A program made the translations under genes and the position numbers. DNA of 31,804 bases, from positions 1-31,804 of IMG/VR virus record IMGVR_UViG_3300020305_000063. The stretch is one strand, 5' to 3'. Shown here in pieces: positions 1-31,804 of this stretch (position 1 is its first letter; every line of letters starts with the position of its first letter). The DNA comes from a virus (taxonomy: Duplodnaviria; Caudoviricetes). The notes beneath the pieces were generated by a model that did not search any database, was not told the DNA's origin, and saw only the letters and a program-made list of their open reading frames with translations.

Positions 1-47
1 CCTTGTCCTGCGGCACCTGCTAGTTGATTATTACTAATTACACTCAT
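1..47 (-). CDS. N-terminal fragment of next tail-fibre-associated gene (MSVISNNQLAGAAGQG..., truncated by window edge)
   Basis: ATG at 47 overlaps the upstream stop (ATGA). The frame stays open to the window end. Not in the ORF track; translated by hand. Confidence 0.6.
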   Translation of the reverse strand, partial: MSVISNNQLAGAAGQ

Positions 48-625
48 GAATAAGCAAGGGTTGCGACTGCATGGATAGAAGTAGAACTGCGAACGACATA
101 ATCAATACGATCAACAGCGGATGCAGTTGTAGTCAAAGTCGGTGCAGTACCACCAGCAAAGTCCCAGTAAGAACCCCAGGAAGCTGTACGGCTACCAGTG
201 CCATCTTGGACAAGGAAGATAGAACCAGATTGACCAGCAGTAAGGTTGGTAGGGTTAGCGATGGTACGGTTGCCACCGAGCGTCAAAGTGTAGTTATTAG
301 ATGCAGCAAAATCAGGCGTTACCGTAGCGCCATCGGTCAACGTAGTAATAGTGCCACGCTGCGCAGCACTGAAGGTTTGTGTAACATCAGTCTTTGCAGT
401 GTCAGCATCAAACGCTTGAATGGTTGTCCCAATGTCTGAATCCTGTGCGTAACCAGTTAGGTCAGCTTGTGTAGAAACAAGGCTTGACCCTTCCTTGACA
501 TATAGTTTGTCTTGATCAGTTGCGTAACAAATCTCACCCTCTTGAATATCAGACAGCGAGCCATTAAGATTAGAATATGTACCTCGTGCAACGCGCAGAG
601 GAGTTCTGTTAGTAGGTGTAGGCAT
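44..625 (-). CDS. Tail fibre-associated protein (193 aa)
   Basis: Directly follows gp17 with a TAATG overlap. N-terminal 'QEGEICYATDQDKLYV' fibre-type motif and a Thr/Gly-rich beta-type C-terminus. Confidence 0.7.
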   Translation of the reverse strand: MPTPTNRTPLRVARGTYSNLNGSLSDIQEGEICYATDQDKLYVKEGSSLVSTQADLTGYAQDSDIGTTIQAFDADTAKTDVTQTFSAAQRGTITTLTDGATVTPDFAASNNYTLTLGGNRTIANPTNLTAGQSGSIFLVQDGTGSRTASWGSYWDFAGGTAPTLTTTASAVDRIDYVVRSSTSIHAVATLAYS

Positions 626-2007
626 TAGTCGAAAGATCCTCCGTCGTAAGTAGTAGAAGTAGAAACAAGTGAAGTACCGCTAGCAAAATTGCCGCCATCA
701 GCAACAAGAGTCCCGCCACTAGAACTCGATACAGTACCTGGCATCCAATGACTCATTGATTGATTCCAAACCAAAGCTTGACCATTAGTCGGAACATGTC
801 CAGATGAGGAAGTATCAACGTCAGTTAAATCACTAATAGAATCTGGAATGGTTGGTTTATTACTCAGGTCGTTGTAGTTACCAGAAAATCCGCCACCACC
901 ACCACCTGTAGTTGCGTCGAGATTAATTTCAGTGTTACCAGACTGGTTAACAGTAAATGTACCTTTAGTAGTGCCGCCCTGTTTGAGGGTAATAGTGCCG
1001 TCACCAACTGTAGGAATCGTTGGTTGGTTAGTTAGATCGTTGTAATTACCACTAAACGCAGCAGGTACAGCTTCCCAAGCTGCATCCTTACGACCGTATA
1101 GGACACCGTCGTTAGGAACATCAGTAACCCCAGGAGTACCAGTATCTCCTTTGTCACCTTTAGGACCAGACTTAGAGACTGCCACCCACTGAGCACTTTG
1201 CTCATCTACATAGTAGACATACATAATGGCTCGATAGGAATCAAACCAAAGGTCTCCACTTTCAAGTGATCTAGCATTATTACTACCAACAGCAGGATAT
1301 TGAGTCGGAGGATTGTCACCAACTATTACTTTACCTGGAGGACCGAAGTCACCCTGTACACCGGAAGGACCTGAGGCAGTAAAACTAACCCAAGCTCCTA
1401 CACTTGCATCCCAGAAATAATGACGAAGATCATCCGTATCATTCCAGATTTTACCGTCTTGTTCGTATGTAACTGCAGCGGGTTGGTCGTCTTGAACGTA
1501 AGCATCATGCCTAGCTGCTATTGCAGCTGCATCGAATATATGAGAACTATCTAGAAGAGCTTCAGCTTGACCAGCTTTTTGCTGAGTTTCAGTAATAGTT
1601 GAATCAATCTTACTCCAGTATTTGAGATCTGAAGTATTACTATATCGTTCTGTATAGCATCGTACTTCTTCAACAGCAGATTTAATAACAAAGAAATTAT
1701 TATTTAAATCTTCTGCTTTGATTGAATGGCCTGGAAAAAATTCTGCAGGAAGTGATACTAAGTCAGTACAACGATAGATAATAAATTCTTGATTGAATGC
1801 TGGTGGATCATTAAATCGAATTAAAGTATCGTGCTGAAAAGTCCAATCTGCATTAGGGATTTTTACCCAACTTGCTAGACTTACATCAAAGAAAGCAACT
1901 GCGACATCATCTCTTGTGTAGTATTCAAATGTAATTAAGTATTCTTTTTGTACACCATTACCGGTGTATGTGTCTCTTGCGGTATCGCAATTGTGACATA
2001 GAGCCAT
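625..2007 (-). CDS. gp17: Tail fibre protein, T7 gp17-like
   Basis: N-terminus resembles the T7 tail-fibre anchor (YTGNG..ITFEY..R.T..F.PG.SI.AEDLNNNF). Short collagen-like GXY runs, repeated FSGNYNDL motif, and position after gp16. Confidence 0.85.
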   Translation of the reverse strand: MALCHNCDTARDTYTGNGVQKEYLITFEYYTRDDVAVAFFDVSLASWVKIPNADWTFQHDTLIRFNDPPAFNQEFIIYRCTDLVSLPAEFFPGHSIKAEDLNNNFFVIKSAVEEVRCYTERYSNTSDLKYWSKIDSTITETQQKAGQAEALLDSSHIFDAAAIAARHDAYVQDDQPAAVTYEQDGKIWNDTDDLRHYFWDASVGAWVSFTASGPSGVQGDFGPPGKVIVGDNPPTQYPAVGSNNARSLESGDLWFDSYRAIMYVYYVDEQSAQWVAVSKSGPKGDKGDTGTPGVTDVPNDGVLYGRKDAAWEAVPAAFSGNYNDLTNQPTIPTVGDGTITLKQGGTTKGTFTVNQSGNTEINLDATTGGGGGGFSGNYNDLSNKPTIPDSISDLTDVDTSSSGHVPTNGQALVWNQSMSHWMPGTVSSSSGGTLVADGGNFASGTSLVSTSTTYDGGSFD

Positions 2008-2009
2008 GA

Positions 2010-5000
2010 TTATCTAGTTGGAATTAACAGTTCTGTTGTCCTATTATTCATACGATCCTGCTCTTGCTCAAATCGACGTTGATTTAGCGCACCACCTGAC
2101 TCTTCATTAATCCTGTAGATAGCTGCTTCTTTAGCAAGGTTAAGTTCCTTATCAAGCATGATATGGATACTGCCAAAGTCTTGTAGACGCGGAGGTTGTT
2201 CGTTATTATCACGAGCTTTCTTAAATGCTTCTCTAAACTTTCTACCATCCACTGACTGCATAATCTTTTGAACGGCTTTTTTGAATGTACCGTCCTGACC
2301 AATGTACTTATAAACCTGTGCTTGTTCTGCAATAGTAAGTTTCAGACCTTGACCATCAGTCATCATTGACGGGCGGTGGTCGTACTCAATATCCATCATG
2401 AACTGTTTCTCATCGCTAATCTTTCCGTTGACCTTCCATGGACTGTAGGTGTTATAGACACGAGCAATAAAGTTACCAGGCTCATTAATTAAGTCACCAT
2501 CAAACCAGTCATACTGCTCAGGCAACATGCCTTTAGCAGGTGTTCTGTTAGCCATCATTGCAAAGAGATTCTCCTCAACAACACGAAGCTCAGGACTAAT
2601 TAGACGGGTAAGTTCAGCCATCTGACTGGATCCACGGAACACAGTAGAAGGTAAGAATGATGATGCCCAACGGTTAATAGCAGCAGGGTTGCCAGACGCA
2701 ATGTCATAGAGAGGTTCAATGCCAGCAAGCATTGACTTATCAGTAATGGATGCACTGAGAACAAAACCCACAGCATTGAGACTGGTAGCAAGGTTTCTAT
2801 CATCGAGAGAATCAAAGTTATCCATGATGTCAGCAGTCAATGCCAGCCAATCAGTAAAAGGACCAAGGTTGTCGTAGCTCACCCAGTTACCACCAGGAGC
2901 TTTAATTGACCTAGGCTTCCAATCCATGTCACGACGTACACGTTGCTTTTGTCTGTCGTAGTGACCGTTACCAGTAATGCGATCGTTCATGAATAGACCA
3001 ACAGCACTCATAGTTGCAAGTGCACCAATAGCCTTTCGACCTTTTAGCTCAGCTCTAATCGCGTTGTAGTTAGCTTCAGCAAATTCATCCATAGGAATAC
3101 CTCTAGATGACAGCAGCTTTTCTACCTTTTGAATAGGCATCTGCTCAAACGGAAGGCTGAATGCATTAAGCTGATTGGCAAACACACCTACAGGGTTGTG
3201 TGTACCGAACAACTGGATCATATTGACAGGTGTCTTATTAAACAAAAGGAACGGACGAAGACCAGGTACACGATTCAAGACCGTAGAAATAGTGTCGGTA
3301 AGCTTGTTATCCAGGTTCATAGCGATCTCACCAGAAGCCTGCTTAACAGCCTTGTCTGTAACGATCTCTCGACCCATAGAATCCTTGCCCCAAATCTCTT
3401 TGTAAGACTTCTCGTAAGCAGCTTGAATATCGTCTGGTTTTACAGAACCAATATTTACAGCATCAAATGCTCTTCCTCTAGCCTCAGCAACGCCAATAAC
3501 AGCCTGAGTAAAGCCATCAGTAGCCTGCATCAGGCGTGTACCAAATCGCAGCCAAGGATGGTCAGCAAGAGCTTGAATCTCTTCAATCTGAGCCATCAAT
3601 GCTTGAGGTCCATATTCACCTTGCTTAGCCTTAGCATCTGCATAGGAGTTCAGAATCTCGATCTGTTGCTCGTTCTTGCGGATCAGCATGTCACGACCAG
3701 CAACACCCGCATACGTAGGGTCTTTCGCTGAGCGAGTCATGGTCTCACCGAAGTACTTCATACCCTTCTGCATAGCCTCTGTAAAGGCTGAATACTGATA
3801 GAGACCTCTACGTAAGGTGTAGCCATCACGGTGCGTCAGAGCACCAGCAAACGTAGCTACAGGACGTTCAATAAGTAAGGCACCTGCAGAAGCAACAGCC
3901 TTGATAGGTGTAGCAAAAGCAGACAGTGTGCTGTTATAAACATTAGACCAGAAACCCTGCATGATTACAGAAGGGATCTCAGGCTGCATGTCAACTAATG
4001 CTTTGTTTATCACTCCAGTTGATTGTCGGAAGTAGTTATTAAGAGCATCAATAGTCTTTACTGAACCATCACTAGCCTCGTATGCGAGCATCAGAGGTTC
4101 AAGCATCTCAGGGTTCTTTTCCTTAATTTCACGAAGTGTGGCAACAGCAGCTTTAGCTTCTGCCTGTAGTTGCTTCAGGGTGTCAGCACCTTGCTTACGC
4201 AGCTGTGCAGCAGTAGGCTTCTCTCCACCACGCTTAAATACATTCATCAAGTTAAGCAGCAGACCACGTTGCTTACCTGTCTCTCCATTAGCCACCATCA
4301 GTAGCTCAATACGATCCAGGATCTGCTCCTGTGAACGCAAGACACCAGCAGTACCTTCTGAATAACGCATACCTTGCGCCATGTCAGAGACCTGACCAGC
4401 AATAGATGTACGAACAAGAGAGTCAGCAACACCATCAGTAGCAAGACCGAACTGTTGCATGGATTCTTTAAGCATCAACTTGACAGCAGTCATACCCTCA
4501 GATGACATCATCGGAGCACCTGTGTCAGGGTTAATACCGACCTTCATTCTGTCTAACTCACGAGTAAGCTCTTTGTTAGACATGTAGCCAAGTGATTCAG
4601 CTAGGTCTTCACCAGCATCTCGGATAGTTTTAGAGTTAATATACTTACCACTTTTGAGTTTGTAACCGTATTCATCAGCTTCAAGTAAAGTTTCCCGCAG
4701 ACCCTTCATCACATTGGTGTATTCCTCTACACCCTCCAGTGAATACTTGAGTGCAGGTTCAGTCATTACACTACCTAAACGACCATATGAGGTATCTAGA
4801 TTGTTTTGAACGCGAACAAGGTCAACAGAAGCACCAACAATACCCATGTCATCAGCTGACCTAATACCCATCTCTTCATAGCCATACAAGTCATGTATAC
4901 CAAAGATAGGTTCATCTAGGTTCTGTGCCTTAGAGAAGTTATAACCTCCAAGGTTGTCTAAATCTTCTGTACGCTTAGTAACACCCTTATCAATTACATC

Positions 5001-5837
5001 TTCTGTTGCATCAGGTGCGTTATTTTTCAGCCAAGACTTGGCTTTTTCTGACTCGGGAATCCATCGTGTAGCAGCCTTAGAACCCGCAAGTTTTGCAGCT
5101 AACTTGACAGCTCCACCAACAATGTCAGTGAAGATACCAAGACCAGTGCTTTCATAAATGTTCTTAGCACGCTTCTGATCAGGACTATCAGTGTCAAGTG
5201 TGGCAAGGTCACTAGGCACCCAGCCATAAGTCCTAGGGAAAGACTTCTTTAATGTGCCAAGTATGTTGTCATCACGTTCATTGACCTCAGCTACAAAATC
5301 AACACCAGCACCAATACCGGCACTAGCTCCTGTAGAACCCAACCACTTGATAAAAGGGTCAGACAAAGCTGCAATCTTGGAGCCTTTACCAGCAGCTTGC
5401 AAAGCACCAACACCTGTCAGTGTAAGACCAACAGTAGGAACAACGACACTAGAGATATCTCTAATAGCTGTAGCAGTTTCGTTTTGATATGTAGGTAGCT
5501 TAGGTATCTCGACACCAGGGATCTTGTTGATAAGCTCTATGCCCCAATCAATAGTACCTGTAGCAACTGCCTCACCAGGCATTACAGGACCTTTACCAGC
5601 AAGGATATCCTCTACTGGCATAGGTTCATTTTTAGTCTGTTCTGCCTTAGCAGGTTCAGGCTTTACGTCAGGTTTAGAATTTGGAGCAACATCGTACTCA
5701 GGCTTTTCCTCTACCTCTGTCCTTAGTGTTTCTGCATCTGCTGCTCTTTGTTCATTAGCAGCCTGCATTTCTAATAGTTCATCCTGATCAATCCCGTCCG
5801 GCGTACCGTTAAAGATTTCATTAATAGGATCGCTCAT
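2010..5837 (-). CDS. gp16: Internal virion (ejection) protein, gp16-like
   Basis: 1275 aa, largely helical. T7 synteny between gp15 and the tail fibre. Confidence 0.8.
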   Translation of the reverse strand: MSDPINEIFNGTPDGIDQDELLEMQAANEQRAADAETLRTEVEEKPEYDVAPNSKPDVKPEPAKAEQTKNEPMPVEDILAGKGPVMPGEAVATGTIDWGIELINKIPGVEIPKLPTYQNETATAIRDISSVVVPTVGLTLTGVGALQAAGKGSKIAALSDPFIKWLGSTGASAGIGAGVDFVAEVNERDDNILGTLKKSFPRTYGWVPSDLATLDTDSPDQKRAKNIYESTGLGIFTDIVGGAVKLAAKLAGSKAATRWIPESEKAKSWLKNNAPDATEDVIDKGVTKRTEDLDNLGGYNFSKAQNLDEPIFGIHDLYGYEEMGIRSADDMGIVGASVDLVRVQNNLDTSYGRLGSVMTEPALKYSLEGVEEYTNVMKGLRETLLEADEYGYKLKSGKYINSKTIRDAGEDLAESLGYMSNKELTRELDRMKVGINPDTGAPMMSSEGMTAVKLMLKESMQQFGLATDGVADSLVRTSIAGQVSDMAQGMRYSEGTAGVLRSQEQILDRIELLMVANGETGKQRGLLLNLMNVFKRGGEKPTAAQLRKQGADTLKQLQAEAKAAVATLREIKEKNPEMLEPLMLAYEASDGSVKTIDALNNYFRQSTGVINKALVDMQPEIPSVIMQGFWSNVYNSTLSAFATPIKAVASAGALLIERPVATFAGALTHRDGYTLRRGLYQYSAFTEAMQKGMKYFGETMTRSAKDPTYAGVAGRDMLIRKNEQQIEILNSYADAKAKQGEYGPQALMAQIEEIQALADHPWLRFGTRLMQATDGFTQAVIGVAEARGRAFDAVNIGSVKPDDIQAAYEKSYKEIWGKDSMGREIVTDKAVKQASGEIAMNLDNKLTDTISTVLNRVPGLRPFLLFNKTPVNMIQLFGTHNPVGVFANQLNAFSLPFEQMPIQKVEKLLSSRGIPMDEFAEANYNAIRAELKGRKAIGALATMSAVGLFMNDRITGNGHYDRQKQRVRRDMDWKPRSIKAPGGNWVSYDNLGPFTDWLALTADIMDNFDSLDDRNLATSLNAVGFVLSASITDKSMLAGIEPLYDIASGNPAAINRWASSFLPSTVFRGSSQMAELTRLISPELRVVEENLFAMMANRTPAKGMLPEQYDWFDGDLINEPGNFIARVYNTYSPWKVNGKISDEKQFMMDIEYDHRPSMMTDGQGLKLTIAEQAQVYKYIGQDGTFKKAVQKIMQSVDGRKFREAFKKARDNNEQPPRLQDFGSIHIMLDKELNLAKEAAIYRINEESGGALNQRRFEQEQDRMNNRTTELLIPTR

Positions 5838-8278
5838 AATATCGAAGGTCTAAATGTTGTAGGGTCTTGGAGAGCTTGCTTTCCATAACCGTAACTACCA
5901 GCATTACGAATAACCTTTCCATAGTATTCTTGGTTCTCCCTACTACCAGGGATAGGACCGCCATACTTTTTAATGTTACCCATACCACCGTTGTAAGCAA
6001 AAATAGCAAGGCGCATATCGCCTTTAAAATAATCAATAAGGTATCTTAGGTACTTAGCACCACCATCAATAGCAGAAGCAGGATCATATACATTTACTCC
6101 AAACTCTGCAGCTGTAGGATCCATAAACTGAGTCAAGCCTTTTGCACCTGAACGACTAACAGCGTTCGGGTTCCAACCAGATTCAGTTTGAATAAGTCCA
6201 GCCAGAATAGCTGGATCAATATTGTGCTTTTTAGCTGATGCTTCCACCATAGGACCGAAACCCTTAGGCACGATATCTGGTGTGAAAGCTGATACTCCCA
6301 TCAGACCCCTATTAGATCTTTCAGGTGTTTTATATTTATTAAGTAGTCTTTGCTGTGTAGGAGTTAGTTTATTAGCTACCTCAATAGCAGGACTAGGAGG
6401 TAATGCATCCATTTTGTTAGCTTTTAATTGTCTGTTTAAAACCGTGAGTGGATCTACACCTAACTTGTCTGCGATATAATCAATCTGTGGGTCAGTAGTC
6501 CAGTTCTCAGAACCAAAACCTTTGACCATATTCTTTAGTGACTCTTGTGAGAAAAGAGCGTTTGGCATATCGAGAACAGCACCACCATATGACTGAAGGT
6601 TGGTATCAATAAACCTGATTCGATAGTCCATCTCTTCCTGAGATGTCTGCACACCACCTCTGTCAAATGCAAACTCATGTGCATAGGCATTTGCAGTTGA
6701 TTCAATAGACTCAAACTCAGATTCAATTTGCCTGTAAGCATCACCTACAGGATCATTACTACCACCCTGTGCATAAGAAGTTACAAGGCTGTTAAATCTT
6801 TGCTGCTGTCTAGCAACCATGAGTCCAACAGAAGGATGTTTCTTACTATCTCTAGTGACACCAGCTTTATACTCAACCATATCTTTAATGGCATCAAGTT
6901 GGACCTTAAGTTGACCAGTCTCATGTAGTTTGTCAGTAGTCTGAGCAACACTCAGATATTTCTTCTGCAGTTGTGGGTCATACCTCTTGAGCCGATCAGT
7001 AGTTAACAGGTTATAAGCTATAAGATTTTCAATTTGATCTTCTTGTACTTCACGCTGTTTAGCATCAACAGTAGAGTTTTTAAGTGCAGCTAGTTCTCTA
7101 CTCTCCATACCATAGTTGTCTCGAAGAGTATTGATAGCATCATCAATCTGATCATCAGTAAACCCATCTTTATCAGATGAGTCAATAAAAGAATTGACTA
7201 ACTCTTGTTCAGCTTTTTCAAATTCTTGTCGACGATCTGTCTCTTCGTTATTCCAGTCTTGCCGTCTCTGTGCAGCAGCTTGTCTACGGATCTTGCCGAA
7301 CCTAGTCCCGTATAGTTCACCATAGGTACGACCTTTAGGGTCACCAGGGATAGGCTGACCTTCCATAGCAACAAGATCACCTTCAGAGTATTTACCAGCA
7401 GCAATACCATCAGTCAGCTCTTTCTCATACAATGCCCATGCACCTGAATAACCTAGAGGTTGACCGTTCTTATCAACAGTATTACGTGTAGCATCTAGAA
7501 ATGAAGGAATATCTTTAGTAGCTAGAAGTGTTGTAGATGCCTCAGCTTGGCGTTGAAAGGAATCATCAATAGCAAATCCCAACTGCCTTTTACGCTTCAA
7601 TGCAGCGTCATGCTTACGAAGTGATGGATAGACACTTTTGGCTAAAAACTGAGGCTTTAGATCAGATAGTCCAGCCTTCTGAAAAAACTCCTTTCTTACT
7701 TCTGATAATGCTGCAGCATACTCACCTGAGGTTTTGAAGGTCTTATCTCCAAGTCTTTGCTCAACAAAGTTTGGGTAATCAGTAGCAGCCGCCATAGCAA
7801 AACCACGGCGTACATTTACTTTTTTTAAAGCAGTGTTATTACCAATATTCGCAGCAGCTTCATAGTTAGCACCGCTATTCTTCAGTACATCAGCCTCGAC
7901 ATCACTAGCAATAGCATCTTGCTCGTTAACTGTATCCATGCCTTCATTAAAGCTGGACATGTCAAGACCATTTTCCTCATAAAGTTGGTAACCTTTTTCT
8001 ACATCAATAGCTGCCTGTTCTTCGTTCTTCTCTTTTTGTCTATCGACCAGTAAGTCTACAAGCTTTCCGCTAAACTTACTGAGTGCAATAATATCTTGCC
8101 CTGCAAGCTTAGCGTTTTCTACCTTCTGTCTGTTGTTCTCACGAATTGCGGCGAGAAACTCTGCATCAGCTGAGCGTTGCCTTGCTTGTTCCCTATCGAT
8201 AGCAGGAATCAAGTCAACCTGATGCACAGTTTGATACTGCACACCATTACCGTATATCTGAAATTGATCTTGTTCCAT
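5834..8278 (-). CDS. gp15: Internal virion protein gp15-like with C-terminal lytic transglycosylase (SLT) domain
   Basis: Synteny. C-terminal SLT motifs: IQTES (catalytic E), NPNAVSRSGAKGLTQFM, GAKYLRYL, AYNGGMG. Confidence 0.85.
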   Translation of the reverse strand: MEQDQFQIYGNGVQYQTVHQVDLIPAIDREQARQRSADAEFLAAIRENNRQKVENAKLAGQDIIALSKFSGKLVDLLVDRQKEKNEEQAAIDVEKGYQLYEENGLDMSSFNEGMDTVNEQDAIASDVEADVLKNSGANYEAAANIGNNTALKKVNVRRGFAMAAATDYPNFVEQRLGDKTFKTSGEYAAALSEVRKEFFQKAGLSDLKPQFLAKSVYPSLRKHDAALKRKRQLGFAIDDSFQRQAEASTTLLATKDIPSFLDATRNTVDKNGQPLGYSGAWALYEKELTDGIAAGKYSEGDLVAMEGQPIPGDPKGRTYGELYGTRFGKIRRQAAAQRRQDWNNEETDRRQEFEKAEQELVNSFIDSSDKDGFTDDQIDDAINTLRDNYGMESRELAALKNSTVDAKQREVQEDQIENLIAYNLLTTDRLKRYDPQLQKKYLSVAQTTDKLHETGQLKVQLDAIKDMVEYKAGVTRDSKKHPSVGLMVARQQQRFNSLVTSYAQGGSNDPVGDAYRQIESEFESIESTANAYAHEFAFDRGGVQTSQEEMDYRIRFIDTNLQSYGGAVLDMPNALFSQESLKNMVKGFGSENWTTDPQIDYIADKLGVDPLTVLNRQLKANKMDALPPSPAIEVANKLTPTQQRLLNKYKTPERSNRGLMGVSAFTPDIVPKGFGPMVEASAKKHNIDPAILAGLIQTESGWNPNAVSRSGAKGLTQFMDPTAAEFGVNVYDPASAIDGGAKYLRYLIDYFKGDMRLAIFAYNGGMGNIKKYGGPIPGSRENQEYYGKVIRNAGSYGYGKQALQDPTTFRPSIL

Positions 8279-8949
8279 TATGCATCGTTAAGTTGGTTGT
8301 ATGTCTGATAGCCACCGATAGCAGCACCACCAAGATCCGCAACCAAGCCAAGTGGTGACGGCCCAGGTGTCATGACAGGAGGTGGAGCAGCAATACCTAG
8401 TTGAGGTTGTATAGCCACGTTTTGATACGCCTTATTGTTATCTCCCTGCAGTGACCTGTTGATAGATCCAACACGGTCCTGATAAGCCATGCCTGCACCA
8501 AATAGAGACTCAGCAGCAATGGCTTGATTACGACCAAACTGACTAACAATCTGATTGTCTAGTCGCTGTGCTGATCTACCAGTCATGCCAGCTGCAGCGG
8601 CTCTATCAGATCCTTGTACTAATTGCGCGAGGTTAGCTTGATTCCTAAATGACGCTTGCTTATAAATATTATTTAGCTTTTGCTGTTCACTTGCGTAGGC
8701 ACGGTTAGCAGCTAAAGCATTTTCACTTAGGTTACGTTTGTACTGAGAGACACTACGGTTATAACGGAACTTTTCACGATCCCAGTTACGTTCCCGTATC
8801 TTCATTTTATATTTGTAGTTGCTACTTGCAGCTTCATTCTGGGCATTAGCCTGAGCTTGTGCGGACTGGTGAGAACCTACGGCTCCTACAGCTGATACTC
8901 CGAACGAAGCAATACCTAGACCCAGTGCAGGTGTCATTGGAGTGCACAT
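8278..8949 (-). CDS. gp14: Internal virion protein gp14-like
   Basis: MC-start, hydrophobic Gly/Ala N-terminal helix, Gln/Ala-rich coiled coil, and synteny. Confidence 0.75.
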   Translation of the reverse strand: MCTPMTPALGLGIASFGVSAVGAVGSHQSAQAQANAQNEAASSNYKYKMKIRERNWDREKFRYNRSVSQYKRNLSENALAANRAYASEQQKLNNIYKQASFRNQANLAQLVQGSDRAAAAGMTGRSAQRLDNQIVSQFGRNQAIAAESLFGAGMAYQDRVGSINRSLQGDNNKAYQNVAIQPQLGIAAPPPVMTPGPSPLGLVADLGGAAIGGYQTYNQLNDA

Positions 8950-9374
8950 TTATCGAATCGTATAAAGGGTAAGTTGTTGGGACCATGCCTCACTTCCTCG
9001 TGCAGCGTGAACCCTAGAAAGTTGAGTAGTTTGATGTGGACGGTATTTCTCTTGTCAACGATGTTCCACAGGTAAGGCTCAGGACGTCTGTCAATAAAGC
9101 GTTTAGCCTCTCTTGCAAAATGATGCGGAAAGTCTTCTATGGCTGTTGTACATAACATCCATATCTGACCATTTTTATGAATACCAGCCAGACCGGCAAT
9201 CCTGCCGTCAGGCACGTTGAATGATACGCAGAAGCCTTCTGTAGAGGCGAGAGGGATGTGGATGGTAGGTATGATCCCATGTCCCTCTTCGCACTCTCTA
9301 CGGTCATCCTCGCGTAACTGAGAGGCAACCTGATAGGCAGCCTCCAATGTACATGGGTGAATAAATTTAGACAC
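8934..9374 (-). CDS. gp13: gp13-like protein (GNAT-like fold)
   Basis: LREDDRRE, IWMLCT and LWNIVDKRNTVHIKLLNFLGF motifs. Located after tail tube B. Confidence 0.8.
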   Translation of the reverse strand: MSKFIHPCTLEAAYQVASQLREDDRRECEEGHGIIPTIHIPLASTEGFCVSFNVPDGRIAGLAGIHKNGQIWMLCTTAIEDFPHHFAREAKRFIDRRPEPYLWNIVDKRNTVHIKLLNFLGFTLHEEVRHGPNNLPFIRFDKCALQ

Positions 9375-12072
9375 GTTTGTAATAGCGTTGATTATAATCT
9401 CCTTCCCATCTCATAGAACGCAGAACTAATGGATGTGGAAACTCAGACTCAAGAGACATGTTCAGGTTTGTATTCCTTGTATAAACAGGAACTGTCCTTT
9501 CTATTTCCGTTACCAGAGGATCTTCATCAGCTGTATATTCATCCATATATTTAGATTCATATAGGACCTTGTAGTCATCCATACCATCTCTAGATATAAG
9601 GAATTCATAACTACCAATGTCGGCAAAGTTAAAGTTACATCTATGCACCACAAGAGATGCTGTGGTGTCAGACCTAAACTGATTTTGCTCTGCTTTTAAT
9701 ACATTGATAATAGGAAAGTCAAGTTTAAATTTATATGATTTCTGCGTACTTGCTGTATTAACAGGGTCGTCCTGCCAGTAGTCATAGAACGGACCTGCTG
9801 TAGGCAGAGCGTCTAATTGCAGTTTGATGAACTTACTAAATCCATCATCATCCTCTACAACACAATAGTAGTCACCATCAATGACGAAGTGCTGAGCTAA
9901 TGATCCAGGCAACTGCCATCTAAACCAACAAGTCTGAATGCTATTCTGGTTCCCTTCTGAAAAGTAACGGTATCCATAAACAATATCAGAGTCAAACTTA
10001 CCTACAAATACAACATTAGCTTCTTTAGAATCAGCAATTAGATTAAGACCATTAGGAATCGTTCTGCTAATAATCTTACTTCTCTCGAGAACATCAACCG
10101 GACCCTGATCAAACACATTCGTTAACTCATAGAACGTACTATGAGTTGTAGATAAACCCATGAAACCAATGTTAGTTCCAAGAGCAAATGGTCTAGTCTC
10201 GGTATCAAATTCATACCTACTGATTTCAGAGATCTTTGCAGTACTAGGACTTAGAATGTCATTAGATGTATCTAGTCTAAATTGCTGGTACTTACTAAAC
10301 AGAACCATACCACTGTTAATAACAATGGCATCTTGCAAAACTGAGCTAAAGTTAGTAGAGACACTAAGGTCAATAGGATCACTAGCTGCTACACCAAGAG
10401 CTGAAGCAGGGAACATATTAAATAGATCGCCAGCTCTTGACATGACAACATTCTCTTCGCTCAGGAATACAAGCCTGTTCCTATAGAAGTGAACATTAGA
10501 TATTGGTTTATTGACAAAACTAGGATTAAAGTCATCAGTTCCACAAGTCCTATCGCTGTAGTCAACAGAAGATGCGACAAAACATGGCACACCATTATTG
10601 GTAGCAAATATAATGACATGAGGCATATTCGCTGAGTTCAGAATAGTCTCAGTACCAGGCTCTGCTACCTCTTCCCAATAACCTGTTGCAGCTACGATAT
10701 TACTGGAACTTACTTCTCCATAGTTAGAAACAAACCGAACAAAGTAGTCATCATCATCAGAGAACGCATTAGCAACTTTAACAACAAGACCATCCTTACA
10801 TTCGATAGGAAGTCTGGATACATTATTTACGACAACATAAGGATTATCTTGCTCCTCGTCTGTATTACTAAGGATATTCATTAAATCCTTTTCACTTGTG
10901 CTTATAGTGAATGGTTCGTCATGGTGGATATACAGACCATTACCTACAATGTCTATTTTTGCGCCAAGCAAGGGAGTAGCAGTAAGCTGTGTTTTTAAAT
11001 CATTCAGTACATCGTTAATCGTAACTACGGTGCTACCACTGCTAGGTGTTTGTACACCAGTAATTGCATACTGATTAGGAGAGTAGACAGTTTTAACTTC
11101 AGTAACTTCAATGATGTAATAAATATCATCACCAGTTGGTCTTGGTTTACCTTTATCACCAGACTGTGACACAAGAACCTGATCACCTACCCTCCAACCA
11201 GTACCACCAGAAATTAGGTCAAGGTTAGTACGATAGGTGCATTTTAAATTATTACCTTTGCCTTGTACCTGGACACCCGTAGTGTTGATGTCTATACGCA
11301 TACCCTGTTGACCACGCCGACCACCTCTAAATTCATAGGTATCATCAAATTCAATAATTTGATGGTAAGTACCAGGACAAGAGGGATCTTTATTTACAGA
11401 CTCACGGGTGTTGACTACATCAATTAAGTTGACTTTAGTAGCAACAGTATATTCGGCATTAGGTGCAGTATTATTTAGTAGGTCAAGACCAAGAAGATAT
11501 TCCCTATTATAAGCAAGTTGTGTAATTTCAATAAATGCTTCAAATGGTCTTTTGTTATCAGACGTAGATGTAGTTACAACATTCTCAGGGTTAGTAACAA
11601 CAGTAAAGTTATTAACAGTAACAGCCTTCAGACCATTGTTATCCTCATGTGAAAAATAATTATAGCGTTCACAAGTTAATAGTTGACTAAAATCTATATT
11701 GCCTTCATTAATCTGCTTGGCTGTAAGAGGTTCTTGACTATAAAATACATCTACATTATTACCATCCATATCATAAGCGTGGAAACTACCAGCCTGATTG
11801 ATATAGAACAAATAATTTTCTTGAGTTTTAGTGGTTGTGTTCTGCCTAATAAATGGGAACCAAGTACCATTCTGTGGTTGTGGAATATTCCCATTACACT
11901 CATCGTACAGAGAACTAAGTAGTTTAAAGCCAGGTCGTTTATACAGACCATTGACAAGATCAGGGTAAGCATTCAGACAATCCCTTAGCTGACCTGGTTT
12001 CTTTAGTTCGTCTGGTTGGTCAGAGATACCACCAGTTGCATAGTTAGGAATAATCTGTGAAATGCTGCTCAT
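9367..12072 (-). CDS. gp12: Tail tubular protein B
   Basis: N-terminal ISQ.IPNY..GISDQPD..K..GQ...N..PD...GLYKRPG and internal FYRNRLVFLSEENVVMSRAGD.FN motifs. Confidence 0.92.
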   Translation of the reverse strand: MSSISQIIPNYATGGISDQPDELKKPGQLRDCLNAYPDLVNGLYKRPGFKLLSSLYDECNGNIPQPQNGTWFPFIRQNTTTKTQENYLFYINQAGSFHAYDMDGNNVDVFYSQEPLTAKQINEGNIDFSQLLTCERYNYFSHEDNNGLKAVTVNNFTVVTNPENVVTTSTSDNKRPFEAFIEITQLAYNREYLLGLDLLNNTAPNAEYTVATKVNLIDVVNTRESVNKDPSCPGTYHQIIEFDDTYEFRGGRRGQQGMRIDINTTGVQVQGKGNNLKCTYRTNLDLISGGTGWRVGDQVLVSQSGDKGKPRPTGDDIYYIIEVTEVKTVYSPNQYAITGVQTPSSGSTVVTINDVLNDLKTQLTATPLLGAKIDIVGNGLYIHHDEPFTISTSEKDLMNILSNTDEEQDNPYVVVNNVSRLPIECKDGLVVKVANAFSDDDDYFVRFVSNYGEVSSSNIVAATGYWEEVAEPGTETILNSANMPHVIIFATNNGVPCFVASSVDYSDRTCGTDDFNPSFVNKPISNVHFYRNRLVFLSEENVVMSRAGDLFNMFPASALGVAASDPIDLSVSTNFSSVLQDAIVINSGMVLFSKYQQFRLDTSNDILSPSTAKISEISRYEFDTETRPFALGTNIGFMGLSTTHSTFYELTNVFDQGPVDVLERSKIISRTIPNGLNLIADSKEANVVFVGKFDSDIVYGYRYFSEGNQNSIQTCWFRWQLPGSLAQHFVIDGDYYCVVEDDDGFSKFIKLQLDALPTAGPFYDYWQDDPVNTASTQKSYKFKLDFPIINVLKAEQNQFRSDTTASLVVHRCNFNFADIGSYEFLISRDGMDDYKVLYESKYMDEYTADEDPLVTEIERTVPVYTRNTNLNMSLESEFPHPLVLRSMRWEGDYNQRYYKRV

Positions 12073-12707
12073 CGTGCAAGTGCTCTATAAGGTTGATAGC
12101 TTCTATACATTGATCCATCTGGTGAACCAAAGATAGTGTGGTCACCTTGATTACATTCGTACTCCAAACATGCAGCACGAGCCTGTGCCTCTTGTGTACC
12201 TAAAAGCTGTACCAACTGAGGGTTGGTAACCAGCTGTGTAGCAGCACGACCGCTAGCACGTAGAGTGATATAACGCTTGAATACCGAAGGCAGCTCTTCA
12301 TAATCCCACTTCCAAGTAATATCAAAGCAGATCTTTACTTGTGAGTCGAATGTATAAGTGTGGTTATATTTGTCATATACCTTGCCTCCTCTCAATACAA
12401 AATCAGTAGTCCGATAAGTAGCGTTATCGTACATATCAATACGGAGAACATTCTCCGGTACATAGATCTGTCCATTTGCATCCGGTGTGAGTGGATAGTT
12501 AAGTTCACGATTAAATACCCATCCTTCATTCTGTACATCAGTGTTAACCTCCATTAGGAGCTGATGGATAAAAGCGATCTCAGGGTTTATATATGTCAAC
12601 TCACCATCAGTGTTGTTATAGATACGACTGATAGGTGCTTGCCCGATGCTCCCAAGTATTGAGTTGACGCTGGAGAGTTCGGTCTCAGTTTGAATGGTTG
12701 TATTCAT
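12069..12707 (-). CDS. gp11: Tail tubular protein A
   Basis: TELSSVNSILGSIGQAP, VQNEGWVFN.E and ELPSVFKRYI motifs, plus synteny. Confidence 0.92.
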   Translation of the reverse strand: MNTTIQTETELSSVNSILGSIGQAPISRIYNNTDGELTYINPEIAFIHQLLMEVNTDVQNEGWVFNRELNYPLTPDANGQIYVPENVLRIDMYDNATYRTTDFVLRGGKVYDKYNHTYTFDSQVKICFDITWKWDYEELPSVFKRYITLRASGRAATQLVTNPQLVQLLGTQEAQARAACLEYECNQGDHTIFGSPDGSMYRSYQPYRALAR

Positions 12708-12731
12708 TAATTATCATTCTCAATAAGGGTT

Positions 12732-12762
12732 AAAAAAAAGGAGCCTCCGAAGAGACTCCCTT
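12732..12762 (-). terminator. Intrinsic terminator after the capsid cluster (T7 Tphi equivalent)
   Basis: Minus strand reads GGAGTCTC-TTCG-GAGGCTCC followed by T8: a cUUCGg hairpin plus U-tract. Confidence 0.9.
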
Positions 12763-12767
12763 GTTAA

Positions 12768-12983
12768 TTAGGAGCGATCTCGCGCAGGAGAATCGCATTC
12801 GACACCAGGATAAGCAAAACGCAAAGACGCAGTCTCGCTATAGACAGCAGATGCTGATACAGCAGAGCCATAACCTTTAGCGGTTTTAGCAACAGAGGTA
12901 CGGATAGCTGTGTTGCCACCACTGATACCTGATGTGGAACCGGAAACACCATTGTTACCGGATGTAGATGCAGGATTAGCCAT
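12768..12983 (-). CDS. Small Ser/Gly/Ala-rich protein, probable capsid-associated protein (71 aa)
   Basis: Has its own SD (AGGAG) 6 nt before the ATG. Lies between the capsid stop and the terminator, in the same frame as the capsid gene. Confidence 0.7.
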   Translation of the reverse strand: MANPASTSGNNGVSGSTSGISGGNTAIRTSVAKTAKGYGSAVSASAVYSETASLRFAYPGVECDSPARDRS

Positions 12984-12995
12984 GTTTATCTCCTA

Positions 12996-14003
12996 TTAGC
13001 TAGCTACAAGCTCGATGGCTGCAGCAGGGTTAAGGACACCGGCACCCATGGCCAAGCGCCCAACCACCACGTCACCTTGGTACATTGTCTTCACGTCCGA
13101 ACCTGTGGTCTGGACTTGAGGACCGATACCTTCGACAACAGCAGCAGCATCACGCATGTAGATGAGGCCAGCGTGGTTGGAGAAGTCACCGGAGTAATCG
13201 TTGTTCTCACCATCGACACGAGAAACAGTACCAGCCATGAAAGGCAGGTTGTTAGAACGACGGATAGAGATACCAGCGATCTCATAGAGACCTTCACCAG
13301 AGTTCAAGGAACCTTGAGAAGCGCCAAAATCCCGGTTGAGGATGTTGGTGTCGACCTGCGAAATCAACGCATAGTACTGACGAGGAGACAGCACAGCGAA
13401 ACGTCCAGCAGAAGGTACGTTCTTCTCATCAAGGATTGCAGCAGCTTCAAAGAAGCCATCGACCAAAGCCTGAGCATTCAGTTGATTGCCAGAGCCAAGG
13501 TTGATCTGTGAACCACCGGGTTCGCCAGTGATAGGACTAGCGTCACGAGCGGACTTAGCGATCATGCGGAAGATCTTTTTGTCATAGGACTCAGCAAGAG
13601 CATGACCGATCTTTGCAGAGATCTCAGACCTCAGGCTGTAATGAGCAAGTGTCTCATCAAGCTCATACAAAAATGCAGAAGCCACGAGGAGGTCATCCAT
13701 GATGATCGTCTTCTCAGCCACCGGAGGATCACCGGATCCGAGGATCGGAGTTCCAGGTGTGTGGTAGCCAGCTTCCATACGTCCCGTGTAGATGAACTGC
13801 AGGGACTTGCCGTTACGCAGGGTACGAGACTGGACAGTACCTTTGGCGATACATGCAGACTCGTAAGCTTTGATCATCTCACCTGAAAAAAGCTTCAGAT
13901 AAGTTGCGTACTTGGCATCATAGTTAGCTCCACCTTGGGTAAGGTTAAGAGTTGATGGGTTCTGATTAATAGAACCAATTGGAGTAATAACTGAATTAGC
14001 CAT
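12996..14003 (-). CDS. gp10: Major capsid protein
   Basis: YLKLFSGE, RTLRNGKSLQF..TGR, EK.I..DDLL and G.AL...YD motifs of the T7 gp10 family. Confidence 0.96.
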   Translation of the reverse strand: MANSVITPIGSINQNPSTLNLTQGGANYDAKYATYLKLFSGEMIKAYESACIAKGTVQSRTLRNGKSLQFIYTGRMEAGYHTPGTPILGSGDPPVAEKTIIMDDLLVASAFLYELDETLAHYSLRSEISAKIGHALAESYDKKIFRMIAKSARDASPITGEPGGSQINLGSGNQLNAQALVDGFFEAAAILDEKNVPSAGRFAVLSPRQYYALISQVDTNILNRDFGASQGSLNSGEGLYEIAGISIRRSNNLPFMAGTVSRVDGENNDYSGDFSNHAGLIYMRDAAAVVEGIGPQVQTTGSDVKTMYQGDVVVGRLAMGAGVLNPAAAIELVAS

Positions 14004-14036
14004 TATTATAGTTAAAGTAAAAAGTTATCGTTTCTC

Positions 14037-14158
14037 TTGCTAGCAAAATTTTTTGATTGAAAATGTTAAGGTCTTTTCATTACCGTGCACGGTAGAGTTA
14101 TCGCCTTAGCGGCTCTACCAATAGCGAGGCAGGGACTTGCACCCTGCTGTTGGCTATT
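14037..14158 (-). promoter_or_regulatory. Structured intergenic leader between psbA and capsid (putative cis-regulatory RNA)
   Basis: Nested stems AATAGC/GCTATT enclosing GCAGGG-TGCAAGT-CCCTGC, then an abutting GGTAGAG...CTCTACC hairpin and a 14-bp palindrome at 14081-14094. Confidence 0.55.
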
Positions 14159-15212
14159 ATCCAATCGCTGGAGCCTTGTATGTAGCAAGGTCCAATGGAA
14201 AGTTGTGTGCGTTTCTTTCGTGCATCACCTCCATGCCAAGACCGGCACGGTTAAGAATATCTGCCCAGGTGTTCACCACATGACCTTCACTCGAATTAAT
14301 GGATTGATTGAAGTTGAATCCATTGAGGTTAAAAGCCATGGTACTGACGCCGAGGGAGGTAAACCAGATACCAATAACTGGGAATGCTGCGAGGAAAAAA
14401 TGCAGTGACCTAGAATTGTTAAAGCTAGCATATTGAAAAATTAGTCGTCCAAAGTATCCGTGAGCCGCAACGATATTGTAGGTCTCTTCCTCTTGACCAA
14501 ACTTGTATCCATTGTTGTGGGATTCTTGCTCGGTAGTTTCCCTAATAAGCGAGGATGTGACGAGACTTCCGTGCATAGCTGAGAAGAGAGCGCCACCAAA
14601 TACACCAGCGACACCAAGCATATGGAATGGGTGCATGAGGATATTGTGTTCGGCTTGGAAAACGAGCATATAGTTAAATGTTCCACTGATACCTAGAGGC
14701 ATAGCATCACTAAAAGATCCTTGTCCAAATGGGTACACAAGGAAGACTGCAGAAGCTGCAGCAACTGGAGCTGAGTAAGCAACAAAGATCCAGGGACGCA
14801 TACCTAGTCGATAGCTAAGTTCCCATTCTCGTCCCATGTAAGAATAGATACCAATGAGGAAGTGGAAAACGACAAGCTGGAATGGACCTCCGTTGTAGAG
14901 CCATTCATCAAGTGAATTAGCTTCCCAAATTGGGTAGAAGTGTAGTCCGATGGCATTGCTGCTCGGAACGACGGCTCCCGATATGATGTTGTTTCCATAA
15001 AGGAGGGAGCCTGCGACTGGTTCTCTGATTCCATCAATATCTACTGGTGGTGCTGCAACGAATGCAGTGATAAAACAAATGGTTGCTGCCAGAAGTGTCG
15101 GGATCATAAGGACACCGAACCAACCAACATACAACCGATTATTAGTGCTGGTTACCCAGCTGCAGAACTCATCCCAATTAGAACGAGACTGCTGTTGAAT
15201 TAATGCGGTCAT
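14157..15212 (-). CDS. psbA: Photosystem II D1 protein
   Basis: Unambiguous D1 sequence ([41 protein letters not shown]). Confidence 0.99.
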
Positions 15213-15255
15213 GTAAATTAAGTATGTTTAGAACCAACCCACCCACCACAATTAA

Positions 15256-15405
15256 TTACTTTTTCTTGGCAGTCTTAGCTGCACGCTTGAAGTTCTTAGC
15301 TGTTGGTGCTCCTTTCGCACCAGGCTTTCTCATTTTTTCTCCACTACCAGCAGCAATACGCTTACGCTTAGCGTGGATGTTTGCATAAAGTCCTTGCTTA
15401 GCCAT
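15256..15405 (-). CDS. Small basic protein, 49 aa (MAKQGLYANIHAKRKRIAAGSGEKMRKPGAKGAPTAKNFKRAAKTAKKK)
   Basis: Hand-translated and below the ORF-track cutoff. TGATG coupling to the upstream ORF and an AGGAG SD upstream. Confidence 0.8.
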   Translation of the reverse strand: MAKQGLYANIHAKRKRIAAGSGEKMRKPGAKGAPTAKNFKRAAKTAKKK

Positions 15406-15605
15406 CAGGCACTCCTCTTTTTCTTTTTACGTTTAGCCAGTGGTGTCCCATCCATCTTGGTTTTACCAGGTGGTGTGTAAGGACGACCGCCTTTCTTTGG
15501 GTCTTCACCCATTGGCGTCTTCTTCAAGATACCTTTAAGGTATGGATTGAGCTTTGCTTTAAGTTTATCTTTCTTCTTAGGTGTTGACTTACTTGTTCTA
15601 GCCAT
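15405..15605 (-). CDS. Small Lys-rich protein (~66 aa; track ORF extends to 15620)
   Basis: ATG at 15605 lies 2 nt after the upstream stop and fills the operon gap exactly. Confidence 0.7.
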   Translation of the reverse strand: MARTSKSTPKKKDKLKAKLNPYLKGILKKTPMGEDPKKGGRPYTPPGKTKMDGTPLAKRKKKKRSA

Positions 15606-15607
15606 AA

Positions 15608-15847
15608 TTAACATTTCCATTTGCGGAGTGCCAATGCTTTACGGGTTGGCTTGCCGTTAGGTTTTTTCATCGGACCTTTTACACCAGACATACGAGCACA
15701 GAAGGACCGCTTACGTGGACCTCCTCCAGGCTGTGGTGCTTGCAGGTTTGAGCCAGTCGCCCTGTTGTACTTACGACGACCCGCAGCAGTCAGACCACCG
15801 CTACGGGATTTATGTTTGCCCATCTTCAGGCTTACATTCTTAGACAT
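15608..15847 (-). CDS. Small basic protein, 79 aa (GGLTAAGRRKYN...RKRSFCARM...LRKWKC)
   Basis: TAATG coupling to the scaffold stop. The motif style is familiar from marine phage hypothetical proteins. Confidence 0.8.
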   Translation of the reverse strand: MSKNVSLKMGKHKSRSGGLTAAGRRKYNRATGSNLQAPQPGGGPRKRSFCARMSGVKGPMKKPNGKPTRKALALRKWKC

Positions 15848-16614
15848 TAGTAGTTGATATCAGAACGTGATAGTTTCTCAAAGACATCATTACGGTAAGC
15901 AGGATCACGGTCATACCTAGGATCACTCATTGCCTCTACGACTTCCGCTTGACTACGGAACACGTCAGCAGGTTGATTAGGCGCACGACCAGTAACCATC
16001 TCACCATCAAAACCAACAGCTTTCTCCATCTCTGAACGGAGACCAGACACAGCAAGACGAATGAGTCGTGCATTACCTGATTCCACTAAAGCATCAAAGG
16101 CATCGATATCAGCTTGGTCTAGATTCTCACCAGACCACGCCATCAGTTGGTTGTAACCATCTTCACCGCCAGCTGAGTTCTGAATCTGATTCACCTCACT
16201 ATCAGTTAAGTCAGGTGACTCAGCTTGAGGTAGGTTACCTTGCATCTCAATGTATGCATTAACCAGATCTGTACTAGACATGGAGGTGAACTGTTCCATC
16301 ACTTCAGGAGTCAGCTCACCTTTCTCTGCATACAACTGTGATGCTTCGTTGATCAGATCAACAGCAGGGTTTGATTCTACTTCTTCTTCGGAGGTTTCTT
16401 CTTGCTCCCGCAGGCTCTCATCTTCATTGGTTTCTCCAAGTTTCTTTTGTAGTTCGATGTAAGCTTTCTCAAGCTCTTCTGCATCTTTAAACTTACCAGC
16501 ATATGCAGCTTCTTGTTCCTTAGCAGCAGCCTCACCAATTGCTAGTGCTTCTTGTTCTGCTTCATTAAATTCAGGCTGATCAGCTGGAGTGGGATCATAC
16601 GTCAGTGTAGCCAT
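15847..16614 (-). CDS. gp9: Capsid assembly (scaffolding) protein
   Basis: Acidic. AGKFKDAEELEKAY.EL, AGG..GY..LM.W and FRSQAEVV.AMSDPRYD.DPAYR motifs. Confidence 0.92.
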   Translation of the reverse strand: MATLTYDPTPADQPEFNEAEQEALAIGEAAAKEQEAAYAGKFKDAEELEKAYIELQKKLGETNEDESLREQEETSEEEVESNPAVDLINEASQLYAEKGELTPEVMEQFTSMSSTDLVNAYIEMQGNLPQAESPDLTDSEVNQIQNSAGGEDGYNQLMAWSGENLDQADIDAFDALVESGNARLIRLAVSGLRSEMEKAVGFDGEMVTGRAPNQPADVFRSQAEVVEAMSDPRYDRDPAYRNDVFEKLSRSDINY

Positions 16615-16813
16615 TAACTGTATTTACTTTAAGGTTTCCAAGTCCGACAGTAGTAACCATATTCTTCGGACGATTAGCACCAATCTTAGGCTTAGGTGCA
16701 TACTTATTTTCAGGCTGGATAGGTTCTTCTACAGTCAGCTCTACCTTTTCATTAGGTGGCTGCTCCACCTTCCGGGTTCGGGTTCGTTTGGCCGACGCCT
16801 TGGGTGAATCCAT
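16595..16813 (-). CDS. Hypothetical protein (72 aa) bridging portal and scaffold
   Basis: Fills the 16615-16751 gap. Overlaps the portal by 62 nt and the scaffold by 20 nt. Confidence 0.6.
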   Translation of the reverse strand: MDSPKASAKRTRTRKVEQPPNEKVELTVEEPIQPENKYAPKPKIGANRPKNMVTTVGLGNLKVNTVNGYTDV

Positions 16814-18386
16814 CTATCATCTCCTGTGCTTGTGGATTTTTACTTGGATCTAACATCGGTGCTGATGCAAATTGACCAGCTTGCTTAACCAGCTCTTGCT
16901 GAGCTGCCATTTGCTGCTGTTTCTGCATCTCACCTTGGATGTCAGACATACTCTTGACCAGGTTCAACACGTCAATACCCTGTGCGGTAGCCAGACGCTT
17001 GATGTATTCATCAGGATTGATAAACCTCTGAATAGCTTCTGGACCCATGGTCTGGGCAATGGTTGTAATGAACTGGATGAGTGATTCCCTATCTTGACCA
17101 CGACCCAATGCATTGACACCAGCCACGATCTGTGGTCGGACAATACCTTTAGGTAGTTTGGGTAGCTGACCACTGCGTTGCAGTACCATCAGCGTACGAT
17201 CAAGATATGGTTTAAGGAACTCAACTGTTAGCAGGCTGAACAATCCAGCGAGTTGACTATCGAGTTCGAGTTGTGTGAGACGTACCTCCTCTGCAGTGGT
17301 GCGCTCAGACTGTCTGACATTTAGGACCATGAATGCATCAAGGATGCGTTGACCCAGCTGATTAGCCATGTCATATGCAGTCCTGAAGTCAGCAGTCTTA
17401 CCAACCTGAACAACAGCAATATCATCAGGTCTACCCTGAATGATTGCACCGTTGCCAGCTTGCGCCAGAGTCTGTGGTTTAGTAGTGCTAGATGGTGAGA
17501 CAAGGAAAACAACCTTAGCGGCTGCTGCAGAGCCTTCTACGAGTGCCTGAGAGAGTGCTTCGAGGGATTTAAGATCTCCTAAAAACTCCTCTACTCTGCC
17601 TCTACCGTAGGCTTCACCATCAAAATTATTGAATCTAAGAACCAGCCAAGGTGATGCATTCTTAGGCGATGTACCACGGCTATCAGGTAGCTGCTTATCT
17701 TCAGCCTCTTGATACCATGTCCAGCGTCCGTTGCTCTTGTCTAGTTTGACGTGGGTGTACACCTCACAGTCGTCTTCATATGTGTTCGTTCCTGTCTTGG
17801 CATTTAGTCCACCACCAGCACTAACCTCATTAGGTTTAGTTTCAGACGGTGTAGAAAGACCAAGTAGTTTACGACTAATAAGTTCCTTCGTGACAATCTC
17901 GATGACATTACCGTTGCCATCACGGTCCACTACATAACGATTGAGTGGGTAGTTCTTCAGACCATCTTTACCCATATAGATAAGAGAGTTACCACCTACA
18001 ACGAGGTGCTTGATAGCCTGGTGAATTACAACACGATCGTTAGATGCATTGATAGAGTCCATGACCATCCTCTCCATCTTGGAAAATGACAGGTCAAGTT
18101 CACTACGAATCTGTGGATCTATCTCTTCACCCAGCTTGTCATCTCTGACTTGCAGTTTGAAGAAGCTAGTCTGTGGAGGTAGCAAAGCTAGCATCAACTT
18201 AGATGCTAATGTCACTGTTGCTTTGGCTCCAATACTTTGCCAAGGTGTTTTCAGTGGTTTGTGCTGAGAATTATCGTCTTGACGTTTGATTAGGTAAGGC
18301 AGCGTTAGCTGAGAACATTCATGAGCGATGTCAAGGAACTGCTGACGTTCACTCTGTAGTTCGTTATATCGTAACCTCGCCTTCAT
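16752..18386 (-). CDS. gp8: Head-to-tail connector (portal)
   Basis: PWQSIGAK...LASKLMLALLPP, YGRGRVEEFLGDL and ERTTAEEVR motifs. Confidence 0.96.
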   Translation of the reverse strand: MKARLRYNELQSERQQFLDIAHECSQLTLPYLIKRQDDNSQHKPLKTPWQSIGAKATVTLASKLMLALLPPQTSFFKLQVRDDKLGEEIDPQIRSELDLSFSKMERMVMDSINASNDRVVIHQAIKHLVVGGNSLIYMGKDGLKNYPLNRYVVDRDGNGNVIEIVTKELISRKLLGLSTPSETKPNEVSAGGGLNAKTGTNTYEDDCEVYTHVKLDKSNGRWTWYQEAEDKQLPDSRGTSPKNASPWLVLRFNNFDGEAYGRGRVEEFLGDLKSLEALSQALVEGSAAAAKVVFLVSPSSTTKPQTLAQAGNGAIIQGRPDDIAVVQVGKTADFRTAYDMANQLGQRILDAFMVLNVRQSERTTAEEVRLTQLELDSQLAGLFSLLTVEFLKPYLDRTLMVLQRSGQLPKLPKGIVRPQIVAGVNALGRGQDRESLIQFITTIAQTMGPEAIQRFINPDEYIKRLATAQGIDVLNLVKSMSDIQGEMQKQQQMAAQQELVKQAGQFASAPMLDPSKNPQAQEMIDGFTQGVGQTNPNPEGGAAT

Positions 18387-18628
18387 GAGTTCAATCCTCC
18401 CTCATTGCCACTGATGTTCAGTGTATTTCGTAGAGAACTAGATGTAACTCTATTCTTTTGTGTAGATGCTTTCTTCTGTGCACCTATTCGCAAGTCCGGC
18501 TGCGAGCCAACAGGCTGCGTCTGCTTAGGTGCAGGTGCAGGCTTCGGTGGCGGCGGTGGAGGTGCGGGTGCAGGAGGAAGCGGCGGTGGCTTTGGTGGAC
18601 GAGGAGGTGTTGGTGCTCCAAAACACAT
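18383..18628 (-). CDS. Small Pro-rich virion protein (positional analogue of T7 gp6.7/7.3; track ORF extends to 18658)
   Basis: MCFG start via TAATG overlap, poly-Pro tract, and position just before the portal. Confidence 0.65.
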   Translation of the reverse strand: MCFGAPTPPRPPKPPPLPPAPAPPPPPPKPAPAPKQTQPVGSQPDLRIGAQKKASTQKNRVTSSSLRNTLNISGNEGGLNS

Positions 18629-18819
18629 TAATCTTGCTCCATTTGTTGTTTGATCCACTCCACAACATGACGTTGACCAGCTCGATACATGATCTGTTCA
18701 ATCGGCATGTCAGGAGTAGGGTTAACGGGTGGAAAAGTTTCTTCTAAAGACTCAAGTACCTGCTGTGAATGCAGGCCAACAGTCTCTAGGAGATTAAGCA
18801 TATTGTGGGAGGTTGACAT
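18628..18819 (-). CDS. Hypothetical protein (LEETFPPVNPTP...IMYRAGQRHVVEWI; track ORF extends to 18888)
   Basis: Motif familiar from T7-like phage ORFs before the portal. Likely ATG at 18819, inside the RNR beta gene. Confidence 0.7.
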   Translation of the reverse strand: MSTSHNMLNLLETVGLHSQQVLESLEETFPPVNPTPDMPIEQIMYRAGQRHVVEWIKQQMEQD

Positions 18820-19510
18820 TAGAATGCTCAAAGAATGCTGGCATCCGAGCAGACTTAGTGGCAGATAGTTCAGGTGCTTTACCTTCATACATCAGCCGGT
18901 CACTGGAATCCAACCAAAATTTTTTGTTCAGATATTTATCAGTTGCTGTAGCGGACAGCGGTTGCATCACCCAGTTAATAGTTGCCTTGCGTAGCTTATC
19001 CAGGGACTGAGAAGGAACGAGTCCAAGCTCAGCACACACAAGGCTATTAGTCGCCACATGTATTTGTTCATCTCTGCTTATGTCCGCAGAGGTTGTACGC
19101 ATTGCAGCGTCACCATTAAATCGAAAGAATGGGAGTAGTACGAAGAAAATCGCACGCTCGGCAACCATTGCTTTGAGTACCGTGTGATCTGGATGCGACA
19201 CCCACGCTTCTCGTAGCGCCATCGCTTCCTTCTCAGCTTTTTCATCAACGCCGTAAGCATCGGCAATGAAACCGAGTGCCAGGTCGTGGTTCTCTTCATC
19301 CCGTACATTGTGGATGAGTATCTCTCTTGAGACTTCTGGTATGTCAGTGGATAGAGCATCGGTAATAAAATCTCCGACAGGTAATTCCATATGCCTTAAT
19401 GCAAGAGCGCGATAGATAGCTTCCTCCGCACCTTCCTTGCAGACACCAGCTGTAGGTTTAACTGGTGTCCATTTGCGCTTACGCGCCATTAGTTTTTGAT
19501 AAGGGTTCAT
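18794..19510 (-). CDS. nrdB: Ferritin-like ribonucleotide reductase small (beta) subunit
   Basis: Two ExxH motifs (DEENH, DEQIH) plus additional Glu ligands and a C-terminal Tyr. Coupled to RNR alpha by ATGA. Confidence 0.75.
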   Translation of the reverse strand: MNPYQKLMARKRKWTPVKPTAGVCKEGAEEAIYRALALRHMELPVGDFITDALSTDIPEVSREILIHNVRDEENHDLALGFIADAYGVDEKAEKEAMALREAWVSHPDHTVLKAMVAERAIFFVLLPFFRFNGDAAMRTTSADISRDEQIHVATNSLVCAELGLVPSQSLDKLRKATINWVMQPLSATATDKYLNKKFWLDSSDRLMYEGKAPELSATKSARMPAFFEHSNVNLPQYA

Positions 19511-20883
19511 TCTGCACAGTCACATTCAAGTTCTTTCTCAGGTTCAAGGATGCTGCTCAAGTAATCATCAACGTCAGCTTCATCCAAAGCAGCATACGCA
19601 TTTGATTTATCTTGAACATCACCCATCACCTGCAAGCTGTAATACAGCGATGTTTGTGGAGACCGTAGCCACTCTTCGATGAACTCATTATCCATGACAG
19701 TCATATCAGACCACCAATTAAATGAGTAACCGTGTAGAAGTCCACTGCGTTGGTAGAGTTCCATGATGCCGTCAGCGACAGCTTTATAGTTTTCCCAACC
19801 AACTTCACTAGCGATTTCTACATCGCCATAGTCATATGTCTGGACACCAAAGGTGCCGGAGTCACGGTCAACTGTCCGTGCAATAGGTGGTGCAATCTCA
19901 GGTGTACAGGTATAACCATCAGAGTCCTTTGAGCGATAGCTACAAGACGCTGTGGGAGCGATTGCAAAGGCTCGCACCATGTTGTAACGACGAGCAATAC
20001 CTGCAGCATCCTGGATGCCCTGGTTAATTTTCTTCACCAAGGTATAAGCAACTGTTGCTTTCTCTACTCCTGCCAAGAACTGCTTAAGTGCTCGTCCAAA
20101 CTGTTCGTATGTGACACCGTACTTTCGCAAGAGGTTTGCGAGACCCAACACTCCAAGTCCAACTTGTCGATCCTCGGTAGGACTGAGGTATTCTCCAGTC
20201 TCTCCAACACCTGTTTCTGCATGGAGTTCACAAAGTTCTGACATCCCTTGCATGAAAGCAGTAGGGATTTCATCGAATGAACATGCTCCAAGGCTAACGT
20301 GCTGTAGCAGACAGGTCCCTCGGGATGGCAAGTACACTTCAAGGCATACATTTCCACGGATTCTTTTGTTTCCTTCATACTTAACTTTGTTCAGCCAGAT
20401 ATCACCAGCTTTGATAGCTTTCAGTAATTTTTGTCTCGTGATGATGTCCATATCATCCCACCACTCTTGAGTGATATTCACACAACGCTTTACCCATGGG
20501 AGCACTTCTCGCGGAGCGGTAATGAACTCATCAATATCCGGATGCGACGCGTCCAGATGGAGCACTATCGCACCGTTCTTGTACTTGCCTCCTCTTCGGA
20601 GAGTTTCGTTAAGAGCTGATAGGATTCTCCCAAATGAAACAGGACCAGACGCAACGACACCTGATGGTCTCTCGTATCCCTTGGGATCGAGTCGCGATAG
20701 ATGTACTGCAACTCCTGCACCATTTCGGAGAGCATGGGAAGCAAATCGCCAACTGGCTTCGATTCCATTTGGTCCCTCCATTTCATTGTCACACACAAAT
20801 ACCGTGCACGACACGGGTAAACGTCCAGTCGGATCATCAATCCAACTTTGTACACGTCCAGTTCTAGAAATTAGTTCTCTCAT
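19507..20883 (-). CDS. nrdA: Ribonucleotide reductase large subunit (compact cyanopodovirus type)
   Basis: VSC, GNVCLEV (N-x-C-x-E), GLGVLG, AIAPTASCS, SLYYS and C-terminal ECDC motifs. Confidence 0.92.
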   Translation of the reverse strand: MRELISRTGRVQSWIDDPTGRLPVSCTVFVCDNEMEGPNGIEASWRFASHALRNGAGVAVHLSRLDPKGYERPSGVVASGPVSFGRILSALNETLRRGGKYKNGAIVLHLDASHPDIDEFITAPREVLPWVKRCVNITQEWWDDMDIITRQKLLKAIKAGDIWLNKVKYEGNKRIRGNVCLEVYLPSRGTCLLQHVSLGACSFDEIPTAFMQGMSELCELHAETGVGETGEYLSPTEDRQVGLGVLGLANLLRKYGVTYEQFGRALKQFLAGVEKATVAYTLVKKINQGIQDAAGIARRYNMVRAFAIAPTASCSYRSKDSDGYTCTPEIAPPIARTVDRDSGTFGVQTYDYGDVEIASEVGWENYKAVADGIMELYQRSGLLHGYSFNWWSDMTVMDNEFIEEWLRSPQTSLYYSLQVMGDVQDKSNAYAALDEADVDDYLSSILEPEKELECDCAE

Positions 20884-21230
20884 TCGACCAAGTCTTTCAA
20901 ATTAGGTGGTTGATAGTTCGGTCCTTTCAAGACCTTTCCATCCTTGCGGCGGATGGGTGTTCCGTCTAAGCCAAGCTTCGACATGTTTGATTTATGAACA
21001 CGATCCATGGCTTCCTCAAGATCCCATTCCATGTTCTCTGCATATTGGAAGCAGACATATACAAGGTCCGCTAGTTCTTTTAGTTCTTGCTCGTAACCTT
21101 CATTACCTCGTGCATAACAAAGTTCGCTGTACTCTTCAGCGATCAAATCCAGTTGCATAGTCCGGTTCTCCGTCGAGTTCTGGATTCCATAGGCTGATCG
21201 GAACTGTATTGCTTGGTCGCTTAGACTCAT
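20880..21230 (-). CDS. mazG: MazG-like all-alpha NTP pyrophosphohydrolase (start 21230 or 21257; track ORF extends to 21344)
   Basis: LIAEEYSEL, KELADLVYV, VHKSNMSK and RKDGKVLKGPNY motifs. Confidence 0.85.
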   Translation of the reverse strand: MSLSDQAIQFRSAYGIQNSTENRTMQLDLIAEEYSELCYARGNEGYEQELKELADLVYVCFQYAENMEWDLEEAMDRVHKSNMSKLGLDGTPIRRKDGKVLKGPNYQPPNLKDLVE

Positions 21231-21429
21231 CTTCTGACAGTGTGTGGTGTAATTCATTCTCAAGGTAGTGGATAGCCTTTTTAAGGTCCTCAATCTCTGA
21301 GTGAGGACTTTTGAAACCGGCTCTGCAAATATATTTAATAGCATTGCCGCGGAAGTAATTTAGTCCTTGGTCTCTAATGAAGTCCCAGACTTCGATAGAT
21401 CCTCGGGTGTAGTGGGATGGATTGTCCAT
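21136..21429 (-). CDS. DUF3310 / T7 gp1.7-like (putative nucleotide kinase) protein
   Basis: NPSHY..G.IE..DFI, GNAIKY..RAG.K and EDLKKA..YL signature. Confidence 0.85.
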   Translation of the reverse strand: MDNPSHYTRGSIEVWDFIRDQGLNYFRGNAIKYICRAGFKSPHSEIEDLKKAIHYLENELHHTLSEDESKRPSNTVPISLWNPELDGEPDYATGFDR

Positions 21430-21620
21430 GCTTTGAGTAGTTGACCAATGTTGTTGGTCAAGATAAAGTTGGTCTTTTGTAGATCTAAAAATAAGGGAAT
21501 GATATCAGCTTTAGTTGTGACATCACGTTCAAGTAAGTCAGCAATTCGCCTTAGCTTAAATTGTTGTTCTATTGAAATTTCAGTCGTAGGCATCGGTGGG
21601 AGACCATAAGATAGGTCCAT
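21360..21620 (-). CDS. nblA: NblA-like phycobilisome degradation adaptor (start 21620 or 21593; track ORF extends to 21635)
   Basis: EISIEQQFKLR resembles the NblA ELSLEQQF motif, followed by a second amphipathic helix ending LLKAW (NblA LLKHQW). Confidence 0.7.
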   Translation of the reverse strand: MDLSYGLPPMPTTEISIEQQFKLRRIADLLERDVTTKADIIPLFLDLQKTNFILTNNIGQLLKAWTIHPTTPEDLSKSGTSLETKD

Positions 21621-22299
21621 TGTTGTAGTCCTCAACAGTTAAGATCTTTGCAAGTCGTGCATTCTTCAAAGCATCCTCTTCTGTGAGACCTTTTTGAATA
21701 AATGCGTCCAAAACGCTATTCCAAGTGTATCCGTTTTCGCCAAAAAATTTTGCGCTAGTTTTTACACCGAACCCTGGTGCACCGGAATAACCGTCAGTTT
21801 GGTCGCCTGATAGTGTTTGAATCAAGAACCATTGCCAGCCGTCTTGTTTGGTGATTGTGAACATTTTGTCCAGATTGAACAGCTTGCCTGGTATCTGTTT
21901 CATGTCCTTGTCTGGCGAGCAGATAATGCAGTCATCATTCGATGTTGCATAAACACCCATGGCGTCATCTGCTTCTAGCTCAGGCATGATGATTACTTTA
22001 TAGTCATCGTGGAGCTTGTTAATTACTCGCTTGTAACCACAGGGTTTCTTGCGGTTGCGGTGACCTTTGTACGCTGGGTCAACACGTTTCCTAAAGTTAA
22101 TAGAATCACTAAAGAAAAGAACGACATCAGCATCAAAGAAACCGGATTTAATACGATTGATATCTTTAATAGTGTTGGCATACGCCTCGCTGAATTTAGA
22201 TCCGACAACAATTACATCATTGCCGTAGTCAATATCAAACTCTGCAGCAGCACAGCTTTTGTAAACAATATAGTCAGCGTCGATCAGGAGTTTAGTCAT
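21580..22299 (-). CDS. gp6: 5'-3' exonuclease
   Basis: LLIDADY, NFRK...YKGHR, LEADDAMG, SPDKDMKQIPG and GDQTDGYSGAPGFG motifs. Confidence 0.93.
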   Translation of the reverse strand: MTKLLIDADYIVYKSCAAAEFDIDYGNDVIVVGSKFSEAYANTIKDINRIKSGFFDADVVLFFSDSINFRKRVDPAYKGHRNRKKPCGYKRVINKLHDDYKVIIMPELEADDAMGVYATSNDDCIICSPDKDMKQIPGKLFNLDKMFTITKQDGWQWFLIQTLSGDQTDGYSGAPGFGVKTSAKFFGENGYTWNSVLDAFIQKGLTEEDALKNARLAKILTVEDYNNGPILWSPTDAYD

Positions 22300-22412
22300 C
22301 CTTGTCCTCGCTTTAGTTTCCTCCCGTGCGATGGTTTGCTACTGCGTCCATTGCCTTGACGAGATTTCTTAGCAGGTTTTGCAACCTTAACGTTTGTCTT
22401 TCCGTATAGCAT
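22296..22412 (-). CDS. Small basic peptide, 38 aa (MLYGKTNVKVAKPAKKSRQGNGRSSKPSHGRKLKRGQG)
   Basis: Hand-translated. TAATG overlap with the polymerase stop and ATGA overlap with the gp6 start. Confidence 0.75.
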   Translation of the reverse strand: MLYGKTNVKVAKPAKKSRQGNGRSSKPSHGRKLKRGQG

Positions 22413-23680
22413 TAGTGGGTTTCACTCCAGTTTTTTCCAGTGGTGGCTTCTGCATCAATCCTGCAGCGGATGTTGTAGTACTCTCCAGCTTTTGTAGCTG
22501 CAAGTACCAAGGATGAACATAAGTCTTGTGCATGATTTGGATCAACCTCGAACTGCAATTCATCGTGCACGAATGCAAGCTGTGAGCAGCACAGGTTTAG
22601 TTGTTTAATGTGATTGTTATTGATGACCATCCACCGCTTTGCGACGACACCGGCTCCTGACTGGAGCAGGAAGTTCAGCGCTTTATGCGGCGAATCCAAC
22701 GCAATTTTTCGACCATCGATGCTTTTGATAAATCCACGCTCCGCAGCTTTTTTAACTGCATCGAGGAGATCACTGAGTCCATCAATTGCGTCAACATACG
22801 CGGCACGAATCTCTTTTCCTTTCTTCTTCGCTTTCGCGGAAGATAGCTGTTTGTCATAACTGTGTCCGATCTTTTCATCGCCAGCTCCATACAGAAAGGC
22901 GTATGAAATTGTCTTAATTTGTGATCTTGTGACGCCTACTTTATCAGCATTGACTTGATGAATGTCTCCGTTGAGGAGGATGTCCGCATACCTTCCGGAG
23001 TCCCACCTAGCAAGATAATGAGATAACATCCTAAGCTCAATGCCAGATAGGTCAGCGCCACACATGACCAAGCCTTTTGACGGAATGAATAGTTGTCTGA
23101 ATCTTTCATCTGAAGGTACTTGCGCCAAGTTTGGGTTTCGATGGGCGCATCTGTGTGTGCTCGTGCTAACACTGCAGTGATGATGTATCCGGTCATTCGT
23201 ACTCAGCTTCAGCCAGGCGTTCGTGCCGTTCGAGAGCATCCCAAGCATTTTCGTTACCGTCAAACATCTCGCAAACTGCATACTGATCTCTGATCCAATC
23301 TCGGTCAGAATAACTTCGTCTACGACTGGCTTCCCAGTAGTTGTCATCTGGGTCGGAGTCCAACCATAGTGTGTTGTTAATATCCATGCGATGTGATCTC
23401 TCGAAGTACAATTAAGGTCTTTCAGTCGAGTAAAGGGTGCACCCTCCGCATATCCTTGCGTCCGATTATTTCGGCGCGGAGTGAATTCTGCTCCTCCGAC
23501 GTAAGGGTGTCTCCGTCGTAGTGCCTCTTCAATCTCTCGAAGCTCTTGTGAGAGAGAAGATGTAAGTTTCCATGCAGCAGCTTCGTCAAATCTCCATCCA
23601 TGAATCTCCTGTTCAGTAAGTAATTGTTGTACCTGGTGCTCTAACGAGACCCACTCAGGTAAGGTTGAAAGTGTTTCCAA
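22412..23680 (-). CDS. gp5: DNA polymerase (family A), polymerase domain; second part of split gp5 (frame open to 23746)
   Basis: PNLAQVP, motif A (DLSGIELR), motif B (RSQIKTISYAFLYG) and motif C (VHDE). Candidate TTG start at 23680. Confidence 0.93.
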   Translation of the reverse strand: METLSTLPEWVSLEHQVQQLLTEQEIHGWRFDEAAAWKLTSSLSQELREIEEALRRRHPYVGGAEFTPRRNNRTQGYAEGAPFTRLKDLNCTSRDHIAWILTTHYGWTPTQMTTTGKPVVDEVILTEIGSEISMQFARCLTVTKMLGMLSNGTNAWLKLSTNDRIHHHCSVSTSTHRCAHRNPNLAQVPSDERFRQLFIPSKGLVMCGADLSGIELRMLSHYLARWDSGRYADILLNGDIHQVNADKVGVTRSQIKTISYAFLYGAGDEKIGHSYDKQLSSAKAKKKGKEIRAAYVDAIDGLSDLLDAVKKAAERGFIKSIDGRKIALDSPHKALNFLLQSGAGVVAKRWMVINNNHIKQLNLCCSQLAFVHDELQFEVDPNHAQDLCSSLVLAATKAGEYYNIRCRIDAEATTGKNWSETH

Positions 23681-24171
23681 AGTTTGGTGGTAACGTGAAC
23701 ATCTTGTATGCAATAATCTTCCATTTCTTGGCTCCAATTTTGCCAATCAGTGCTTTTGCCGAATGAACCTTTAAATTCACCTAGTCTGTATCCGTATGAT
23801 TCAAGTGAGTGTCTGCCATATAGTTGTGGTGGCATATGCTTCCAGTTATGTTTCTTGTCTAGCTTCATCATGTCGGCGTGGTAAAGCCTAGACAGTAAAA
23901 GAGTGTCAATGACAGTCCCAGGAGAAATAAACCAAGGGAATAGTTTCCGAAGAACAGGAATGTCATACCCAATGATGTGGTGACCAATGATGCAATCAGC
24001 ATCCGCAAGTCGTTGTATCCCACGTACAACAGGTTCTTCATTGCCCGTGTCGTTATATGAGAAAGTTTCTTCTGTATCGATGTCATAAATAGCAAGGCAG
24101 TGGATGGTAGAAACATCTTTTAGTAATCCATCAGTTTCAAGGTCAAAAATTAGGCTCACTTCTGTTTCCAT
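23641..24171 (-). CDS. gp5: DNA polymerase 3'-5' exonuclease domain; first part of split gp5 (alternative GTG start at 24159)
   Basis: ExoI FDLETDG, ExoII GHHIIGYD and ExoIII YCIQDV, plus HSLESYGYRLGEFKG. Own TAG stop at 23641-23643. Confidence 0.9.
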   Translation of the reverse strand: METEVSLIFDLETDGLLKDVSTIHCLAIYDIDTEETFSYNDTGNEEPVVRGIQRLADADCIIGHHIIGYDIPVLRKLFPWFISPGTVIDTLLLSRLYHADMMKLDKKHNWKHMPPQLYGRHSLESYGYRLGEFKGSFGKSTDWQNWSQEMEDYCIQDVHVTTKLWKHFQPYLSGSR

Positions 24172-24296
24172 ACGTAGGTCTTATCCACGAATTGAGCACG
24201 TTTAATTGCCTCTTCCGTAGGTGGGTTTGGTCGAGCGAGTTTCTCTTCAAAAGAGTCGTAATCAAAAATCTGTTGTCGGGTCGAATTCCTTTTCAC
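24156..24296 (-). CDS. Hypothetical protein, 46 aa (MKRNSTRQQIFDYDSFEEKLARPNPPTEEAIKRAQFVDKTYVWKQK)
   Basis: Hand-translated. GTG start with GAGG upstream. Fills the helicase-exonuclease gap and ends in a GTGA overlap with the exo ORF. Confidence 0.55.
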   Translation of the reverse strand: MKRNSTRQQIFDYDSFEEKLARPNPPTEEAIKRAQFVDKTYVWKQK

Positions 24297-25839
24297 CTTC
24301 TGTTTCCTCAAATTTGCAGTTTTCTAAGTTATACGCGAGTGTACAAGCTACACCAGTTTCGCCAGAATAACGATTTTTAAGGACTCTAACAGTCGTAATA
24401 CCTCCATCTTTTCCGGATTGCTGATCTCTCTCCAATCCAATGACCGAGTCGCTGAGTTGAGCGATTGCAGCAGATCCGCGCAATTGTCCGAGCGTGACTC
24501 TTGCTCCCTCTTCATGATTTTTATCTCCAATAGATCGCCTCAGATGTGAGACGAGAAATAGTGAAATGCCTGTTCGTTCTACCAATGACCTGAGCTTAGT
24601 CATGGTCGTATCGATCATTCGTCGTTCGTCTCCGTCCAGTCCACTGAGGAGGATGGAGAGGTGGTCGAGGAAGATGATCTTGCAGTCGAGACCCGATGCC
24701 AGATACTCAATCCGATTATAGATAACATCAGGGTCATAGGAGCCGAAACCATCAAACAAATAGAGGCTCCAATTAGCCAGTGTCTTATCGAACGCAGACG
24801 TGAGTTCTTCATGGGTATGTTCTCCAAGGTGCAGTGACTTACCCACCGCAGCTGACATCAATCCAAGAGCGGTTCTACGATTGGACTCTTCGAGAGCCAA
24901 GTAACCAACCCGTTCTCCTTTTTGTAGTAACTGAGTTGCAATGTCCCGACAGAAGCTGGATTTGCCAATGCCACTGCCAGCAGTGATCGTTGTAAGTTCT
25001 CCGTATCGAATACCGTGTAATTTGACGTTAAGTCCTGGAAAGGGATAGTCATGATCCGATGGTGTTTGTGGTGTAGTAACTAATTCAAGTAAACTCTTGC
25101 CTTCAACAATGCCGTCTGGTCGATATGATTGTTTCGCCCAGAATGCATCATCAATTGCCTTACGATCGTTCGCTTGCCATGCGTCTGAGAGGTCCTTGTA
25201 AGCCTCTAGGCGGGCGATGAAAACCTTGCCAGGAGGTAACACACCAGCAGCAGCTTTTGCAGCCTCCTGACCTGGTTCATCATTATCGAACCAAAGGACA
25301 ATCTCTTCATATCCTTGCAAGAATTCGAAGTTTTTTTGTACTGATTTCTTTGCTCCTGCTGCTCCTGTCGGAAGTGAGACAACGTCCCATCCCGGCATGT
25401 ACTCATAATACGTTGCAGCATCAAGCTCTCCCTCAGTAATGATAATTCGCTTACCATAACCTTTCCATAAGTGTTGACCAAAGAAAGATCCGTCCGACTC
25501 ACCTTCGTAGGAGAAGTCCTTACTAGCTGTGCGAATCTTCGCGCCGATAGGTAAGCCATTGGAATTATGATAATAGAATCTTAGTTTGTCTCCATCCCTG
25601 TAAATCTTATACTTTTCACAGGTCTTCTCGGAGATATTACGTTTGTGCAGCCGTCCGGCTGACCCTATGTAACTCATCCTGAAATGATGATTGTGAACAA
25701 CAACAGGTTGTTCGTCTCCAATTGTATGGGTGTGACACACAAAGCAATAAGTGTGACCATCTGTATAGACAGCTTTACCATCTGATGAGCCACACTCTGT
25801 ACATGCGTCGTGTCTTATGAATTCAGACGAGCCATTCAA
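24262..25839 (-). CDS. gp4: Primase/helicase (probable TTG start 25839; track ORF extends to 25959)
   Basis: Zn finger (CTECGSSD...YCFVC), TOPRIM (EGELDA, FDND), Walker A (AGSGIGKS), DHLS, LRGS, KNR and an acidic tail ending TDF. Confidence 0.95.
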   Translation of the reverse strand: MNGSSEFIRHDACTECGSSDGKAVYTDGHTYCFVCHTHTIGDEQPVVVHNHHFRMSYIGSAGRLHKRNISEKTCEKYKIYRDGDKLRFYYHNSNGLPIGAKIRTASKDFSYEGESDGSFFGQHLWKGYGKRIIITEGELDAATYYEYMPGWDVVSLPTGAAGAKKSVQKNFEFLQGYEEIVLWFDNDEPGQEAAKAAAGVLPPGKVFIARLEAYKDLSDAWQANDRKAIDDAFWAKQSYRPDGIVEGKSLLELVTTPQTPSDHDYPFPGLNVKLHGIRYGELTTITAGSGIGKSSFCRDIATQLLQKGERVGYLALEESNRRTALGLMSAAVGKSLHLGEHTHEELTSAFDKTLANWSLYLFDGFGSYDPDVIYNRIEYLASGLDCKIIFLDHLSILLSGLDGDERRMIDTTMTKLRSLVERTGISLFLVSHLRRSIGDKNHEEGARVTLGQLRGSAAIAQLSDSVIGLERDQQSGKDGGITTVRVLKNRYSGETGVACTLAYNLENCKFEETEGEKEFDPTTDF

Positions 25840-26176
25840 CTGGGATTGTTGTGAAGCTTGTCCAGGGTATATCATGTTTATCGCACCATTGTGCGTATGT
25901 AGTCTTTGATTTCTTTGAGATCTTATTGTAAGGAGTCTGGAAGACCATACGAATATCAAGCTCAGGATTCTGTTGCTTTACAGCTTTGATCTTGCGCCTG
26001 TCCTCGGGATCCCAATAACCCTTACATTCTAGAAATATACCATTTGGCAATAAAAAGTCAGGTGTGTAGTTGTGTTGAATCTGGTACGGGACCTTTGTTG
26101 ATTCATACTCATACTTCACACCCAAGTTAATCATAAGATCAGCGACTCTTTCTTCAAGTCCTGATCTGAATGCCAT
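25823..26176 (-). CDS. gp3: Endonuclease I (Holliday junction resolvase)
   Basis: FRSGLEE, YTPDFLLPNG, ECKG and W motifs. ATG at 26176 via TAATG overlap with hli. Confidence 0.93.
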   Translation of the reverse strand: MAFRSGLEERVADLMINLGVKYEYESTKVPYQIQHNYTPDFLLPNGIFLECKGYWDPEDRRKIKAVKQQNPELDIRMVFQTPYNKISKKSKTTYAQWCDKHDIPWTSFTTIPVEWLV

Positions 26177-26367
26177 TACCAAATACCGGGAATGATCTGT
26201 CCTGTCAATGCGTATGCACCAAGTGCAGCGATGACACCCATCATTGCCAGGCGTCCGTTCAAGCGTTCCGCACGCTCATTGTGAGTTTCATGTACTTCCA
26301 TAATCTCCATTGGTGGTTCTTTTGCAAAAAGGTTCTGGCGTCCGCCATCTTCAGTTGTGACTGTCAT
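26176..26367 (-). CDS. hli: High-light-inducible protein
   Basis: AERLNGRLAMMG chlorophyll-binding motif and a C-terminal TGQIIPGIW. Confidence 0.95.
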   Translation of the reverse strand: MTVTTEDGGRQNLFAKEPPMEIMEVHETHNERAERLNGRLAMMGVIAALGAYALTGQIIPGIW

Positions 26368-26934
26368 CTAGAAGTCAACCTCGTCTTCATCAGGACTGAC
26401 CGTGACGTTAGGTTCATTGGCTTTGAACCCTTGCGTATTACCAAAGAGAGCAGCTACGTCATCAGTGCTCATGTCTCCTGTGTCAACTCCTGCTTCAAAG
26501 TTGAGAGAGACAATCTGCACACCAACGCATTTAAGCGAAGTACCATAAGTAACACCATCCTTAAGAATGTATGGCTTCTGATAGAACGCGACCTTGACCC
26601 TTGATCCAGAATATAGAGGTGTTGATTCGTCTGTAATTGGAGTTCCTTCAGTGTCAACCACAGGTGGCTTGTTGTCTTCATTCCATGAGAACTTGACCTT
26701 ATATGCTCCATCAGCTACCTCCTCCCATGGTTCAGGCTTCAGCACAGAACGCTTGGGATTTTTAAGTTTACTCTCGCACCACTTAAGTGTTTCGATGCGG
26801 TCTTCTTCAAGTTGATCGACCATATCCTGATCGACAACAGTTGCAAGTGAATAGCCATACTTGCTTGGCTTCAATACTGCCTGGAATCCTTCAAGGACTA
26901 CAGGCTCTTTGGTGACAATAGTGTTTCGTGCCAT
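26368..26934 (-). CDS. gp2.5: ssDNA-binding protein
   Basis: Synteny after RNAP, LYSGS.VK motif, and an acidic tail ending in Phe (DEDEVDF). Confidence 0.88.
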   Translation of the reverse strand: MARNTIVTKEPVVLEGFQAVLKPSKYGYSLATVVDQDMVDQLEEDRIETLKWCESKLKNPKRSVLKPEPWEEVADGAYKVKFSWNEDNKPPVVDTEGTPITDESTPLYSGSRVKVAFYQKPYILKDGVTYGTSLKCVGVQIVSLNFEAGVDTGDMSTDDVAALFGNTQGFKANEPNVTVSPDEDEVDF

Positions 26935-29273
26935 TAACAGAAAAAATATGTAGATTCAATCACCGACTCTGGTTTCAGATCATCGATAATCGGCGGTTTA
27001 GTTTCAGCACCTATTTGTTCAGCCCACTCTTCCAAGTAGGAACGTTCAGCGAAGAGGTGCATATATACCTCGCGAACGATGGATGATAAAGAAGACATGT
27101 CAGTAGCACGACATAGAACCGAGTCATGTATGAGTGAAATCGGAGCGTCGAAGCGTAGTGCAGATAGGTGAAGTAGAGATGCATCAAGCGAGTGGATTAA
27201 GTTAGGAGCAGTAGCGTTCCTGTGGTGGTTTATATCTACCTTGTCGCTGTCTTTTGTTCCTACACGGATGTTAACCACGCTGCCTAGCAGCTGCAGTTGT
27301 ACACGCTTCCACAATTTCTTGTTTAGTTTCTGAACGACAACAAAGCCTGATGGTGTGACCCACTCAAGCTCTGTCGCTCCTCTCTTGATTGCTTTAGCAA
27401 CCTCACTCTCTATCCATTTCATGGCAGCCATAGGACCTGGGACAACCCTGTCCATGGCGTCTCTGACAGCCTTCACAGTTGCAGTTAAGTCATCCTTATC
27501 AACCTCTACACCTTTCTCCTTTAGTGCATCACGAATGTATCCACGGTTGGAATGGGGTTTAGCGTTATAAGGAACAGTCATTACGACTCGTTTAACTGTT
27601 TTCCTGTCCATGTATGGTTGTACACATTCGGGTACATCGGGACAGGCGGCTTTTGCAACGACGGCATAGGCGTCCTGTGGCCGACTGGACGGCAGGACAT
27701 TGACGAGTCTCGCAGTGCTTGCGTCACGGCAGAGTCCGGCAAGGATTTGTAACCCTGAGCAGGTAGCGTCAACCGCAACTGGCAAGCTAGTAAAAGTTCG
27801 ATCACAAGTAATTACACAGTGGTGGTATTCATCACACGCAGCAAGAAATTGCCACGGTTCTTCTACACCTTCCCAAAGATGTAGGTTTCCAATAGGGTCT
27901 AGTGCGACAGCAGATATCACCTCATCGTTCTCAGCTACCCATTGCATACGTTCATGCATAGGTGCTTTATCTAGACCGTAGCTAGTAGCTACCTGGAAAG
28001 CTAACCACTCTTCAGCTTCAGGTGTCATGTATGACTCCTCACTAAACTTCAGCAATGACTTACCGAAGTCAGTGTCTTGAGGAGTTAAGAAAGCAGGGAT
28101 TGGATAAGCTCTTCCGCGATAGTCAAAAGACCAAGGAATGAAGAACTCTTTCTTATCCTTGAATAACTTAGCTGCTTCCATCGTCATGCGTGTTCGACAT
28201 GACTTCTTGAATGATGCAGCATTGAGGTTCATTACCTCTGCTGCTCTCCTCCTGTAGTCTTTGCGTGATTCTTTGTTGTCCGCAATATCTACAGGCTTAG
28301 GTGGAAGTGGATGTTCCACGATAGGGATGAACTTACCAACCTCATATCCACGTTCAAAGAGTTGCTCAGCAACATTCATGATAAATGGATTGAGTCGATA
28401 ACCTACCTTTTGAATCTTATTTAGAAACTGGTAGGGTACTTCTCCCTGTATACGTACCTGACCACGCCGAATCATGTCGTGGCCTCGCATTACCTCATTC
28501 AAGAGGTAACCACCTTGCCGACCTTCTGACCAATCATTAGGTTCAACCAGCATGGGATAAGCAATAGGACTAAATAGCTCAGCTGTTGCCATCACCTCGT
28601 CCTTGATAGCCATGAACTCAGGTGTAGGTACAACGAAGTTGTCTGTCTTTTTCCCGACTCTAATTGTCTCAATCTCGAACCAGTTACTTGATTCCGTGAT
28701 GCAATCAAGCAGCCAAGCACCGAGCTTCACGCGATTAGGTCTTTGCCATGTTGTCCACTGAGGTATATCATAACGCTGAATAAGCGTGCGAACGATGACA
28801 AACTTCTGGTTTGTGCCAGTGGTGTTGTGCCAATAGTTCTTCTTGATTGTCTCTAGCAAACCAGGACAGACGTTCTCGTAATGCTGCATCTGTGCTTCTT
28901 GCTCGACAGCTGTGCCGATTGCATCGCACACATTAACAAGTTGGTTGGCTTTATCTTTGTAGCTGAACACCTTATCGAAGGTGATCTTCAATGCAATAGC
29001 AGCAGCTGCACCTGGCTCAATGGGATCTAGAAACTGATGGATCTCTTTGAATGATTTACCAATGCATCCTTTTCTGATTCGGAGCTTGGTGTCTTCAATA
29101 TGTTTGGTAACAAGAGGCAGAAGAGTAGAAATACTGCTGCACCCATATACGCTAGCGGATGCATAAGACTTATCTTCGAGATCTTTTGTGTTCTTGCGTA
29201 GACGCTCAAGTCCGAGTCGGATTGCATCTCTTTCAAATTGAACTTGTTCATGTATTTGTGCAGGTGTTGCCAA
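26934..29273 (-). CDS. gp1: Single-subunit DNA-directed RNA polymerase
   Basis: DYRGRAY, DATCSGLQ (motif A), RKTVKRVVMTVPY (motif B) and PNLIHSLDA / IHDS (motif C). TTG start with GAGGA SD. Confidence 0.97.
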   Translation of the reverse strand: MATPAQIHEQVQFERDAIRLGLERLRKNTKDLEDKSYASASVYGCSSISTLLPLVTKHIEDTKLRIRKGCIGKSFKEIHQFLDPIEPGAAAAIALKITFDKVFSYKDKANQLVNVCDAIGTAVEQEAQMQHYENVCPGLLETIKKNYWHNTTGTNQKFVIVRTLIQRYDIPQWTTWQRPNRVKLGAWLLDCITESSNWFEIETIRVGKKTDNFVVPTPEFMAIKDEVMATAELFSPIAYPMLVEPNDWSEGRQGGYLLNEVMRGHDMIRRGQVRIQGEVPYQFLNKIQKVGYRLNPFIMNVAEQLFERGYEVGKFIPIVEHPLPPKPVDIADNKESRKDYRRRAAEVMNLNAASFKKSCRTRMTMEAAKLFKDKKEFFIPWSFDYRGRAYPIPAFLTPQDTDFGKSLLKFSEESYMTPEAEEWLAFQVATSYGLDKAPMHERMQWVAENDEVISAVALDPIGNLHLWEGVEEPWQFLAACDEYHHCVITCDRTFTSLPVAVDATCSGLQILAGLCRDASTARLVNVLPSSRPQDAYAVVAKAACPDVPECVQPYMDRKTVKRVVMTVPYNAKPHSNRGYIRDALKEKGVEVDKDDLTATVKAVRDAMDRVVPGPMAAMKWIESEVAKAIKRGATELEWVTPSGFVVVQKLNKKLWKRVQLQLLGSVVNIRVGTKDSDKVDINHHRNATAPNLIHSLDASLLHLSALRFDAPISLIHDSVLCRATDMSSLSSIVREVYMHLFAERSYLEEWAEQIGAETKPPIIDDLKPESVIESTYFFC

Positions 29274-29278
29274 TAAGA

Positions 29279-29394
29279 ATTCCTCGCTAGAACCGGTTAT
29301 TAGAACTATACGTTAGCGAACAGGTTGGTATGACTGACGCGGAAGGTATTTATCCTCCTGGTATACGTCAGCGTTCAGATTCCTCGCATGAACC
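29279..29394. repeat. Imperfect 16-bp direct repeat, copies 100 bp apart
   Basis: ATTCCTCGCTAGAACC (29279-29294) versus ATTCCTCGCATGAACC (29379-29394), 14/16 identical. Confidence 0.7.
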
Positions 29395-29430
29395 TGAAAC
29401 TAGCGCGTCTACCAATTCCGCCACATCCGC
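29392..29430 (-). other. attP-like core: 5' half of tRNA-Leu(CAG), not a complete tRNA
   Basis: GCGGATGTGGCGGAATTGGTAGACGCGCTAGTTTCAGGT gives the acceptor 5' strand, D arm, anticodon 5' strand and loop. No 3' half. Located 83 bp downstream of the integrase. Confidence 0.85.
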
Positions 29431-29513
29431 GTGTGGATTCCAGCGATGAGACTCGCTTGGAATACGGCTTACTGCCGACAGGAAAAGGTTATCACGCCTA
29501 CCGTTAGTCGCGC

Positions 29514-30377
29514 TCAGATAGCAGCCATCGCGTCCGTGAGTGCTGCATCTGTAGCCTTTGCATATCGTAATGTTGTCTCGATACGCTTGTGTCCGCACAG
29601 AGCCATGATGGATCTGATTGGGACGCCAGCTTCAGCGAGCCATGTCGCGTAACTGTGTCGTAGTGTGTGAAAGACATAAGAATCCTCCTTTGGGATAAGA
29701 CGGTTGACTTTCTTGAATGCACGCAATAATTGATCCTTATCACGCCATTCTTCTCCGAACAAATGTATATCGGAGCGCGATGATTGTGAACAACGAGATG
29801 TAACTATGTCCATGATTTTGTCATGGATAGGTATAGCTCGCCAGTTCTTTGCCTTGGTCAATTGTGTTGGTACACCACCGACATGGATCTTGTTGCTCAC
29901 AAGGTCAATGTCTTTCTTTCTGATCTTTAAGATCTCACCCTGCCTCATGCCTGTGTAGGCACCAAACAGAATGATGTCCCTTAGATCATCACGCATGAAT
30001 ACATCAGTGGACAGAAGACACAATTGGTCTACCTCGTCCTTGGTGTACCACAACACTCGACCTTCAGATTCAGTACGACGCCTGAACTTAGGAGCAGCAT
30101 CAATCAATCCATCGAATGCAAGATGGTTGAGCACTGTGCTGATAGCTGAGACAACTCTGTTGATAGTTGCATCAGACTTTCCTTCATCCTCAAGCTCGAT
30201 ACAAACCCCTGAGACGATAACCTGAGATAGTTTCTTAATTGGAAAGCTTCCGCCTCTAAGTCGAGTGAAATGATTGCAATTGATTCTTGATGTCTCTGCT
30301 CCATTACCATGTCTCCATGAGTGGCGTGTTTTGAATGTGTAATCCACGGCGTGTTGCCATGTTCTGATCTCATCCAT
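29514..30377 (-). CDS. int: Tyrosine recombinase / integrase (track ORF extends to 30413)
   Basis: Catalytic set intact: TGMRQGE (R), TK (K), HTLRH (HxxR), GH and TTLRY (Y). Confidence 0.95.
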   Translation of the reverse strand: MDEIRTWQHAVDYTFKTRHSWRHGNGAETSRINCNHFTRLRGGSFPIKKLSQVIVSGVCIELEDEGKSDATINRVVSAISTVLNHLAFDGLIDAAPKFRRRTESEGRVLWYTKDEVDQLCLLSTDVFMRDDLRDIILFGAYTGMRQGEILKIRKKDIDLVSNKIHVGGVPTQLTKAKNWRAIPIHDKIMDIVTSRCSQSSRSDIHLFGEEWRDKDQLLRAFKKVNRLIPKEDSYVFHTLRHSYATWLAEAGVPIRSIMALCGHKRIETTLRYAKATDAALTDAMAAI

Positions 30378-30732
30378 AGATGGTGGATTTAATGAGGTGG
30401 ACAAGTTGCTCACCTTTAGGTGTCAGCCTGCACATGTGCCTGCGTGCATTGCCTGGATCGGTGTACTTCTCAATAAGACCAAGACCCTGGGTGATAACAC
30501 CTTTACGTCCATAGCCGTCATTAAGTAAGTCAATCATCCGAGAACAACTAGCAGTAGTCAGGTTCTGATCCTCTTCTATCGCTTGTTTATGGCACGGGTT
30601 GTGTGAGGCGACATATAGGAGGACAGTCACTGCCTGTGCAGGTATCTCCCTGTGCATGAGGCGCAGGGTTTCCCAACCAGTGAGCAGGAGGTTAAGCCTG
30701 CTATCTGTCTCCAGTCTTTTGAGCGGATCCAT
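30370..30732 (-). CDS. MarR-like winged-helix regulator
   Basis: HTH (IEEDQNLTTASCSRMIDLL) and wing (GLIEKYTDPGNARR...LTPKGE). GGAGG SD. Overlaps the int start. Confidence 0.8.
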   Translation of the reverse strand: MDPLKRLETDSRLNLLLTGWETLRLMHREIPAQAVTVLLYVASHNPCHKQAIEEDQNLTTASCSRMIDLLNDGYGRKGVITQGLGLIEKYTDPGNARRHMCRLTPKGEQLVHLIKSTIYG

Positions 30733-30756
30733 GAAGTAAGCTTACCTCCACGATTA

Positions 30757-30990
30757 TCATACCGCAGTGGACATGCAAGTTAAAGTAGCACTTCTTACAA
30801 GTTCTTGATATCCAAATGTCAAATCTGGAAACGTCGTTGAATCCAAAGTAGAAATCCATTGCTCCATCAGATCGTCACCAGTCTGTCCAGTCTGATACTG
30901 CACGACAGTATCGGCCGATACAGGATCACCATATGCAAGAAGGTTGCTGTACTCCTCTTGCGTCAACTGTTCAATCATCATCTGTGTCAT
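30757..30990 (-). CDS. Hypothetical protein (77 aa)
   Basis: ORF fills an operon gap. No recognisable motif. Confidence 0.5.
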   Translation of the reverse strand: MTQMMIEQLTQEEYSNLLAYGDPVSADTVVQYQTGQTGDDLMEQWISTLDSTTFPDLTFGYQELVRSATLTCMSTAV

Positions 30991-31285
30991 CTTTAAGTTT
31001 GATAAGGTGTACGGATTCGTGATTCACTACGGTGACTTCATGCTCACCATCGAGCACGTAATTAAGTAGTCGTTTCTGCGCAGCATGAGCACGCTGATAC
31101 ACATGCTCAGTAACTTCTCCTGTGTCCTTGCGTTGCGCTCGGATGATGCACTCAACTGATGCAGGCATCTCCCACTGACACAAGCGCCATGCATAAAACT
31201 CTTCGAAAGTTATTGATTCAAAAGCTTCATCAGGTGCAGCTGCAATAGCATCAAAATTATTTGGGTAATACTTACCACTCATCAC
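30971..31285 (-). CDS. Hypothetical early protein (104 aa)
   Basis: KYYPNN...W...CIIR...G.V.E.VY pattern familiar from cyanopodovirus early ORFs. Overlapping operon structure. Confidence 0.7.
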   Translation of the reverse strand: MMSGKYYPNNFDAIAAAPDEAFESITFEEFYAWRLCQWEMPASVECIIRAQRKDTGEVTEHVYQRAHAAQKRLLNYVLDGEHEVTVVNHESVHLIKLKDDTDDD

Positions 31286-31454
31286 ACATCCTCACATCCG
31301 TTAGTGTACAATTACGTTGGTTGGATAGCTCCATTGCTTGCCATGCGGCACGTTCAACATCAGGAGCTAGAACATACTCAACACGTACATTCCCAACGTC
31401 ATCTTTCATTCTGACTTCATATTCGTCATACCTCTGTTGTCCGAGCAATGCCAT
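31272..31454 (-). CDS. Hypothetical early protein (60 aa)
   Basis: YVLAPD.E.AAW.A.ELS pattern. Overlaps the next ORF. Confidence 0.65.
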   Translation of the reverse strand: MALLGQQRYDEYEVRMKDDVGNVRVEYVLAPDVERAAWQAMELSNQRNCTLTDVRMCDEW

Positions 31455-31509
31455 ACTTTCGCTTGAATAATTGTTGATTCAGGTGTCCCTGTGGTGATGA
31501 TTGTGAACA

Positions 31510-31689
31510 CTAATTGATACGTGTCCACGATTTATCGCTGTTTGCATTATATACATAGCCATCATCATCTACCTTAAAGATACACTCCCACCTACCAATA
31601 GGTAGGCTACATTGTGCACCAAGCAATGATGTATTGTAGACATACAAAATGCGATGGTAACTATCTGCGTCCTTGAAGCAATACTTCAT
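31510..31689 (-). CDS. Hypothetical protein, 59 aa (MKYCFKDADSYHRILY...)
   Basis: Hand-translated. ATGA overlap with the upstream peptide. Confidence 0.55.
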   Translation of the reverse strand: MKYCFKDADSYHRILYVYNTSLLGAQCSLPIGRWECIFKVDDDGYVYNANSDKSWTRIN

Positions 31690-31802
31690 CGTTTGTAGTA
31701 ACGTGAGCTGATACGATTCGCACGCTGATAGATAACAGCCGTGCTAAATAGACCTACCATCCCTACAATTGCAAGGATGATAGTTGATTCATTCCACATC
31801 AT
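31686..31802 (-). CDS. Small single-pass membrane peptide, 38 aa (MMWNESTIILAIVGMVGLFSTAVIYQRANRISSRYYKR)
   Basis: Hand-translated. TGATG at the start, one hydrophobic helix, then a basic tail. Confidence 0.65.
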   Translation of the reverse strand: MMWNESTIILAIVGMVGLFSTAVIYQRANRISSRYYKR

Positions 31803-31804
31803 CA

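What the first reader, a model, noticed from the sequence alone, without database searches (positions are those of the whole stretch)
23641..23746. DNA polymerase is split into separate exonuclease and polymerase ORFs with a dual-coding junction
Seen: the 3'-5' exo domain ends ...KLWKHFQPYLSGSR* at 23641, just after ExoIII. The polymerase domain lies in the -1 frame (...TTG GAA ACA CTT TCA ACC TTA CCT GAG TGG = METLSTLPEW), overlapping by 40 nt from a TTG at 23680. Both halves keep all catalytic motifs and the break falls at the domain boundary. Established: T7 gp5 is one polypeptide. Inference: either a natural two-subunit family A polymerase with separable proofreading, or a programmed -1 frameshift. 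I see no canonical X XXY YYZ heptamer and no clear SD before the TTG. A single-base sequencing error cannot be excluded from one sequence.
Basis: partly seen in the sequence, partly recalled or inferred. Interest (0 to 1): 0.75.

Follow-up and report, generated by a model that had tools for sequence, protein, structure and literature searches.

The report
Split phage polymerase hiding nested genes
This marine cyanobacterial virus carries its DNA polymerase as two overlapping genes, an arrangement already published for its whole lineage and likely made as two separate subunits, and the second gene likely hides two apparently undescribed small genes in its other reading frames.

Summary
The split is real and already known. 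It is the two-gene family A polymerase of clade B T7-like cyanophages (P-SSP7, S-TIP37, S-SBP1; PMC1079782, PMC10201439, PMC12695635), with the same 40-nt overlap. It is not a sequencing error: an independent run spans it without an indel, and no close relative is fused. Separate initiation fits better than frameshifting. The start triplet was ATG, TTG or GTG in 106 of 109 and 115 of 115 distinct junctions, never CTG, and no strict slippery heptamer occurs. In four relatives a whole HNH endonuclease gene sits between the halves. Not found in my literature searches: the 5' 40% of pol likely encodes two nested proteins. ORF X (+1 frame, 23601-23422, 59 aa) is open in 93 of 95 clusters and predicted as three helices. 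ORF Z (+2 frame, 23387-23193, 64 aa, acidic) is open and ATG-led in 79 of 95 clusters, while the other 16 carry 4-8 stops. Synonymous change is suppressed over both, but not over Z where it is closed. Translation of X and Z is untested. The scan earlier noted similar splits and a nested gene in other genomes, not this sequence.

The parts
23641..24171 (-). exo gene: 3'-5' proofreading exonuclease subunit, 176 aa
   Evidence: PF01612 below its curated cut-off, PF13482; phrog_403; T7 gp5 2-182
22412..23680 (-). pol gene: family A polymerase subunit, 422 aa from TTG 23680, with a shortened thioredoxin-binding region
   Evidence: PF00476 E 4e-36; query 65-74 against chain 266-311 of the T7 match
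23641..23680 (-). 40-nt exo/pol overlap; likely pol start codon TTG at 23680 (ATG in most relatives)
   Evidence: (same 40 nt in S-TIP37, P-SSP7, S-SBP1)
23681..23746 (-). upstream open stretch of the pol frame with a TTG at 23746; likely not translated
   Evidence: an in-frame stop lies 2-6 codons upstream of the homologous start in 27 of 109 junctions
23422..23601 (-). ORF X: likely nested gene in the +1 frame of pol, 59 aa, predicted three helices
23193..23387 (-). ORF Z: likely nested gene in the +2 frame of pol, 64 aa, acidic, no confident fold
24262..25959 (-). context: primase-helicase upstream
21580..22299 (-). context: gp6-like 5'-3' exonuclease downstream
   Evidence: PF02739

Best explanation
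The polymerase is encoded by two overlapping genes, exo and pol, that are likely translated from their own start codons into about 20 and 47 kDa chains predicted to reassemble into a T7-like proofreading enzyme, and pol likely also encodes two small nested proteins in its other frames. Shown here: the two ORFs, the -1 offset and its conservation across the clade. Inferred: an old one-base fission at the domain boundary, SD-less initiation at an unstructured A-rich site (TTG here, ATG in most relatives), and later invasion of the junction by an HNH gene in some lineages. Taken from the literature as a prediction: that the two chains bind. Inferred from selection signals only: translation of ORF X and ORF Z.
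For: (1) Start triplet at the homologous site: ATG 76, TTG 29, GTG 1, ATT 3 of 109 distinct junctions. The 3 ATT cases have TTG as the next codon. A sample picked with this base left free gave ATG 105, TTG 9, GTG 1 of 115 (88 new). The first base is the wobble of an exo Leu codon: CTC 0 of 80 CTN against 25% background, with at least 9 A/T changes on the tree and no C. None of the 5 intact controls has a start triplet there. (2) 0 of 109 strict heptamers between the last pol-frame stop and the exo stop; mean 40-nt folding energy is near its weakest just before the start (-2.5 against about -5); no consensus structure over the first 45 pol codons. (3) Four contigs (L015, L039, L178, L251) carry an HNH-like gene that takes over the junction ATG; pol then has its own ATG further on, so one -1 shift cannot join the halves. 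(4) Both S-TIP37 halves are detected in infection proteomes, with 19 and 29 peptides (PMC12695635 supplement). (5) Published AlphaFold2 exo+pol complex of S-SBP1 superposes on intact Syn5 PolA (PMC10201439 section). (6) ORF X: ATG in 88 and open for 50 codons in 93 of 95 clusters, against 44 and 17 expected; synonymous change 0.51-0.58 of background; pLDDT 79. ORF Z: 79 of 95 clusters open, all 79 with ATG, the other 16 with 4-8 stops; synonymous change 0.62 where open and 1.07 where closed; folding minimum just upstream of both ATGs.
Against: No N-terminal or junction peptide was found in the searchable supplement text (one PDF had no text and the zip was cut when stored). The CTC ban is modest per column: 3 of 42 control Leu columns also lack CTC. 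A relaxed heptamer occurs in 59 of 109 junctions, though at scattered places. For the nested ORFs: the simple null is too lenient, since other +1 windows are open in 72-86% of clusters. The pol 3' end shows similar synonymous suppression (0.57) without a conserved start. The Z-open set was defined by lacking stops, so its 0 of 825 realised stop opportunities is partly circular, and the branch joining it has almost no support (0.016). Z has no confident fold (pLDDT 52). All 120 listed database hits to X and 56 of 57 to Z match held polymerase loci, so no stand-alone homologue was seen. X is closed in 2 of 95 clusters and in the P-SSP10-like split phages.
Confidence: 0.85

Rival explanations
1. 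A programmed -1 ribosomal frameshift inside the 40-nt overlap makes a fused polymerase plus excess free exonuclease.
For: The offset is -1. GenBank notes for P-SSP7 and S-TIP37 leave this open, as does PMC3350473. The exo half has more spectra per residue in S-TIP37 (828 on 180 aa against 458 on 423 aa), which fits but does not require a frameshift.
Against: No strict heptamer in 109 junctions and variable bases at candidate shift sites; no conserved downstream structure; a conserved start codon that a frameshift would not need; four HNH-interrupted loci.
Confidence: 0.1
2. A single-base sequencing or assembly error in an otherwise continuous gene.
For: None; intact genes exist only in distant phages at 31-44% pol identity.
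Against: No indel in contigs of 4 runs; 161 of 163 loci share the offset and the other 2 carry an HNH insert; no fused junction among 115.
Confidence: 0.01
3. The split is real and two-subunit, but ORFs X and Z are shadow frames kept open by codon bias, shared ancestry or a DNA/RNA element rather than by selection on proteins.
For: Other +1 windows are often open; the 3' end of pol is also synonymously constrained; Z does not fold confidently; no stand-alone homologues; no family match in PHROGs (X none, Z only E 0.12 and 0.4).
Against: Four-fold sites elsewhere are only 42% identical among the same genomes and 42% of +2 stop opportunities are realised elsewhere, with 1 of 66 columns as clean as all 13 Z columns. 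Suppression persists at sites that cannot create a stop (X 0.53, Z 0.65) and vanishes over Z in the closed lineage. The 11-codon gap between X and Z is at background (1.0). No consensus RNA structure, folding z about -0.2. ATG, length and upstream low structure are conserved.
Confidence: 0.25

Closest known systems
Split exo/pol PolA of clade B (MPP-B) T7-like cyanophages: P-SSP7 017A/017B, S-TIP37 17A/17B, S-SBP1 gp15/gp16 (PMC1079782, PMC3350473, PMC10201439, PMC12695635)
   Same: Same break, same -1 offset, same 40-nt overlap, homologous start site, shortened thioredoxin-binding region, same neighbours; 59-68% pol identity.
   Different: TTG rather than ATG start. Nested ORFs X and Z are also open in those three phages but are not annotated in their records and were not found in the papers searched.
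T7 gp5 and intact clade A cyanophage PolA (P60, S-CBP2, SS120-1, S-CBP42)
   Same: Same domains and catalytic motifs.
   Different: One ORF, no start triplet at the site. The X frame has no ATG and the Z frame has several stops in all four cyanophage controls.
Phage genes split by a free-standing HNH gene, such as Aeh1 nrdA/mobE
   Same: An HNH gene lies between two halves of an essential enzyme gene in L015, L039, L178 and L251.
   Different: Here the split exists without the HNH gene in nearly all relatives; the three HNH loci placed on the tree are nested and scattered, so the insertion looks secondary.
Overprinted phage genes such as T7 18.7 within 18.5 (recalled; also named in note e1-5931098) and cyanophage nblA overlapping the exonuclease gene (PMC12695635)
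   Same: A small protein read in another frame of an essential gene.
   Different: Two full nested ORFs in tandem, in both alternative frames, inside the replicative polymerase; no known family.

Membership tests
S-SBP1-like split PolA (clade B cyanophages) | exo and pol in adjacent ORFs broken at the domain boundary, pol in the -1 frame | tested here: met
S-SBP1-like split PolA (clade B cyanophages) | conserved pol start codon upstream of the break and exo stop shortly after it (40-nt overlap) | tested here: met
   TTG at the homologous site; 40 nt in 98 of 107 junctions and 98 of 115
S-SBP1-like split PolA (clade B cyanophages) | shortened thioredoxin-binding region | tested here: met
   32-aa deletion described in PMC10201439
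S-SBP1-like split PolA (clade B cyanophages) | groups with split enzymes apart from intact clade A enzymes | tested here: met
   95 split clusters form one clade, FastTree support 0.993, against 4 intact controls
S-SBP1-like split PolA (clade B cyanophages) | two chains are made separately and bind | not testable with these tools
   needs proteomics or biochemistry; only a published prediction exists
Programmed -1 ribosomal frameshift | conserved X XXY YYZ slippery heptamer in the overlap | tested here: not met
   0 of 109
Programmed -1 ribosomal frameshift | conserved stimulatory structure downstream | tested here: not met
   no consensus pairs over pol codons 1-45 in 94 clusters; pseudoknots not modelled
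Overprinted nested gene (ORFs X, Z) | conserved start and open frame across diverged genomes | tested here: met
Overprinted nested gene (ORFs X, Z) | suppressed synonymous change in the host gene over the ORF | tested here: met
   not unique, the pol 3' end is also suppressed
Overprinted nested gene (ORFs X, Z) | translation or phenotype shown | not testable with these tools
   the published S-TIP37 search database held only UniProt proteins plus NblA
Group I intron (for the HNH inserts) | ribozyme core around the ORF | tested here: inconclusive
   no Rfam match at gathering score in L015 or L039; the ORF fills the insert; L178 and L251 not scanned

The most novel reading that the evidence does not exclude
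The replication gene of one of the ocean's dominant cyanophage clades is a four-product locus: a proofreading subunit, a polymerase subunit and two overprinted small proteins read in both alternative frames of the thumb and shortened thioredoxin-binding region. X would be a three-helix protein, possibly a replisome or host-binding partner; Z would be an acidic protein, possibly a DNA-mimic-type inhibitor gained later by one large lineage. Both would be present but unannotated in the model phages P-SSP7 and S-TIP37.
Probability: 0.65. Interest if true: 0.65.

Novelty: new variant of a known kind. Interest (0 to 1): 0.45.

Why it matters
The split itself adds nothing new. Two things do. First, the HNH-interrupted relatives and the start-codon statistics give a natural test of a question that GenBank notes and a 2012 paper left open (split gene or frameshift), and they back gene fission. 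Second, if X and Z are real, two conserved proteins have been missed in the best-studied marine cyanophages and can be tested at once in S-TIP37, which has genetics and infection proteomes. The 5' part of the DNA pol gene, used as a diversity marker for these phages, would also be under double constraint.

Tried and rejected
An RNA hairpin as the cause of frozen codons over X was rejected: no consensus structure and no folding excess. Fold searches with the X model gave only the same ORF from a relative and generic helical matches, best Z 4.7. Atlas hits to death-effector domains (0.88) are a lead only; Z had no usable hit. TTG 23746 was rejected as the start. A third +1 ORF (23196-22936) is not claimed: no synonymous suppression over codons 191-240 (0.96). 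HNH searches found 51 loci; only the two query contigs and L178 lay beside exo/pol. An origin of the split through HNH insertion and loss is not favoured but not excluded, because local tree support is low (0.11-0.67). Promoter and terminator scan showed nothing above chance. Literature searches for nested ORFs or HNH at this junction (listings only) showed no such report; subscription papers such as Lindell 2007 and Labrie 2013 were not read.

Full report
Observation. The window is a T7-like cyanophage read on the minus strand: RNA polymerase, endonuclease I, primase-helicase, DNA polymerase, exonuclease, ribonucleotide reductase, portal, psbA and capsid. The exo ORF (24171-23641, 176 aa) ends in KLWKHFQPYLSGSR*, and the pol frame is -1 to it with a TTG at 23680, giving a 40-nt overlap. 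All exonuclease and polymerase catalytic motifs are present, and the halves map to consecutive parts of T7 gp5.

Not an error. Contigs of four runs show no indel over 23300-24000. Two of these runs may be the source, one (X5) covers the junction in a piece that does not span the whole stretch, and one (X7) spans it with four substitutions. Of 165 sequences examined (160 viral-contig loci, 4 named records and the window), 163 held both halves; 161 have the -1 offset and 2 carry an insert. A later tally with added controls gave 176 loci with both halves: 166 split, 5 with an insert (3 distinct contigs) and 5 intact distant controls.

Already known. Passages of PMC1079782 report the two P-SSP7 frames in 2005. 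A passage of PMC3350473 says proteomics confirmed a putative frameshift or split. GenBank records of P-SSP7, S-TIP37 and S-SBP1 show the same 40-nt overlap. PMC10201439 (passages and one section) argues for gene fission from a conserved start and stop, predicts an exo-pol complex like intact Syn5 PolA and notes a shortened thioredoxin-binding region. Passages of PMC12695635 define clade B by the split polymerase. Its supplement lists both S-TIP37 halves in infection proteomes, with 19 and 29 peptides (one PDF had no text and the zip was cut when stored, so peptide-level data may have been missed).

Start codon or frameshift. At the homologous site, 109 distinct junctions have ATG 76, TTG 29, GTG 1 and ATT 3; the ATT cases have TTG as the next codon. 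A pattern scan that left this base free gave 115 distinct junctions, 88 of them new, with ATG 105, TTG 9, GTG 1 and none fused. The base is the wobble of an exo Leu codon, where CTC is 25% elsewhere but 0 of 80 here; 3 of 42 control Leu columns also lack CTC, so this alone is moderate evidence. The base changes between A and T at least 9 times on the tree. No strict slippery heptamer lies in the usable interval in any of 109 junctions; relaxed ones occur in 59, at scattered places. Local folding is weak just before the start and an SD-like site is nearly absent (using a recalled anti-SD motif). None of the five intact controls has a start triplet at the site.

A natural test. Four contigs (L015, L039, L178, L251) carry a 100-150 aa gene between the halves. 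Two were scanned and match HNH endonuclease families (phrog_2255, E 5e-28 and 2e-25); L178 was found by similarity to one of them and L251 shows the same cysteine motifs. The gene starts at the junction ATG, and pol then has its own ATG inside the HNH 3' end. One -1 shift cannot fuse exo to pol there. The three loci placed on the tree are nested among HNH-free split genes, the smallest clade holding them having 63 of 95 leaves, with weak local support. Secondary, homing-type invasion is the likely reading.

Nested ORFs. Frozen Leu codons near the pol 5' end led to two alternative-frame ORFs, analysed on 150 full pol ORFs reduced to 95 clusters at 95% identity. ORF X (+1 frame, 23601-23422, 59 aa) has ATG in 88 and stays open for 50 codons in 93 of 95 clusters, against 44 and 17 expected by codon resampling. 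That null is lenient, because other windows are open in 72-86%. But X also shows synonymous change at 0.58 of background (p 2e-7), 0.53 at sites that cannot create a stop, no RNA structure and a three-helix model at pLDDT 79. ORF Z (+2 frame, 23387-23193, 64 aa, mean net charge -10) is open in 79 clusters, all with ATG and 64-69 aa, while the other 16 have 4-8 stops. The open set was chosen for lacking stops, so that count is partly circular. The independent signs are the ATG, a folding minimum just upstream, and synonymous change of 0.62 in the open lineage against 1.07 in the closed one. In the second sample, among 67 loci long enough, X was open in 67 (ATG 64) and Z in 60 (ATG 58). Both ORFs are open in P-SSP7, S-TIP37 and S-SBP1 and not conserved in the four intact cyanophage controls. 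Against: the pol 3' end is similarly constrained without a conserved start, Z gives no confident fold, and database hits trace back to polymerase loci. One fosmid record with a fragmented pol annotation calls both as hypothetical proteins, which is automatic gene calling and not evidence. Their functions are inference only: X could be a replisome or host-binding partner, and Z resembles acidic DNA-mimic inhibitors in charge alone (recalled).

Verdict. The finding as given is a confirmed member of a published family and would score low alone. Two-subunit expression is about 85% likely, frameshifting about 10%. The likely nested genes and the HNH-invaded junctions were not found in five literature searches seen as listings, which do not cover most subscription journals. 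They lift the locus to a new variant of a known kind, interest 0.45, pending proteomic or ribosome-profiling proof.

Noticed in passing
L015 1131-1526, L039 1197-1526, L178 2048-2479, L251 627-938: An HNH-like endonuclease gene sits at the exo/pol junction, uses the junction ATG and overlaps a new pol start; likely a homing element of this site.
   Followed up: yes
window 21360-21635 (-): ORF overlapping the 3' end of the gp6 exonuclease, with a weak NblA match (PF04485, E 0.028, below cut-off); position fits the clade B nblA of PMC12695635.
   Followed up: partly
L012, L013, L014, L016, L020 junction: ATG replaced by ATT, with TTG as the next codon, alongside exo W-K changing to F-C; looks like a compensating shift of the start.
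   Followed up: partly
window about 22412-22525 (-), pol codons 386-421: Synonymous change is suppressed (0.57) in the Z-open lineage but not in the closed one (1.02); the +1 frame is often open but has no conserved ATG. Unexplained.
   Followed up: partly
window 23977-23979 (-), exo residue 65: ExoII reads GHHIIGYD here, whereas N65 is nearly invariant in relatives.
   Followed up: no
window 22296-22412 (-): 38-aa lysine/arginine-rich ORF between pol and gp6, with similar ORFs in several relatives; no Pfam or PHROG match.
   Followed up: no
window 22936-23196 (-): 86-aa +1-frame ORF whose ATG overlaps the ORF Z stop (ATGA); no synonymous suppression, so probably chance.
   Followed up: partly
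window 29514-30413 (-) and 14157-15212 (-): Tyrosine integrase and psbA genes, as usual in clade B cyanophages.
   Followed up: no
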